Shown here: positions 1 through 64,000 of the stretch, piece by piece | How positions within the stretch are numbered: position 1 is the stretch's first letter | Layout of the letters: each line of letters opens with the position of its first letter | Assembly: GCA_963666285.1 (NCBI GenBank) | Contig: OY762711.1 | Source: Sedimentisphaerales bacterium | GTDB taxonomy: Bacteria > Planctomycetota > Phycisphaerae > Sedimentisphaerales > SM23-30 | Length of the DNA: 64,000 bases | Reading direction: 5' to 3' (one strand) | The notes under the pieces: generated by a model | What the model saw: only the letters and a program-made list of their open reading frames with translations | What the model was told of the DNA's origin: nothing | Databases searched by the model: none | Position numbers and translations under genes: made by a program

Positions 1-2679
1 GAAAATGTTTCTATTATTAGTTCGGGAAACAATGTTGGAGGTTTAGCTGGAAATAACTATGGTGATATTTCAAGTTGTTATTGCACCGGTTCTGTAAGCG
101 GCGAAGGTGATCAGATTGGTTGTCTGGTCGGGAGTAACATTTCAGGAACTATTTCAAATAGCTATTCTGTTGGGACAGTAATTGGTGGGGATTATGCTGG
201 TGGTTTTTGTGGAAATAATAACAGTATTATAAGTAACTGTTATGCTATCGGAGAGGTTCAAGGAGTTGGTGCAGTTGGTGGTTTCTGTGGTGCCAATGTT
301 AACGGAGAAATAAATAGTTGTTTCTGGAATAGTGATGTAAGTGGTTTGGATAATAGTTACGGTGGAGAAGGACTGCCAACTTCAGAAATGAAAAAACAAA
401 GTACTTATACAGATAGTGGATGGGATTTCGTAAGTGAGTCAATAAATGGCGGCGATGATATATGGATAATGGGAGATTATCCAAAATTGTATAATTTGAT
501 TAATGAAAGTAATATTGTTTATTTACCTGATCTAAGAGGTATGACCGAAAGCGAAGCAAGTGCAGCATTAGCTTCTAGCGGTTTGGTGCTTAGTGTTATT
601 TCATATGAGCATAATGCAATTTATCCAACAGGAAAAGTGGCATATCAAAATATTCCTGAAGGATTGGTTTCATTAAGTGCTTATGATGTAAGTGTTGTTG
701 TTTCTCTTGGGCCTTTGCTTGACGGCAATGGAATAAAAGAAAATCCGTATCGTATAAATAACTTTTCAGATTTTGAGGCTTTTTGCTCTGAATCAGATTA
801 CTGGGCAGATGGAGTTTATGTCAAACTAATGGCAGACATTGATCTTGATCCGGCATTGCCGGGCAGGGAGGTATATTCGCAAGCCCCTATCGCAGGTGGC
901 CCATTTGAAGTAAATGGCGGTCTATTATTATATGGAATACCTTATTTGGGCCACTTTGATGGTAACGGTCATGTCATAAGAAATTTAACATTGACGACCG
1001 GTCAGATTTGTGGCGGATTATTTGGTTATGCAGATTCTGGGAGCAGTATTTCCAATTTGGGGGTTGAGGATGTTTCCATTATCTGCCGAAACACTTATGC
1101 CGGAGGGCTGGCTGCGGTAAGTCATGCAGTTGTTACAAACTGCTATACAACAGGGACTGTGAGCGGGTTATCTGTTACCGGCGGCCTGATAGGTGAGCAT
1201 GGTTTATTGGATAGGTACAATTATGACAATACTTTGAATAATCCTGGAAAAGTCATAAACAGTTATTCTATATGTTCAGTAAGTGGTGACAGTTTTACAG
1301 GCGGCCTGGTCGGAGTGAACAGGATACCTGTTATCAGGAGCTATTCTACAGGTGATGTGTCGGGAGAGCAGGTCGTTGGCGGATTAGTCGGCTGTAATAC
1401 GGATGGCTTCATAGAGAATTGCTATTCATTAAGTAATGTCAGCAGTACAGGAAGCGATCCAAGTGGCTTTGGTGGTTTGGTTGGATTAACTTCAGGTATT
1501 CATATTGGCGAGTATGTTAATTTTTACATACACGGTAAAGTGGCAAACAGTTTTTCAGCGGGAAGAATTTCTGCTGATGGTGCCGAAAAAGTTGGCGGGC
1601 TGATAGGAGATGATTATACCGGTTTAATAGAAAACTGTTTTTGGGATGTTGATGTTTCCGGTCAGGTTACCAGCGACGGCGGATACGGCGTTTCAACTTC
1701 ATTAATGAAGGAAATATCCACTTTCAAGACAATGGGTTGGGATTTCAGTTTTACCGATGGCGACTTAGCAGTCTGGCATATGCCGGAGGATAGTTATCCG
1801 ATACTTTCCGGTAGAAAACCGGACCTGAATGATGATTTGATTGTTAGTATGGAAGACTTTGCCATCTTTTCTGGGAATTGGCTGAATACAGGTTTTGAGC
1901 CGACAAACAGCTATGAGTCAGATTATGATTTTTCCGGTATGGTAGATATTGCAGATTTAGAAATTTTCGTTAGTTACTGGCTGGAACAATTTGAAGTATC
2001 GCTACCATTGAATTTAGTGTCGTACTTTAAGCTTGATGAGCTTGACGGAGATGTTGCGGTTGATTCCAGCAGTTGTGGTATCGATGGGGTAGTTGCCGGT
2101 GAGCCGGTTCGGGGTGCAGGACAAAATGGCGGCAGTTATGTGTTTGACGGTGCGGTTGATTATGTCCAGGTTGAAGGATTTAACGGGATTGGCGGCAGTG
2201 CTGCGCGGACGGTCGCGGCGTGGATAAAAGCTGATGAGGATCTGGCCAATAGTGAGAATAAAATTCATGCGATAGTGTCGTGGGGCAAGGCGGAGGCCGG
2301 TAAGAAGTGGGCATTTATATTGGATGCAGCTAGCGGACAGTTGGCGTTGGCTACCTATGGCGGAAAGGTTATAGGCGGGGCGGACCTGGAAGATGGATTG
2401 TGGCACCATGTGGCAGTTGTGTTGCCTGCGGGAGCAGATAATCTTAACCAGGTTAAGATGTATGTGGATGGGGCGGAGATAGGTACCAATGCGGCAAGCC
2501 TGGATGCTGAGATTAATACTGCAATGACGGAGGATGTGTTGATAGGTGCGATGGATACGGATGCGGCGGGTGGTGTGCAGAGCCCGGCATTTTTATTTAA
2601 GGGGGCAATGGATGAGGTTAGGATATACAATACGGACTTGTTAGCGGGAGAGATAGCTGAACTGAAGGATGAGGAATGA
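1..2679 (+). CDS. Large secreted/surface protein (5'-partial): GLUG repeats + PASTA domain + dockerin-like repeats + C-terminal LamG/concanavalin-like domain
   Basis: Frame 1 is open from base 1 (ENVSIISSGNNVGGLAG...). It has repeated VGGLxG GLUG motifs, a PASTA segment (LPDLRGMTESEASAALASSGL...VVVSLGP), dockerin-like DLNDDLIVSMEDFAIFSGNWL, and LamG motifs DGLWHHVAV and FKGAMDEVRIY. Confidence 0.85.
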   Translation, partial: ENVSIISSGNNVGGLAGNNYGDISSCYCTGSVSGEGDQIGCLVGSNISGTISNSYSVGTVIGGDYAGGFCGNNNSIISNCYAIGEVQGVGAVGGFCGANVNGEINSCFWNSDVSGLDNSYGGEGLPTSEMKKQSTYTDSGWDFVSESINGGDDIWIMGDYPKLYNLINESNIVYLPDLRGMTESEASAALASSGLVLSVISYEHNAIYPTGKVAYQNIPEGLVSLSAYDVSVVVSLGPLLDGNGIKENPYRINNFSDFEAFCSESDYWADGVYVKLMADIDLDPALPGREVYSQAPIAGGPFEVNGGLLLYGIPYLGHFDGNGHVIRNLTLTTGQICGGLFGYADSGSSISNLGVEDVSIICRNTYAGGLAAVSHAVVTNCYTTGTVSGLSVTGGLIGEHGLLDRYNYDNTLNNPGKVINSYSICSVSGDSFTGGLVGVNRIPVIRSYSTGDVSGEQVVGGLVGCNTDGFIENCYSLSNVSSTGSDPSGFGGLVGLTSGIHIGEYVNFYIHGKVANSFSAGRISADGAEKVGGLIGDDYTGLIENCFWDVDVSGQVTSDGGYGVSTSLMKEISTFKTMGWDFSFTDGDLAVWHMPEDSYPILSGRKPDLNDDLIVSMEDFAIFSGNWLNTGFEPTNSYESDYDFSGMVDIADLEIFVSYWLEQFEVSLPLNLVSYFKLDELDGDVAVDSSSCGIDGVVAGEPVRGAGQNGGSYVFDGAVDYVQVEGFNGIGGSAARTVAAWIKADEDLANSENKIHAIVSWGKAEAGKKWAFILDAASGQLALATYGGKVIGGADLEDGLWHHVAVVLPAGADNLNQVKMYVDGAEIGTNAASLDAEINTAMTEDVLIGAMDTDAAGGVQSPAFLFKGAMDEVRIYNTDLLAGEIAELKDEE

Positions 2680-2812
2680 AAAACAGCCGTAAGCCGCGGC
2701 CTTGTATTATATCGCCTGCGGCGAGAAAGATAGAGCTACGGACTACGGAGTTTCCCGATGGATCGGGAGTTCGCTTTGCTTAGTGCCGTGTTTTATGTTT
2801 CATATAAAAACT

Positions 2813-2886
2813 AAAGTGCTGCGGAAGGCCCATTGAGGCGATTTGCCAGAAGGCACTTTGTAATTGCAACTAAAAAACTACGAAAG
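2813..2886 (+). repeat. Dispersed intergenic motif D, copy 1 (AAAGTG..GGAAGGCCC-N4-AGGCGATTT...TTGCAACTWAAAAACTRCGAAAG)
   Basis: Aligns directly with 9732-9787; this copy has an internal ~20-bp extra segment. Confidence 0.7.
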
Positions 2887-2904
2887 AAAATTTGGAGTAT
2901 TGTC

Positions 2905-5349
2905 ATGCGTTATTCATTCAGGTTATACAGGATACTTATTTCGAGTTCATTACAGGCAATTGCATTTGCCGCTATTGTCTTGAGTATGCAGGTGCCGGTT
3001 TTGGCTGAAAGTTCCGAATTGAGTTCGTTTCAATCAGCCGTTCCTGTATGGCCTGAAGGTCGCGAGAAGGAGATGAACCTTTTTGTCGGATTTACTGCTG
3101 TCTTTGAGAAGCCTGAGAAGCCTGCAGAAATACATGTTGCGGCATCAACTCATTATAAAATATATTTAAACGGAGAGTTTTTGGGAGAAGGGCCCGCGCG
3201 GGGAGCGCATGGGTATTTCAGGTTGGACAGATGGCCGCTGTCTGAAAACTGTGTGAAGGCACAAAATATCGTTGCAATTGAGGTTGCAGGTTATAATGTC
3301 AATAGTTTCTATCTATTGGACCAGCCTTCATTTTTGCAGGCTGAGATAGTCAGTGGTAATAATGTAATTGCGGCAACCGGAACTGAAAATGATTTTAAGG
3401 CAAGGATACTGGACTATCATTTGCAAAAGGTGCAGCGTTACAGTTTCCAAAGGCCCTTTATTGAATACTATCAGCTAAAAACTGATTCGCTGGATTGGAA
3501 AGTCGGCGGGCCGGATTTAATGCAGCCGGTTAAATGCTCAGCGCAGCCGTCTGTAAATCTGCTGACACGCCGGGTTGGATACCCGGAATTCAACGTGATA
3601 CGACCCAATATGCAGGCTGCTGCAGGGGAATTCAGGCAGAACATGCCGGTAGAAAAGCTATGGAAGGACAGGTCGCTGGTAAATATCGGGACAAAGCTTA
3701 AGGGCTATATAGAGAGTCAGCTGGAAGTTGTTCCCTCGAACGAACTGCAGAAGGTACAAACAACTGACATTAGAACGGCATCAGTAAAATATAATGACGG
3801 ATCGACGGAGCTTTGCAAAGGAGAATTCAGTATCTATGATTTAGCAACTAATCTCACCGGTTTTCCGGGGCTTAATATTGAATGCGAAGAGAGTGTCAGA
3901 GTTTACCTGACCTTCGATGAGATTTTACAGAATAATGATGTTAATTTCCGAAGGCTTGGCTGTGTGAACGCTATCGGTCTTGAGCTTGAGCCGGGCAGCT
4001 ACAGATTTGAAAGTTTCGAACCGTATACCATGCGATATTTGAAGGTGATGGTGATGAGCGGTAAGTGCCGGGTTAGTAATATTTATCTGCGTGAGCTGGC
4101 GAATGATGAGGCTGATATTGCCGCCTTTGACTGTGAAGATAAAGACCTGGTAAAAATATTTGAAGCAGCTCGCCAGACGTTTCGCCAGAATGCAACAGAT
4201 CTGTTTATGGACTGTCCTTCACGGGAGCGTGCCGGCTGGCTATGTGACAGTTACTTTACTGCAAGGGTAGCGTTAGACCTTACCGGTAATACCAGTATCG
4301 AAACAAATATGTTCGAGAACTACCAGCTGCCGGAGAGCTTTGCCCATATTCCTGATGGTATGCTGCCGATGTGCTATCCATCGGATCATAATGACGGGGT
4401 ATTTATTCCTAATTGGGCAATGTGGTTTGTTGTCCAGCTTAAGGAATATTATCAGCGGAGCGATGACCGTCAAATGGTGGATGAGCTTAGGGTTCGCATT
4501 ATGGCACTGCTGAAATATTTTGAACAATTTGAAAATGAATCCGGGCTTTTGGAAAAGCTGCCGGGCTGGGTGTTTGTTGAATGGTCTGCCGCGAATTCTT
4601 TTGTGCAGGATGTGAATTATCCATCGAATATGTTGTATGCGGCGGTACTTGATGTGGTCGGGGAGCTGTACGGTCAACCTGAGATAAGTGCCAAGGCTGC
4701 ACGTGTACGCCGTACTATACTGGAGCAGTCTTATGATGGAGAGTTCTTTATTGATAACGCTGTTCGCAAAGACGGTAAGCTGGAGGTTACAGGCAACAAG
4801 ACCGAGGTATGCCAGTATTTTGCCATGTATTTTGGTTTGGTCAGCCCTGAATCACACCCTGAACTATGGCAGAAGCTAAACGATGAATTTGGTCCGGGCC
4901 GCAAAGAGAACAATCGATATCCGAAAGTACATATGGCCAATGCTTTTGTGGGGAACTATCTGCGGCTTGAGCTGCTCAGCCGCTACGGTAATATTACGCA
5001 GTTAAAAGATGAGCTTGCAGGTTATTTCCTGTATATGGCCGATCAGACAGGTACCCTTTGGGAAAATATCGATGCGTATGCAAGCTGCAACCATGGCTTT
5101 GCCAGTCATGTTGCCCATTGTATTTATCGTGACATCCTGGGGGTAAGTATTGACAGGCACGATAAAATAATCAGCCTGACTCTTCGGGACCTGGATATGA
5201 GATACTGCAGCGGTTCTATACCAGTGGAAGAAGGGATGGTAAAGGTTAAATGGACACATATGAATGGGCAGGTGAAAGTTGAATCGGATATCCCTGAGGG
5301 TTATAAACTCACAGTTATTAACCTGACAGATAGTGTTGCAGTAAAATAA
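2905..5349 (+). CDS. Alpha-L-rhamnosidase-like glycoside hydrolase (GH78-like six-hairpin glycosidase)
   Basis: Motifs FMDCPSRERAGW and TGTLWE...SCNHGF. ATG at 2905 follows GGAG; the longer TTG start at 2833 lies inside repeat D. Confidence 0.8.
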   Translation: MRYSFRLYRILISSSLQAIAFAAIVLSMQVPVLAESSELSSFQSAVPVWPEGREKEMNLFVGFTAVFEKPEKPAEIHVAASTHYKIYLNGEFLGEGPARGAHGYFRLDRWPLSENCVKAQNIVAIEVAGYNVNSFYLLDQPSFLQAEIVSGNNVIAATGTENDFKARILDYHLQKVQRYSFQRPFIEYYQLKTDSLDWKVGGPDLMQPVKCSAQPSVNLLTRRVGYPEFNVIRPNMQAAAGEFRQNMPVEKLWKDRSLVNIGTKLKGYIESQLEVVPSNELQKVQTTDIRTASVKYNDGSTELCKGEFSIYDLATNLTGFPGLNIECEESVRVYLTFDEILQNNDVNFRRLGCVNAIGLELEPGSYRFESFEPYTMRYLKVMVMSGKCRVSNIYLRELANDEADIAAFDCEDKDLVKIFEAARQTFRQNATDLFMDCPSRERAGWLCDSYFTARVALDLTGNTSIETNMFENYQLPESFAHIPDGMLPMCYPSDHNDGVFIPNWAMWFVVQLKEYYQRSDDRQMVDELRVRIMALLKYFEQFENESGLLEKLPGWVFVEWSAANSFVQDVNYPSNMLYAAVLDVVGELYGQPEISAKAARVRRTILEQSYDGEFFIDNAVRKDGKLEVTGNKTEVCQYFAMYFGLVSPESHPELWQKLNDEFGPGRKENNRYPKVHMANAFVGNYLRLELLSRYGNITQLKDELAGYFLYMADQTGTLWENIDAYASCNHGFASHVAHCIYRDILGVSIDRHDKIISLTLRDLDMRYCSGSIPVEEGMVKVKWTHMNGQVKVESDIPEGYKLTVINLTDSVAVK

Positions 5350-5401
5350 GCAGGATGGATAGGGTAATGTCTTAAAGAGCCTGACGGCAGAGAGTTTAAC
5401 G

Positions 5402-5620
5402 AACTGACTTAGCGGTCAAGTGAGCAATATAAGAAAGGTATTAGGGGCTAGGTATTAGAGAAGGAAACGCTGCAACCTAAAAAGAGTAAAGTGTAAAATA
5501 AAAAATGTACAGGACCTTGTTTTAAAAGCTGACGCATGTGTCGGCTCCTTTTATAATCGTTACAGATAATATAAGTTGAGATGGCACATAAAAACAAGAA
5601 AATGATGGATAGTAGTATTG
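5402..5620 (+). repeat. Composite intergenic repeat (AACTGAC hairpin module, GGTATTA and TGTAAAA-type heptamers, AAGCTGACGCAT..GTCGGCT hairpin)
   Basis: 5481-5620 aligns with 12340-12530; the modules recur at 12092-12152 and 19241-19352. Confidence 0.75.
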
Positions 5621-5730
5621 ATAAGAAAATGTGCCGCTGCTTGACGATGATTTAACGGCTTGGCAGCAGATCGCAAAGGATATTATTTGACCATGAAGGG
5701 AGTTGTGTTTGAAGGTTTGCTTTAAATGGA

Positions 5731-5765
5731 AAAGGCCCGGCACATGAGTTATATGCCAGGCCTTT
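5731..5765 (-). terminator. Intrinsic terminator hairpin downstream of the GH2 gene
   Basis: AAAGGCCcGGCA...TGCCaGGCCTTT inverted repeat. Confidence 0.65.
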
Positions 5766-5800
5766 GTTGATGATAGGTATGCCGCACAGTGACCGGCGGA

Positions 5801-7657
5801 TTATTTATAAACGGCGGAGTGTAGTGCTTTCATTTTTTCGGGGTCGTACTTGATGACTTTCCGGTCGTAGGTCATAAGTCCGTTGATCTCGCCTTCGACG
5901 TCGGTGGTCTGGGTATATACGGCACCGGATAGTCCGTGTTTCTTCATTTCGATAATCTGGACAAATTTATTGGTGTAATCCTGGAAGAGTTTGTCCCTGG
6001 AGTCAGATTCCTGGTAGCCCCAGTTTTTCTTATCGTTTACGGTCCATAGATGGCCCTTGACGGCGTATCCTATGCCTCCGTATTCACCGACAACAGAAGC
6101 CCGGTCGTCAAAGTATTCCGGCTCATGTACCTTGGTATCGTAAGTATGGATATCGTATATATCTCCGCAAGGTCGGAGCGTCCAGCCGCTGACGGCATTG
6201 ACCAGCCTGGTGGGGTCGTAGGTCTTGACGGTGTCGGCGATGCGGAATGTGTCGTACTGGCCCCATCCTTCGTTGAATGGTACCCAAACCACAATTGACG
6301 GATGGTTGTAATGCAGGTCGATCATCCTGCGTAGTTCCCATTCATACTGGGCAGAAGTTTCTGAGCGTTTCTGCTGGTCCGGGTCTTTATGCCAGATTTG
6401 CTGTGGGTAATCCGGTTCGATATCGGCGAACCTGTCAGCGGTTTTGGGAACGACCTGCATGCCTGAGGGCATATCCTGCCAGACGAGTATTCCGAGTTTA
6501 TCGCACCAGTAGTACCAGCGGGCCGGTTCGACCTTTATATGTTTGCGTATCATATTGTAGCCCATCTGCTTGGTGATTTCGATATCATATTTCATGGCCT
6601 CGTCAGACGGGGGAGTGTGCAGTCCGTCGGGCCACCATCCCTGGTCGAGAGTGCCGTTGTGGAACAGCGGTTTGTTGTTGAGGCACATTATCTTGCCGCT
6701 GTCGCCGTCTTCGAGGCTGATCTTTCTCATGCCGAAATAGCTGGATATTTCTTCGATGACCATGTTATTGTTGTCCTGGTCGATGAGTTTCAGTTTGAGG
6801 TCGTAGAGGAAAGGTCTGCCCGGAGACCAGTAATTTGGTTTGGCAATGTTCAAGCGGATCGGCCGGTCGCCCCTGGCGGTATTAGAAACGATTTTTCTGC
6901 CTTTGTCCAGTACGGTGGCTTCGACCGTGTAATTTTTGACAAAGGTTTCCTTGAGCATCGGGCATACAGTAACAATCTGTGAAGTGATGTCAGTAGAGAT
7001 TTTTACTTCCTTGATATAGGTCGGTTTGGGAACGGCTTCCATCCATACGGTCTGCCATATGCCGCTGACCGGAGTGTACCATATACCTCGCTGCGGGCTC
7101 TGCTGTTTGCCGCGTGCCTGTGGACCGAAAGATGACGGGTCAGTTACGGCGACGACGATATCGTTTTTGCCGGCGTCTTTCAGGTATGCGGTGATATCGA
7201 AGCTGAACCGGTCGTAACCGCCTTTATGTGCGCCGACGTAGGCATCGTTGACCCAGACGGCAGCTTCCCAGTCGACCGCTTCGAAGTTCAGGATAACATC
7301 TTTGTCTGACCATTCCGCAGGTATGGTAAAGGTTCGATGGTACCATAGCCGATCTTCGGGCTTGAGCATTTTTTTGACACCTGACAATGCCGACTCGATA
7401 CAGAACGGCACGAGTATTTCGCCCTCGTATTTTTTTGGGGCAGGAGATGTCCGGCTTAGTACGGCATAGTCCCATAGCCCGTTCAGGTTCTGCCAGTTGT
7501 CCCTTACCAGCTGCGGGCGGGGATATTCCTGCCAGACATTGTCCGGGTCGAGGTTTTCGCCCCATTCGGTCATGATCGGGTTGTCAGCGGGTTGCCAGTC
7601 GGCTATTGCCGAGACAGAGATCCATGCGATTAATAATACCAATAATTTTTTCAACAT
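5801..7657 (-). CDS. Secreted glycoside hydrolase family 2 (beta-galactosidase/glucuronidase-like)
   Basis: Signal peptide; EYPRPQLVR...WQNLNGLW, SGIWQTVW, HPSIVVWVPFNEGW (acid/base Glu) and VGEYGG (nucleophile). Confidence 0.9.
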   Translation of the reverse strand: MLKKLLVLLIAWISVSAIADWQPADNPIMTEWGENLDPDNVWQEYPRPQLVRDNWQNLNGLWDYAVLSRTSPAPKKYEGEILVPFCIESALSGVKKMLKPEDRLWYHRTFTIPAEWSDKDVILNFEAVDWEAAVWVNDAYVGAHKGGYDRFSFDITAYLKDAGKNDIVVAVTDPSSFGPQARGKQQSPQRGIWYTPVSGIWQTVWMEAVPKPTYIKEVKISTDITSQIVTVCPMLKETFVKNYTVEATVLDKGRKIVSNTARGDRPIRLNIAKPNYWSPGRPFLYDLKLKLIDQDNNNMVIEEISSYFGMRKISLEDGDSGKIMCLNNKPLFHNGTLDQGWWPDGLHTPPSDEAMKYDIEITKQMGYNMIRKHIKVEPARWYYWCDKLGILVWQDMPSGMQVVPKTADRFADIEPDYPQQIWHKDPDQQKRSETSAQYEWELRRMIDLHYNHPSIVVWVPFNEGWGQYDTFRIADTVKTYDPTRLVNAVSGWTLRPCGDIYDIHTYDTKVHEPEYFDDRASVVGEYGGIGYAVKGHLWTVNDKKNWGYQESDSRDKLFQDYTNKFVQIIEMKKHGLSGAVYTQTTDVEGEINGLMTYDRKVIKYDPEKMKALHSAVYK

Positions 7658-7753
7658 ATTTAGTCTCCAATAAAATAATACTTTTTAGCTCTAATATGAT
7701 AATCGCAAACTGGTGATAAGTTAAGTGAAAAAGTAAGAAGGAAGAAGCGAGAA

Positions 7754-7939
7754 GAGAGTAAATCAGATTTTATTCATAAGTTTAGTATTGCTCAAAAGGA
7801 AGCAAGGGAGAGTCTTTATTGGCTAAGGTTGCTATATGCATCTGATATTTTGCCAAAAGAAAAATTGAAGCCATTGATTGATGAGACCAATGAAATCGTA
7901 TCGATAATAACAAGAATAATTGTCAATACAAAAAAATAA
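7754..7939 (+). pseudogene. 5'-truncated four-helix-bundle (IVP/Avd-like, TIGR02436-type) gene fragment
   Basis: Translates as ESKSDFIHKFSIAQKEARESLYWLRLLYASDILPKEKLKPLIDETNEIVSIITRIIVNTKK*, a close paralog of the C-terminal half of 20400-20717. No start codon before the in-frame stop at 7700. Confidence 0.85.
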
Positions 7940-8086
7940 CAATGAAAAATAGAATATATCTGTTGCGGCTTCGGCTGACTTTATCAGACATACTCGCCAT
8001 AAATCAATATTCCTGTATTTTCTTTTTCGTCGGCCTCGTCCTCACATCGACATGAGGAACACAAAATATTAAAGAGTTCTAAAATA

Positions 8087-8647
8087 TTACTGCATGAGAT
8101 GTTGGATGAGTATTTTTGTGCCGATGGCGATGAGAATCAGTCCGCCGAGAATTTCCAGTTTATCTTCGAACAGGTGTCCGAAGTAATCGCCAATATATGC
8201 TCCGGCGAACGACATAACAAAAGTGATTAATCCTATCAATATAATAGGAGTGACAATACTTATGCCGAGGAAAGAGAAAGTGACCCCGACAGCGAGAGCG
8301 TCGATACTGGTAGCGATAGCGAGCAGAATGAGAATATGGAGGTTGAGCGGGTCCGCTTTTTCTTCTTCTTTTTTGCACCATTTGGCTTCGTATATCATCT
8401 TACCGCCGATGAAGCAAAGGAGTATAAACGCGATCCAATGGTCACAGCATTTGACGTATTCGGATGCGAACCGCCCGATTTGCCAGCCAATGAAAGGCAT
8501 TAGCGCCTGGAATCCGCCGAAGAAAGCGGCGATTTTCATGGCGTGTCGGACTCTCATTTTTTTAATTACAACTCCACTGGAGACGGAGACCGCGAAGGCG
8601 TCCATTGCCAGTCCGAAAGCGATAATAATTAATTCTAAGCAGCACAT
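8087..8647 (-). CDS. mntP: Manganese efflux pump MntP family
   Basis: GLAMDAFAVS and ATSIDALAVG repeats; multiple transmembrane helices. Confidence 0.9.
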   Translation of the reverse strand: MCCLELIIIAFGLAMDAFAVSVSSGVVIKKMRVRHAMKIAAFFGGFQALMPFIGWQIGRFASEYVKCCDHWIAFILLCFIGGKMIYEAKWCKKEEEKADPLNLHILILLAIATSIDALAVGVTFSFLGISIVTPIILIGLITFVMSFAGAYIGDYFGHLFEDKLEILGGLILIAIGTKILIQHLMQ

Positions 8648-8672
8648 AATATGAGTGAAAAACTAAGAGATA

Positions 8673-8728
8673 GAGTTGAGGTGTCCTGATGTACGCTGAC
8701 ATCAGGAATAATTCGCTGTCGCGACCTT
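8673..8728 (+). repeat. 56-bp dispersed repeat B, copy 1 (internal hairpin CCTGATGT-N6-ACATCAGG)
   Basis: 53/56 identical to 11321-11376; preceded by a heptamer tract at 8653-8672. Confidence 0.9.
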
Positions 8729-8790
8729 GTTTCAAAGAGTGACGCAAAGTTTAGCTTTGTTATTAAATTGTAACCTTTGAATATCATTGT

Positions 8791-9225
8791 TTATTTATAT
8801 AAGGCGTTGGGTAATGTATCTACGAAAGCTTTGATCTGGTCACGTACTGTTCGATAGCAGTTGAGTTTATCATCTTCTGAGTCGAACTCAAGAGCCATTT
8901 TGGGCGGATCGTCAAAACCGACGTGTATAACTTTAGCGTTGCCGGGGAACATAGGGCAGGTATCGTGAGCGTGACCGCAGACGGTGATGACATAGTCGAG
9001 ATCCAAGTCAGCGAATTCGTTAATATGCTGAGATTTATGAGAGCTGATATCGACACCGGCTTCTGCCATAACCTTAACAGCGTTCGGGTTGAGTCCGTGG
9101 GTTTCGATGCCTGCGGAGAAGACATCAATCAGATCACCTTTGAGGTGCCTGGTCCATCCTTCGGCCATCTGGCTGCGGCATGAATTTCCGGTACAAAGGT
9201 ATAGGAGTTTGATTTTACTGTTCAT
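8791..9225 (-). CDS. arsC: Arsenate reductase (thioredoxin-coupled, LMW-PTP fold)
   Basis: CTGNSCRSQMAEG P-loop, VITVC...CP and FDDP motifs. Confidence 0.9.
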   Translation of the reverse strand: MNSKIKLLYLCTGNSCRSQMAEGWTRHLKGDLIDVFSAGIETHGLNPNAVKVMAEAGVDISSHKSQHINEFADLDLDYVITVCGHAHDTCPMFPGNAKVIHVGFDDPPKMALEFDSEDDKLNCYRTVRDQIKAFVDTLPNALYK

Positions 9226-9261
9226 ACGGTTTCCGGGCAAAATTTTGAGTAAGAATATAGT

Positions 9262-9600
9262 TTAGTTATCGATATCCCTGGCGAGAATCTCATCGATAAA
9301 ATATAGTTCCTTCTGGAACTCCGGGTCGTTATCCATCCTGTTTTTGACCATTTCAGCAATAGGAGCGAAGTCGCTGCTGTCTTTGTTGAGCCTGTACCAG
9401 AGTTTATCGTTATCTTTCCTGGTGGTTATAAACCCAATATTTATCAGGATTAAAAGATGCTCAGATACATCCTTTTCCGACTGGTTGAGAAATTCGATAA
9501 TCTGGCATGACAGAAGCTCGTTATTGAGAATTAACGCGGCGATAACTTTTAATCTGTCCAGGTCGGCCAGGGCCTGATAAATTGTAACCAATGTTTTCAT
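9262..9600 (-). CDS. ArsR/SmtB-family winged-helix regulator
   Basis: YQALADLDRLKVI...ELLSCQI...VSEHLLIL...WYRL pattern; lies upstream of arsC. ATG at 9600 or GTG at 9624. Confidence 0.75.
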   Translation of the reverse strand: MKTLVTIYQALADLDRLKVIAALILNNELLSCQIIEFLNQSEKDVSEHLLILINIGFITTRKDNDKLWYRLNKDSSDFAPIAEMVKNRMDNDPEFQKELYFIDEILARDIDN

Positions 9601-9731
9601 ATTTGTACTAGTGCGGTATCGCACTTTTGACTGTTCAATATTATACGCAAAGGCTGGAACAGGGCCTTGTGAATGAAAAACTTAACATTTAATTGTATTT
9701 TCGAGTTATTTCTTGAAAGTATATTTAATTC

Positions 9732-9787
9732 AAAGTGTTACAGGAAGGCCCTTTTAGGCGATTTTTGCAACTTAAAAACTGCGAAAG
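9732..9787 (+). repeat. Dispersed intergenic motif D, copy 2
   Basis: Aligns with 2813-2886. Confidence 0.7.
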
Positions 9788-10129
9788 TAAACTATTAAGT
9801 TGTTGTATTATATGCATTTAAGTTTAAAAGTACATATCTAATTATCCACTATATTATACAATTGAAATATAATGATTTCAATTGAAAGCCGCGAGTAGAG
9901 CGGGTAATGGTTTAAAGTGCCGCAGGTTAGTTATTGGACGTTTGAAAATGTTAGCCATATTTATTTTAAGTTTTTGTAAGAAATATATGATATTTTATAA
10001 AAAATAGCGATAATATTTATTTCGGCTTATTAAAATAAGTCAGACTAGAAGTTAAAGTACTCGCTTGCGTTTGAATAAACTCATATGCCAGCGAGGCCAA
10101 ATATTAAGAAAACGGAAAATGGAATAAAA

Positions 10130-11257
10130 ATGAGCATGAAGATTAATTTATCATCACAGGATATTACACAGGCGGAGATAGATGCGGTAGTTGGAGTTAT
10201 GAAGTCAAGTCATTTGAGTCTTGGTCCGAAGCTGCCGGAATTTGAGAATAATTTTTGTGAGTATATTGGCCGCAAGCATGCGATAGCAGCGAACAGCGGT
10301 ACGAGTGCGTTGTTTATATTAGCGAAGAGTTTCGGTTGGGGGCCGGGCGACGAGGTGATAACGACGCCGTTCAGTTTTATCTCGACGACGAATTTTATCT
10401 TGATGACAGGAGCGACGCCTGTGTTTGTTGATATTGATCTGGACAGTTATAATATAACAGCTGAGGCGGTCGAGGCCAAGATAACGGATAAGACCAAAGG
10501 AATTGTTCCGGTTGAGGTATTTGGCAACCCTAAGCATTTGGATGAGATCTGGGAGCTGGCGAAGTCAAAAGGGATATACTGCCTGGAGGATTCTTGTGAG
10601 GCGTTGGGCAGTAAGATCAATGGCAAGATGGTTGGAACTTTGGGTGATGCGAGTACATTTGCGTTTTATCCAAACAAGCAGATGACGACCGGAGAAGGCG
10701 GGATAATCCTGACAGATAATGATGACGTTGCCGCGATGTGCCGATCGCTTCGTAACCAGGGCAGGGATGAGGGAGCCGGATGGCTGCAGCATGCGAGACT
10801 GGGCTATAATTACCGGTTAAGTGATATTAATTGTGCGATTGGTGTCGAGCAGCTGAAACGTATAGAAGAGATCATCGAGAAGCGAGCTAAGGTTGCGGGC
10901 GCGTACCAGGAGCTTCTGGGCGATGAAGAACGAATAATTTTGCCGAAGACACCGGATAACAGTCGAATAAGCTGGTTTGTCTTTGTTGTGCGGCTGGCGG
11001 ATAGTTACAGTCGTGAGCAGCGAGATAAGGTATTGGAGATATTGCGCGGCGAGGGAATCGGGTGCAGTAATTACTTTACGCCGATCCATATGCAGCCGTA
11101 TATCCAGGAAGCGGTGGGTACCAAGGCTGGCGATTTCCCGGTAACCGAGCATGTCTCGGACAGGACGATTGCACTGCCGTTCTTTAATAATCTGCCGATG
11201 GCAGATGTTGAGTTTGTAAGCTGTAAGTTGAGAGAAGCGCTGGATAAAATCTCATGA
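10130..11257 (+). CDS. DegT/DnrJ/EryC1/StrS-family PLP-dependent sugar aminotransferase
   Basis: NSGTSAL, EDSCEALG, FAFYPNKQMTTGEGG (PLP lysine) and LGYNYRL. Confidence 0.92.
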   Translation: MSMKINLSSQDITQAEIDAVVGVMKSSHLSLGPKLPEFENNFCEYIGRKHAIAANSGTSALFILAKSFGWGPGDEVITTPFSFISTTNFILMTGATPVFVDIDLDSYNITAEAVEAKITDKTKGIVPVEVFGNPKHLDEIWELAKSKGIYCLEDSCEALGSKINGKMVGTLGDASTFAFYPNKQMTTGEGGIILTDNDDVAAMCRSLRNQGRDEGAGWLQHARLGYNYRLSDINCAIGVEQLKRIEEIIEKRAKVAGAYQELLGDEERIILPKTPDNSRISWFVFVVRLADSYSREQRDKVLEILRGEGIGCSNYFTPIHMQPYIQEAVGTKAGDFPVTEHVSDRTIALPFFNNLPMADVEFVSCKLREALDKIS

Positions 11258-11320
11258 GATTTTATCCAGAGTTAAGAGTGAAGAACTGAGTATGTGCTTC
11301 GCATGTCGCAAGCGGGTGAA

Positions 11321-11376
11321 GAGTTGAGGTGTCTTGATGTACGTTGACATCAGGAATAATTCGCTGGCGCGACCTT
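11321..11376 (+). repeat. 56-bp dispersed repeat B, copy 2
   Basis: 53/56 identical to 8673-8728; preceded by heptamers GAGTTAA-GAGTGAA-GAACTGA. Confidence 0.9.
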
Positions 11377-11560
11377 AAAATAATCGGCTCCGCCGAAATT
11401 GAAATTGCAGGGTAGGGAGCGATATGGCTTAGAGAAGTTTGTGTGCTGCCTGATTAGACCGGCTCTTGATGTGGTTTGGATAAGTTCACGTATTAGATGG
11501 ATAATAATATTTTTAATGAGGCAGGATAGTTCGTTGAAAATGAGGATTTAAAATTGGCGC

Positions 11561-11589
11561 TTGCATAATAATGAATAATGGTTTATTAT
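11561..11589 (+). promoter_or_regulatory. Putative sigma70 promoter for the small basic protein gene
   Basis: TTGCAT-N17-TATTAT. Confidence 0.55.
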
Positions 11590-11675
11590 ATGTGGCTCTT
11601 TGCTATTGAAAAAAGAGCATTGGCTATCAATGCATTAATGATAAGTAATTGTAAAAACTAGACTTGGAGATTGCA

Positions 11676-11753
11676 ATGGGTAAAGCAAGACGTCGTCGTA
11701 AAGTAGGCAGCAAGAAACGAAAAGCACGCTGGAAGGCTCGTCACAAGAAATAA
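11676..11753 (+). CDS. 25-aa basic peptide, probable ribosomal protein bS22 (AURKAIP1/COX24/mS38-like)
   Basis: MGKARRRRKVGSKKRKARWKARHKK* with a GGAG RBS at 11666. The pattern matches the Bacteroidetes-type bS22 (GKKRKRHKVATHKRKKR...RHKK, recalled from memory). Confidence 0.75.
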   Translation: MGKARRRRKVGSKKRKARWKARHKK

Positions 11754-11789
11754 TTGAATTAAGCTGACAAAGTTCAGCTTAAGCGGTGT

Positions 11790-12045
11790 TAGATATTAGT
11801 TAAGTATCAGGAAAGGTTTGTCTCTAGTCTTTGATAAAGTCAGGACGGGTCGAATATAATTTCCAGCACTAATTAACTTAATCTTATACTAAGAAAATTA
11901 TTTCAGAGCTATATAGACAAGCGGTTTTTTTGCGCTTCCTGAATTTACATGGATGTTATTGAATAAAGGATACTCAGGACGAGTATCACATTGATCGAAA
12001 CGCAAAACACCTGGGCTGACAGTTCAGTTCAGGTGTTTTTCTGCG
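11790..12045 (+). ncRNA. Candidate structured sRNA or 3' UTR with five GGA motifs (CsrA/RsmA-binding-like)
   Basis: Long stem TCAGGAA/TTCCTGA with inner GTTTGTCT/AGACAAGC; hairpins ACAT-GG-ATGT and GATACTC-AGGAC-GAGTATC; ends in a strong terminator. Confidence 0.5.
12001..12045 (+). terminator. Intrinsic terminator
   Basis: AAAACACCTGGGCTGA-cagt-TCAGTTCAGGTGTTTTT. Confidence 0.75.
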
Positions 12046-12091
12046 CGCAGGGAACGTCATAGACATAGGGCAGACAAGTTATGTTAAATAA

Positions 12092-12170
12092 CTCAAACTG
12101 ACCGATGGCCAGTTTGAGAGGTATTAGGTATTAGTTATTTGGTATTAGGGAAGGTTTGCCGCGAAGCGGC
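12092..12170 (+). repeat. Hairpin module A (CTCAAACTGACCGATGGCCAGTTTGAG) + GGTATTA heptamer tract + GCCGCGAAGCGGC palindrome
   Basis: Module A recurs at 19241-19260, at 5402-5420 (degenerate) and inverted at 58913-58930. Confidence 0.75.
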
Positions 12171-12282
12171 AGGCTAATTAAATCATTAATGTAACAATTT
12201 GCATTGAATTGTGTTACAGCAATAAAAAATGTAAAATCGGTCACTTTGAGTAAATTAAAAAACTGTTGTTTTTTAATTTAAC

Positions 12283-12530
12283 AAGTGAAGAACTAAGAGT
12301 GAAGAGAAGAGTTGCGGTGTCGCTGACGCGACCTTAAATAAAGAGTAAAGTGTAAAATATAAATGTAAAGAAGGTGTTCTGTGCCATACGGTAGAGGACC
12401 CTTGTTTTACAAGCTGACGCATAAGTCGGCTTCTATTATAATCGTTGCAATTATATATATTGTAATATGTTATGAATGTTATAAATACAAACGACACATA
12501 AAAAGAAGAATATGATTGGTAGTTGTATAG
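12283..12530 (+). repeat. Composite repeat: GTGAAGA-type heptamers, 'empty' repeat-B core and repeat C
   Basis: GGTGTC-GCTGACGCGACCTT equals repeat B without its 29-bp hairpin insert; 12340-12530 aligns with 5481-5620. Confidence 0.75.
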
Positions 12531-12574
12531 CGATTAGGGTAACGGTTGAGTGAGTAAAAAAGAGACAGCGCAAT

Positions 12575-12618
12575 AAAAAACCTCTGAATCAGTATAAGCT
12601 ACTAACTTTCAGAGGTTT
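12575..12618 (-). terminator. Terminator of the ferredoxin gene
   Basis: AAACCTCTGA...TCAGAGGTTT stem, with a T-run on the minus strand. Confidence 0.65.
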
Positions 12619-12641
12619 ATATTGCAAATTAGTGGTTGGTA

Positions 12642-12812
12642 TTAACCAGCATTAATAGCAGAGACGGGACATTCATCCACGCAAGCACCGCAGTCGATGC
12701 AAAGGCTAGGATCGATTGAGTATTGTTCTTCACCTTCTTTGATAGCTTCTACCGGGCATGCGTCCAAACAGGTACCGCAAGTTGTACATTCACTTGAAAT
12801 AACATGTGCCAT
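12642..12812 (-). CDS. 2[4Fe-4S] clostridial-type ferredoxin (56 aa; missing from the ORF track)
   Basis: MAHVISSECTTCGTCLDACPVEAIKEGEEQYSIDPSLCIDCGACVDECPVSAINAG*; two CxxCxxCxxxCP motifs; AAGGAG RBS. Confidence 0.95.
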   Translation of the reverse strand: MAHVISSECTTCGTCLDACPVEAIKEGEEQYSIDPSLCIDCGACVDECPVSAINAG

Positions 12813-13327
12813 TTTTCTTACTCCTTACAAATAGAGAGTTATATACATTCATGCCGGTATAGCATCCGGCGTTTCAATTACAATTAAGATATAGATTAAA
12901 CTGATAATTCACAATTAGTCAACTATGATTTTATTATTTTTCTGTTTTTTTTCGGCAATTATTTTTGTTTGTAATTATTTGTGAGATAGTGACTTGTAAG
13001 CCAAAGAAAATAAGTTATGGCTAACATTCTGAATAAGGGCTGAACTAATGGATTTTTACGTTAAGAATAGGGGGTGTTTATATGTGTCTGGAAGTGAACC
13101 AAGCGTAATATTATAGAAAATCGTCATATACCATTAATGTATATACAGGAAGGTGTGGAGGTAACTAAATGTATATCCGGATAGGGAATTTAAGACATAG
13201 ATTGGTTTCGATATTTATAAGTTGTTTTATTTTATGACTTTATATTAATTGGCAAATTATGGCATGACTGTTGTTAATAGTAAGGCATTAACAGAAAAGA
13301 AACACCCTATTATTAAGGAGAGCAGTT

Positions 13328-14251
13328 ATGCAGAAGGCAATAAGAACATTTGGATTATTATTTTTGATGGTGGCGGTAGTGGGCTGCGGGACGGGCAGTC
13401 ATACAGGTTATGCATCGCCGAGAGAGACAATGCTGTCTGACATGCCTGATGCCGGAGCTTCAAATGCACCAGGTGGAGAAGTGCAGGATAAGGTAGGAAG
13501 TTATACATTGGGCAGTAGCAAAAACAAACCTGTGGGATCAGAGGAGATGTTCCCGGTAAACATATCAGTTGCTCATGTGAGCTATAATGATTATTACGGT
13601 ATGTATAACAGATATAATAATGGTCAGTCAAAAGATAAGTTTAAGGTTGTAACTACACGAGACATTGAGCAGCAGGTTCATTATGAGATGCTGGGCAAGC
13701 TTGCCGGAGTAAATTCTATCGCACCGATCAATTTTATGCTGGTACCTGACAAGTGTGAGAATATTCGAGATCTGTGTAAGGCAGCCGGGGTGCTAAATAC
13801 CGATATGCTGCTGGTGTATACATTAGAGACCAGTAATAAAACCAAGGCGGTCGATATCGGTCCGCTGGCAGCGGTAACGCTGGGCTTTACACCTAACCGG
13901 ATGGAATATGTTACATCGACAGCGGCGGCGACGCTGATAGATGTTCGGACGGGTCATGTATTTGGTTCTTTTGAAGGGAGCTGGACGAATAATCATAATT
14001 CCAGTGTATGGTCGGAGAATGAGATAAGGACGAATCTAAGTATCGATACCCAGCAGAAGGCATTTGATATACTGGTGAATACTGTCTGTAAGGCATGGCC
14101 TGAGGTTGTAAGTCAGAACAGGTACAGGGTAGTGAGTACGGAAAGATCATATGGTAAACTGACCCGGCCAGTGAAGCAATCGGTGGTGTCGGTTGAGCAT
14201 TCAAGTAATGATGAGGGTGATGGAGTCGAAGGCAATTCGTTTTGGGATTAG
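13328..14251 (+). CDS. Hypothetical lipoprotein
   Basis: AAGGAG RBS; lipobox VVGC; A(T)LIDVRTG motif typical of CsgG/LpoB-like folds. Confidence 0.7.
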   Translation: MQKAIRTFGLLFLMVAVVGCGTGSHTGYASPRETMLSDMPDAGASNAPGGEVQDKVGSYTLGSSKNKPVGSEEMFPVNISVAHVSYNDYYGMYNRYNNGQSKDKFKVVTTRDIEQQVHYEMLGKLAGVNSIAPINFMLVPDKCENIRDLCKAAGVLNTDMLLVYTLETSNKTKAVDIGPLAAVTLGFTPNRMEYVTSTAAATLIDVRTGHVFGSFEGSWTNNHNSSVWSENEIRTNLSIDTQQKAFDILVNTVCKAWPEVVSQNRYRVVSTERSYGKLTRPVKQSVVSVEHSSNDEGDGVEGNSFWD

Positions 14252-14574
14252 AATCAGAGCCGGAGCAATTTTTAATTCAAACTTATTTATGGTTCGGTTT
14301 GGGAGGAATTGGTATCTGGCAGGGAATGTCGCAGATCGGCAACCAAATTGAAATTATTGTAACCGTTCACACGGTTAGAGTAATAAGATATAAGTAAAAA
14401 GAAATAAGCTAAGGTTGCGCTTATCGCGAACTATTTTAAAGCTCCGCAAACACAGAATCTGACGCAAATAACGCACCTGTGAGTGCTTACAAATAATTAA
14501 AGTAACAGATTGCACTATAATTTGAAACAGCAAAGCGAAGTGTAAAACGGGCGTTTTGAGTAAAGGAAACACTA

Positions 14575-15759
14575 ATGGATAATACGAATATAGCCGGTAG
14601 AAGAAAACGAATATTGTTTACCCCGACGCTGGGTTTTGCCCACGTTACCAGGTCGCTGATGCTTGCCAAAGAGCTGGCAGGAGATTTTGATGTAAGGGTA
14701 TCGCTTTCGCGCGAGTTTGTTTCGCTGGCGGAAGAATTGCAGATAGATACGCAGCCGGTTGATCTGGCGGTTATCGATTATGAGAAGTTTGCGCGTGGTG
14801 AGCCGATGTTTGAAACCGAGGAGATAATAGAGCAGTATGCCAGTGTCTATGGTGCAGTTATGGACGAATACAAGCCAGATTGTGTAGTTAGTTCGATGCC
14901 TCTCGCGGTAAGGATACCGATCCAGTCGCGAGGAATCCCGCATGTTACAATCTTTGATGCCTGTAATCATCCTAAGTTTGGACTTTCGGATGAATTGCCG
15001 CCAGAGCAGCTGCAACAGCGGATGGTGCAGGTTAGAGAGATGTTTGCCCGGTTCAATGCGGTAGCGAAGCGGCATAATGCGTCTGAGGGCGATTCGCTGC
15101 GGGCATTTTTTACTGCGGACTTTAACTTGATACCGGATTTACCGACATTGTTTCCTATTGATGAACTGCCGGAGGGGTTTGTATTTATGGGGCCGGTAAC
15201 ATGGAAGGGAGCTGACAAGCCGCTTGATCCTACAGTTGTGGTAGATCCGGATAAGCCGCTGGTCTATGTGTCAATGGGCAGCTCCGGTAATCGTGAGCAT
15301 ATGAAAATGATAGCGAAGCAGCTGCGGGATTCGCCGTACCAGGTTGTAATAACCACTGGCGGGGTGATCGAAGCTTGTGAGCTGCAATCATATGAGCGGC
15401 CCGGCTTTTATGTCAGGGATTTTCTGGCGGGAGATAAGGTAATGGCCTTGAGTAAAGAGACGGTTGTAATATGTCATGGCGGGATAGGAACTGTCTACCA
15501 GGCATTGGAACATGAGGTGCGCGGCATACTCGTTATGCCGGCACATTGGCAGCATAAGCGGATTGGGAATCGCCTGGCAGAGATAGGGCTGGGAAAACTT
15601 TTAACAGAAACTGATCTGTCAAGAGTTGTCGAATATGCTGATGAGCTGCAGACAACCCCTAAAGGTTCAGCTTCATTTGATATTAAAACAGGCTTTCAGA
15701 CATACGTTGGCGCTCCTTTGGGAAAAGAAATAATTTCAGGATTTATGAGCAGCTTATAG
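14575..15759 (+). CDS. GT-B glycosyltransferase, GT1/MGT-like
   Basis: LGFAHVTR N-terminus, PLVYVSMGS and ICHGGIGTVYQAL. Confidence 0.8.
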   Translation: MDNTNIAGRRKRILFTPTLGFAHVTRSLMLAKELAGDFDVRVSLSREFVSLAEELQIDTQPVDLAVIDYEKFARGEPMFETEEIIEQYASVYGAVMDEYKPDCVVSSMPLAVRIPIQSRGIPHVTIFDACNHPKFGLSDELPPEQLQQRMVQVREMFARFNAVAKRHNASEGDSLRAFFTADFNLIPDLPTLFPIDELPEGFVFMGPVTWKGADKPLDPTVVVDPDKPLVYVSMGSSGNREHMKMIAKQLRDSPYQVVITTGGVIEACELQSYERPGFYVRDFLAGDKVMALSKETVVICHGGIGTVYQALEHEVRGILVMPAHWQHKRIGNRLAEIGLGKLLTETDLSRVVEYADELQTTPKGSASFDIKTGFQTYVGAPLGKEIISGFMSSL

Positions 15760-16249
15760 CCAAAAGCTAAGAAAAGGCAGTAGGCAGTGGTCGGCAGGCA
15801 GAAGGGACGATTGTTGCTTCGCAACCTTGTATAAAACGCCTGGCGGCTAAATGTACCGAGCTGGGTTCGGCGAACCCGGCATGGAAGAATTTATACGCAT
15901 AGGAGGGGTAAAGGTATCTGATAGCTCTAATTTCCCTTTAAGACAATTAGAAAGTTCGAATGAGAAAAACGACCAACTACGTCCTATAATTCCTTTCGGG
16001 TGCTATTTATTGTTTATAGCTTCTTAACCTGGATGTATATATTTTAGTGGACTAGCTTTCTCGCTACTATTATTATGTTCAATAGTAGGATTTGATCGTG
16101 GTTTGCACCTGTATATAGGGGATTTGTCTTAATTACCTGCGGTAATCTGTCGATAACGATTTAGTGATTGTATTTACATAATTAAAGCTAATAAGAGCGT
16201 TTACCATAAAATAACATAACTATAGTTTACATTTCCAGCGAGGTCAGAA

Positions 16250-17740
16250 ATGAGAAAAATCAGCTTACTTATTTTGTTCATCATTGTAATCTTTGATTGT
16301 CCGGTACTTGCCAAAGATATCTATGTCAGTCCTTCTGCCGATGGCGACTTTACTACAATCACAGATGCTTACAATGCAGATTCTACTGTAGATGGTGATG
16401 TAATTATTCTTGCTCCTGTTGAATACCTGGAAAACCTGACATTTCAAAGTAAGAGAGTCACTTTACGCGGAGAATCACCGGAACTAAGAGATCAAACAAT
16501 TATAGCAGGAGGAGAAAGTGTTACTGCATATATTGTTGATTCTGCGCATGGAACAGTTTTTAAGGACTTAACAGTTAAACATCAGCCTGGTAAAATTGGG
16601 TCTGGCCTTTACATTGGTGCAAATAATATCTCTATAATCAACTGTCAGGTAACCGGTAATATTAGTGATGAAAATTATGGTTCCGCTCTTTACGCAGGAG
16701 GCTGCGATGATTTAATTATCAGCGATTGTAATATTCATTTAAATAGTGCAAACGATTATGGTGGGATAATTTATCTTGGAGGTTGTGAGAATGTGATGAT
16801 CTCTAATTGCCAGATACATAATAATAATACTTATGGTACGGGTGGCATAGTGCAAATGGAATCATCCGAAATCATTACTTTTAAGAACTGTGAGTTCTAT
16901 GAAAACAATTGTCGCGATAAGGGAGGGGCGTTATGTCTGAGGCAATCAGATTTACAATGCGTCAATTGTAAGTTTATAAATAACACAGTCGATGCCGACG
17001 ATGAAAGTATTACTGATAAAGCCAGGGGCGGCGCAATCTATTTGGATGATACTGAATTAATTTTATCGAACTGTGTTTTTAGCGGTAATACGGTAACCGG
17101 TCAGGCAGTACCGTTAGGCGGTGCTATATATAGCATTGAATCTGCACCGGTTATTACCAATTGTACTTTCTATCAAAATTTCGCACAAAATAGCGGTAGA
17201 GGTGGAGCAATATACAATTCTGACAATTCTAAGCCGCTTATCAGTAATTGCATCTTCCGCTTGAACAATTCTAATGGAGAAATTACCAATGCCTCAACCG
17301 CGCACCCGCAGATCAGATATAGCCTGGTGTACGGCAGCGGCGGCAGCGACAACTGGGACACTTCTATCGGAGAAGATCTTGGCAGCAATATTGATGGTTA
17401 TCCATATTTTAACTCTAGCGAAGACCTCACTCTCAAAAGAATTTCTCCATGTATTGATGCCGGTCGTTCCGAGCTGCTTGGCCTGGATACTGCCGATGTT
17501 GACAATGACGGCGATACCTTCGAATGGATTCCGTTTGATGTAGATGGTAATCCCAGGTTCTCAAATGCACTGCATAGACCAGATATGCCAAATATGCCAT
17601 ATCCATCTATTGATATGGGAGCTTATGAATATCATGGGATACCATCAGTGGGGCTTATCGGCGATATCGATGGCAGTGGAATCGTTGACCTGCTCGACTT
17701 CCAGCTAATGGCAGGCAACTGGCTCAAAACAACTGATTAA
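16250..17740 (+). CDS. Secreted right-handed beta-helix (GGAI-repeat) protein with choice-of-anchor-Q-like segment and dockerin-like tail
   Basis: Signal peptide, repeated NCxFxxN...GGAIY, SPCIDAG...IDMGAYE, and C-terminal GDIDGSGIVDLLDFQLMAGNWL. Confidence 0.8.
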   Translation: MRKISLLILFIIVIFDCPVLAKDIYVSPSADGDFTTITDAYNADSTVDGDVIILAPVEYLENLTFQSKRVTLRGESPELRDQTIIAGGESVTAYIVDSAHGTVFKDLTVKHQPGKIGSGLYIGANNISIINCQVTGNISDENYGSALYAGGCDDLIISDCNIHLNSANDYGGIIYLGGCENVMISNCQIHNNNTYGTGGIVQMESSEIITFKNCEFYENNCRDKGGALCLRQSDLQCVNCKFINNTVDADDESITDKARGGAIYLDDTELILSNCVFSGNTVTGQAVPLGGAIYSIESAPVITNCTFYQNFAQNSGRGGAIYNSDNSKPLISNCIFRLNNSNGEITNASTAHPQIRYSLVYGSGGSDNWDTSIGEDLGSNIDGYPYFNSSEDLTLKRISPCIDAGRSELLGLDTADVDNDGDTFEWIPFDVDGNPRFSNALHRPDMPNMPYPSIDMGAYEYHGIPSVGLIGDIDGSGIVDLLDFQLMAGNWLKTTD

Positions 17741-17751
17741 CAAATCCAGGG

Positions 17752-18042
17752 TTATTTTGAAGTTTGTGGTTTGGGAAATATTTTTTTGGTTACGGTAATG
17801 ATAGCAGCGATGATGAGCCATTGCGGTATTCCGGCAAGGACTAGCGGGAGCAGATCCATTTGGATGCCCATAGTTTTCAGCAGCCATACGCCTGAGTAGT
17901 TAGCGTAATAGTATAACATGGAGAATGCGAAGGATGATCCCTGGTCGTTTATGCCTATGGTGGTATCGAAGATTAACAGTACTATGCCTAGGAGAAGGTG
18001 TATGGCGAGAATTGTTATGGTGATTTTGTCAAAAGGTTTCAT
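17752..18042 (-). CDS. Small hypothetical membrane protein
   Basis: 96 aa with 2-3 hydrophobic helices; 11 bp downstream of the 334-aa gene. Confidence 0.6.
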   Translation of the reverse strand: MKPFDKITITILAIHLLLGIVLLIFDTTIGINDQGSSFAFSMLYYYANYSGVWLLKTMGIQMDLLPLVLAGIPQWLIIAAIITVTKKIFPKPQTSK

Positions 18043-18053
18043 AGTTGTTTATT

Positions 18054-19058
18054 TCATTTAGTATTGTTATTTTTAGTGTCTAAAGTGATATTGATTGGTT
18101 GAGATACGGCTTGTCCGGTCCAGAAGTCATCGGTTCCTAGAGTTTTGATCAGCCATTCGCTTTTGTTAGGAAAGTATTCAAATACAGCAGCAATTTCGAA
18201 TTTTCCTGGTTTTTCAACGAGAAAAGCGTTCCAGGGATCTTCGGTAACCCATAGCTTATTACCTTTTAAATATTTATCATAAATATTATGTTGTGGTTTT
18301 GGAACGAGTATTAATAAAGTTGTTTCGAGTTTGAAGCTATCGCCCGGCAAGAGCTTGACAACTTTAGGATATGGAAAATCTTTATGAGATAATTGGATTT
18401 TGTTAGTATATAAGCCATAGGAGTTTTTAAAGTATAGTTTATTTCCGAGTGGAGCATCATCGTTTACATAATTGACAACATTATCTGAGATATTTTTAAT
18501 AGTTGCGACAATTGAAATAGAATTATCAAAATAATCAGGTCCAGGTTTTGTATTGAGTGTGACTTGGATTGAATCTGATAGGTTGACAGCGTAATATTTA
18601 CTGATCAAGCAGCTTCGCTGTGGTTCGGGCATTTCCCAATGGGAAGTGTAATTTATGGCAAGACTGGAATTGTGCCTGGAGTCGTGAGTGTTTTTTTTAA
18701 GAATATCAAGAGCTTTTGGAGTGTTGATACAGAACAGTGCCTGTTCGGCAGCGAATCTGTGTATGCGTGTGTCAAAATTATTTTCATCTATAACCTGGCT
18801 AAGCTGTTTAATTATTAGGTCAGGTTCGGGAATCTTATGAGCGATTGCCAATGATCTGATTTTTAATATATCATAGAAGGATAATTTTAGAATTTCAGAA
18901 TTAGCACCTGGTTGGCTTCGTTCGGCCAGGTCAGAGATATTTCCCAGCCGGTGCGTGTTAATAATATCAGTAAAAGTTTGAGGTTCTGAGTTATCCGGTT
19001 GAGATGCTAAAACCGATAGCATTAAGGCTAAAATGTATATAAGTATATATAGTTTCAA
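18054..19058 (-). CDS. Hypothetical secreted protein
   Basis: 334-aa ORF; TTG start after GGAG; N-terminal signal peptide; AT-rich. Confidence 0.65.
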   Translation of the reverse strand: MKLYILIYILALMLSVLASQPDNSEPQTFTDIINTHRLGNISDLAERSQPGANSEILKLSFYDILKIRSLAIAHKIPEPDLIIKQLSQVIDENNFDTRIHRFAAEQALFCINTPKALDILKKNTHDSRHNSSLAINYTSHWEMPEPQRSCLISKYYAVNLSDSIQVTLNTKPGPDYFDNSISIVATIKNISDNVVNYVNDDAPLGNKLYFKNSYGLYTNKIQLSHKDFPYPKVVKLLPGDSFKLETTLLILVPKPQHNIYDKYLKGNKLWVTEDPWNAFLVEKPGKFEIAAVFEYFPNKSEWLIKTLGTDDFWTGQAVSQPINITLDTKNNNTK

Positions 19059-19240
19059 TGGCTTGCTCCATTTGATCTAAGAATATCAGCCGATGTTCTA
19101 CTTATACCACAGTGGAAATTGTCAGTCAAGAGGTTTAGGATTATGTTATAAAGGCTGAATTATTGGTTGTATGGCGGCGAAAAGAGAGCTATAATGCGTA
19201 AGATAAATATTCATAAAGGTTTAAGTTAGGTAAATTACAT

Positions 19241-19352
19241 AAACTGACGATGGTCAGTTTGGGTAAGTGAAGAACGAAGAACTAATAGTGAAGAATTAAG
19301 GTGTTCACTTCGTTCACGTTTATTTTTAAGCTAATGCGAAAGTCAGCTTTTT
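19241..19352 (+). repeat. Composite repeat (module A + GAACGAA/GAACTAA heptamers + AAGCT..AGCTT hairpin)
   Basis: Same modules as at 5402-5550 and 12092-12430. Confidence 0.7.
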
Positions 19353-19514
19353 ATGAAATTGTTATAAAGTATTATAGCTTATAGTTTTATCGAATAATAC
19401 ACATAGTGTGCGATTATGTCCGATCGCTAGGAAGGTAAGTAATGAAATTATAGTTATTTATCTTACGTTCGAATGGGCATTTTTAACTGTTATGGGTATA
19501 GAGACAAAAAAGTT

Positions 19515-19542
19515 GGAACATTACGGAACTATGGCGGTCTAA
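19515..19542 (+). promoter_or_regulatory. ECF (sigmaE-type) promoter, probably autoregulatory
   Basis: GGAAC-N17-GTCTAA immediately before the ECF sigma ATG at 19548. Confidence 0.65.
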
Positions 19543-19547
19543 TATAA

Positions 19548-20153
19548 ATGGCAGGAGAGAATAAATTACCGATGCCTGAAAGTCAGCGAGAGGATGAACA
19601 GATAATCCTACGCTGTCGGAAGGATGACTCTATGGCGGCTTTTGGGCTGCTGGTGGAGAAGTATCAGGATCGCGTGTTTAATGCGGCGCTGCGGATGGTT
19701 GGTAACCATGACGATGCGCTGGATCTGACGCAGGAGGCGTTCTGCCGTGCGCTGCGGAGTTTGAGCCGGTTCAGAGGAGGGTCAGTTTTTTATACCTGGA
19801 TGTTCCGGATAACGATGAATTTGTGTATAGATTTCCGGGTGAAGAGCCGGCGGCTGAGAGTTGCTAGTGATTTCGAGCGTGGCGATATGAGCGAGAGCCA
19901 GGCGAGTACCCTGTTTGATATGGTCGAGGGCCGTGAGCCTGAGCCAGATCAGGTGGTACAGACACGCGAGAAGCGGGAGCGGATACTGGCGGCAATCGAG
20001 AGCCTGGATTCGCAGGACAGGGCGATAGTAGTATTGCGTGAGATTGAGCAGCTGGACTATAAGCAGATATCGAAGGTTTTGGAGGTGCCGATTGGGACGG
20101 TAAAAAGTCGGTTGGCGAGGGCGAGGCTGAAGCTGAGGACGAAGCTGGGTTAG
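19548..20153 (+). CDS. ECF RNA polymerase sigma factor (RpoE/SigW-like)
   Basis: DALDLTQEAF...FYTWMFRI (region 2); LDYKQISKVLEVPIGTVKSRLARAR (region 4). Confidence 0.93.
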   Translation: MAGENKLPMPESQREDEQIILRCRKDDSMAAFGLLVEKYQDRVFNAALRMVGNHDDALDLTQEAFCRALRSLSRFRGGSVFYTWMFRITMNLCIDFRVKSRRLRVASDFERGDMSESQASTLFDMVEGREPEPDQVVQTREKRERILAAIESLDSQDRAIVVLREIEQLDYKQISKVLEVPIGTVKSRLARARLKLRTKLG

Positions 20154-20355
20154 CGATCGTTAGACTAGTGACGTTGTTATTACTTTTGGCAAGAAGGGCT
20201 TAAAAGTATAAAGGATGAAGTATAAAGGATAAAAAGAAAATTAAAGAGGTTGGGTTGGAGCTAGCAATAGTTAGTGAAAACTGTGTCTCTTGTATTAATA
20301 AGGATATAAATAAAGTATAAATATTTAATACGACAAATAGAAATAAGGGTGTAGT

Positions 20356-20717
20356 TTGGAAAAGGTTTATGATATAAAAGACCGTATTTTGATTATTCAT
20401 TGAGAGCGATTAAACTTTATCGCGTTTTGCATGAAGGGAAGGATGCCGCTGGATGGGTAATTGGAAAACAGTTTTTGCGGTCAGCAATAAGTATAGGTGC
20501 GAATATCGAAGAAGGTCAATCTGGCGAAAGCAATGCTGATTTTATACATAAATATAGTATATCTCAAAAAGAAGCTAGAGAGAGTCTTTATTGGCTGAGG
20601 TTAATAGATAAATCAGAGATGGTGGCATCAGTTAATCTGCAACCTATAATAGAGGAAACAAGAGAAATATTGGCTATTATTACAAGTATAATAGTAAAGA
20701 TAAAGAATAAGAAATGA
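20356..20717 (+). pseudogene. Four-helix-bundle protein (IVP/Avd-like, TIGR02436-type) with an apparent 1-nt frameshift near its 5' end
   Basis: Core IGKQFLRSAISIGANIEEG...FIHKYSISQKEARESLYWL in 20400-20717. The natural N-terminus MEKVYDIKDR (TTG at 20356) is one base out of frame with FDYSLRAIKLY at about 20386-20388. Confidence 0.75.
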
Positions 20718-22315
20718 ATGCTGAAAATAACAATCAGGAGATGCTGGAGCTGTTGTCGGCTTATCTGGATGATGAGTTGACCGAGGCACAGCGTGAGCGG
20801 GTAGAGCAGATGCTGGCCGAAGATGTCCGGGCGCGCAGTCTGCTGATGAACCTGCGTGATGCGTCCGAAGCGGTAAGCGGGCTTGATATCGAAGAGATCC
20901 CTCGTAATATAACCGATGAGGTATTGTATGCGCTTGAACGTGATACGCTGCTGGATGGTAACGAAGACCTGGCGGTGATGGCGGGAGAGCGACATTTACG
21001 GATGCGTCAGTTTATGGGTGCGGCTGGGATAATGATCCTTGTCGGTGCGGTAGTAGTGGTAGTATTTAGTATTATGAAGAATCCGGCGATGGTTGAAAGT
21101 GACCTGGGGCCGCTGGCGAAGAATGATGTTCAAGAGCAGGTAGCGGCAGAAGGTGCGGCAGCGGAAAAGAAGGTAATGCCGGGCGATGAAAATGTTGTCA
21201 GGTTTAAATCTTTTGGCGAAGCAGCCAGGAGCCTGGGAAACAGAGGCGGTAAAGATGAGCCGGCAGATGAGGTTGTGGCGGATGCGGTTGAGCCAGAGAT
21301 AATGGCGGGTGCCGTGATGGCAGAAGAAGTTGAGCTGCCTAAGATACCGCCGATGGAGGAGTTTGTACTGCCGGAGGCCAAATGGGGATCGATAAAGCTT
21401 AGCAGTGAGGTTGCAGGTGATGATACTGTAGTTGCCGAGCGATTGAAGAACCTGGTGAGTCGTTATGGCGGCAGCTATTTTACCGGCAGCGGTTCAGGGG
21501 TGCAAAGTTTTGCGTTTGTCTGTAAAGCGGAAGAGTTCAAGGAGTTTTATATTGAGCTTCGAGATGTGCTGGCCGGTGAGATCGACCTTGTTCTTGACGG
21601 TTCAGAAAAATATCGCCAGGTAACGGTCAAAGGGGTAAGCGGTGATGAGGTATGTATGATCGCGAAGCTGGCGGACGGATCGGACCAGCTGGGACTTGCC
21701 GAGATGATTGTGCCGGATGGTCGAATAAAATATCAGCAGGTTGAAGATATTGATGACAGGCCGCTGTGGGCTCAGCTTGCTGATATTGTGCCTGAGGAAT
21801 ATCGGCTGGATTTTGGCAAAAAGTTAAACGAGCATTTTGGAGCGATGGAAGCCGAAGGTGTTGATACTGAAGGTCTTCTGGTTGCGAGTGCTGAAGGCGG
21901 AATTCAGGCAGGTGTTGGAGAAGGTGACAGTACTGACAGTGAAATAGTAAGAGGTCGGCAAAGAGCGGTCCCGATGAAAGGGGCGATCCAGGCAAGAAGG
22001 ATTTCAACTGAGCCGGCTGAGAAACGTATGGTAGAAGAGGGTGTTTTGAGTGTTGATACGGCGGATGATGTTGAAAAGAAGACAGCAGTTGGTTTTGTCG
22101 CAAATGAAGCCATTGAGACTACAGCGGCAGATGTTTTGGCGGAAGCGGCGGCTAAGCCTCTAGCAGAAAAAGCGAGAGCAAAAGTAAGCGAGAAGGTTGA
22201 GGCGGATTATATCGCAGTTGAGATTCTGTTGACAGCAGGTTCGGTAAAGAGTGAAGATAAGATGCCGGATGTGCCTGAAGGTGAGATTGATGGTCGGATA
22301 GATTTTGGGTTTTAG
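20714..22315 (+). CDS. Membrane-anchored anti-sigma factor with long extracytoplasmic C-terminus
   Basis: ELLSAYLDDELTEAQRERVE anti-sigma domain, one transmembrane helix, position behind the ECF sigma. Confidence 0.8.
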   Translation: MNAENNNQEMLELLSAYLDDELTEAQRERVEQMLAEDVRARSLLMNLRDASEAVSGLDIEEIPRNITDEVLYALERDTLLDGNEDLAVMAGERHLRMRQFMGAAGIMILVGAVVVVVFSIMKNPAMVESDLGPLAKNDVQEQVAAEGAAAEKKVMPGDENVVRFKSFGEAARSLGNRGGKDEPADEVVADAVEPEIMAGAVMAEEVELPKIPPMEEFVLPEAKWGSIKLSSEVAGDDTVVAERLKNLVSRYGGSYFTGSGSGVQSFAFVCKAEEFKEFYIELRDVLAGEIDLVLDGSEKYRQVTVKGVSGDEVCMIAKLADGSDQLGLAEMIVPDGRIKYQQVEDIDDRPLWAQLADIVPEEYRLDFGKKLNEHFGAMEAEGVDTEGLLVASAEGGIQAGVGEGDSTDSEIVRGRQRAVPMKGAIQARRISTEPAEKRMVEEGVLSVDTADDVEKKTAVGFVANEAIETTAADVLAEAAAKPLAEKARAKVSEKVEADYIAVEILLTAGSVKSEDKMPDVPEGEIDGRIDFGF

Positions 22316-22444
22316 AACAGTCAGCCGGAAAGGGGAATAATTATAACGGTTAAAGTTAAGAGATGGATGTTGAGAGTATAGTGAGGCGGCTTGTTATATG
22401 GTTGAATGAATAGTAGGAACAGTCAGATTAAAAGGTTACATAAG

Positions 22445-23857
22445 ATGAATAGGAAGATATGTCTACTAATTTTTTTATCAGTTAGTGCTATTGTTTCAGT
22501 TGTGTATGGAGAACGGCCGCGAGTTATTGTGACGACAGATGGTGAAGCTGATGACAGATGTTCAATGGTTCGGTTTTTGCTGTCCTGTAATGAGTTTGAG
22601 GTTGTGGGTATAATCAACAGCAGTTCGCAATTTCACTGGCAGGGCGGTACAGGTTGGAACGCGTTTCACGATCCTGTATGGGTGAAGGAATACATAGATT
22701 TATATGCTAAGGTTTATGATAATCTAAAACTGCATGACCCGTATTACCCGGATCCTGATTACCTTTTGAGTAAGTGGAAGGTTGGCAATATTGAAGGTGA
22801 TGGTGAGATGGAAAAAAGAACCGAAGGTGCCGAGCTTATTGCTGAAGTTCTTTTAGATGGCAGCGATCCGCGACCGGTCTGGATCCAGGCATGGGGCGGG
22901 TGCAATACAATTGCCCGGGCGTTGAAAATAATAGAGGAAGATCATCCGGCGAAGATGGCAGAGGTTGCCGGACGGATGAGGTTGTTTTTGATCTGGGAGC
23001 AGGATCAGACATATCAAAGTTATATCAGGCCGAACTGGGAGAAGTATAATATACCGACGATTATTTCTGACCAGTTTGATTGCATGGCTTATATCTGGAA
23101 TAAGGTACTGCCGGAAGATGTGAAGAAATATTTCCAGGCAGAGTTTATGGCTAATATTGTGAAAGAACATGGGTCGTTATGTGATGCTTATGGAGATATT
23201 AACGGAGTGTTTCATGCGGAAGGAGATACGCCGTCATTTTTGCATTGCATCGATCACGGCCTGAGGAGTATGGAGTCGCCCGGCTGGGGCGGTTGGGGCG
23301 GCAGGTACGTCAAGGTTCGCAATAATGTGTGGATGGACCCGCTGCCTGATACCGAATTTAAATATCCATCGGGGCGATGGGGCTTTTCTAACAGCTGGTC
23401 GAAAAAACTGGAGAATCGTACCGATGCGGAAGGAGTCAGGATACGGACGAAATATTTTAAGCCGATCTGGCGATGGATGGCGGATGTACAGAATGACTTT
23501 GCTGTAAGAGCAGACTGGTGTGTTAAGCCGTATAATCAGGCCAATCATCGTCCGCAGGTAGAGTTGAATAATTCCGCTGATATAAAAGTTAAAGTAGGAG
23601 CTGAAGTTAATTTGGGTGTAAAGGCGAGTGACCCGGATGGTGACAGTCTGACATATAAATGGTGGCAATATGAAGAGGCGGACAGTTATGCAGGTTGTGT
23701 TGAGATTTATAATGCAGATAAGAATGACGCATCTTTTGTGGTGCCTGGTGATTTAGGTGTCGGTGAGACTATCCATATTATTTGTGAAGTAACTGACGGT
23801 GGAATTCCGCCGCTGAAAGCTTATCAGCGGGTTGTGATTACGATTGATTCGGAATAA
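22445..23857 (+). CDS. DUF1593 / nucleoside-hydrolase-like secreted protein with C-terminal Ig-like domain
   Basis: RPRVIVTTDGEADDRCSMVRFLL, WGGCNT, EGDTPSF, GWGGR, NDFAVRADW. Confidence 0.85.
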   Translation: MNRKICLLIFLSVSAIVSVVYGERPRVIVTTDGEADDRCSMVRFLLSCNEFEVVGIINSSSQFHWQGGTGWNAFHDPVWVKEYIDLYAKVYDNLKLHDPYYPDPDYLLSKWKVGNIEGDGEMEKRTEGAELIAEVLLDGSDPRPVWIQAWGGCNTIARALKIIEEDHPAKMAEVAGRMRLFLIWEQDQTYQSYIRPNWEKYNIPTIISDQFDCMAYIWNKVLPEDVKKYFQAEFMANIVKEHGSLCDAYGDINGVFHAEGDTPSFLHCIDHGLRSMESPGWGGWGGRYVKVRNNVWMDPLPDTEFKYPSGRWGFSNSWSKKLENRTDAEGVRIRTKYFKPIWRWMADVQNDFAVRADWCVKPYNQANHRPQVELNNSADIKVKVGAEVNLGVKASDPDGDSLTYKWWQYEEADSYAGCVEIYNADKNDASFVVPGDLGVGETIHIICEVTDGGIPPLKAYQRVVITIDSE

Positions 23858-24052
23858 GATTGCTCAATCTGAAGATAGATGCTGGGTAGTGATATTAGAG
23901 TTTGATGACGGCAGCAGTATTGTATTGATGAGTGATAATACATTTGAGTCGTTTGGGGATATTTCGGGGCTGGTAGGAGATGGCGGTGGTATTTCCTGTT
24001 ATTTGATGAGTTCTGATGCAGTAGTTACTATAGTCGGTAGTAAATGAATTGC

Positions 24053-24080
24053 TTGACATTTACCATTAATTAGTTATGAT
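24053..24080 (+). promoter_or_regulatory. Putative sigma70 promoter of ilvC
   Basis: TTGACA-N16-TATGAT. Confidence 0.55.
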
Positions 24081-24208
24081 AAGGGACTTATTATTTGTTA
24101 TTATGCCGAGATTGACTGTATATGTCGGCGTAGGACACAGAGAAGAAGACGTAAATAAATACTGTAAATTATTGTAAATCAAATAGATAAATACAGGAGA
24201 GTAACAAA

Positions 24209-25213
24209 ATGGCATTGACAATTTATTATGAAAACGATGCACCGATAGCTCCGCTGCAGGGCAAAACCGTAGCGATAATCGGTTACGGCTCACAGGGTCA
24301 CGCTCACGGCCAGAATCTTCGTGACAGCGGCATCAACGTAATTGTAGCTGAGCTGGAAGGCACAGCGAACTATGAACTGGCTAAAAAGCACGGCTTTGAA
24401 CCAATGGAAGCCGGTGAAGCGGTAAAGGCAGCTGACCTGATCATCATTACTCTTCCTGATGAAGTACAGAAGGCAGTATATGCCAAGGCAATCGAGCCCA
24501 ATCTGTCAGCGGGCAAGACACTTGGTTTCTGTCATGGTTTTAACGTTCAGTTTGGCTATATTGCGCCTCCAAAGGACATCAATGTTGTAATGATCGCTCC
24601 TAAAGGTCCAGGTCACCTGGTACGCAGCGAATATGTAAAGGGCGGCGGCGTTCCTTGTCTGATCGCTATCCAGAATGATTCCGGTGATGCAAAAGATATC
24701 GCGTTGGCATGGGCAAACGGTATCGGCGGCGCACGTGCCGGTATTATCGAAACCACATTCCAGGAAGAAACAGAAACAGACCTGTTCGGTGAGCAGGTAG
24801 TTCTTTGCGGCGGTCTGAGCGAACTGATCAAGTCAGGTTTCAACACACTGGTAGAAGCCGGTTATCAGCCAGAGATTGCATACTTCGAATGTTTGCATGA
24901 AGTTAAGCTGATTGTTGACCTGATGTATGAAGGTGGTATCAGCTACATGCGTTACAGTGTATCTAATACAGCTGAGTATGGCGATTTGTCTCGTGGTCCT
25001 CGTATAATCACAGATAAGACACGCGAAGAAATGAAAAAATGCCTGAAGGAAATCCAGGATGGTACATTTGCCAAGGAATGGATTGCCGAGGTAGAAGGCG
25101 GATATAAGAACTTCAACGCAATGTACGAAGCCGACCGTGACAGCACAATTGAAACAGTTGGCCGCAAGCTTCGTAAGATGATGAAGTGGATCGACGCTAA
25201 AGAAGTTGAATAA
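24209..25213 (+). CDS. ilvC: Ketol-acid reductoisomerase
   Basis: [21 protein letters not shown] and [16 protein letters not shown]. Confidence 0.97.
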
Positions 25214-25314
25214 AAATCGAGCCTGCTTGATTTTTATGAATAAGCATAAGTGATAAGTCATGAGGGGCGGGTTCGTCCTCGGCGATGCTAACTTATGTTT
25301 TATAGAGAGATTGG

Positions 25315-25346
25315 AAGCCGTGGAATGTATTTTCCACGGCTTTTTT
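25315..25346 (+). terminator. ilvC intrinsic terminator
   Basis: AAGCCGTGGAA-N6-TTCCACGGCTTTTTT. Confidence 0.8.
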
Positions 25347-25675
25347 CGTTTAAAATGGGTTGGTTTATGGGAAGGATTTTGGCTGGGATTATACAAATAC
25401 ATTTATGTTGTTTTAGCGGATGTGGTTTACTATAATAATAGTCTCTTTTTTAAAATTTGTTTCATGGTTATTGATCGAGTTATTTTGTGTTAGCAGTGTA
25501 ATAAGTCGTTAAGTTAATTTATCGGTATATAAACAAGGTTTTGGGCATATTATTTATGCTATTAGAATAGCTTACAGTATATAGATTTTAAAATAATATT
25601 GTAGTTTTGTGGGCGATTATCAGGGATATTTCGTGAAAAGAGCGAAAGTAAACTATAATTCAGGAGATAAAAATT

Positions 25676-26449
25676 ATGTCAATTGATCCGGAAGTGAAAC
25701 GAGCTTTGGATATGCGTCTGGCGAGAGGAGAGATAAGTCATGATGAATATAGAAGGGCGATAGCATCAGTTGAGGGAGTATCGCAGAATACATCATATCC
25801 AGGTTCAGGGTATCCTGGCGCCGGCAATATGGAAATGGCTGGCCGACCGGTTATTCAGTATTACCGTCCGGTAATTCTGTCAAAGGGTTTGTACCTGGGA
25901 GGATATCTAAGCGGGGTAATATTTTCAACAATATTATATATAATAGGTATGATTTTGATTTTCAATTATGAGCCAGAAGCCGGTCTGGTATTATTTATGT
26001 TTTCTGCCCTGATAAGTATATTTCCCATGGTTTTGTATTGTGTCCTGGTATATAAGATGTGGCAGGCGATACAGCCGTATGGCCGATCAACACCCGGCAA
26101 AGCGGTGGGTTTTCTTTTCATTCCGTTTTATAATCTATACTGGATATTTATCGCCTTGAAGGGCTGGTTTGATGATTATAATAAACTTATAATGGCTAAA
26201 AGGCTGAATATTCCGAAATTGCCGGATGGTATTGCATTAGCCGTCTGCATATTAGCAATAGTCAGTATGGTACCCTATATAGGCTTATTAGTTGTTATAC
26301 CAAATCTAATATTGATTTGCGTGATGATATCTTTTATTTGTAATGGCGTTAATGCGTTGTCTAGAATAAACCTGCATCAAAATAATTATAAACCGGCCAA
26401 CCAAAATCAGGGTAACTATGTGAGTGATTCCAGATATTCCCAGTATTGA
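25676..26449 (+). CDS. Membrane protein with N-terminal SHOCT-like motif and DUF4328-like domain
   Basis: RLARGEISHDEY; TPGKAVGFLFIPFYNLYW; several transmembrane helices. Confidence 0.7.
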   Translation: MSIDPEVKRALDMRLARGEISHDEYRRAIASVEGVSQNTSYPGSGYPGAGNMEMAGRPVIQYYRPVILSKGLYLGGYLSGVIFSTILYIIGMILIFNYEPEAGLVLFMFSALISIFPMVLYCVLVYKMWQAIQPYGRSTPGKAVGFLFIPFYNLYWIFIALKGWFDDYNKLIMAKRLNIPKLPDGIALAVCILAIVSMVPYIGLLVVIPNLILICVMISFICNGVNALSRINLHQNNYKPANQNQGNYVSDSRYSQY

Positions 26450-26534
26450 GTACTTTATTCCCTTTTAGCGGAGAATGATTTATGTTCCTGTATCAAAAGC
26501 AATCGAGGTATCCTGATTAATCAGGTGCTGATTA

Positions 26535-29336
26535 TTATAATTTTTGTTTGAGGAACAGGCCGGTATAGCTTTGTGGAATTTCTGATATTTCTTCCGGGGT
26601 GCCGGTAGCGATAATTTGTCCGCCGCGGTCGCCTCCTTCGGGTCCGAGGTCAATGATGTGATCGGCAACTTTAATCACGTCCAGGTTGTGCTCAATAACG
26701 ACAACAGTATTGCCCTTATCAACAAGTCGGTTAAGAACGTTGAGCAGGTTATGTATGTCTGACATATGCAGGCCGGTAGTCGGTTCGTCCAGAACATAGA
26801 ATGTATGCCCGGTACTGTTTTTACCAAGTTCCGAGGCGAGTTTAACACGCTGGGCTTCGCCGCCTGAAAGTGTGGTGGATGCCTGGCCGAGTGCGATATA
26901 GCTTAGCCCGACATCATGCAGGGCACGAAGCATCTGTTTGATTTTCGGGAAGCTGTCGAAGAATTCGATAGATTCTGCGACGGACATGCTAAGTACATCG
27001 GCGATGTTCATGCCGCGATATTTGATATCCAGTGTTTCACGGTTGTATCTAGTACCGCGACACTGTTCGCATTCGACATAGACGTCAGGCAGGAAATGCA
27101 TTTCGATTTTTTTTGTGCCCTGCCCCTGGCAATATTCGCAGCGTCCGCCTTTAACATTGAAGCTGAATCGACCGGGGGTGTATCCCCTGATACGAGCGTC
27201 ACGAGTTTTGCTGAAAAGCTGTCGGATAAGATCGAATACGCCGGTATAGGTAGCCGGGTTAGAGCGTGGTGTGCGCCCGATAGGGCTCTGGTCGATTTGA
27301 ATAACTTTATCGACACGGTTCATTCCGACGAGTTTTTTGAATTTACCGGGTTTTTCTTTTGAGTTGTATAGTTTCCTGGTCATTGCCGGCAGTAATACCT
27401 GGTTGACCAGAGAGCTTTTACCAGACCCGCTGATACCTGTAACACAGGTAAAAGTTTCCAGCGGAAATACTGCATCGATTTCTTTCAGATTATTCTGTTC
27501 GGCACCTTTGATTGATACGGAGTATTTCAGATTAACCTTGCGTCGTTTTTCCGGCAGTTTAATTTCTCTTATACCGGAAAGATATTGGCCGGTAATGGAC
27601 CGGTCAGTATTTTTGATATCATCGATGGTACCATAAGCAACGATTTGTCCGCCGCGATGACCGGCGCCCGGTCCGACATCAATAATATGGTCGGCAGCGT
27701 ACATAGTATCTTCGTCATGTTCAACTACGAGTACAGAGTTGCCGAGGTCGGCAAGTGACCGCATAGTCTGGATAAGTTTTTCATTGTCTCGCTGATGAAG
27801 CCCGATTGATGGCTCATCCAAAACATAGCATACTCCAACAAGAGCAGATCCAACCTGGGTTGCGAGCCTGATACGCTGGGCTTCCCCGCCAGAGAGCGTA
27901 CCGCTTTTTCGATTAAGAGTTAGATAATCAAGTCCGACATTAGCCAGAAATGAAAGCCTGTTACGCAGTTCTTTCAGGATCGGTTCGGCAATAACGGAAG
28001 CTTCCTTGCTGAATTCCAGGTTGAGGAAGAAATTTTTAGCATTGCCGATACTCATCTGAACAATATCGTAAATATTTTTTTCGTTAATCAGTACCGCCAG
28101 AGATTCTGGTCTTAATCGAGCGCCGCCGCATTCCTGGCAAGGCTGTTCAGACATATACCCGTGAAGTCTTGCCTTAACGAATTCGCTATCGGTAGTTTTG
28201 AAGCGTCGCATGAGGTTAGGTATAACACCTTCAAATTCCGGATAGGAATCCGCATCTTTGGTGCCGAACATAAGAATTTTTCTGATTTTTGCCGGTATAC
28301 TGCTGTAAGGCGTGTCAGGGCTGACATCAAATTCTTTGCAGAACGCGCGAATAAGCCTGTTATAGAATATATTCATTCGCTTGCCGCCTTTACGCCAGGC
28401 GTCAATAGCACCTTCTTCAAGGCTCAGGCTGTCATCCGGTACGATAAGGTCCGGGTCGAACTCCTGGATAGTACCCAGCCCGTCACAGCTTTTACAGGCG
28501 CCGTATGGACTGTTGAAGCTGAAACATCTGGGAGATAGCTCCGGCATAGCCGCTTCCGGATGGTCGGTACAAGCGTATTTCGAGCTATAGGTATGTTCTT
28601 CCCAGGTATTTTTATCAGTTTCCTTGAGGATAAGTACTGTACCGTCACTTTGTTTGAGAGCGAGTTCGACGGAGTCGGCGATCCGGCCACGAATAGAACT
28701 TTTTACAGAAAGCCGGTCAATAACAGCTTCAATAGTGTGTGTAACAGTCTTTTTCAGCTCCGGGGCATCTTTGATTTCATATATTTTACCATCGATTCTG
28801 GCCCGAACAAAACCATCTCGCTGAATGCGTGCCAAGACATCTGCATGTTCGCCTTTTTGCCCGGAAATGATCGGCGAGCAGATATAAATCCTTTTACCTT
28901 CATCATTTTCGATCAGATTATCGACAATTTTACCGGCATGCTGGCTTTCGATAGGTTTGCCACATACATAGCAATGCGGCTTACCGACACGTGCGAACAG
29001 GAGCCTGAGGTAGTCATATAGTTCAGTGGTAGTGGCAACAGTGGATCGAGGGTTGCGTCCTCCGGATCGTTGTTCGATTGAGATGGTAGGTGGTAGGCCC
29101 TCAATGCTCTCAACATCTGGTTTTTGCATTTGTTCCAGGAATTGACGAGCGTATGCCGAGAGAGACTCAACATATTTGCGCTGACCTTCTGCAAAGATCG
29201 TGTCAAAAGCGAGAGAACTTTTACCGGAACCGCTTAATCCGGTAATAACTACCAGTTTATCGCGTGGTATGTCGATATCAACAGAGCGCAGGTTGTGCTC
29301 TTTTGCTCCTCTGACTGAAATATATTTGCTAGACAT
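26535..29336 (-). CDS. uvrA: Excinuclease ABC subunit A
   Basis: [14 protein letters not shown], two LSGGEAQR signatures, zinc fingers. Confidence 0.98.
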
Positions 29337-29618
29337 ATTTTGTAATTAAAACTCTGTTGGTCGCAACAGATAATATCAATTGCGATCAAGATTAATGTTT
29401 AGTATTCTAATATTTACTTTCTAATTTTATTACACACGGGGATGTTATATAGTGTATAGTCTCTCAGGTTCAATACACTAATTCGTCAATGATAGCATAT
29501 ATAATATGTATGAGGAAGTAAAAATAGTATTTGGAAAAACACTTTTCCTTAAACCTTTTATTTTTAATGATTTACGTAAGGGTGGTTTTGATTGATTTAT
29601 TATGATATAATTTGAAAT

Positions 29619-30611
29619 ATGTTAGAAACAGGAATACAAATTTCAGTGGTAATACCAGTCTATAACGGCGAATGTTATATTTGCCGGGCTATAGATAGCG
29701 TATTAGCCCAGAGCTATCGGGCTATCGAGATAATCGTAGTGGATGATGGTTCTACTGATGCTACAGCGGATAAAGTTAAGTGCTATGGAGATAAGGTTCG
29801 GTATATATACCAGGATAATGCCGGAGTTAGTGCTGCCAGAAATAAAGGCATTATAGAGGCTGAGTGTGAGTGGGTGGCGTTTCTGGATGGCGATGATGAA
29901 TGGCTCGCCGATCATTTATCCAACCAAAAAACCATATTATCAGATAATCCAGACCTGGTTTGGAGTACTGCAAATTATTATGATTTTCTGGAAAGTGAGG
30001 GAAGGAAAGGCTTAAGATGTACAAAGAGCAAAGCAGGTCAATATGTTCACGTCGGGGTTATGCCGGATTACTTTTTGGGTTATATGGCAGGAGTATCAGG
30101 TAATACTGATACAATGATAGTGAAACGAGAGGTGTTGATCGAACAGGGTATGTTTGCAGTCGGCAGAGTTAAGGCTGAGGATATAGATTTGTGGTGGAAG
30201 ATAGCGATAAAATATCCGAAGATTGGATATGCGATTGAACCGGGAAGTATCTATTATATTGATGTTGGTGAGGGCCATGTCTCAAAATCCGGTGAGGTGG
30301 ATACCTTTATAGAAGTTATCCAAGAGCACCTGGCAATAGCGAAGAAAAGCGGTCAGGAAAAGAGGTATGAGCCGTTTGCCGCCTGGCAGCTGGCACGCTG
30401 GATGAGGTCGATGCTGTTCAGTGCGCGGAAGGCTGATATAAGAAAGCTCTTAAAGGAATTTTCGGCAATATTGCCGGCAACAGTAAAACTTCGGTATTAC
30501 AGCTTGACAATATTCCCCGGTTTGACAAAACAGGCATGCCATTTGATATCAAAATTCGTCAGGACATTTAAGCTGAGGAGAAGGGTTGTGAATAAGCCGC
30601 CGATCGGGTAA
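29619..30611 (+). CDS. Glycosyltransferase family 2
   Basis: SVVIPVYN, VVDDGSTD, GVSAARN, FLDGDD. Confidence 0.92.
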   Translation: MLETGIQISVVIPVYNGECYICRAIDSVLAQSYRAIEIIVVDDGSTDATADKVKCYGDKVRYIYQDNAGVSAARNKGIIEAECEWVAFLDGDDEWLADHLSNQKTILSDNPDLVWSTANYYDFLESEGRKGLRCTKSKAGQYVHVGVMPDYFLGYMAGVSGNTDTMIVKREVLIEQGMFAVGRVKAEDIDLWWKIAIKYPKIGYAIEPGSIYYIDVGEGHVSKSGEVDTFIEVIQEHLAIAKKSGQEKRYEPFAAWQLARWMRSMLFSARKADIRKLLKEFSAILPATVKLRYYSLTIFPGLTKQACHLISKFVRTFKLRRRVVNKPPIG

Positions 30612-30636
30612 CTTGTAGTTTGCGGCATAAATATTA

Positions 30637-31731
30637 TTACTGCAGAATTTGATTGTAGAGTGAAAATATTTTTTGTATTTGTACTTGTATCGAAAATTCC
30701 CGGCAAAACTCTGCCGCATTCTGAGCGAGTTCGGTTTTTAGCCTATCGTTAGAGAGTAATTCGGCAGTTCGTTTTGCAATCTCATCCGGAGTAAGAGCAT
30801 TCAATACGAGAGCAGTAATATTATCCCGGGCAATTTCTGCGAGTCCCTGGGTATCGCTGCAAATAACCGGAATGCCTGCGGCATAATATTCGATCACGGA
30901 AATGCCGAAAGCTTCCTTTCGGGAAGGTTGAACTGCGATATCAAAAGATGATATCACGTCAGAGACATCATTTCTAAAACCAAGAAAATGGATATATTCA
31001 GATAGTTTCAAGGCCGCGGCTTTTTCGGTCAGGCCGGCGAGTAAATTACCGTGTCCGGCGAGTACGAGATGACATCGATAACCTTGTTTATGCAGGAGAT
31101 CGAGAGCAGGCGGCAGCAGGTCTGTCCCTTTGATGTTATGCAGCCTGCCTGTATACCCGATGACAATCTCATTTTCAGATATTCCAAGATCATCTCTAAT
31201 AGATTGGCGGGCGGAATGATTGTATTTGAATTTTTCAAGATCAACGGCGTTGTATATAGTGTGAATTTTTTCTTTACTGATTCCACATTTATTTGCAATG
31301 GTATTGTTGGTAAAGTCTGAGACTGTTATAAACGAGCTGACTTTGAAGGAAAACAATCTAAGTAAGAGTCGATACAGAATAAACTGCCAGTTGTTTTCTG
31401 TTACCTGTCCATGTTCGTGGACAATTACTTTTGCCTTACAGAAGAAGGAAGCTAATATAGCGATTATAGCAGCCTTGTTCAAATGCGCGTGGATAAGATC
31501 AATATTGTATTTTTTACATGTTCTGATTATGTCGAGTAGTTTTAACGGGCTGTAGTTTCGCCGTTTGTGCTGAATAATTGTGCCGTTTATAACAATTTCG
31601 TTGAGAGGCCTGAGAGGATAGATGGTGAAGTTTACCTGGTTGGCGTCGATATTTTCAACGATGCCCTTCAGGCAAACCTGTGCCCCGCCAAGGCCGAGAC
31701 TGTTAATAATATGTAATACATTTAAGCTCAT
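30637..31731 (-). CDS. Glycosyltransferase family 4
   Basis: GLGGAQ; PSRKEAFGISVIE. Confidence 0.9.
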   Translation of the reverse strand: MSLNVLHIINSLGLGGAQVCLKGIVENIDANQVNFTIYPLRPLNEIVINGTIIQHKRRNYSPLKLLDIIRTCKKYNIDLIHAHLNKAAIIAILASFFCKAKVIVHEHGQVTENNWQFILYRLLLRLFSFKVSSFITVSDFTNNTIANKCGISKEKIHTIYNAVDLEKFKYNHSARQSIRDDLGISENEIVIGYTGRLHNIKGTDLLPPALDLLHKQGYRCHLVLAGHGNLLAGLTEKAAALKLSEYIHFLGFRNDVSDVISSFDIAVQPSRKEAFGISVIEYYAAGIPVICSDTQGLAEIARDNITALVLNALTPDEIAKRTAELLSNDRLKTELAQNAAEFCREFSIQVQIQKIFSLYNQILQ

Positions 31732-32825
31732 TTTAATTCAGAAGCGAACAGTTGTTTGTATTGGTTGATTATTTTTTTTATGTCATGATTGTCGGCAGCA
31801 TAGTTGAAAGCATTCTGAGAATATATTTTATATTCATCACCCGAAATAAGAGTCTGAACAGCATTTATACAATCCTGAAAATTCCCATTAGTGCATATTC
31901 CGCATTTAAACTTGTCCAGGAACCCGTCCGGGTTGACATTAAGTGAAATAATCGGGGCAGCGGCCTGGCAGGCCTGAACAAAGACATTTGGAAATCCCTC
32001 GGTTGAGCTGGTGTTTACCAGAAGCAATGCATTATCAAAATAGCTGCCGATCTGATGGAAAGGAACTCGTTCGATAAAGTCAAGGTTATCGATATTTTCA
32101 GCACGGTTAATAAGCTGTTCATAACGGTTGTCGTTGGTAGCCCTGGGGCATATCATAACAAATTTCCGGTCAGGGATACTTTGAGCTATGTCCAGGAAAA
32201 GTTCCGGTTGTTTGACAGTGTCGCTTCTGCCTACCCAGAGTATATATTTTTTTTCACTATCAGCAGGATCTTTCAGTCGGCAGCAGTTTGCGATAACTGT
32301 CGATGGTAGTCCCATGTTATTTTGCAGAGCATCTTTGTCTGACTGGTTTTGAGCAATAATATAATGACAATGTTTCAGTGACCATTTAAATAGGCTGCCG
32401 CGCAAGCCGTTATTTTTTATCCATTCTCCATTCAAGTTGCTTGGATTAGCAGACCGGAAAACATACCTGGTTTTATGGAGTTTGCAATAGAAAGCAATTA
32501 AAGCATGGCCGTGGTGAGCGGCTTCGGCGAAATATATATCGCTATTTGACTTTTTCAATGCTTTCCAGATTTTTTTTGCACCGGTTATCTGGGATTCATT
32601 GAAATTAAGACTTTTAATTAGAGTTACATTGTTTATTAGTTCGCAGTCGGGCTGTCCGTAGTCAGCGACGATGAAATTTACCTGGTAGCCAGGAACTTGT
32701 GCAAGTTCGTCAGCCAGCAGGAAAAGGTCAACTTCGGCACCACCAAAAACTGATTCAACTTCAGGATTGAAAACAGGGTAGGCCTTGGGAGCGATGAAAC
32801 AAATTTTTACAGGTAAAGAATCCAT
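31728..32825 (-). CDS. Glycosyltransferase family 4
   Basis: FGGAE; NTSSTEGFPNVFVQA. Confidence 0.88.
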   Translation of the reverse strand: MDSLPVKICFIAPKAYPVFNPEVESVFGGAEVDLFLLADELAQVPGYQVNFIVADYGQPDCELINNVTLIKSLNFNESQITGAKKIWKALKKSNSDIYFAEAAHHGHALIAFYCKLHKTRYVFRSANPSNLNGEWIKNNGLRGSLFKWSLKHCHYIIAQNQSDKDALQNNMGLPSTVIANCCRLKDPADSEKKYILWVGRSDTVKQPELFLDIAQSIPDRKFVMICPRATNDNRYEQLINRAENIDNLDFIERVPFHQIGSYFDNALLLVNTSSTEGFPNVFVQACQAAAPIISLNVNPDGFLDKFKCGICTNGNFQDCINAVQTLISGDEYKIYSQNAFNYAADNHDIKKIINQYKQLFASELK

Positions 32826-32828
32826 GAA

Positions 32829-33959
32829 TTAGTTAATGATATTATTATAAATTTTTATATACTGAGTAGCAGTGTTAGCCCAAGAGAAAATTTGTGATTT
32901 TGCCCGGGCGGCATTGCGCAGGTCTTTATAATGAATTTCACCGGTGATTGCGTTTATTATACTTTCGGCAAAGCTTTCCGGGGTGTCGTCAGGTGAGATA
33001 ATCCCATTGTCGCTTATCAGCTCGTCAACTCCTTCGCAATGTGTGGTGATAATCGGTAAACCGGTTGCCATTGCTTCCAGCATGGCATTTGACATACCTT
33101 CGTGGGCACTGCTCATAACAAAAAGGTCGTTGAACCGGTATACCACCGGCATTTCTGAAGCTTCGACTCGTCCGAGGAACCGTACGTTCTGGCTGATACC
33201 AAGCGAAGTAGCGAGGTTTTCCAGTTCGTATCTCAGGTTGCCGTGACCAGCGATACTGAATTTTATATCAAATCCTCTATCAAGACAAATTTTGACAGCC
33301 CTAATCAGAATGTCGATACGTTTACGTTTAATAAGCCGGCAGACGGTAAGTATTTTAATTTTGTTGCCAAGCTTATGCGTCGGTGTCGGCCTGAATTTCT
33401 GGGTGTCTATTCCATTTGTAATAACAGGAATATCAATATCGGGCGTAAACCGTTTAGCCAATTCTGCCAGTCCCTGGCTGTTAGCTACAACGGCTTCAGC
33501 TTTGTGCCATATTCTGCGGAAAAGGCCGGCCAGCAGAGTATAGTCTATACCCAGCCTGACATTGTAACCAGGTACATCAGAACCCCTGAGAGAAATAATG
33601 TAAGGCAGTTTATCAGCGGTCTTATATGACAGGTATCCGGTGGGGAAGCCAAAGAACGCATGTGCCAAATCGTAGTTATTTTCATTTATAAGTTTACGAT
33701 GATATCTGCCGGCATGAAACAGCCAGGTAATGACTTCTGACTTTAGCCAGTAATGCAGATTTTTTTTTCTGATACCGATCCTGTGAATTTTTATATTGGA
33801 TGAGAAATCTTCAACTTCAATTCCTTTGCCAACAGCACTGGTCAGCACATCAACCTGCAGTTCGGGATGATTGGCAAACTGCCCCAGGATATTTAGATGG
33901 GCCTGGCCGGCTCCACCGCCGATGGGTGGAAATTCATAATTTAGCATTAAGATGTTCAT
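32829..33959 (-). CDS. Glycosyltransferase family 4
   Basis: YEFPPIGGGAG; SAHEGMSNAMLEAMATGLP. Confidence 0.92.
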   Translation of the reverse strand: MNILMLNYEFPPIGGGAGQAHLNILGQFANHPELQVDVLTSAVGKGIEVEDFSSNIKIHRIGIRKKNLHYWLKSEVITWLFHAGRYHRKLINENNYDLAHAFFGFPTGYLSYKTADKLPYIISLRGSDVPGYNVRLGIDYTLLAGLFRRIWHKAEAVVANSQGLAELAKRFTPDIDIPVITNGIDTQKFRPTPTHKLGNKIKILTVCRLIKRKRIDILIRAVKICLDRGFDIKFSIAGHGNLRYELENLATSLGISQNVRFLGRVEASEMPVVYRFNDLFVMSSAHEGMSNAMLEAMATGLPIITTHCEGVDELISDNGIISPDDTPESFAESIINAITGEIHYKDLRNAARAKSQIFSWANTATQYIKIYNNIIN

Positions 33960-34070
33960 GATTAAAGTTTAGAACTTAGAGTTGATGACCTCGCTTACGC
34001 TTGTTATATTTAAGTGCTATGCTCCCCTGTATATAATATGGCAGTCTGACCGTTAATAAATATATCCGTT

Positions 34071-36332
34071 CTATTTTCGTTTCAGGATTACCATCTGTTC
34101 CAGGCCGGGTAATCTTATCGGGGTATAATTATCAACGACGAATTGTCTTAAAGGCAGCATTGCCTTATGACGTTCAACTTCGAGTTCGGCTAATTCTTCC
34201 GCTTTTTCCTGGGTTATAGTTTTAGCTTCTACATGTCTTTTAGTTAAACCCAGGCACCATGCCTTGACTTGCATGTCATATGACTGGTTATAAGAATTTA
34301 TCTGATTAATCTTTAACAATTCCCGCAAGGCCGGTTTCCGGGTTTTGGGATTATTGAAGAAATAAGAAGTACCAAGCGGGTTAGTCGGCCAAAGATCAAA
34401 AAGCGGATGATCGTTGGCCGGATAATGCATTTTCTGCGAATCGACAATATATAACGGAGGGTTATTTTTGAGTTGTTTAACAAGTCTCTTAATTTTGTTT
34501 GTCACTGTTTGAGGCGGATCAGAATGCATATCGCTGTATGCGGGTTGGGTTGCCGGGCATGATCTATCAGCAGCTACGTAAACGCCGGGATACCAACCCC
34601 AAACATATATCTGATCTTCCGGGTGTGAAGATTCTTTAATTTTATAACCGATAAGCTGCCAGGATGGCCCGTTGTTTACTTTTGCAGCTTTGACATCATT
34701 GAGTTTTTTACTCATAGCAGTATAGTTACTGCTGTTAGCTAATAAGAAAGAAATACATAAAGCAGCTATTAATGCAGGTATTGCAAAAGTCTTGTTTTTT
34801 ACAAAGACAAAGATAATACCGGCGGCGAGAGTGATACAAGCTGCACTAATAGCAGTTACGGAGAACGGATTAGTTGAGGAACCGGCAGTGAATAACTCAG
34901 CGGCAAGCCACGCAGCACCGATGAAGATAAAGCCGATATTATTTTTGATGCTTTGATATAGGATGTATCCCGCCAGAAACATTATAGAACCGTTAGGCGG
35001 CAGGAAATACTGGACATAGGCACGAGGAGATATCCAGATGAATATCATGTCAAGCAGCCACCAGATCGAAAGAAAAATCATAAGTCGATTAACTATTGAG
35101 TTGGTATTGTCAGTGGAATTATCAGCGGTGTTTGCTTTGTTGAATAGCCTGGCGAAAATGCTCCACACGATAGCGGCTAAACCAAGACCGATGGGAATTA
35201 CAAAGCTGTGAGAATACCTGGCTACTTCCGCAAACTGTTTGGAAAAGGTGCTGACGATCCTGCTGCCGGCGACATAGCCTGAGTCGCTGAAGATCTTACC
35301 GTAGAATTTATCAGTGAAGCTTGAACCGGCTTCAAAAGCAGAGCTTATCACTTCGACGGGATAGCCGATAACCGGTATATCCATCAAGAACTGTTTTGTC
35401 TGGCCCATGAAAGAGAATACAACTGTCGTGATGACAAGGGCAGCGACAACAGCAATGGCACCTCGTCGGATAAGATTTTTGTTGATACGTTCAGAATGTT
35501 GATTTACTTTCTGGATTCCATATTTTAAGCCAATTACGATGAAATACAGTACAGTAATTAATATTGCAGGGGCCGCGGGGAAATCGGCGATAAAACTTCC
35601 CAGTTGTTTTTGCCAGAGATAGAATAATATCAGAGGAATGAGCCCGATGGTACTGCCTATAGATAATAATGATATTTCTTTTAGCAGTCCGGCAAAATTC
35701 CTTTTTCTTTGTATTGAAGAAATAACAAGGTATACCAGCAAAGCGGCGGCCAGAGAAAAACCTGTAGGTTTGAAATACCAGGTATTGATAGCAAAAGCAC
35801 CGCAAATCATGAGCAGGTATTTTTTGTTATACAATTCATAGTAGATAAACGAGCATGCCGCAATTATCATGCAGGCAATCATATATTGTTCTTTCACATT
35901 GCCGAATTTTGCGTAAGGCTGACAGCTAAGGTAGAATGAGCCGAGAATAACAGAAATACATGCCGGGATATTACCGAAAAGTTTCCTGATGCAGATGAAC
36001 GCACATGAAAGAGCGGCGATCTGCATAAAAGACTGTATAATAATCGGTCCGATTTCAGAGTATCCGAATAGTTTTATGCCTATGAAGTTGACCAGCAGGG
36101 TAGCAGCTCCCGCCGATGGGAAAATATCGACACCGAGTTTTTTGCCCAGTGAAAGCTCGTGGGCATGAAATATATTCAATGCTCCATCGAATGGATCGTC
36201 AGTATTAAATTCATAGTATTTACCGATAATAAATGGGATAGCTGCAATAACGAGAGTAATTATGGCAGGAACAAGCCAATTTATCAGTTTTTGGATGTCA
36301 GTTTTATTTTCAGCATTAATAAGGTCATTCAT
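34071..36332 (-). CDS. Polytopic membrane protein, probable GT-C-fold (ArnT/PMT-like) glycosyltransferase
   Basis: More than 10 transmembrane helices, acidic DDPFDG after TM1, C-terminal IYVWGWYPGVY...PLYIVD periplasmic domain; adjacent to a polyprenol-phosphate GT2. Confidence 0.6.
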   Translation of the reverse strand: MNDLINAENKTDIQKLINWLVPAIITLVIAAIPFIIGKYYEFNTDDPFDGALNIFHAHELSLGKKLGVDIFPSAGAATLLVNFIGIKLFGYSEIGPIIIQSFMQIAALSCAFICIRKLFGNIPACISVILGSFYLSCQPYAKFGNVKEQYMIACMIIAACSFIYYELYNKKYLLMICGAFAINTWYFKPTGFSLAAALLVYLVISSIQRKRNFAGLLKEISLLSIGSTIGLIPLILFYLWQKQLGSFIADFPAAPAILITVLYFIVIGLKYGIQKVNQHSERINKNLIRRGAIAVVAALVITTVVFSFMGQTKQFLMDIPVIGYPVEVISSAFEAGSSFTDKFYGKIFSDSGYVAGSRIVSTFSKQFAEVARYSHSFVIPIGLGLAAIVWSIFARLFNKANTADNSTDNTNSIVNRLMIFLSIWWLLDMIFIWISPRAYVQYFLPPNGSIMFLAGYILYQSIKNNIGFIFIGAAWLAAELFTAGSSTNPFSVTAISAACITLAAGIIFVFVKNKTFAIPALIAALCISFLLANSSNYTAMSKKLNDVKAAKVNNGPSWQLIGYKIKESSHPEDQIYVWGWYPGVYVAADRSCPATQPAYSDMHSDPPQTVTNKIKRLVKQLKNNPPLYIVDSQKMHYPANDHPLFDLWPTNPLGTSYFFNNPKTRKPALRELLKINQINSYNQSYDMQVKAWCLGLTKRHVEAKTITQEKAEELAELEVERHKAMLPLRQFVVDNYTPIRLPGLEQMVILKRK

Positions 36333-36335
36333 AAG

Positions 36336-37334
36336 TTATGCTTCTTTCAACAGGATATCTTCTCCGCCCTGAATAATTTTACGCACCACATAAGTTGGTT
36401 TATTTTGAGATTCATGATAGATACGACATTGCATTTCCGCCAGAAGTCCCATCAGCATGAACTGGACAGCCATCATCATCAGCATAGCGGCCAGAACCGG
36501 CAGCGGGCTTCGATCCATATCTATGTGTTGGGTTAATTTGAGATAGATCATATAAAATGCGGTCAGAAACGACATGATCATAGATAATAGCCCCAGGCCG
36601 CCAAAAATATGGATAGGCCTGTTGCTGAATGTTCCCAGGAATTTGATAGTAATCAGATCCAGTATAACTTTCCAGGTTCTGCCGAGTCCATATTTCGCTT
36701 TGCCGTGTATGCGCGGCCGATGATTTACAGGGATTTCAGTAACATTTGCGCCGGACCATTTAGCAATAGCAGGGATAAATCTGTGCATTTCTCCATAAAG
36801 ATGCATGTGGCTGATGACTTCGCTGTGATAAGCTTTTAGAGTGCAGCCGTAATCATGGAGATGTACTCCTGTTATTTTGCCAATAACCCAGTTGGCAATT
36901 TTAGACGGCAATTTTCTGGAAAGAGCTTTATCTTTGCGGTTTTTTCGCCAGCCGCTGACAACATCATAACCTTCTTTCATTTTTTCCAGCAGCAGGGGGA
37001 TATCTGCCGGGTCGTTTTGCAGGTCACCATCCATGGGAATAACTACCTGGCCATTTGCCTGATCAAAACCGGCAGTTAATGCAGCTGTTTGACCATAATT
37101 TCTTCTGAATTGGATAATTTTAATGCGTTTACCGTCAGGGTCATATTCTTTTTGCTCATTCAACAGGTTAGCCACGGTATTGTCGGTGCTGCCGTCATCA
37201 ACCAGAATAAGTTCATAATTCAGGTCATTTTTCTCAACTACTGATATAATATCGTTAAATAGTTCAGCAATATTATCTTCTTCATTGTATAAAGGCACGA
37301 CAATTGAAATAAGTTGTTTGTCAGATTGTATCAT
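36336..37334 (-). CDS. Polyprenyl-phosphate glycosyltransferase (ArnC/GtrB-like GT2)
   Basis: VVPLYNE, VDDGSTD, RNYGQTAA, MDGDLQNDP, GEMHRFIP; two C-terminal transmembrane helices. Confidence 0.9.
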   Translation of the reverse strand: MIQSDKQLISIVVPLYNEEDNIAELFNDIISVVEKNDLNYELILVDDGSTDNTVANLLNEQKEYDPDGKRIKIIQFRRNYGQTAALTAGFDQANGQVVIPMDGDLQNDPADIPLLLEKMKEGYDVVSGWRKNRKDKALSRKLPSKIANWVIGKITGVHLHDYGCTLKAYHSEVISHMHLYGEMHRFIPAIAKWSGANVTEIPVNHRPRIHGKAKYGLGRTWKVILDLITIKFLGTFSNRPIHIFGGLGLLSMIMSFLTAFYMIYLKLTQHIDMDRSPLPVLAAMLMMMAVQFMLMGLLAEMQCRIYHESQNKPTYVVRKIIQGGEDILLKEA

Positions 37335-37729
37335 GATTTTGCCATACTATAATATAGTAAAGAAATCTGCTATCAAATAAAATACTGGTAGAAAGATTTC
37401 TGGTTTATATGAATATAACGCAATTATTTAGTTTTACTATATTTTATCGGCAATAATCGGATCACAAATGAGTAATTTACGTCCTGATAAATTTGCTATA
37501 TGATTGGCAGCAGAAAGGTTATGGGACGTTTGTTTTTGAAAAAATTTTCATTTTTTAAAAATATTTTACTAAAGGTCCATAATTTTTTTTATTATTGGAA
37601 CTTAAGGCGAATAAGGAAGGCCCATCTTGTAAGTGTCTTTTTTTCAAGTGTTTATATTGAGTGATAAGTCGTGTTGATATGGCATGAAAAACAGTTATGG
37701 AACATGTTTTAAAATATTATCGCTCTTTC

Positions 37730-37757
37730 TAAAGTTTTTTGGTTATATTGACGAAAT
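37730..37757 (+). promoter_or_regulatory. Putative sigma28 (FliA) promoter of flagellin
   Basis: TAAAGTTT-N12-GACGAAAT versus consensus TAAAGTTT-N11-GCCGATAA; located about 550 nt before the start codon. Confidence 0.45.
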
Positions 37758-37764
37758 ACAAAAG

Positions 37765-38310
37765 GCAACAGACAACGGTCTATAAAACAGACAATTCCGG
37801 GTTGTTAAGGAACCGATGTCGGTTGCGAGTCTCCATAAGACTCAAGGATGAGCAGGCCTAACTTTGATCTGGACATTCAAAGTGCGGCTGACTGTGAAAA
37901 GGAGTTTGCAACGGAGTTGCTGCTTTTCTTTCGCTAACATATAACAAAAGTATTTTAGATCTGAGAGATCAGATCGCGGTTGTTGTGTGTGGTGGAACCC
38001 ACTTCAAACATCTCGTATCAGAATTCCCAATTATTCACGTAATCAAATGCAAGATCACCATTTAAAAGGTGGTCGTAAATGGCGATTCCTGTGTATCTAC
38101 AACTCCCAGGACGGCGGGATTGTGTACATCTCGCGTTGTAGATAAAAATCTGGCCAAGGGTGCCGGTATTTCGGACAGGAAAGGATTAAAAGTTCTTTAT
38201 CAATGGTACTTTACGGGAATCGCTTGAATCCTAACAGACCAAAACCAGGACGAAGTATACGGTCTGTTGTGTGGACAGGCATTAGCCTGCCTTGTCACGG
38301 AGGATAAACC
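37765..38310 (+). ncRNA. Long structured flagellin 5' leader (or separate ncRNA) with multiple GGA-loop hairpins
   Basis: At least 10 stems seen by eye, including long-range 38082-38092/38213-38223 and 38094-38103/38135-38144; no credible ORF. Confidence 0.6.
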
Positions 38311-39765
38311 ATGACGCGTATTAATACAAACATTTCAGCTATGAACGGGATCAAGTCTTTGGTCTCAAACAACAACGATCTAGCCACCAGGCTTGAGCGA
38401 TTGTCAACAGGTCTAAGGATCAACGCAGGTAAAGATGACCCTGCCGGTCTGATAGCATCTGAAGTAATCCGCTCAGAAATGAAAGGGCTGGAAACCGGTA
38501 TCAAGAACTCAACCAGGGCTTCGAATGTGATAGCGACAGCGGAAGGTGCTCTTAATGAAGTATCTGCTTTGCTAATCGATATTCGCGGGCTTTTGATTGA
38601 GAATGCTAATACCGGTGGTATGTCAGATGAGGAACTCGATGCTAACCAGCTTCAGGTTGACTCAGCGATTGAGACCATTCAGCGAATCGCTAATGCGACT
38701 GAGTTTGAAGGTATCAAGTTGCTGAACGGAAACCTGGACTATGTAGTATCGGGTGTGTCAGCTGCCTTAATTCAAGATTATCAGATTGATAAGGCAAAAC
38801 TGGTAGATGGTGCAGCAATGGCTGTTGATGTAACTCTGGTTAGTGCAGCAAACACTGGCTTCCTGCGTCTATCGACGACGACAACAGGGTTATTAACAGC
38901 GGCAGCCATCCAGATCGGGTCAAATCGAGGAAATACCGAGCTAACCTTTGCCGTAGGAACGAAAGCATCGGGCATGTTGGCGAGCATAAATGCTGTAAAA
39001 GAAGTAACAGGCATTTCAGCTGCCATGTCAGGTTCAAATCAGATTCTGCTTCGCAGTGTTGAATTTGGAACCAATGCTTATGCTAGTGTGGAAATGTTGA
39101 ACTCATCAACAATGAGCAACACCCTGTTTGAACTATATGATGAAGGCGGAACATCGCAGGATTCTGCAAAGGATTATGGTGTAGATGCAATTGCCACAAT
39201 CAATGGTTCTGCTGCAACCGCTGACGGTAAGACATTGACGGTTCGTACCAGTATGCTTGAAGGCACCTTTGAATTGTCAGATGGTTTTGCACTATCTGCA
39301 GGCGGAACAGATTCCTTCAGTGTTACCGGTGGTGGAGCACAGTTTGCCATAGGTTCCAAGGTTGACGCTGTTAATGTTGAATCTATAGGTATTATGTCTA
39401 TAGCTCCTAACGAACTTGGAAATGCTGAAGACGGTTACCTCAATACACTCAAGAGCGGTCAGTTGAATTCACTTACCGGTGATAATTTGTATACTGCTCA
39501 GCGAATCGTTGATGATGCGATCAAGGATATCGCGGTATTGCGAGGAAAACTCGGTGCGTTCCAGAAAAATACAATTGAAACGAATATCAATTCTCTGACT
39601 GTAACTTTAGAGAATGTGACGGCGGCAGAGTCAGCTATCCGAGATGCAGACTTTGCTACCGAAAGTGCGGCAATGACAAGAGCACAGATCTTGCAGCAGT
39701 CAAGTACTTCTGTCTTGTCTATTGCGAATACTACGCCGCAGAGCGTCCTGGGACTACTAGGCTAA
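38311..39765 (+). CDS. fliC: Flagellin
   Basis: RINTNISA...LERLSTGLRINAGKDDPAGL N-terminus; RGKLGAFQ...AESAIRDADFATE...QSVLGLLG C-terminus. Confidence 0.97.
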   Translation: MTRINTNISAMNGIKSLVSNNNDLATRLERLSTGLRINAGKDDPAGLIASEVIRSEMKGLETGIKNSTRASNVIATAEGALNEVSALLIDIRGLLIENANTGGMSDEELDANQLQVDSAIETIQRIANATEFEGIKLLNGNLDYVVSGVSAALIQDYQIDKAKLVDGAAMAVDVTLVSAANTGFLRLSTTTTGLLTAAAIQIGSNRGNTELTFAVGTKASGMLASINAVKEVTGISAAMSGSNQILLRSVEFGTNAYASVEMLNSSTMSNTLFELYDEGGTSQDSAKDYGVDAIATINGSAATADGKTLTVRTSMLEGTFELSDGFALSAGGTDSFSVTGGGAQFAIGSKVDAVNVESIGIMSIAPNELGNAEDGYLNTLKSGQLNSLTGDNLYTAQRIVDDAIKDIAVLRGKLGAFQKNTIETNINSLTVTLENVTAAESAIRDADFATESAAMTRAQILQQSSTSVLSIANTTPQSVLGLLG

Positions 39766-40058
39766 TTGCGAACTCGGTGATTTCCCACCGAATCAGCTTA
39801 CTTGTAAGTTGGCTCACAATTAGTCTCCGCATCCGGGAAGCTCACCGGGCCGTAAGTAGGTCAGTAGTGTACCTTAACGGACCTAGTCTGTACGGCCAGT
39901 CAGATAAAGTCCGGCCGGAGAGACAGCAGCAGCGGAGTTTTTAAGCTGTTAATCCGGAGATAAGGAGTTTCACTTAAGGGTGATCCTCTTTTGAGAGGCC
40001 CAAGCCTCCAACAGAAACTTGTTTTATCAGTGTACTGTTGAGAGGCTTGGGCCATTTT
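39766..40058 (+). ncRNA. Structured flagellin 3' trailer ending in a terminator-like hairpin
   Basis: Nested stems GGCCGTA/TACGGCC, TAGGTC/GACCTA, TCCGG/CCGGA and GTCTC/GAGAC; 12-bp stem GGCCCAAGCCTC/GAGGCTTGGGCC followed by ATTTT. Confidence 0.55.
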
Positions 40059-40235
40059 AAATAATGCATATTATTATCTTCAAATAAATCAGATTCAGGT
40101 CGGTTCTTTATTCCTTGTTCTCGCTTGCAAAAGCAATTTCTATGATTTCACTTAAAACTTCATTTGCTCTAATCAGTGGAATGAGTTTATTTCTATTGTT
40201 GATTGGATACAATAGTAAGTTTATAATAGTCGGGG

Positions 40236-41930
40236 ATGAAAGATATATTGAAAACAAGGTCCAGGCAGCTGAATCTAATAGGATTTAGTATTGGTATTGC
40301 AGCTTTAATTTTGCATCATGGGCTGAAACTGGAAATTTCAGGTTTTAGCGATCTGTTATATTTTTCCGAGTTTATAAGTTTTGCCATTCTTTTTTTAGCT
40401 CGCGCTGTATACAGGTCCGGGCAACCGGTAAAAAAAGATTTATCCTCAATAATTAAGCTATATGCACCGATATTGCCGGTGATGTTATTATTATTGCTTA
40501 GCATTTTTACTTTGATTAGCCGCCAGGTATTTTTATCCGGGTGTGAGATATACCTGGCAATAATTCTATTATTCCAGTTAGTAGTTTTCAGCTTCAAGTC
40601 CGGCGGCAATTTTGAGCAGCCGACCCAGGCGTTATTGGTAAGTTTTGTAGTGCTGATTGTTGGAGGGGCATCTGTTCTTATGCTGCCTGGCATGCACAAG
40701 TCCGACATGTCTTTTACGGATGCTGTTTTTACCGCAACCAGTGCGGTTTGTGTAACCGGTTTGGCGGTTTGTGATACTGCTAATGATTTCACATTTAGAG
40801 GCCAGTTATCAATACTGGGTCTTATCCAGCTTGGCGGTTTAGGTATAATGATCTATGGTGCCATGTTTTCTGTTTTACTGGGCAGTAGATTATCAATCAA
40901 GCAATCGGTAGCTTTGCGGGATATATTAAATGAACAGGGACACGGCGATATAGCGGGCAAGATAAAATTTATCTGCCTAGCAACATTTGTAATAGAATTT
41001 ATCGGTATGCTGTTGCTGTTAACAGTGCCGGCTGCCGGCTCAGAAGGATTACATAAAGTATTCTGGAGTGCTTTTCATTCAATAAGTGCATTTTGCAATG
41101 CCGGATTTTCACTGCAATCTGACAGCTTATGTCAATACAGGTCGTATTGGCAGACTTATTTTGTCATTTGTCCACTTATAATTCTGGGCGGATTAGGTTT
41201 TCCTGTTTTGGCTGATATGTTCAAGGTAAAGAATTTATATACCGGGGGAAGGTTCAGAATAAGTTTGCATAGTAAACTGGTTCTTTCAACTACGGCAGTA
41301 TTGCTTGTTGGCGGTACCCTGTTGCTGATGCTTTGTTCTGTGGAGAATGTAACAAAAGGTGAACAGAGTTCCTCTTTTATAGATAATCTGTTTAATTCTG
41401 TTACCTGCAGAACTGCCGGATTCAATACGGTAGATACAGGCAGGCTTTGCCCGGCGTATAAACTGGTCATGATAGGGCTTATGTGTATCGGTGGCAGTCC
41501 GGCATCTACTGCAGGCGGGATTAAAACGGTAGCGATAGCGATTATGTTTCTGACCATAATTTCTACCATTCGCAGTCATAATACTGTTGATGTGTACAAG
41601 AGAGAAATTTCCATGGCTATGGTTAAAAGGTCTCTTGTGCTGGTTGCCGTATATTGCCTGTTGTTATGGCTGGTGACATTCGGTCTGATATTTACAGAAA
41701 ACAGTCCCGAGTCAAACGCCCTGGATATGGCTTTTGAAGCAGCTTCTGCGATAGGAACTGTTGGTTTGAGTTGTGGGATAACCCCTGAATTATCGGTTCC
41801 CGGTAAATGGCTGATAATATTTTCAATGCTGGCAGGCAGGCTTGGCCCTCTCAGTTTACTGACTGCTATAACAATTAATTCAAGGAGAGCTCGTTTTGAA
41901 TATCCGAACGAACCTGTTATTATTGGATAG
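40236..41930 (+). CDS. ktrB: Trk/Ktr potassium uptake membrane subunit
   Basis: FTATSAVCVTGL, SAFCNAGFS, RTAGFN and SAIGTVGLS pore loops. Confidence 0.9.
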   Translation: MKDILKTRSRQLNLIGFSIGIAALILHHGLKLEISGFSDLLYFSEFISFAILFLARAVYRSGQPVKKDLSSIIKLYAPILPVMLLLLLSIFTLISRQVFLSGCEIYLAIILLFQLVVFSFKSGGNFEQPTQALLVSFVVLIVGGASVLMLPGMHKSDMSFTDAVFTATSAVCVTGLAVCDTANDFTFRGQLSILGLIQLGGLGIMIYGAMFSVLLGSRLSIKQSVALRDILNEQGHGDIAGKIKFICLATFVIEFIGMLLLLTVPAAGSEGLHKVFWSAFHSISAFCNAGFSLQSDSLCQYRSYWQTYFVICPLIILGGLGFPVLADMFKVKNLYTGGRFRISLHSKLVLSTTAVLLVGGTLLLMLCSVENVTKGEQSSSFIDNLFNSVTCRTAGFNTVDTGRLCPAYKLVMIGLMCIGGSPASTAGGIKTVAIAIMFLTIISTIRSHNTVDVYKREISMAMVKRSLVLVAVYCLLLWLVTFGLIFTENSPESNALDMAFEAASAIGTVGLSCGITPELSVPGKWLIIFSMLAGRLGPLSLLTAITINSRRARFEYPNEPVIIG

Positions 41931-42014
41931 AATGTTGAAGTGTTGGCCTGGAATGTTAATGTAAAAGACTAAGTGTGGTAGTATATCGCACGATAAATAT
42001 GTACGAGGTGTAAG

Positions 42015-42671
42015 ATGAAAAAGAAAATAGCTGTATTAGGTCTAGGCCGTTTTGCCAGGCAGCTGGCAAGGCAGCTCTACAAGGAAGGTGCCGAAGTTAT
42101 AGCTGTTGACAAAGACCGGCGACGAATTGAAAATATCAGCGAAGCTGTTACAGTTGCTGTTGTTCTGGACTGTACGGACGAGCAGGCATTAAGATCTCAG
42201 GGAATTGATAAAGTCGATACTGCTGTTGTTGGTCTAAGGGAAAATTTTGAGGCTATGGTTATGACAACGGTTACCCTGAAGTCGATGGGTGTCGGGCAGA
42301 TTATCTGTCGTGCTGAGAGAGATATCCATGCCGGGATACTTCAGCGAATAGGTGCTGATGTTGTAATTTTGCCGGAAGATGAAGCAGCAATGCGATGGTC
42401 TTCAAGGCTGACGGCTCCGCATATAAAAGACCGGCTGGAGTTTGCACCCGGTTTCAGCCTGATTGAGTACGCGGCACCCAAATCATTTGACGGTTTCAGC
42501 CTGATTGAACTGGATTTGCGAAAAAAATACAATATTAACCTGATCGCACTTAACAGGAAAGATAAGAGTAAGGTAGTAAATGTACCGACGCCAGGAACAA
42601 AAATTTATGAAGGAGATGTTCTATGGCTGGTTGGTAATGATGAGGCGTTGAACAGTTTGCCTACTAAATAA
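42015..42671 (+). CDS. ktrA: Trk/Ktr NAD-binding RCK regulatory subunit
   Basis: VLGLGRF Rossmann motif; TrkA-C domain; follows ktrB. Confidence 0.9.
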   Translation: MKKKIAVLGLGRFARQLARQLYKEGAEVIAVDKDRRRIENISEAVTVAVVLDCTDEQALRSQGIDKVDTAVVGLRENFEAMVMTTVTLKSMGVGQIICRAERDIHAGILQRIGADVVILPEDEAAMRWSSRLTAPHIKDRLEFAPGFSLIEYAAPKSFDGFSLIELDLRKKYNINLIALNRKDKSKVVNVPTPGTKIYEGDVLWLVGNDEALNSLPTK

Positions 42672-42705
42672 AAAACGCCTTTATAAAGATTAGTTTATAA
42701 AGGCG
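42672..42705. terminator. Terminator hairpin between convergent ktrA and GH127 genes
   Basis: CGCCTTTATAAA-N6-TTTATAAAGGCG. Confidence 0.7.
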
Positions 42706-42745
42706 CCTTGAAATTTTGGCTTAGAAATTCAGCCAATGGTGTTGG

Positions 42746-45166
42746 TTAATTTACTTTCCATTCCTGGACTCCGCATGAAAAATGTTCCGGGAACTGGATT
42801 TCCAATCTTAAAGCATCGGTTTTCACCGGGATGAATGTTATTACATTGAGTTTGTCTTTTGCCGGGGTATACTCGGTGAAGTTGTCAACGGCTTTCCATT
42901 GGTCACCATCTTTGTATAGGATCTTCCACGACTTAGGCAACCTGCATTCTCCGGCACCGGTATCGTCAAACCAGTATACCGAGACACTGGATACTTCTTC
43001 TGTTTCCTTGAAATCATATTGCAGCCACTCAGTAGTGCCTTTACGCGGCCACCAATGGAAGAAACCTTTGCCGTGGTCATTTGAAGCGAGAGGTAAAAGC
43101 CCGTCCTTGACATAATTCAAATCACGCGGTCCGGCATATCCGCCGAAGTTAGATGTTGAGACTTTGCTTTCAGATGCTATCGTCGGCAATGGTACCGGGT
43201 TGCTTCTCTCTTCTGTATAAGGCAGCCAGACGGTCATTGGAGTTCTGCCTCTATGAGACCTGGCATAATACGGGATAGCCTGAAATTTTCTTTCAATATG
43301 TTTGAACTCGTCAGATCCTTCCTGGGCGTGCAGTTCAACAGCATTACCGCTGATTGTATTTATTCCGCCAAGTAAATCTGCGTTCCATTGTTTTGAAAGT
43401 TTCGCATCTTTTGCAAGCATCATGTTGATAACATTGTTGCCCTCAACATCTACTCCTTCGATACAATATATCAATGGTCCGCATTGAATAGCAGCTTTGC
43501 CAATATTTTCAGCAACTTTTTCATCGCAAAGAACACGCTTAATAGCCATAGGCAGATCCAGTTCCAGGATGTCTCCCTTTTTCCAGGTTCTATTAATGAC
43601 GGCATAGCCGTTTTCCAGCTTCATGGCTATTTCTTTGCCATTAACTTTTAAGTTTGGTCTTTCAGTTGATTTTTCAGTAAAGTCATATAATTTGGAAGAA
43701 TCAAATTCTCCGCGAGCCCAGTCTGGTATGCGAATCTTCAGACCGGCATTGCCGCCATTCAATTCAATTTTAATATTTCCATTCCATGGATATTCAGTAG
43801 TTTGTTTGATAGTAATATTTTTACCATTAACTTCAAAGTTTGATTCGCTGTTGGCAAATAGATTAACATATATCGAATCATTTTTTACTGCATAAACATA
43901 TCCTGGCACCGAAGCAATAAAACGACAGATATTACTTGGACAGCAGGCACAGCCGAACCACGGGCTTCTGTCATCGCCCTGTCTGCTTTCAAGCGGGTTT
44001 GGGTAAAAGAAACTCATGCCGTCTAAACCAACTCCGCTTAAAACATTATTGTATAAAGAACGTTCCATAACATCGATATACTTGGATTCGCCATGCAGCA
44101 GGAACATACGATGGTTCCAGTATACATTGGCAATAGCAGCACAGGTCTCACAATATGCGCTGGCATTTGGCAATTCATAATTATCGCCGTAGGCTTCACC
44201 GGAATGACGGGCGCCGCAACCGCCGGTAATATATAATTTCGTATCTGCAACATTTTTCCAGAGAGCGTCGATAGCTTTTAGGAAACCTTTATCACCGGTT
44301 AAGGCGGCGACATCAGCCATCGCACTGTACATATAGTTTGCCCGAACTGCGTGGCCGACAGCTTCGGTTTGCTCCAGGACAGATTCGTGAGACTGGTTAT
44401 ATTGGCTGCGATCCCTGGTTTTACCACGCTGGCTTAGAAACCATTTAGCCTGGTCCAGGTATTTTTCATTTCCGGTTGCACGGTAGAGTTTGGCCAGGCC
44501 AAGTTCTATCTCCTGGTGGCCGGGAATGCCCTGGTTTTTACCCGGACCGAAAACATCACAAATGAGATCTGCATTTTTTATTGCAATATCAAGGAATGTC
44601 TTTTTGCCCGTTGCGGTATAGTGAGCAACCGCCGCTTCATACATATGACCGCAGTTATAGAGTTCGTGAGAGCTGGGCAGATTGTCCCATCGTTCATTAA
44701 TATAGCAGCAGTTAAGATGATCCTGGGTAGTTAAAGCCTTAAGGGTCCAGGCGGTATAAAGGTATCCGTCATCTTCCTGGGCACCTGCAATATACGAGAT
44801 GAGTTCGTCCATATATTTATCAAGTTCAGGGTCGGGTTTTACCATGAGTGCATACGAGGCACCTTCAAGAACTTTATATACATCTGTGTCGTCAAAACCA
44901 AATTGCCCTCTGAAATTTGAATCAGTCAGTCCGGCGGCCGCTTTGAAATTTTCGACACGGCCGGTTTCTTCACATTTATCAAAAGCGAATGGGATGGTTT
45001 TAGTTCTATTTGTCTCTATCCTGTTTGACCAGAAAATATCGGTTACCTTAACCTTAGTGAATGGTATCGGCTGATAGTTGTAGTCTGAGTTTGCAGCTTT
45101 ACATTCTAAGGTAATAAGCAAGGCAAATGACGCTGCAAGTAAGGTAATAGTTTTGGCATTCAACAT
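42746..45166 (-). CDS. Secreted GH127 beta-L-arabinofuranosidase-like protein with C-terminal discoidin/CBM-like domain
   Basis: HELYNCGH, GHQEIELGL, GHAVRA, YCETCAA, WFGCACCPSN. Confidence 0.92.
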   Translation of the reverse strand: MLNAKTITLLAASFALLITLECKAANSDYNYQPIPFTKVKVTDIFWSNRIETNRTKTIPFAFDKCEETGRVENFKAAAGLTDSNFRGQFGFDDTDVYKVLEGASYALMVKPDPELDKYMDELISYIAGAQEDDGYLYTAWTLKALTTQDHLNCCYINERWDNLPSSHELYNCGHMYEAAVAHYTATGKKTFLDIAIKNADLICDVFGPGKNQGIPGHQEIELGLAKLYRATGNEKYLDQAKWFLSQRGKTRDRSQYNQSHESVLEQTEAVGHAVRANYMYSAMADVAALTGDKGFLKAIDALWKNVADTKLYITGGCGARHSGEAYGDNYELPNASAYCETCAAIANVYWNHRMFLLHGESKYIDVMERSLYNNVLSGVGLDGMSFFYPNPLESRQGDDRSPWFGCACCPSNICRFIASVPGYVYAVKNDSIYVNLFANSESNFEVNGKNITIKQTTEYPWNGNIKIELNGGNAGLKIRIPDWARGEFDSSKLYDFTEKSTERPNLKVNGKEIAMKLENGYAVINRTWKKGDILELDLPMAIKRVLCDEKVAENIGKAAIQCGPLIYCIEGVDVEGNNVINMMLAKDAKLSKQWNADLLGGINTISGNAVELHAQEGSDEFKHIERKFQAIPYYARSHRGRTPMTVWLPYTEERSNPVPLPTIASESKVSTSNFGGYAGPRDLNYVKDGLLPLASNDHGKGFFHWWPRKGTTEWLQYDFKETEEVSSVSVYWFDDTGAGECRLPKSWKILYKDGDQWKAVDNFTEYTPAKDKLNVITFIPVKTDALRLEIQFPEHFSCGVQEWKVN

Positions 45167-45524
45167 AAAGGGACCTCCGAAAATTAAGTATTGCTGGTTT
45201 TTCTATTAAAATATTCATTAATATGTTGTAAGAAAGAACTCATGATACACGTTTTTTATGTAATGCAAAAGGTGGAACATAGTTCCACAAGCCGACTTTG
45301 ATAGATATTTGGGTAAAATGGCTTATCTGAATTATTCTACTGGTAATAATTACTAAGGATAGTTCAATTTTAATGTTGCAATTTGATTAAATCTATAACA
45401 GTACTATACCTAATAGATTATATAGTATAAATACCATTTTGTGATATTAAGTATCCTTTTTGCGACACATCAAAACTATATGGGTAGATTGACAGATGTT
45501 TAAGTTAACACTGAATTTATAAAC

Positions 45525-45553
45525 AAAAAAGGCGAACTCGGTATGAATTCGCC
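45525..45553 (-). terminator. Terminator of the pyrophosphorylase gene
   Basis: GGCGAA...TTCGCC stem, followed by a T6 run on the minus strand. Confidence 0.55.
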
Positions 45554-45626
45554 TAAATTTACATGTATAATTATGATTTATCCAAACTCTGTATATGCTG
45601 GATGATAAATACATAGAAGATTTGAT

Positions 45627-47057
45627 TTATCCCAGATATACTACATCATCAGGTTTTAATTCTCTGAGCTGAGCTTTTTTGCGAATTAGCTCTTCCTGGT
45701 CCAGGGCAAACAGTGGCGATATTTCGATCATGAGGTTCAGGCTGCCGTCTTTTTTACGCGGCACACTTATTCCGGCGGCTTCCATCCAGCGGGCAGCTTT
45801 CTCACTTTGCAGGTTTTGTGAGCTCTCCAGACTGTCAACACCGGAAGCGTTTTTAATAGGAGCAAATTCATCTTCTCTATAGATTTCGTATATGATAGAC
45901 TCGCTGGCAAGCGGCAGTCCGTCGAAAACAAAAGTTTCAAATTTAACACCGTTTGACTCTTCCGGCTGGGTTAGATTTCCATCTGTATTGATGTATGGAA
46001 TCTTCTTAACAGCTTTATGCCATGGCAGAGAAAAACCTTTGCTATTGATTCTTTCGATAAAAGTTCGGCTGATAACATGGATTGCGATACTGCCCTCTTC
46101 AAATATCAGTTTTCCTTTTTCATCGGTCTTGCGTGCCAGTTCTTCCGGCAGGTCAGAATATTCTATTACAGTAACTTTTCCATCAGCAACGGTAAAGTTA
46201 CCTACTTTTTCCATAGGATCGCATTTTTTTACCGACTTACTTGACATTTCAGCACTGTCAATAGAATGGAGGCCGATAAACATAGGGTCTACCAGAGCGA
46301 CCAGAGGGTTATCAACCTGGAAGTAGCTTATGTATTCAACGCCGCGCTTCTGCATATCTTCGACAGCACCGCTAACGTAAAGAGCACGGAGTGAACCGCC
46401 GTGACCGTCAGGGCTGGTAGCGAGTTTCCCTTTTTCTTCGAGGAAAATCTTACCTTGAAAATCAAAGCAAGGCATTGTGCCCTGTGGAAACATGATTACA
46501 TCTTTTTTATTAAGTCCGAAATAGTTATTATCTTCGAATGCTTTTACTGTGTCTGCGTGATTTATAGGGCTGGTCATAATGTACCATGGAATAGTACAGT
46601 TAAATCTTCGCTCGTTGGCTAGAATCGTTTCCGCAAAAACCTGGAATAGTGGTTTATTTTTTACCGGGGTGGCAGGGACATTTCCTTTGGGGCCGTTAAA
46701 GTTCAGCCTGGTTCCCATGCCGCCGGCAACAGTAAAACACGCCACTTTATTCTCAGCTATGGCACGTTCACCTGATGCCAGGGCTTTTTCGTATTTATCT
46801 TTCATGTCGTCTGGTGCGATGCGTGGATAAACAAAAGGAGGAAGGATCTCCGCTGGAAGCTTGAGCTCACAATCTCCCTTAATATATTTCTCTATCAGGT
46901 CATTGAGCAGGTCAAAGTCCAGGTTTTCTATCTGCTCGATAAGGCTTTGTTTCTGGTCCTGTTCAAGTTGATCTATATATTTCAAAAGATGCTGCTGGCC
47001 ATTTGCTTCCAGAAGTTTTTGAGCTGCAATTATTCTCTGTTTCAGTGTCTGAGCCAT
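45627..47057 (-). CDS. UDPGP type-1 family nucleotidyltransferase (eukaryote-type UDP-GlcNAc pyrophosphorylase)
   Basis: AGGMGTRL..GPKG, SPDGHGG, QVDNPL, IEYSD, KFETFVFD, EFAPIKNA. Confidence 0.9.
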   Translation of the reverse strand: MAQTLKQRIIAAQKLLEANGQQHLLKYIDQLEQDQKQSLIEQIENLDFDLLNDLIEKYIKGDCELKLPAEILPPFVYPRIAPDDMKDKYEKALASGERAIAENKVACFTVAGGMGTRLNFNGPKGNVPATPVKNKPLFQVFAETILANERRFNCTIPWYIMTSPINHADTVKAFEDNNYFGLNKKDVIMFPQGTMPCFDFQGKIFLEEKGKLATSPDGHGGSLRALYVSGAVEDMQKRGVEYISYFQVDNPLVALVDPMFIGLHSIDSAEMSSKSVKKCDPMEKVGNFTVADGKVTVIEYSDLPEELARKTDEKGKLIFEEGSIAIHVISRTFIERINSKGFSLPWHKAVKKIPYINTDGNLTQPEESNGVKFETFVFDGLPLASESIIYEIYREDEFAPIKNASGVDSLESSQNLQSEKAARWMEAAGISVPRKKDGSLNLMIEISPLFALDQEELIRKKAQLRELKPDDVVYLG

Positions 47058-47317
47058 ATTATTCCTCTATTTTGTTTTATATTCTTGTTTAACAGTGGTT
47101 TATACAAGGATTCAATGCTTTACTATTGGGTATAGTATCCATTGGCGTGTATATAAACATTACCATTATAATATGACCTATTGGATAGGTAAAGTTGTTT
47201 TTTGTAGGGTCCTGTGCGTTATATGGTTATTTTTAATCCGGTTATTTAGTCCCTTTACTTTGTGATATTTTGCTGGTAATATCTTAGGATTCGACAGTGT
47301 ATATCAGGAGCTCTATA

Positions 47318-48337
47318 TTGAATAGTGTAACTCAAAAACCAATAATTGGCATTACAATTGGCGACCCGGCAGGCATTGGCCCTGAGATAGTCGTTAAGGC
47401 TTTGCTGGATAGTGACTTAAGGTCGATGGCACATTATGTCATTTTCGGTCTGGGTGAGCTTATGGATTATACTGCGGATCAAATTGAGGAAAATATCTTC
47501 TGGTCCCGAATTCAGCATGAGGATATTTGTAATAATTTTGGAAACAATGTAGTACTGGCAGATTATGATGAGATTGATTTTCGGTTAAAAAGATATCGGG
47601 AACCGGGGAAAGTTGCAGGTGCTGCATCATTCAAATTTGTTGAAGATGCTATAGGATTTGCCCGTTCAGGCATTCTTGATGCCGTAGTTACCGCTCCGAT
47701 TTGTAAAGAGTCTTGGAAAATGGCCGGAATAAAGAATTTTCCTGGTCATACCGAATTGCTGGCAGACAGATGTTATGCCAAACGATATGCAATGATGTTT
47801 GCCGGGGGGCCGTTCAGGGTTACTCTGGCAACAATCCATGAAGGATTGTTTTCTCTTCGTCATAAATTAAATATAGGCAAAGTGTTTGATCCGATAGACC
47901 TGACACATCAGGCACTTCAGCGTTATTTCGGAATTGCCAGGCCTAAAATTGCTGTTGCCGGCTTGAACCCGCATGCCGGTGAGAATGGGATGTTTGGTGA
48001 TGAGGAACACAGGGTTATTGACCCTGCAATAGTAATGGCGAGAGATCATGGTATCAATGTTGACGGGCCGTTTCCTGCCGACACTCTTTTTCATAGTGCG
48101 CTAGACGGCAGATATGATGCCATAATAGCAATGTATCATGACCAGGGTCTAATACCGGTCAAAATGCTTGCCTTTGATAAAGCTGTTAACGTAACACTTG
48201 GCCTGGATATAATCCGGACTTCGCCAGACCATGGTGTTGCTTTTGATATAGCAGGAAAAAACGCTGCCCGGCCGGACTCGATGAAAGAAGCGATTAAACT
48301 TGCCTGTCACATGGCAAAGTGTAAGGCAAAAGACTAA
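47318..48337 (+). CDS. pdxA: 4-hydroxythreonine-4-phosphate dehydrogenase
   Basis: GDPAGIGPE, GHTE, LNPHAGE, MYHDQG, RTSPDHG. TTG at 47318 follows AGGAG; GTG at 47297 is the alternative. Confidence 0.93.
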   Translation: MNSVTQKPIIGITIGDPAGIGPEIVVKALLDSDLRSMAHYVIFGLGELMDYTADQIEENIFWSRIQHEDICNNFGNNVVLADYDEIDFRLKRYREPGKVAGAASFKFVEDAIGFARSGILDAVVTAPICKESWKMAGIKNFPGHTELLADRCYAKRYAMMFAGGPFRVTLATIHEGLFSLRHKLNIGKVFDPIDLTHQALQRYFGIARPKIAVAGLNPHAGENGMFGDEEHRVIDPAIVMARDHGINVDGPFPADTLFHSALDGRYDAIIAMYHDQGLIPVKMLAFDKAVNVTLGLDIIRTSPDHGVAFDIAGKNAARPDSMKEAIKLACHMAKCKAKD

Positions 48338-48451
48338 GTGTTGTATTGTAGCCATATCAGTTAAAAATGCTCGTTCGGGCATGGCATAAATCATTTACAT
48401 TATTGTTATTTTTACTTCCAAGCAATATGGGAAATCATATATTGTATATAA

Positions 48452-50488
48452 CTAAACCTGAGATGTCGGAAGTTTGACAATAAAAGAAGCGCCATTTCCG
48501 GGCTCGCTGGAAAAAGTAATATTGCCGTTGTGTTTTTCCACTATTTGTTTGACGATATCCAGTCCTATTCCACTTCCAACTCCGGCAGGTTTGGTTGTAA
48601 ACAGAGGTTCAAATATCTTATTCTGGATTTCTTCCGGGATACCGCAGCCGCTATCAGATATTGTTACACAAATATTATTGTCAATTAACCTGGAGCTTAT
48701 TTCCATGGTGCCGTTTTCATTCATAGCATGAATAGCATTTTGTACCAGGTTAGTCCAAACCTGATTAAGTTCGTGCGGGTAGCATTTTATTGATGGCAGT
48801 TCCTGCAGGTCAAGTTTAAGCTCGATTCCGTGCCTGATTTTGTTGCCGAATAATGTCAGGACTGTTTGGATTGTATGGTTAATATCTGTATTGATTTTGT
48901 CTCCAGAATTGCCTCCGTGTACGTAATCTTTTAATGCAGATACAATTTTCTGGGTTTTTTCTGTGCCTTCTTCAATTATTGATTGTCCTTGCCAGATAAG
49001 GGATATTGTATGTGCAAGGTCAAGCAGTTCCATGCCGTATTCTGAGTTTAGCAGGGGAATATATTTTTCATAATCATCGGTAATGCCGATATCTATTAGT
49101 TTGTAAATAATTACAGGGATATCGCCGTATACTTTTTGGCTTAGAGTTTCCTGCATCTGCTTCTTTATTTCTCTTTTTTTACTGCTGCTTATAAACTGAT
49201 TGTCTTTGGCTGTTTCCCTAAGAAGCTCTAAAGCCAGTCCGTCATTTTTATCGAAATATTTAGAAGCAACAGGAAGGGTATCTATTACAGATTGAAGTGT
49301 ATTTTTTAGTATGGTATTAGAATTAATAATTGCGCCTAGCGGGTTATTAATTTCATGTGCAACACTGGCCAGCAGCATGCCAAGCGCTGCCATTTTTTCA
49401 GACTGTATAATTTGTGACTGTGATTTTTTTAATTTGTTATACGTTTCCTGCAGCCTGATATTCTTTTCTTCGAGCTCGACGGTTCTTTCATTTACCATGG
49501 ATTGTAGTTCGTCTGTATATTGCTGAATTTGCTTTTCATAGTTTTTCTGTTCTGTTATATCTGAAACTACCCCGGTAACACCGATTTGATTCTGGTTAAC
49601 ATCAAAACGAGGATGCAGGGTTATGATGGCCGGAAAGATTTCACCATTCTTTCTTATCATTTCAAACTCGCCGACAAATATACCCTTCTCTGATTTCGTA
49701 TCATCCTGCATCTGCTGAAACTTTTTCACATCGGTAGGTTTATGTAAAATTGAGACTTTTCTACCGATCACTTCATCTCTTTTATAGCCAAACATTCTTT
49801 CCGCACCAGAGTTAAAATCTAAAATTTTTGTATCAGGCCCTTCCATATTTGCCGGGATAACGGCTATGCTGCTGACAGATTGGTAGATGGCTCGCAGGTG
49901 GTTTTCTCTATCTTCTAATTTTTGCAGATCAATCTTTTTTTTGTCTTCATAAGTTTTAATGGTTTTGAAAATAGCAAATGCTAATAGTATAAATGCTACG
50001 ACAAAGCATATCTGCATCTGGTGGAATTTTCCCATGGTCGATTTTATTTTTGCTTTTAATAATTTCTCGATTTCCTCTGATCGGCTATAAAATTCCCAGA
50101 ACAATTTATCAAGTTCAAAGTCAATTTTTCTTTCAATGTTATAATTGTCTTTTTGTTGGATTCTCTCATTAGTGATATTTATGATATTGTTTAGTTCTTT
50201 GTTTAATAATTCTAATTTTTGACGTAATAACGGATCTGAAGCCGGTTTAATTGTGGTGTTTTCATTTTTACCACCGTTGAGCATGGCCTGGTTATACCAG
50301 TGAGCTTTATCCAGGTATTCCAGAACATTCTCAATTGAAGCATTTTCATCACCAATATAATGTTCTTCCAGCCATAAATGTGCCTGGCTGCTATGAAGTT
50401 GTATTTTGATTATTGCATCAGTAAGGGGAGAGTAATTTGTGGCAATGGTATATCCGATATACATGAAAACGAACATTATCCCTATCAT
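48452..50488 (-). CDS. Membrane PAS-domain sensor histidine kinase (NtrB-like); true start probably further upstream
   Basis: AHEINNPL H-box, NQVWTNLVQNA, IFEPLFTTK..GSGIGL, PAS motif FNSGAERMFGY. Confidence 0.9.
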   Translation of the reverse strand: MIGIMFVFMYIGYTIATNYSPLTDAIIKIQLHSSQAHLWLEEHYIGDENASIENVLEYLDKAHWYNQAMLNGGKNENTTIKPASDPLLRQKLELLNKELNNIINITNERIQQKDNYNIERKIDFELDKLFWEFYSRSEEIEKLLKAKIKSTMGKFHQMQICFVVAFILLAFAIFKTIKTYEDKKKIDLQKLEDRENHLRAIYQSVSSIAVIPANMEGPDTKILDFNSGAERMFGYKRDEVIGRKVSILHKPTDVKKFQQMQDDTKSEKGIFVGEFEMIRKNGEIFPAIITLHPRFDVNQNQIGVTGVVSDITEQKNYEKQIQQYTDELQSMVNERTVELEEKNIRLQETYNKLKKSQSQIIQSEKMAALGMLLASVAHEINNPLGAIINSNTILKNTLQSVIDTLPVASKYFDKNDGLALELLRETAKDNQFISSSKKREIKKQMQETLSQKVYGDIPVIIYKLIDIGITDDYEKYIPLLNSEYGMELLDLAHTISLIWQGQSIIEEGTEKTQKIVSALKDYVHGGNSGDKINTDINHTIQTVLTLFGNKIRHGIELKLDLQELPSIKCYPHELNQVWTNLVQNAIHAMNENGTMEISSRLIDNNICVTISDSGCGIPEEIQNKIFEPLFTTKPAGVGSGIGLDIVKQIVEKHNGNITFSSEPGNGASFIVKLPTSQV

Positions 50489-50893
50489 AGCTATCGTAGT
50501 TGCAACAACTATAACGTAGACTTTTCCGGGAGAATTTTTGGCGACTTGTCTCCGGCTGTTAGTTTGTTTTGTTGTTGTATTGATAATATTACCTGTAAAG
50601 TTTCCTATTGGAAACTTGGATATTGGTTACAGCTAAATTACATACAATAAAATTTTATATTGTTCATCTGCTCTTGAAAAGTAATATTTTATGGATAATT
50701 TTATATTTTTGGATTATAAAAAGAATATTAATTATCGTCATAATTAGTAAAAATGCATAACACTAAGTATAGTAGGCTAACGATCTGTTTTAAGAGAAGG
50801 CAAAACCAAATGGTATTATTTGGTTATAAAATATTTACAATAATGCTTTTATAGAAAATAGGCATGTTAGCTTAGTTAGGAAAGGTTGTTTAG

Positions 50894-52345
50894 TTGTCAA
50901 AGAAAGTTGACATAGTATTAGTATTCCCTCCTATCAGGATATGGGACAGACCGAGAAATTTTCCAGCAGGTCTGGGTATAATTGCAGCAATCCTGAGAGA
51001 CGCCGGTTACAACGTAAAAGTGATTGATGTTAACGGTTTGCGGATAAGTGAAGATGAGGTTATTGAGCAGATTCAGGCTTTTTCGCCCGAAATTATCGGG
51101 TTTGGCGGTTTGATAACAACCTACGGATGGGTAAAAAGTATAACTCATCGTTTAAGGCAGATTTTGCCGGATGCCAGAATAATGCTGGGGGGGTCAGTGG
51201 GAACCAGTATTGTGGAAACCGCTTTAGCTAATCTCGCTGTGGATGTTATTACCCTGGCAGAGGCAGATGATACAATTCTGGAATTGATTCCGGCTTTACT
51301 GGAAAATAAGCCGCTTGACGGTATTGCCGGCCTGGCATTTATGCGAGAGGGCCAGGCAGTGCGTACTGCTGAACGGCCTATGGTGCAGGATTTGGACCGG
51401 ATTCCGCTGCCGGCCTGGGATATGTTTCCGATGGATACATACCTGGCCAATCCGGTGGTTGGGGTCGGTAAGGATATAGATATCATCAGTTCTCGCGGGT
51501 GCCCGTTTCCATGCCGGTATTGTTATCGTATTTTTGGCAGGAGATATCGTGCCAGGTCTGCCCGGCATGTTGTCAGCGAGATTGAAAAGTTGAAATCTGA
51601 TTATGATATTGATTTTATCAGTTTCCAGGATGACTGCTTTGTAATTGACAAAAAGCGGGTTTTTGAAATTTGCGATTTACTTGACGACAAGGGCCTTAGC
51701 AAGACTATTAGATGGAGCTGTACCGGGCGGGTTACTGTCTGTGACCTGGATATGATGAAACGGATGAAAGCTTCCGGTTGTGTTTCAATTAGCTTTGGTA
51801 TCGAGAGCGGCTCGGAAACAATTTTGCGGGCTATGGGTAAAAACGCATCTCTTGAACAGGCTGAAGCTGCAATATTAAACGCACGCAAGGCAAGGGTTCG
51901 TACTCCGGTATCGTTTATGATCGGCTATCCCGGCGAAACACGCGATACAGTTATGGAGACTGTAGAATTTTGCAGGAGAATCAATATTCCGCTGGGTGCA
52001 TTGATGTTTACCGCACCTTACCCCGGTACTCCGCTGTATGACGAGGTCAAGGATACCGATCAATTCAAATCACAATATGCTACTGAGGAGGAATTTGTTC
52101 TTGCCCTTGGTGATGCTCTCGATTTTGTTGTTAATATGACGGATTTGAGCAAAGAAGAGTTATTTGCTATTCGAGATGAGGCCCTGGCACTTGCCCGGAA
52201 TAATTATGTGCCGCCTGCTGCCGAAGAAGCCGATGCTTTGGAACGTGAGCTTTATGGAGAGATTTTGTATCAAAAAGCCAAACAGCAGATGCAAACTCCC
52301 GAGATGCAGGCACATCGAAAAAGACACGGATTTAATGAGAAATAG
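50894..52345 (+). CDS. B12-binding domain radical SAM protein
   Basis: N-terminal cobalamin-binding domain; SSRGCPFPCRYC; FGIESGS; PYPGTPLY. Confidence 0.9.
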   Translation: MSKKVDIVLVFPPIRIWDRPRNFPAGLGIIAAILRDAGYNVKVIDVNGLRISEDEVIEQIQAFSPEIIGFGGLITTYGWVKSITHRLRQILPDARIMLGGSVGTSIVETALANLAVDVITLAEADDTILELIPALLENKPLDGIAGLAFMREGQAVRTAERPMVQDLDRIPLPAWDMFPMDTYLANPVVGVGKDIDIISSRGCPFPCRYCYRIFGRRYRARSARHVVSEIEKLKSDYDIDFISFQDDCFVIDKKRVFEICDLLDDKGLSKTIRWSCTGRVTVCDLDMMKRMKASGCVSISFGIESGSETILRAMGKNASLEQAEAAILNARKARVRTPVSFMIGYPGETRDTVMETVEFCRRINIPLGALMFTAPYPGTPLYDEVKDTDQFKSQYATEEEFVLALGDALDFVVNMTDLSKEELFAIRDEALALARNNYVPPAAEEADALERELYGEILYQKAKQQMQTPEMQAHRKRHGFNEK

Positions 52346-52561
52346 TGTGCAAAGTTGCTATAGTATATCACAAAATACAATTCCTTTCTGAGAACACCGA
52401 CATTTAGCTGAATATGTAATTAGAAATCATTATAGGCGTGTACAAAAAAAGTATACTCCTATTCTTTTAATGTACATACTGCTTTCCTCCTATATTATAA
52501 TAATATTTTTTTACAATGTAAGTCTTTGTTTTACAGCATGTTATTATTGTTGAAGTTTTTT

Positions 52562-52577
52562 TGGCACAGTCCTTGCT
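52562..52577 (+). promoter_or_regulatory. Sigma54 (-24/-12) promoter
   Basis: TGGCAC-AGTCC-TTGCT, an exact TGGCAC-N5-TTGCW match about 55 nt upstream of the ATG at 52633. Confidence 0.75.
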
Positions 52578-52632
52578 TTTATTACTTATGGTTACTGAAA
52601 TACATAAGTTTTATAGAAATGAGGTAAGTGCT

Positions 52633-53397
52633 ATGAAGATTAAGGTAAAAATTAAAAGACATAAAAAAAAGATTGTTCTCTTTCTGGCTGCCCTGATTGT
52701 TTATGTTTCTGCAACCTGTTGTATTCCGGCTTCTCCCGGCAATAGCCAAAAGGGAACTGCTATTCTTGTGCCTGGCATGACAGGCCAGCCTTGGCTGCTA
52801 GGCGGTGTTGAAAGAGCATTGCGTGATAGCGGCTATGAAGGCTGTTTTATCCGCCACACCTGGGGCAAGCCATTTATGATTTTCACAAACCTGCGTGAAA
52901 AGAATCATAAAAATGAGCAGGCTGAATTACTTGCAGAACGAATTGAAAAGATCTATAAAGAAAATCCTTCCCGACCGATCGACCTGGTGGGTTATTCCGC
53001 TGGTGGCGGGTTGATAGTAAAAGCAATTGAATCTCTCCCGGAAGATATCCGGGTTCGGAACGTAACCCTTGTCCACAGTGCCGTAGCACCTGAACACGAT
53101 CTGACCGCAGCACTTTCCCATATAGATGGTAAGCTCAAGAATGTCTGCTCTGATGCCGACTGGCTGTTTCTTGGGCTTGGTACTTCCAGCTTCGGTACTG
53201 TGGACGATGTTAATACCAGGGCGGCTGGTATGATCGGTTTCGATCTTGACGCTGCTGTGCCGGATGAACAGATGCGGGTTAAGGTCAAACAGGTACCTTG
53301 GGATATGGGCCAGCTGTTAACCACCGGCAGGTGGGGCGGCCATGCCTTGATATATGGTTATAAGTTCAATAAGAATTATGTCGCTAATAAGATATGA
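52633..53397 (+). CDS. Exported alpha/beta hydrolase (lipase-like), paralog 1
   Basis: LVPG oxyanion motif, GYSAGG nucleophile elbow, C-terminal WGGH; GAGG RBS. Confidence 0.75.
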   Translation: MKIKVKIKRHKKKIVLFLAALIVYVSATCCIPASPGNSQKGTAILVPGMTGQPWLLGGVERALRDSGYEGCFIRHTWGKPFMIFTNLREKNHKNEQAELLAERIEKIYKENPSRPIDLVGYSAGGGLIVKAIESLPEDIRVRNVTLVHSAVAPEHDLTAALSHIDGKLKNVCSDADWLFLGLGTSSFGTVDDVNTRAAGMIGFDLDAAVPDEQMRVKVKQVPWDMGQLLTTGRWGGHALIYGYKFNKNYVANKI

Positions 53398-53447
53398 TTT
53401 GAAGCAGAATGGAAATTTATACCCATAACACTTATTGAGAGGTTCAT

Positions 53448-54173
53448 ATGAAAACTATTACTCTAATAATAATATTTTGCCTGGCTTTCTTTTTGGCTGG
53501 TTGTTCAAATGCTACAAGTTTGTCGCATGGCAAACCGGAAAAAGGAGCAGTGTGGCTGGTGCCTGGAATAGAGGGCCAGACATTTCTAACCGGCGATGTC
53601 GAGAAAGCTCTGCGGGCAAATAATTACGAAGGTGATATTAACAGGTATAACTGGGGCAATCCTCTTATGCCGCTGAAAAACCTGCGTAATGCTAAACATA
53701 AACAATTGCAGTCACAGCGGCTTGCAGATGAACTTTCAGAATACAGCAGGCAATATCCCGGGCAACCGATCGATATGATTGGTTATTCCGGTGGTGCGGG
53801 GCTTGCGGTATTGGCCCTGGAAAAACTACCACATGATGTCAGGGTAAGAAATGTTACGCTGGTTCATGGAGCTTTATCACCGGAGTATGATTTAACGGAG
53901 GCACTGGCCAAAATTGATGGAAGATTAAAAAATGTATATTCATCCGCCGACTGGCTGATACTGGGGATCGGCACAAGGATATTCGGAACAGTTGATGGCA
54001 CAAAAACAGACTCAGCAGGAATGATAGGTTTCGATCTTGAAAAGTCTGTACCGGACAGGTCGCTGAGATGCAAGCTGGAGCAGATACCGTGGCGCTGGGA
54101 CCAGCATCGCTGGGGCGGACATCTCACATTGTATGATTACAAGTTTAACAGGGATTATGTAACTACGTTTTAA
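53448..54173 (+). CDS. Lipoprotein alpha/beta hydrolase, paralog 2
   Basis: Lipobox LAGC; LVPG, GYSGGA, WGGH; colinear with paralog 1. Confidence 0.75.
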   Translation: MKTITLIIIFCLAFFLAGCSNATSLSHGKPEKGAVWLVPGIEGQTFLTGDVEKALRANNYEGDINRYNWGNPLMPLKNLRNAKHKQLQSQRLADELSEYSRQYPGQPIDMIGYSGGAGLAVLALEKLPHDVRVRNVTLVHGALSPEYDLTEALAKIDGRLKNVYSSADWLILGIGTRIFGTVDGTKTDSAGMIGFDLEKSVPDRSLRCKLEQIPWRWDQHRWGGHLTLYDYKFNRDYVTTF

Positions 54174-54215
54174 AATTAGAAAGTAAAATAATAAGGTAAT
54201 ATAAAGGAAAAGATC

Positions 54216-54302
54216 ATGAAACTAATAGCAATAATTATAGCAGTTTGGGTTTGTTCGTCAGTAGTATTCATTACAGGAAGCAGTGATAATAAATCTGCTT
54301 AA
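54216..54302 (+). CDS. 28-aa signal-peptide-like micro-ORF (small protein or gene remnant)
   Basis: AAAGGA RBS; MKLIAIIIAVWVCSSVVFITGSSDNKSA*. Confidence 0.35.
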   Translation: MKLIAIIIAVWVCSSVVFITGSSDNKSA

Positions 54303-54368
54303 AGACTATTGATATATACACTATTGTAAATTGCTCTAAGGCAGTTTTAACTTTGAAAGGACAATGAG

Positions 54369-54932
54369 ATGAAAAAATTATTTGTTTTGGCATTCACTTG
54401 TTTATCAATTATTACAGCAGCAGGCTGTGGTAATAGTGATCAATCTGTCGGCAGCATGGATACAGCGTTGCAAAATGAAGAAGCGGATAAATGTATCGGA
54501 ATTTATGATTCTCGCTGTATCGCGATAGCTTATTACAACTCTGCGATGCATGGTGACTACATGAAAGAGGTTAGTCGACAGCATAAAGCTGCAAAAGATG
54601 CCGGAGATAGCGAAACCGCAAAGACTCTGGAGCAAAAAATGGAAAAGATGCAGCAGCAGGCTCATTACCAGGGTTTCGGCACGGCTCCGGTTGAAGAACT
54701 TCTTGAGAAAGTTGCAGGCGGTGTTGACAAGCTTAAAAATGATCAAGGGCTGGATTTGATTGTTTCCAAATGGAATTATAGCGGCGACATATGCAAGTGT
54801 GTCGATATTACCGATGAGCTTGTGATGCTATATAACCCAGGGCCAAAGGCCTTGGAGTGGATCAGGCAGGCAAAGGCTAAAGAACCGATTCCGCAAACCG
54901 AATTAGAAAAGATGGACCATATAAAGGATTAG
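54369..54932 (+). CDS. Hypothetical lipoprotein
   Basis: Lipobox AAGC; helical, charged core. Confidence 0.7.
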   Translation: MKKLFVLAFTCLSIITAAGCGNSDQSVGSMDTALQNEEADKCIGIYDSRCIAIAYYNSAMHGDYMKEVSRQHKAAKDAGDSETAKTLEQKMEKMQQQAHYQGFGTAPVEELLEKVAGGVDKLKNDQGLDLIVSKWNYSGDICKCVDITDELVMLYNPGPKALEWIRQAKAKEPIPQTELEKMDHIKD

Positions 54933-55084
54933 AAAGTTTTTCTATAGAATAATTTAATCCCGGTTTACATATTGAAACGTTCTTGATACTACCTTATACT
55001 AAGGCGAGCTCTGGAAAGCGTACTTTTAGAGTTCGCCTGTTTTATATCAATGATTTAACGACAATATTTAGTAAGGTATTAGTC

Positions 55085-56242
55085 ATGGACAAAAAATATT
55101 TCGATATATACAAAGATACTCTAGACAATTCGGTAATACCATTCTGGCTGAACCACTCACCGGACAATGAATTTGGCGGTACATTCTGCTGTCTTGACCG
55201 CGATGGCACAGTTTACGACGATAAAAAATATATCTGGCTGATGGGCCGCTCTGTCTGGATGTTTTCCAAGCTGTATAACGAGTATGAAAAGAACGAAAAC
55301 TTTCTCAACATTGCAAAGTTGGGAGTGGATTTTATTGACAAATATGCTACCGACCCCGATGGCAAATATTATTTCTGCCTGACCCGTGACGGCAAGCCGT
55401 ACTTTTTTCAGCGTAAACCATATTCTGCTGTCTTTTGTATGCTGGCATATCTGCAATACGGCAAGGCGACCGGCAGTAGTGAATATATCGAAAAAGCTGA
55501 GAAGCTGTTCTGGACAATTGACAGCTGGATGAAATCGCCGGGGTGCCTGGGGCGGCCGTCTTATGATAACCTGCCTCAGGTGAGTACGCTGGCCGATATT
55601 ATGGTTATGGCCAGCATGGCTGCCGAGCTGGCATCAGTAGAAGTAAAACAGTCGTACCTGGATGTCATGGCAAACTCTATTCAGATGCTGGAGCCGCATT
55701 TTGTTCCCGAACATCGTATTCTAATGGAAAACACTTCTATCGATGGCAGTGATGTGTCCAACTGGCCGGAAGGGCGGTTTGTCTGCCCCGGCAGTGCCAT
55801 TGAGACCGCATGGTTCATTATCCACCTGCTGGATTATATCCCTGACAATGAAGTTCTAAAAAGGCAGTTGGAAATTATTGAAGGCTCTCTGGAATATGGC
55901 TGGGATAAAGAATATGGCGGAATTTATTACTTTATGGATTTCGAAAACAAGCCTACTCTTCAGCTGGAATCTTCTATGAAGCTGTGGTGGCCGCATACGG
56001 AAGCAGTTTATGCCTGTCTGCTGGCCTATAAGAAAACCGGTGATGCCAAATGGCTTGACTGGCACAAAAAGGTTCACGATTATACTTTTGACAAATTCTT
56101 TGATAAAGAATATGGCGGAGCTTTTGGCTATTGCGACCGCATGGGCAATCTTACCCATACCTGTAAAGGCGGTAACTATAAAGGATTCTTCCATATACCA
56201 AGATTCCTGCTTTTATGCCAACAGCTGTATGAAGCGAAATAG
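55085..56242 (+). CDS. N-acylglucosamine 2-epimerase (AGE family)
   Basis: PFWLNHSPD..GG, KYIWLMGR, GWDKEYGG, KLWWPHTEA, KGFFHIPR. Confidence 0.9.
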   Translation: MDKKYFDIYKDTLDNSVIPFWLNHSPDNEFGGTFCCLDRDGTVYDDKKYIWLMGRSVWMFSKLYNEYEKNENFLNIAKLGVDFIDKYATDPDGKYYFCLTRDGKPYFFQRKPYSAVFCMLAYLQYGKATGSSEYIEKAEKLFWTIDSWMKSPGCLGRPSYDNLPQVSTLADIMVMASMAAELASVEVKQSYLDVMANSIQMLEPHFVPEHRILMENTSIDGSDVSNWPEGRFVCPGSAIETAWFIIHLLDYIPDNEVLKRQLEIIEGSLEYGWDKEYGGIYYFMDFENKPTLQLESSMKLWWPHTEAVYACLLAYKKTGDAKWLDWHKKVHDYTFDKFFDKEYGGAFGYCDRMGNLTHTCKGGNYKGFFHIPRFLLLCQQLYEAK

Positions 56243-56293
56243 ATTCCTGGTATTATGGCGGTATCCTTAGAACCGGTTATCCAAACTTGATAT

Positions 56294-57172
56294 TTACGCT
56301 TTCATTTGTGCCGACTGCAATGTATTAAGCATTAGCATTGTAATTGTCATCGGTCCGACTCCGCCCGGTACCGGGGTTATGGCAGATGCGATTTCCGCGA
56401 TCGAATCAAAATCCACATCACCGACCAGCTTGCGCTTACCTTCCGCGGTACGACCGATTTCATTGACGCCAACGTCGATTACAACCGCACCGGGTTTCAC
56501 CATGTCAGCGGTTACAGCCTGCGGTACTCCTGCAGCAACGATGAGAATGTCAGCCTTTAAGGTATGGGCTTTCATGTTTTTTGTGCGGGTATGACATATT
56601 GTTACTGTTGAGTTGGCGCCGGGTGCTTTCTGGATCATAATATTTGCGATTGGTTTGCCAACGATATTACTGCGTCCGACAACTACAACTTCTGCACCTT
56701 CGGTTTCTACCCCGCTGCGTACCAGCATCTGCTGTATGCCATATGGGGTACAGGGCAAAAAGCCAGGTGTGCCAATTACCATTCTGCCGACATTAACCGG
56801 GTGAAACCCATCAACGTCTTTATCGGGATCAATTGCGTATAAAACCTTATTTTCATCGATATGCTTTGGCAGCGGCAGTTGAACCAGGATCCCGTGAATC
56901 TTATCGTCAGAGTTATATTTTGCGATCATATCAAGCAGCTCCTGCTCGCTTATGTCAGCATCCAGATTTTCCTGGATAGAATGATAGCCTAATTCATGTG
57001 CGGTCTTTTGCTTGGCACGCACGTAGCTTTGTGATGCTGGATTTTCGCCAACCAGTATAGTTACCAGTCCTGGAACAATACCTTTTTCATTTTTGAGCTT
57101 CTCAACGTCTCGTGCAATCTCTTCCCGTATCTGAGCAGCAATTTCCTTACCCTTGATAAGTCTGGCTGTCAT
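56294..57172 (-). CDS. folD: Methylenetetrahydrofolate dehydrogenase/cyclohydrolase
   Basis: GILVQLPLP, KDVDGFHP, GRSNIVGKP, TPVPGGVGPMT. Confidence 0.97.
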   Translation of the reverse strand: MTARLIKGKEIAAQIREEIARDVEKLKNEKGIVPGLVTILVGENPASQSYVRAKQKTAHELGYHSIQENLDADISEQELLDMIAKYNSDDKIHGILVQLPLPKHIDENKVLYAIDPDKDVDGFHPVNVGRMVIGTPGFLPCTPYGIQQMLVRSGVETEGAEVVVVGRSNIVGKPIANIMIQKAPGANSTVTICHTRTKNMKAHTLKADILIVAAGVPQAVTADMVKPGAVVIDVGVNEIGRTAEGKRKLVGDVDFDSIAEIASAITPVPGGVGPMTITMLMLNTLQSAQMKA

Positions 57173-57204
57173 AACTATATACTCCTGTTATTGGTTTCAA
57201 AACA

Positions 57205-57246
57205 AAAGTCGTAATTTACGGTTTGAAAAACTTAAATTACGACTTT
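57205..57246 (-). terminator. Hairpin between the TPR gene and folD
   Basis: AAAGTCGTAATTTA...TAAATTACGACTTT 14-bp stem. Confidence 0.55.
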
Positions 57247-57263
57247 GTGATTTCTGAATAAGA

Positions 57264-58694
57264 CTAGTTGTTATCCTGTTCCCGTTCTTTTTTTCGGAGT
57301 GCATCCACTCTGTCACGGGCATCACGGAAATTATAATCCAGCTGGGTAACTTTCCGATAGTTCACCAGTGCATCTGCGTCATTACCGTCCGCTTCGAAAG
57401 CACGTCCCAGGTTATAAAGCAGCTCTTTAGCCATAGCACTTTCTTTGCTGTCGAGGTTTTCAAAGGCCTCTTGAAAGGATTCAATAGCATCCATATACCA
57501 TTTTTTATAGAAAAAGCACTGGCCGATATAACTTAACGATTGTGTCCTGAACCGTGGGTCACCACGAGAATCCTGGAATAGTGGAATTGCTTCATCCAGC
57601 TTTTTAGCTTTCAGGTATCTCTTGCCAAGCTCGAACTTATATCGCCTGTCAGTTGGATGATTTTCAACACAGTCTGCATAATGTTTGAGCTCGAACTCGA
57701 GCATTTTCACGGTTTGCTCGCGAACTTTCCTGGCATTATCTTTATTTTGCGGATCTGATTTGTATTGGCCCTGAAATTCACGCAACTGTCGTTTTTGCTG
57801 ACGCATGATTATTTCATTAGCTCGCTGCTGGAAATAAAACTGGCTGGTGTTTTTATAGGCTTTTTCTAAAACCGCAACCGCAATTTTTTCGTTCTCATAT
57901 GCGTCAGTTGCACAGAGAGCGGTAACGTATTTGTCAATGCTTCTCTGGTTGGTAGGATCTTCATCATATTCCAGCTTCGCGCCTGCAATTGCCCTTTTCT
58001 GAACATTTTCATTTGTTATATGTTCCTGTTCAGCGTGAATTTGTTCTTGCTCTTCGCGATCTTTTATACTTTCGCGGAAATCGCCATCACTGTCATATTT
58101 ACCCTGCTTCATAGTAGCTGTAGCAGAGAGATCTCTTAGCTTATCTTTTAATGCAGAATCTTTGGGCTTCAGCATAACAGCATTCTGACATGCCTGGACT
58201 GCTCGTTTATAAGATTCAATTTTCTCGTATATTTCCATTAAAAGCAGATATACTTTAGCGTCTGGTTTGGTACTTTTGATATTTGCATCAAATAGTACAT
58301 CTGCCATCCAATGACATACATCAGTGAAACCGGCATCTAATGCAGCTTTGACAAAATCTGCCATATAGCCTGAGTTTAGCGGCTCTTTGCTCAATAAATA
58401 TTCAGCCTTGAGCATAGCATCACGCGGAGTTTTGCCAGATATTTTTTTATACTTCGAGCCATCTCCAAAACCAGACTTTTTACCACCCGCTGCCATTCTC
58501 CTTACAGCTATATCTCGTAACTTGAAATGTCCTTCCTGTAAAGCTGTCGGCCAGAAACTTATGCCGTCCAGGTAAAGTTCAATGGCATAATCGTAGTTTA
58601 ATGTATAAGCTACTTTATCAGCCTTGGTAAAATACTCCTTAGCTCGCTTTTTGAGCTCTTCTGGAACTTGATAAACGTTGATTTCTTCTGACAT
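57264..58694 (-). CDS. Tetratricopeptide repeat protein
   Basis: Helical repeats such as NYDYAIELY, LDEAIPLFQ and LLYNLGRAFE. Confidence 0.8.
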   Translation of the reverse strand: MSEEINVYQVPEELKKRAKEYFTKADKVAYTLNYDYAIELYLDGISFWPTALQEGHFKLRDIAVRRMAAGGKKSGFGDGSKYKKISGKTPRDAMLKAEYLLSKEPLNSGYMADFVKAALDAGFTDVCHWMADVLFDANIKSTKPDAKVYLLLMEIYEKIESYKRAVQACQNAVMLKPKDSALKDKLRDLSATATMKQGKYDSDGDFRESIKDREEQEQIHAEQEHITNENVQKRAIAGAKLEYDEDPTNQRSIDKYVTALCATDAYENEKIAVAVLEKAYKNTSQFYFQQRANEIIMRQQKRQLREFQGQYKSDPQNKDNARKVREQTVKMLEFELKHYADCVENHPTDRRYKFELGKRYLKAKKLDEAIPLFQDSRGDPRFRTQSLSYIGQCFFYKKWYMDAIESFQEAFENLDSKESAMAKELLYNLGRAFEADGNDADALVNYRKVTQLDYNFRDARDRVDALRKKEREQDNN

Positions 58695-58912
58695 AATTAT
58701 AAAACTTTACGGGAAAATAAGTTAACATTTCTAATAATTATCGGCTTTCCTTCTCCAAAATCGCAATTATACAGTATAACATAACATATCAAATTGTCAA
58801 TCCGGCATTTATGATACCTGTGGCTGTATCGAGCGAATATCATGACCCGACTTAACACAAAATGGCATAAGTGTATATGGTCGGTTTACAGGACAGTAAA
58901 TTATCTACCCGG

Positions 58913-58930
58913 ACTAACCATCGGTCAGTT
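58913..58930 (-). repeat. Inverted copy of hairpin module A
   Basis: Reverse complement AACTGACCGATGGTTAGT versus AACTGACCGATGGCCAGT at 12096. Confidence 0.6.
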
Positions 58931-58945
58931 ATGGTTATTTAAAAT

Positions 58946-58979
58946 AAAAAAAGCTGATCAGTATAACCAATCAGCTTTT
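58946..58979 (-). terminator. Terminator of the PEP-CTERM gene
   Basis: AAAAGCTGAT...ATCAGCTTTT with a T-run on the minus strand. Confidence 0.6.
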
Positions 58980-59002
58980 ATTATTATTAAGTATATTAAA
59001 TA

Positions 59003-59797
59003 CTAAAGCACTCTTCTTCTCAAAAATCCTACATATGCGGTACCAAACCCGGCTAATAATACTGCACCTGGGGCAGGAACAACCGGCAAGACTGGAGGTG
59101 TATTTGATTCTCCATATGTTAGTGCACCAACTTCAACTGTAATTGAATTTGATGCTCCGATGCCGTAAAAACCGTAATCCAGTGAAATCTCATATGTTCC
59201 TTCTGCCGTTGGATCAAATAATGAAGAATCCATAACCAGATCAACTGGATTTTCAGAACCTGTACCATATGGTGGTTGCAGCCATCTAAGCCAGCCAAAT
59301 TTCTGCTTGGTGCCGGAACCGTCTACTGTTGAATATTGTGATTCAATTGAAAAACCAATTTCATCTACCCAGGTTACAGAACCGTCTTTACTGGTGTAGC
59401 TGATAGTTCCTGTCAGCTCTTCAAATTTGAAAAGAACTGGGTTTACATATACATCCAGGTTCCAGTTAGCCAGACCATCTGAGATATTACTGTTTGAGTA
59501 ATATTTACCGTCACCTTCATACCATGTGTCATATGATCCATTATCACTTACGTCATGGATACCCATTGCGAGAGTGTAAGTTAAATCAGTTCTACCGGTA
59601 GAATATGTAGTTTCAGATATGTAGTATGGATATTCAGGCATTTTATAAGGATCACCTGTGTACAGGGCTCCTTCTGGCACACCTTCATATACATTCACGG
59701 TTTTGTCAAAATCCCACCAACCGCCAGATGTCATTCCGGCTATGGCACTGCTGCTCAAAATTGCTAAAGCAACAGCAAGGGTCAAAAGCTTCTTCAT
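59003..59797 (-). CDS. PEP-CTERM-like (VPAPG) exosortase-target surface protein
   Basis: Signal peptide; C-terminal VPAPGA + transmembrane helix + RRR. Confidence 0.85.
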   Translation of the reverse strand: MKKLLTLAVALAILSSSAIAGMTSGGWWDFDKTVNVYEGVPEGALYTGDPYKMPEYPYYISETTYSTGRTDLTYTLAMGIHDVSDNGSYDTWYEGDGKYYSNSNISDGLANWNLDVYVNPVLFKFEELTGTISYTSKDGSVTWVDEIGFSIESQYSTVDGSGTKQKFGWLRWLQPPYGTGSENPVDLVMDSSLFDPTAEGTYEISLDYGFYGIGASNSITVEVGALTYGESNTPPVLPVVPAPGAVLLAGFGTAYVGFLRRRVL

Positions 59798-60103
59798 AGC
59801 TCTCCCAAGTCCTTCCTACCTACTCTCATAAATATTTATTAAACAATAGTTTATAAGAGCTAAGTTTTCTATTCCTCCGATCGCAATCTCCAAAAGCGAT
59901 CAAAAGTTTTCTCAAATACAAAATACATTTGAATAGTGTTTTCCTGAAAATTCCACTATTCATACTTAATATAGCAAAATAAATCAAAAAAACCTAGAAA
60001 AATATATTTAAAATTAAAACTCGTTACAACTATTACAATCTACCTATATTGACAATAAGGCATGTAAATTATGTATATCTTAGAATTGGGAATAAATATT
60101 TTT

Positions 60104-60985
60104 TTACTGATTTTCCAGGTTATCGATAAATTCTCTGATGATCCAATCAGGCGTACTTGCCCCTGCTGTAATGCCGGCGATTTTTTTGTTCTCGATATAT
60201 TCCGGTTTGAATTCTTTCCAGCCCTGCAGATGATAAGTATCAACGTCATGTCTTCGGCATAGTTCTGCAAGTTCGCCTGTATTGGCGCTGTGTCTGGAAC
60301 CCAAAACAAACATAACATCTACTTCGTGGCATAGTTCTACCGCTGAAGCTTGCCTGCGAGCGGTTTCTTTACAGATAGTGTTAACTACTTTTATTTCTTC
60401 ATAGCCCCTTTTGGCTAAATCGCCAACAACCTGGCCAAAATCATCTGCAGAATGAGTTGTTTGTGAAACAATAGCAATTTTTCCGCGGGCCGGTGCTTTT
60501 TCTAGGTCTTTAACTCCTGCAACTACAGTAACTTCTGGTGCATAGCCTACTACCCCCTGTACCTCGGGGTGGTTAGGGTCGCCAACAACCACAACCTGAT
60601 AGCCCTGCTCGAATAAATCTCTCACCAGGTTCTGCACTCTTTGAACCAGCACACAGGTAGCATCGACAAGGTTAAATCCGAGTTTACGCACCTCATCGAG
60701 TAGTTCTGGTCGGCATCCATGGCTTCTGATTAATACATTTACCGACGATGGATCTGTTGTCTGGCCTGAACTGGCAAGCTCTTTTTCACGGTCTACTACT
60801 TCCTGGAGATTATTTACTACTCGCAAGCCATTACCGGATAGTCTGTCGACTACTTCATTATTATGGATCAAATGTCCCAGGCAATATACAACCTTATCTT
60901 CTTCCAGCATTTTTTCTGCGGTTGAAATCGCATGTTCAACTCCAAAGCAGAATCCCATTTTCTTTGCTAATACTACTTTCATCAA
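60104..60985 (-). CDS. ispH: 4-hydroxy-3-methylbut-2-enyl diphosphate reductase
   Basis: GFCFGV, IHN, DATC, HPEV, NTIC, SANT, AGASTP. Confidence 0.96.
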   Translation of the reverse strand: MMKVVLAKKMGFCFGVEHAISTAEKMLEEDKVVYCLGHLIHNNEVVDRLSGNGLRVVNNLQEVVDREKELASSGQTTDPSSVNVLIRSHGCRPELLDEVRKLGFNLVDATCVLVQRVQNLVRDLFEQGYQVVVVGDPNHPEVQGVVGYAPEVTVVAGVKDLEKAPARGKIAIVSQTTHSADDFGQVVGDLAKRGYEEIKVVNTICKETARRQASAVELCHEVDVMFVLGSRHSANTGELAELCRRHDVDTYHLQGWKEFKPEYIENKKIAGITAGASTPDWIIREFIDNLENQ

Positions 60986-61041
60986 ATACTCATTTCTATA
61001 AATAAACTATTATAATATAAATAGTTAACGATATAATCAGG

Positions 61042-62040
61042 CTATTTGCAAAATTCCACGATAAATTTTTCCAGTCCAAACTTTATGGTACCTCCACCTG
61101 ATTTAGTGGCATAATCGATTTCAGTCAGTCGTTGTATCGCATTGGCTATTTTTCCGCCATTCATAACACTGACCAGCTTCATAAATGATTCTTTATTGTG
61201 CCATACACCGGCAGCCCTGGTTATTTCAAATGGCGGCATTTTCTGGCTGTACATTACCCTGGCTTTATACAATTTTCTAAAATACCAGGCAAAAGCACCA
61301 ACTGCACTGAATTCTGCATCCTTATTTTTTGCCAGCATCTGGTCTAGCAGGTTGAGAGCCAGCGGAGTATTTTGCTGTGAAATTGCATCTATTACATTAA
61401 AGGCATCATACTGGCGGTTATTTCCGACCAGCTTCTCGATTTCGTCCTCAGTTATTTCTGTTTTCCCGCTTCCTATCAGAAATGCGGCAAGTTTGTCGAT
61501 TTCGTTTATCAGCTGACCTGAACTATTGCCGACCAGTTCGATAAGTAACTCTGCTATAGATGGTTGTATTTTTAACTTATGCTCTTTTTTTGCATAATCG
61601 GCAACGAATTTAGGCAGCTCTTTTTCGGTTAGTTCTTCAAACTTACATACCCAGCCAATTTTGTCTGACTTTTTGGCAAGTCTCGTATTACCCGGAAAAC
61701 TCTTCATATGCAGCATCAGAATTCCTGTTGCTGAGGGTTTTTCCAGGTAGGTTTCCAGTTTATCCCGGTAAGCAGACACAAATTTATCGGCATCTGTAAT
61801 AATCACCAGGCGGTATTGAGATAAAAACGGCATCGTCTGCAAATCATCAATAACTTCCGGAAAAGCTGCCTTTTCTCCGTCATGAGTCGATACCACCAAT
61901 TGCGGATCGTCTTCTCCGGTTACCATATCTGTTATATAGTGAGAGATGTCAATCATTCTTCGTCTGTCTTCACCGCTCAAAACGAAAATCGGGTAGAGCT
62001 TGTCAGGTTTATCAGCTTGTATTTTCTTTGTTTTTGCCAT
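61042..62040 (-). CDS. holA: DNA polymerase III delta subunit
   Basis: TMPFLSQYRLVII, NEIDKL and IDYATKSG patterns; typical length. Confidence 0.8.
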   Translation of the reverse strand: MAKTKKIQADKPDKLYPIFVLSGEDRRRMIDISHYITDMVTGEDDPQLVVSTHDGEKAAFPEVIDDLQTMPFLSQYRLVIITDADKFVSAYRDKLETYLEKPSATGILMLHMKSFPGNTRLAKKSDKIGWVCKFEELTEKELPKFVADYAKKEHKLKIQPSIAELLIELVGNSSGQLINEIDKLAAFLIGSGKTEITEDEIEKLVGNNRQYDAFNVIDAISQQNTPLALNLLDQMLAKNKDAEFSAVGAFAWYFRKLYKARVMYSQKMPPFEITRAAGVWHNKESFMKLVSVMNGGKIANAIQRLTEIDYATKSGGGTIKFGLEKFIVEFCK

Positions 62041-62198
62041 AAGTATCGCTTTTACAGTATTTAACAGATGGTGGGCAGTTTTACTCTTAATAGCTGTTTT
62101 CTGTCAGATTATATTAGATACCAATACAAACAGCAACCACAAACGAAACTGAATCAAATATATTGGCTTCAAATTAAATATGTTTTCAAAAAATATAT

Positions 62199-62250
62199 TT
62201 GACATTAAGGATTACATGTGTAATACTTTGATTAGTATTACAAGTGTAAT
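62199..62250 (+). promoter_or_regulatory. blaI promoter with two BlaI/MecI-type operators
   Basis: TTGACA at 62199; palindromes ATTACAtgTGTAAT (62211-62224) and ATTACAagTGTAAT (62237-62250) match the TACA-N2-TGTA operator consensus. Confidence 0.8.
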
Positions 62251-62272
62251 CTTAACTGATCGAGGTAGCATT

Positions 62273-62650
62273 ATGGATAACAAACCAAAGATATCGGATG
62301 CCGAGTGGCAGGTTATGAAAGTGTTATGGGAGAAATCTCCAATTTCTGCAAATGAAATTATTGAACAGCTTGAAGGCGAGCAGGATTGGAAGCCAAAGAC
62401 GATCCGTACATTGATCAATCGTCTGGTCGGTAAAAATGCTGTCCGGTATGACAAAGACGGCCGGCAGTATCTGTACTATCCTGTTTTGCCCGAAGAAGAC
62501 TGTATTCGAGAAGAGACAAAGTCTTTTTTAAGCCGAATTCGAGGCGGGGCGCTTAAACCAATGCTTGCCGCGTTTATTGAGGAGCAGAAATTAAGTAAAA
62601 ATGAAATTGAGGAACTGAAACAGATTCTGGAAAAGAAAGAAGGGAACTGA
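62273..62650 (+). CDS. blaI: BlaI/MecI/CopY-family repressor
   Basis: ISDAEWQVMKVLW, WKPKTIRTLINRLVGK; GAGG RBS before the ATG at 62273. Confidence 0.9.
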   Translation: MDNKPKISDAEWQVMKVLWEKSPISANEIIEQLEGEQDWKPKTIRTLINRLVGKNAVRYDKDGRQYLYYPVLPEEDCIREETKSFLSRIRGGALKPMLAAFIEEQKLSKNEIEELKQILEKKEGN

Positions 62651-62651
62651 A

Positions 62652-64000
62652 ATGGAATCTTTTATTAATGATATTGCACCTGTTTTTCAGTGGCTGGTCA
62701 AATCTACCTTACAGGCTAGTGTGGTAATCTGTATTGTGCTGGCTGTAAAAATTCTTCTGGCCAAAAAACTCACTCCACGCTGGCATTATATTCTGTGGAT
62801 GCTGGTAATTGTAAAAATGGTTATGCCGGTCTCTATGCAGTCTTCTTTCAGTATATTCAATCTTATTCCAAACCAGAATACTGCTGGTACACATATTGAA
62901 ATTACCAAAGAGCAAGATGTAGCCAATTCCGTTACCAAAAAAGATTCTCTTGACGAGCAAACGTCACAGACATCACCGTTACCGGCACAAAACGAATCTT
63001 CTCTTACTGATTCAGGCGAAAGTTTTAATGATATTTCACAGCCGGTAATTGCACAAACTGCCGCACCTGTTAACGCAGCAGAACCAAAAATCACCACCGC
63101 AAACGAAAATAAACCGGTCATAATTGAGAATAATGATGATGAAAAATTGAAATCAGTTTTTGATCTGACAAATGTAAATAAGATTTTGTCTGTTAGCTGG
63201 CTTGCCGGAATGCTGCTCCTGGGAATATATGTTTTTGTAAGTAATTATAAATTATGGCGCATAATTCATGTACAGCGACCGGTTACCGATAGTAAGATAC
63301 TCGACCTGCTCGAAGATTGCAAAGCCCAGATGAAGATGCATGCATACCTCGCTGTGGTAGAAACCGACAGGGTAACATCACCGGCATTATACGGCTTTTT
63401 ACGGCCCAGGCTGCTGCTGCCCAAAGGCATAATCGGCAAACTTTCCAGCCAACAGCTGCGCCATGTATTCCTCCACGAACTCGCTCATCTCAAACGCGGC
63501 GATATCTACATCGGCTGGCTGACTGCCCTGCTCCAGACTCTCCACTGGTTCAACCCGCTGGTATGGTACGCCTTTTACAAGATGCGAACAGATAGAGAAC
63601 TCGCCTGTGATGAGCTGGCGATCAGTGCTATGAATTCTGGCGAAAATAATGAATACGGCAAGACCATCGTCAGCCTGCTCGAAGATTTTTCCGCGCCGCA
63701 ATATACCCCCGGCCTCGCTGGTATCCTGGAAGAAAAATCTCAACTTCGCCATCGTATTTCCATGATCGCAAATAACCGAAAAGGATCGCTGAGATTATCG
63801 ATGGTTGTTGCTGTTTTAATGGTGGTTATTGGTGTGGTATCGTTAACCGATGGCTTGGCAATATCAACCGTTGAACTGTCTCCCGCAACAGCCATGGAGC
63901 TGCCCGAAGAAATAAAGCCGATGGCCGAGGTTATTGTCAAATGGTACAATTGCTGTACAGCTAATGATGTTGAAGGTGTGCGAGATACTTTTCATCCTGA
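62652..64000 (+). CDS. BlaR1-like M56 metallopeptidase signal transducer (3'-partial; missing from the ORF track)
   Basis: MESFINDIAPVFQWLVKSTLQ...PRWHYILWMLV; in-frame LHELAHLKRGD, HWFNPLVW and RELACD; reading frame continues to the window end. Confidence 0.9.
   Translation, partial: MESFINDIAPVFQWLVKSTLQASVVICIVLAVKILLAKKLTPRWHYILWMLVIVKMVMPVSMQSSFSIFNLIPNQNTAGTHIEITKEQDVANSVTKKDSLDEQTSQTSPLPAQNESSLTDSGESFNDISQPVIAQTAAPVNAAEPKITTANENKPVIIENNDDEKLKSVFDLTNVNKILSVSWLAGMLLLGIYVFVSNYKLWRIIHVQRPVTDSKILDLLEDCKAQMKMHAYLAVVETDRVTSPALYGFLRPRLLLPKGIIGKLSSQQLRHVFLHELAHLKRGDIYIGWLTALLQTLHWFNPLVWYAFYKMRTDRELACDELAISAMNSGENNEYGKTIVSLLEDFSAPQYTPGLAGILEEKSQLRHRISMIANNRKGSLRLSMVVAVLMVVIGVVSLTDGLAISTVELSPATAMELPEEIKPMAEVIVKWYNCCTANDVEGVRDTFHP

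Follow-up and report, generated by a model that had tools for sequence, protein, structure and literature searches.

A large, conserved and structured leader RNA with candidate CsrA sites precedes a flagellin gene in a family of Sedimentisphaerales

Control of flagellin synthesis by CsrA is known from mRNA leaders that carry two short hairpins. The CsrA sponges described so far are plain arrays of hairpins and, to our knowledge, all stand-alone sRNAs, most of them from Gammaproteobacteria; we know of no antagonist sRNA in FliW-type systems, and we are aware of almost no regulatory RNAs described in Planctomycetota. The hag leader of Bacillus subtilis, as outlined in PMC7652899 and PMC4894983, carries two CsrA sites, one of which is on the Shine-Dalgarno (SD) sequence. 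According to the same two sources, flaA of Campylobacter jejuni has a 45-nt 5'UTR with two ANGGA stem-loops and also titrates CsrA.

The locus analyzed here lies in a 64,000-nt stretch of contig OY762711.1 from a Sedimentisphaerales bacterium (the window, to which all coordinates refer unless another contig is named). In this window, ~545 nt of non-coding DNA separate a sigma-28-type promoter from the ATG (38311) of a flagellin gene (Table 1). The leader encoded in this interval is a real RNA family that is large, conserved, structured and of no known family. Judging from the placement of its conserved motifs, it is probably a multi-site CsrA operator, possibly also acting as a cis sponge.

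Table 1. Sequence and structure features of the flagellin leader and its surroundings (P, H, helices; S, candidate CsrA sites)
Feature	Positions	Strand	Remarks
Conserved block AAAATATTATCGC	37711-37723	+	abuts the -35 box on its 5' side; near-invariant in the 20-sequence alignment
Sigma-28-type promoter	37730-37757	+	-35 TAAAGTTT 37730-37737, 12-nt spacer, -10 GACGAAAT 37750-37757
P1, long irregular hairpin	37765-37826	+	base GCAAC 37765-69 / GUUGC 37822-26
P1 apical stem ACAA/UUGU	37795-37801 (loop)	+	around the conserved loop UUCCGGG
P2, hairpin GAGUCU 37827-32 / AGACUC 37838-43	37827-37852 (incl. S1)	+	85.1% paired
S1, CUCA-AGGA-UGAG	37841-52; GGA 37846-48	+	overlaps P2; 30/32 sequences
P3, hairpin	37855-37889	+	base GGCC/GGCU, top ACUUUGA 37861-67 / UCAAAGU 37877-83; base helix 76.4% paired
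S2, in P3 loop UCUGGACAU	GGA 37871-73	+	GGA or GGG in 25/32 sequences
P4, extended hairpin GUGAAAAGGAG-UUU-GCAAC-GGA-GUUGC-UG-CUUUUCUUUC	37894-37932	+	apical stem 97.7%, lower stem 75.2% paired
S3, GGA triloop of P4	37913-15	+	32/32 sequences; mean P(unpaired) 0.91
Hairpin GAUCUGA/UCAGAUC	37958-37975	+	stands where relatives have H5/H6
H7 with S4 GGUGGAACC	37985-38012; S4 37991-99; GGA 37994-96	+	outer helix 87.5% paired
H8, hairpin GAUCACC/GGUGGUC	38053-38074	+	sequence variable; hairpin in the folds of 13 relatives
Multibranch domain	38081-38223	+	closing helix GGCGAUUCC 38081-89 / GGGAAUCGC 38215-23
Helix Ha/Hb, UAUCUACAAC / GUUGUAGAUA	38094-103 / 38135-44	+	
Hc, hairpin GCGGGAU/AUCUCGC	38114-20 / 38128-34	+	
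S5, in 5'-side bulge UCCCAGGACG	bulge 38104-13; GGA 38109-11	+	31/32 sequences
H13, hairpin AACAGACC / GGUCUGUU	38233-38268	+	82.0% paired; 7/8 pairs changed on both sides
S6 CCAGGACG, H13 loop	38245-52; GGA 38248-50	+	31/32 sequences
H14, hairpin CAGGC/GCCUG	38276-38289	+	68.5% paired; 6/7 pairs changed on both sides
SD hairpin CUUGUC-ACGGAG-GAUAA(A)	38291-38313	+	start codon 38311-13
S7 ACGGAGGAU, the Shine-Dalgarno	38297-38305; GGA 38299-301 and 38302-04	+	6 nt before the ATG
Flagellin gene, 484 aa, downstream of the leader	38311-39765	+	Pfam Flagellin_N 1.1e-28, Flagellin_C 3.3e-23

An earlier note, made from the sequence alone, had pointed to a single sigma-28-like promoter ~550 nt before the ATG. 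This promoter (TAAAGTTT/GACGAAAT) is confirmed, and the strict pattern occurs only once in the 6.35-Mb genome. The sigma-28 consensus consists of a -35 box TAAA(GTTT) and a -10 box similar to GCCGATAA, with a spacing of 11-12 or 15-16 nt. By its boxes and spacing, and given the fliA gene in the genome (247.6 bits; cut-off 189.6), the promoter qualifies as sigma-28-type and is predicted to be used by FliA, with a transcription start placed from the promoter consensus only at ~37763-37766. Among relatives, the G[TA]CGA -10 box is present in all 32 non-redundant sequences, and the distance from the TAAAG[AT]TT box to the ATG is 501-654 nt in 56 of the 62 flagellin loci; the remaining six are truncated by contig ends, such that every one of the 56 complete loci is within this range. 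The stretch from 37584 to the ATG lacks sigma-70-like sites, and no second promoter inside the leader is conserved or predicted; a sigma-28-like string at -248 was discarded as a promoter, being located in a variable hairpin. The interval was also said to lack a credible ORF. Indeed, plus-strand ORFs of at least 25 aa vary in place and length across all 32 relatives, and because none keeps its place, the hypothesis of a conserved small ORF is rejected. The genome encodes six flagellin paralogs, only one of which has this leader; the others have short leaders.

The leader folds considerably better than expected from its composition: its minimum free energy (MFE) in the window is -178.3 kcal/mol, whereas 100 dinucleotide shuffles average -148.5 +/- 7.2 (z -4.13) and none folds as well, in agreement with the dense folding originally proposed; the z values obtained for the leader against shuffles were -4.1 and -4.8. 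In the 19 of the 32 leaders that were folded, z was between -2.5 and -6.1. When applied to raw MAFFT alignments, RNAalifold recovered only fragments because the variable hairpins misalign, and therefore helices were defined by hand from per-sequence folds and their pairs counted afterwards, using Infernal models and MAFFT alignments. In four alignments, which cover 17 helices, pairing is 74-89%, versus 18-57% with slid partners (one exception). The numbers of cells with changes on both sides of a pair, observed versus shuffled, are 104 v 42.5, 61 v 18.6, 52 v 25 and 25 v 10, and in each alignment none of the 500 shuffles reached the observed count. Covariation among relatives, which the earlier note had named as a check, is thus found in all four alignments. 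The stems vary in sequence, the loops are conserved, and both compensatory and G-U changes are numerous across the tested helices. The frequent G-U pairs identify the strand as plus and, taken together with the pairing and the compensatory changes, indicate a transcribed plus-strand RNA, which is predicted to form the 5' part of the flagellin mRNA.

An explanation at the DNA level, by protein-binding sites or as a chance property of an AT-poor spacer with no functional RNA, could draw on the upstream promoter region, where the DNA motifs GTCCYATAA and AAAATATTATCGC are kept; the latter may be a UP element or a regulator site. This explanation is contradicted by the compensatory changes and the many G-U pairs in the 17 plus-strand helices; the uniformly negative folding z in the 19 relatives and the conserved hairpin at the SD also speak for a role of the RNA, and we consider a purely DNA-level origin of the conservation extremely improbable.

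The individual helices mostly correspond to those read from the window alone. Present in the sequence are the overlapping pair GAGTCT/AGACTC and CTCA-AGGA-TGAG (P2 and S1), ACTTTGA/TCAAAGT with a GGA in the loop TCTGGACAT (P3), GCAAC-GGA-GTTGC at 37908-20 (P4), GATCTGA 37958-64 / TCAGATC 37969-75, the multibranch closing helix GGCGATTCC/GGGAATCGC, the inner helix TATCTACAAC/GTTGTAGATA, and the stem AACAGACC 38233-40 / GGTCTGTT 38261-68 around CCAGGACG. For two other proposed stems, conservation was not confirmed. The AACCGA/TCGGTT hairpin (37811-24) exists in the sequence, but in the MFE fold and in the relatives these bases make up the 3' strand of a longer hairpin. The GTCA/TGAC stem that brackets the SD and AUG is confined to the genus of the window; most relatives read ATGTCACG.

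In the 5' domain, the helices including P1-P4 are 81.8% paired (29-49% when slid). The architecture of P1 is alike in most relatives, as judged by per-sequence folds; its base helix is 77.4% paired, with AU in 17 and GC in 5 sequences at one pair, and its apical helix is 84.2% paired, with both sides changed in 5 of 6 pairs. Pairing of the UUCCGGG loop with GGAACC as a pseudoknot is not supported, given that three relatives alter the loop (UACC, GACC) with the partner unaltered. All six pairs in the base helix of P3 have changes in both partners, one of them being AU in 13 and GC in 13 sequences. The second GGA of P4 (37901-03) is paired within the lower stem. The helices of the H5-H7 region are 85.1% paired (31-45% when slid); in the sequence-only alignment, the relatives' H5 (CUGUC..GACAG) is 81.3% and H6 (GACCG..CGGUC) 84.1% paired, and in H6 both partners have changed in 4 of 5 pairs. 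The pairing at S4 has two readings, GGU-GGA-ACC with a triloop or GGUGG-AAC-CCAC. The 3-pair triloop stem is invariant in 31/31 sequences, and the GGA itself is not universal because two relatives have GGUUGAACC.

Within the multibranch domain, Hb and Hc are 88.9% paired in the MAFFT-only alignment (32-57% when slid), with 12 of 15 pairs changed on both sides and 61 cells compared to 18.6 +/- 4.1 in shuffles (0/500). The closing helix is 74.3% paired versus 18-37% when slid, one slide reaching 71% with fewer cells. The helices of the 3' module, including H13, H14 and the SD hairpin, are 80.8% paired (28-47% when slid); the register of H14 differs among genera. The SD hairpin, 93.2% paired, is nearly invariant, and therefore covariation speaks neither for nor against its pairing.

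DNA of the leader was detected in 22 of the 24 other genomes of the same Sedimentisphaerales family (17 genera), always as a single copy located 5' of a flagellin gene. A covariance model of the 5' domain (R1) matched these 22 genomes and G000 once each, and matched none of the 126 genomes from the order's seven other families; the model of the 3' module (R2) had no match among 149 genomes outside the family in the phylum sample. In 22 of the 23 genomes, a Flagellin_N match lies 314-408 nt downstream of the R1 match and in the same orientation. In all loci the leader is contiguous with the flagellin SD, at a constant spacing to the ATG. Of 45 matches to the SD pattern, L042, L060 and L061 were dropped, as they precede unrelated genes and lack the leader; G003 was aligned without its first 36 promoter bases, and L030, at the other end of the circular contig of G003, was not included. 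The absence of a recognizable known family was also borne out: among 4227 Rfam families, none reaches its gathering score in the window, and with E values up to 10 allowed, the region 37300-38400 yields only chance matches of the miRNA/snoRNA type (E > 0.7). There is no match to a Csr/Rsm, riboswitch or other cis-regulatory Rfam family in the leader, and our search of the literature found no published description of such a leader.

RNA libraries contain contigs of a relative that cover parts of the leader: 37788-37943, 38124-38167 and 38261-38412 in X19, and 38260-38492 in X14. These contigs, of depth 2-3.4 and without strand or 5' end, for which DNA carry-over is possible, are a weak hint that the leader is transcribed; neither library covers 37574-37787 or most of 37944-38260, which is uninformative either way. 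Two further libraries with the best coverage, X1 and X2, look like the source of the window's own DNA, and X3 covers just parts; these three carry no information on transcripts. A fully independent ncRNA, one of the forms of RNA device suggested in the earlier note, is argued against by the absence of a conserved terminator or second promoter, the constant spacing to the ATG and the inclusion of the SD in the conserved structure. More limited is the proposal that the 5' domain (P1-P4, ~37765-37935) is released as a separate ~170-nt RNA by termination or processing after P4 and serves in trans as a CsrA sponge with S1-S3, only read-through transcripts reaching flagellin. P4, the best conserved of all blocks in the leader, is indeed the sole terminator-like match of the region (GCAAC-GGA-GUUGC, then UGCUUUUCUU, and an A-rich tract on the 5' side); the 5' domain with its three GGA sites is the best conserved part, and one X19 contig spans just this segment, although ~170 nt is typical of all contigs of that run. 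However, the terminator-like stem has only 5 pairs, and the tail, which reads UGCUCAUUUC in most genera, is too U-poor for the scan criterion and, where U-rich, pairs within the lower stem of P4. With the downstream 380 nt equally conserved in structure and no second promoter conserved or predicted, a separate 5' RNA appears quite unlikely.

The link to CsrA comes from the conserved GGA motifs. The triplets between the predicted start and the ATG, estimated earlier at about 16 with one on the SD, number exactly 16, and GGAGGAT is found at the SD in 32/32 sequences. The total per leader, 11-21 versus a dinucleotide expectation of 8.4-14.5, is a modest excess; more specific is the location of the triplets. 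Five of the eight conserved blocks contain GGA (~1.04 expected; P ~0.001), and S1, S3, S4, S5, S6 and S7 are each present in 30-32 of the 32 sequences. Small hairpin loops contain on average 6.9 GGA per leader compared to 3.3 expected, with 31 of the 32 leaders above expectation; in the window there are 10, against 3.1 expected, a count reached in none of 200 shuffles. The conserved positions are in hairpin loops, one bulge and the SD, and for both S2 and S5 the median P(unpaired) is 0.94. These sites resemble CsrA sites and are predicted to bind CsrA. In particular, the core of S1, CAAGGAUG, is identical to the core of the CsrA SELEX consensus RUACARGGAUGU given in PMC7652899.

The genomic context is consistent with this prediction. 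Both csrA and fliW are present in the genome (CsrA 89.5 bits, FliW 120.3 bits, both above cut-offs), adjacent to each other and 228 nt apart (C1:151642-152375); the CsrA, of 69 aa, is encoded in the region C1:152220-152429, and its closest solved chain is 5dmb_D. The arrangement fliW-csrA-flagellin-flagellin-[leader]-flagellin, all on one strand, recurs in at least 13 genomes. CsrA was detected in 39 of 41 genomes, and FliW in 23 of the 24 genomes of the family and in none of 16 from other families; FliW thus has the same family-restricted distribution as the leader. This co-distribution corresponds to one clade and accordingly represents a single evolutionary event.

Some conserved features of the leader fall outside this picture: neither the UUCCGGG loop nor the GAAUA block nor the multibranch architecture is a GGA site, and CsrA does not explain them. 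These invariant blocks, together with the size and multibranch form, exceed the needs of known CsrA targets and could imply that the leader senses another input, a riboswitch ligand or a different RNA-binding protein, and controls translation or elongation, with GGA incidental or only partly relevant; long riboswitch-bearing leaders are known ahead of flagellar operons in other bacteria. This possibility, which we consider unlikely, is at odds with the Rfam results, with conserved unpaired blocks that repeat GGA rather than outline one pocket, and with a distribution that tracks FliW; FlbT, the other known regulator of flagellin leaders, was not found in the genome. The riboswitch reading specifically has no support from the evidence. 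What stands of the large RNA device proposed originally is a conserved structured element in a CsrA/FliW context, for which the evidence favours a CsrA-binding leader.

Under the multi-site operator model, transcription by FliA (sigma-28) would begin at a late stage of flagellar assembly. The S6 hairpin loop CCAGGACG and the loop ACGGAGGAU of the S7 SD hairpin would then be bridged by a CsrA dimer, blocking ribosome entry in the manner of hag in B. subtilis and flaA in C. jejuni. In the window, 51 nt separate the GGAs of S6 and the SD; in 31 relatives this spacing ranges over 46-70 nt, with a median of 61. In the relatives it is thus at the limit of, or past, the 10-63 nt span measured for bridging by E. 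coli CsrA (PMC7652899), with some exceeding 63 nt. The upstream sites S1 (CAAGGAUG), S2, S3 (GCAAC-GGA-GUUGC) and S5 (CAGGACG) could hold further CsrA dimers, resulting in cooperative repression, and the leader mRNA could draw CsrA off the other five flagellin mRNAs. FliW, freed upon flagellin export, would strip CsrA from the leader and turn translation on.

Restricting CsrA to the last two sites, with the folded leader mainly protecting the mRNA from RNases or Rho or localizing it, would fit the position of P1, which begins a few nt from the predicted 5' end, and the 3' module (S6 and SD hairpins), which alone resembles the two-site design of hag and flaA; localization of flaA mRNA in C. jejuni is documented in PMC4894983. 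Protection, however, does not call for GGA loops of invariant sequence 250-460 nt 5' of the SD, and were the leader short, like those of the other flagellin genes in the genome, no protection would be needed, so that this role appears very unlikely as the main one. The operator model itself can be extended to a dual-function mRNA in which the leader is a seven-site CsrA sink in cis, making this flagellin the most tightly CsrA-gated one and releasing the other five flagellin mRNAs; such a sink would be a cis counterpart of CsrB that evolved independently in a FliW-type system, with the 5' domain perhaps also freed as a ~170-nt RNA. This extension is best regarded as tentative and somewhat doubtful.

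Across an entire family of anaerobic, uncultured planctomycetes from sediment, one flagellin gene retains this ~545-nt leader with ~17 helices and seven conserved GGA elements; within the order, FliW was found in the leader-bearing family only. If CsrA binds as predicted, the partner switch between FliW and CsrA can be combined with a sink at the RNA level, flagellin paralogs have a possible way of being ranked, and a large structured RNA family is added to the catalogue.

In comparison with known systems, the locus shares with hag and flaA a late flagellin gene, the presence of csrA and fliW, here adjacent, one GGA that overlaps the SD in a predicted hairpin loop and, ~50 nt upstream in the window, a second GGA hairpin. 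It differs in length (6-12 times longer; ~545 nt compared to 45 nt in flaA), in the ~17 conserved helices that include a multibranch domain, in the five further conserved GGA elements and in being carried by one of six flagellin paralogs. There is no shared sequence or Rfam relation to these leaders, and CsrA binding is in the present case a prediction; likewise, soaking up of CsrA, reported for the flaA leader in PMC7652899 and PMC4894983, is here a predicted sponge role. With CsrB, CsrC, RsmY and RsmZ of Gammaproteobacteria, as described in PMC7652899, the leader has in common several loop GGAs on one RNA and, in principle, room for several CsrA dimers; the number of conserved sites is seven compared to 13-22 in CsrB/CsrC according to PMC6546359. 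Unlike these sRNAs, the leader is located in cis, fused to an ORF and without a conserved terminator, has an irregular, non-repetitive architecture with no Rfam match, and occurs in a FliW-type system.

The flagellin gene of the window (G000:C1:5856001-5920000, in a genome of 6.35 Mb) is preceded by a conserved, structured plus-strand leader with constant GGA loops, which is linked to flagellin and distributed together with FliW. Because the flanking genes lie on opposite strands (see the table), the 976-nt region between the glycosyltransferase and flagellin genes is divergent, and about 545 nt of it separate the sigma-28-type promoter from the ATG. FliA is encoded in the genome, and a scan from 37584 to the ATG gave no sigma-70-like site; the sole terminator-like site in the region is the weak GCAAC-GGA-GUUGC hairpin with its U-rich tail. 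The genome encodes six flagellin paralogs and one FlgL-like gene, and the leader is found on the flagellin of the window alone.

Coordinates of features at the flagellin locus (positions in the window)
Feature	Position	Strand	Basis
Flagellin ORF, 484 aa	38311-39765	+	Flagellin_N and Flagellin_C domains
Family-2 glycosyltransferase gene, upstream neighbour of flagellin	36336-37334	-	
Sigma-28-type promoter	TAAAGTTT 37730-37, GACGAAAT 37750-57	+	sequence boxes
GT2 and PMT_2-like glycosyltransferase genes	34071-37334	-	
GTCCYATAA, inverted or variant copies	37519-37527, 37695-37703	-	
Relatives' short contigs, sediment metatranscriptome X19	37788-37943, 38124-38167, 38261-38412		RNA-library contigs
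Relatives' short contig, sediment metatranscriptome X14	38260-38492		RNA-library contig

The two genes divergent from the flagellin promoter encode glycosyltransferases, one of type GT2 with 332 aa and one PMT_2-like (dolichyl-phosphate-mannose type) with 753 aa, a putative pair that may serve flagellin glycosylation. The 9-mer GTCCYATAA adjoins the upstream side of the AAAATATTATCGC/-35 block just 5' of the promoter in most relatives (L008-L022 and the majority of the metagenome loci), in the orientation of the leader and sometimes in two copies; the genus of the window has only inverted or variant copies. The 9-mer may be a transcription factor site for the leader promoter, with a count in the window (3 vs 1.24 expected) that is not above chance.

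The earlier note had called for a search for conservation and covariation in relatives, and both were found. BLASTN with the leader produced matches in 22 of the 24 other genomes of the family (17 genera) and in none of 16 genomes from seven sister families, and a scan for the exact SD block pattern detected 45 loci: 21 from species-representative genomes, 24 from metagenomes. A flagellin start is present in 62 of the 65 loci collected, the remaining three being unrelated genes; six of these 62 are cut off by contig ends, and the 56 with a complete upstream region all carry a TAAAG[AT]TT box 501-654 nt 5' of the ATG. Clustering at 95% left 31 sequences, plus one that lacks only its -35 box (32 in total). 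The covariance model of the 5' domain (R1) has exactly one copy in the source genome and in each of 22 of the 24 family genomes; in the seven remaining families of the order, 126 genomes gave no match. The two members of the family that R1 fails to match are 85% and 78% complete, and one of them also lacks matches to CsrA and FliW. In 22 of 23 genomes, a Flagellin_N match follows the R1 match by 314-408 nt on the same strand, and in the 23rd the match is at a contig end. In a sample across the phylum, the model of the 3' module (R2) matched none of the 149 genomes from other families, and it likewise had no match at the five other flagellin loci of the source genome. The DNA runs X1 and X2 contain the window itself and also, at about one tenth of the depth of the window, contigs (at 37709-37738 and 38285-38327) of a second organism with homologous promoter and SD blocks, so that two leader-bearing relatives occur in one sample; between these blocks the second organism has 526 other letters, and its upstream letters match locus L017.

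The leader alignment consists of short invariant blocks alternating with variable stretches. Given indels of any length and the lack of an ORF of at least 25 aa at a constant place across relatives, protein coding in the leader is excluded, as the first reading of the window had supposed; the stems named in that reading were all located, its estimate of some 16 GGA triplets proved exact, and its failure to recognise a known RNA family agrees with an Rfam search that returned no match. Its suggested comparison with shuffled controls gave -178.3 kcal/mol for the leader vs -148.5 +/- 7.2 in 100 dinucleotide shuffles (z -4.13), and the z-scores of all 19 relatives folded (of 32 leaders) are negative, from -2.5 to -6.1.

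Individual folds of the relatives share a single architecture: a long 5'-proximal hairpin, P1, with the conserved apical loop UUCCGGG; P2, P3 and the extended hairpin P4; two to three small hairpins; H7 around GGUGGAACC and the variable hairpin H8; a multibranch domain with a closing helix, Ha/Hb, a bulge, Hc and further hairpins; and, at the 3' end, H13, H14 and the SD hairpin. Compensatory changes occur in five alignment regions, where the counts for two (5' domain and 3' module), made on model-fitted alignments, are biased towards the model and the three MAFFT-only counts are free of that bias. In H13, 7 of 8 pairs are compensated, and the SD hairpin is invariant. The functional strand is the plus strand, because G-U pairs are common (single pairs are G-U in 8, 12 and 10 sequences, for example). 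We regard it as nearly certain that this is a conserved structured RNA leader.

Pairing and compensatory change in five regions of the leader alignment
Region	Pairs	Alignment	Paired vs slid	Pairs changed on both sides	Cells vs shuffles
5' domain	36	Infernal-model-fitted	81.8% vs 29-49%	20	104 vs 42.5 +/- 6.0 (0/500)
Middle domain	20	MAFFT only	85.1% vs 31-45%	10	25 vs 10.0
Multibranch closing helix	5	MAFFT only	74.3% vs 18-37% (one slide 71%, fewer cells)	5	15 vs 6.9
Hb + Hc	15	MAFFT only	88.9% vs 32-57%	12	61 vs 18.6 +/- 4.1 (0/500)
3' module	21	model-fitted	80.8% vs 28-47%	13	52 vs 25.0

The leader 5' end of relatives (alignment A1, columns 1-12) often reads UCUCAAAGCAAC (ACAAAAGGCAAC in the window), which duplicates the 5' arms of the S1 (CUCA) and S3 (GCAAC) hairpins; when the 5' subdomain is folded, 8 of 31 sequences pair the 5'-end CUCA with UGAG of S1, RNAalifold pairs the 5'-end GCAAC with GUUGC of S3, and the 5' end could form an alternative pairing. 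In the middle domain of several genera (L015, L018, L009, L011, L019, L062), AACCGUG ... CACGGUU flanks the GGUGGAACC element and in L015 and L018 is followed by a terminator-like UUUUU(U), a feature that the window lacks; this may be a lineage-specific attenuator.

Conserved blocks (5 or more columns with an identity of at least 85%) contain GGA in 5 of 8 cases, with about 1.04 expected (P about 0.001), and ACUCA-N-GGAUGAG is a sixth GGA block, interrupted by one variable base. Loop-capable GGA motifs, that is, those in a loop of up to 8 nt closed by at least 4 pairs, number 6.9 per leader vs 3.3 in shuffles (10 vs 3.1 expected in the window), and 31 of 32 leaders exceed expectation; the overall number of GGA triplets exceeds expectation only slightly (11-21 vs 8.4-14.5).

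Conserved GGA sites among 32 leader sequences
Site	Sequence and setting	Sequences	P(unpaired)
S1	CUCA-AGGA-UGAG	30/32	
S2	GGA or GGG, P3 loop	25/32	median 0.94
S3	GCAAC-GGA-GUUGC	32/32	mean 0.91
S4	GGUGGAACC	31/32	
S5	CAGGACG, bulge	31/32	median 0.94
S6	CCAGGACG, H13 loop	31/32	
S7	ACGGAGGAU on SD	32/32	

PMC7652899 gives GGA in short hairpin loops, together with a site on the SD, as hallmarks of CsrA targets, and RUACARGGAUGU as the SELEX consensus, the core of which is identical to the S1 core, CAAGGAUG. S6 is 51 nt away from the SD GGA in the window, and relatives have a spacing of 46-70 nt. E. coli CsrA is reported in the same paper to bridge sites 10-63 nt apart, and these spacings fall close to the top of that range.

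A CsrA match in 39 of 41 genomes makes this protein nearly universal in the order; FliW was found only in the family (23 of 24 genomes plus the source genome vs 0 of 16 from other families), as was the leader; since this is one clade and hence one event, the co-distribution is no statistical proof. The csrA and fliW genes that the earlier note proposed to look for form an adjacent pair in the source genome, followed by another flagellin gene. The 69-aa CsrA has as its best solved relative chain 5dmb_D, which we take to be a FliW-CsrA complex; FlbT had no match in this genome. At least 13 genomes (G004, G005, G006, G010, G011, G014, G015, G016, G017, G018, G019, G021 and G024; for example, contigs G010:C97, G014:C50, G004:C240 and G011:C117) have fliW and csrA followed by a pair of flagellin genes and then by the leader with the third flagellin gene, all on the same strand in a stretch of about 6 kb, and G023 matches this order from csrA onward. 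This is the arrangement in most genera; in the genus of the window, the unit of leader and flagellin gene has been displaced by about 5.7 Mb from fliW-csrA and is now divergent to glycosyltransferase genes. Directly 3' of csrA, at G000:C1:152376-152567 (L024), a flagellin gene has a short GGA-rich leader, without an R2 match, whose SD context AGUCACGGAGGAU repeats CACGGAGGAU of the long leader; this flagellin is likely a simple CsrA target.

We think it rather probable that the leader works through multi-site CsrA binding. FliA-dependent transcription would start at about 37765; the metatranscriptome contigs are a hint of leader transcription, at low depth, strandless and with DNA carry-over possible. 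CsrA dimers on S6 and S7 would cover the SD in the manner known from hag and flaA (PMC7652899 and PMC4894983), additional dimers on S1-S3 and S5 would provide cooperativity, a sink function, or both, and FliW would lift the repression. Because P2 and the S1 hairpin overlap by three bases, the binding of CsrA to S1 might also, more speculatively, reshape the fold of the 5' domain.

Literature searches on flagellin leaders with CsrA/FliW or CsrA sponges and on CsrA of Planctomycetes/Phycisphaerae yielded no description of this leader. It comes closest to two known systems. One comprises the two-site flagellin leaders of hag and flaA, the latter of 45 nt and also titrating CsrA; the leader described here is six to twelve times larger. 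The other is the CsrB-type sponge, from which the leader differs in its non-repetitive multibranch fold. It is predicted to join both ideas, flagellin-leader control and a CsrB-type sponge, in cis.
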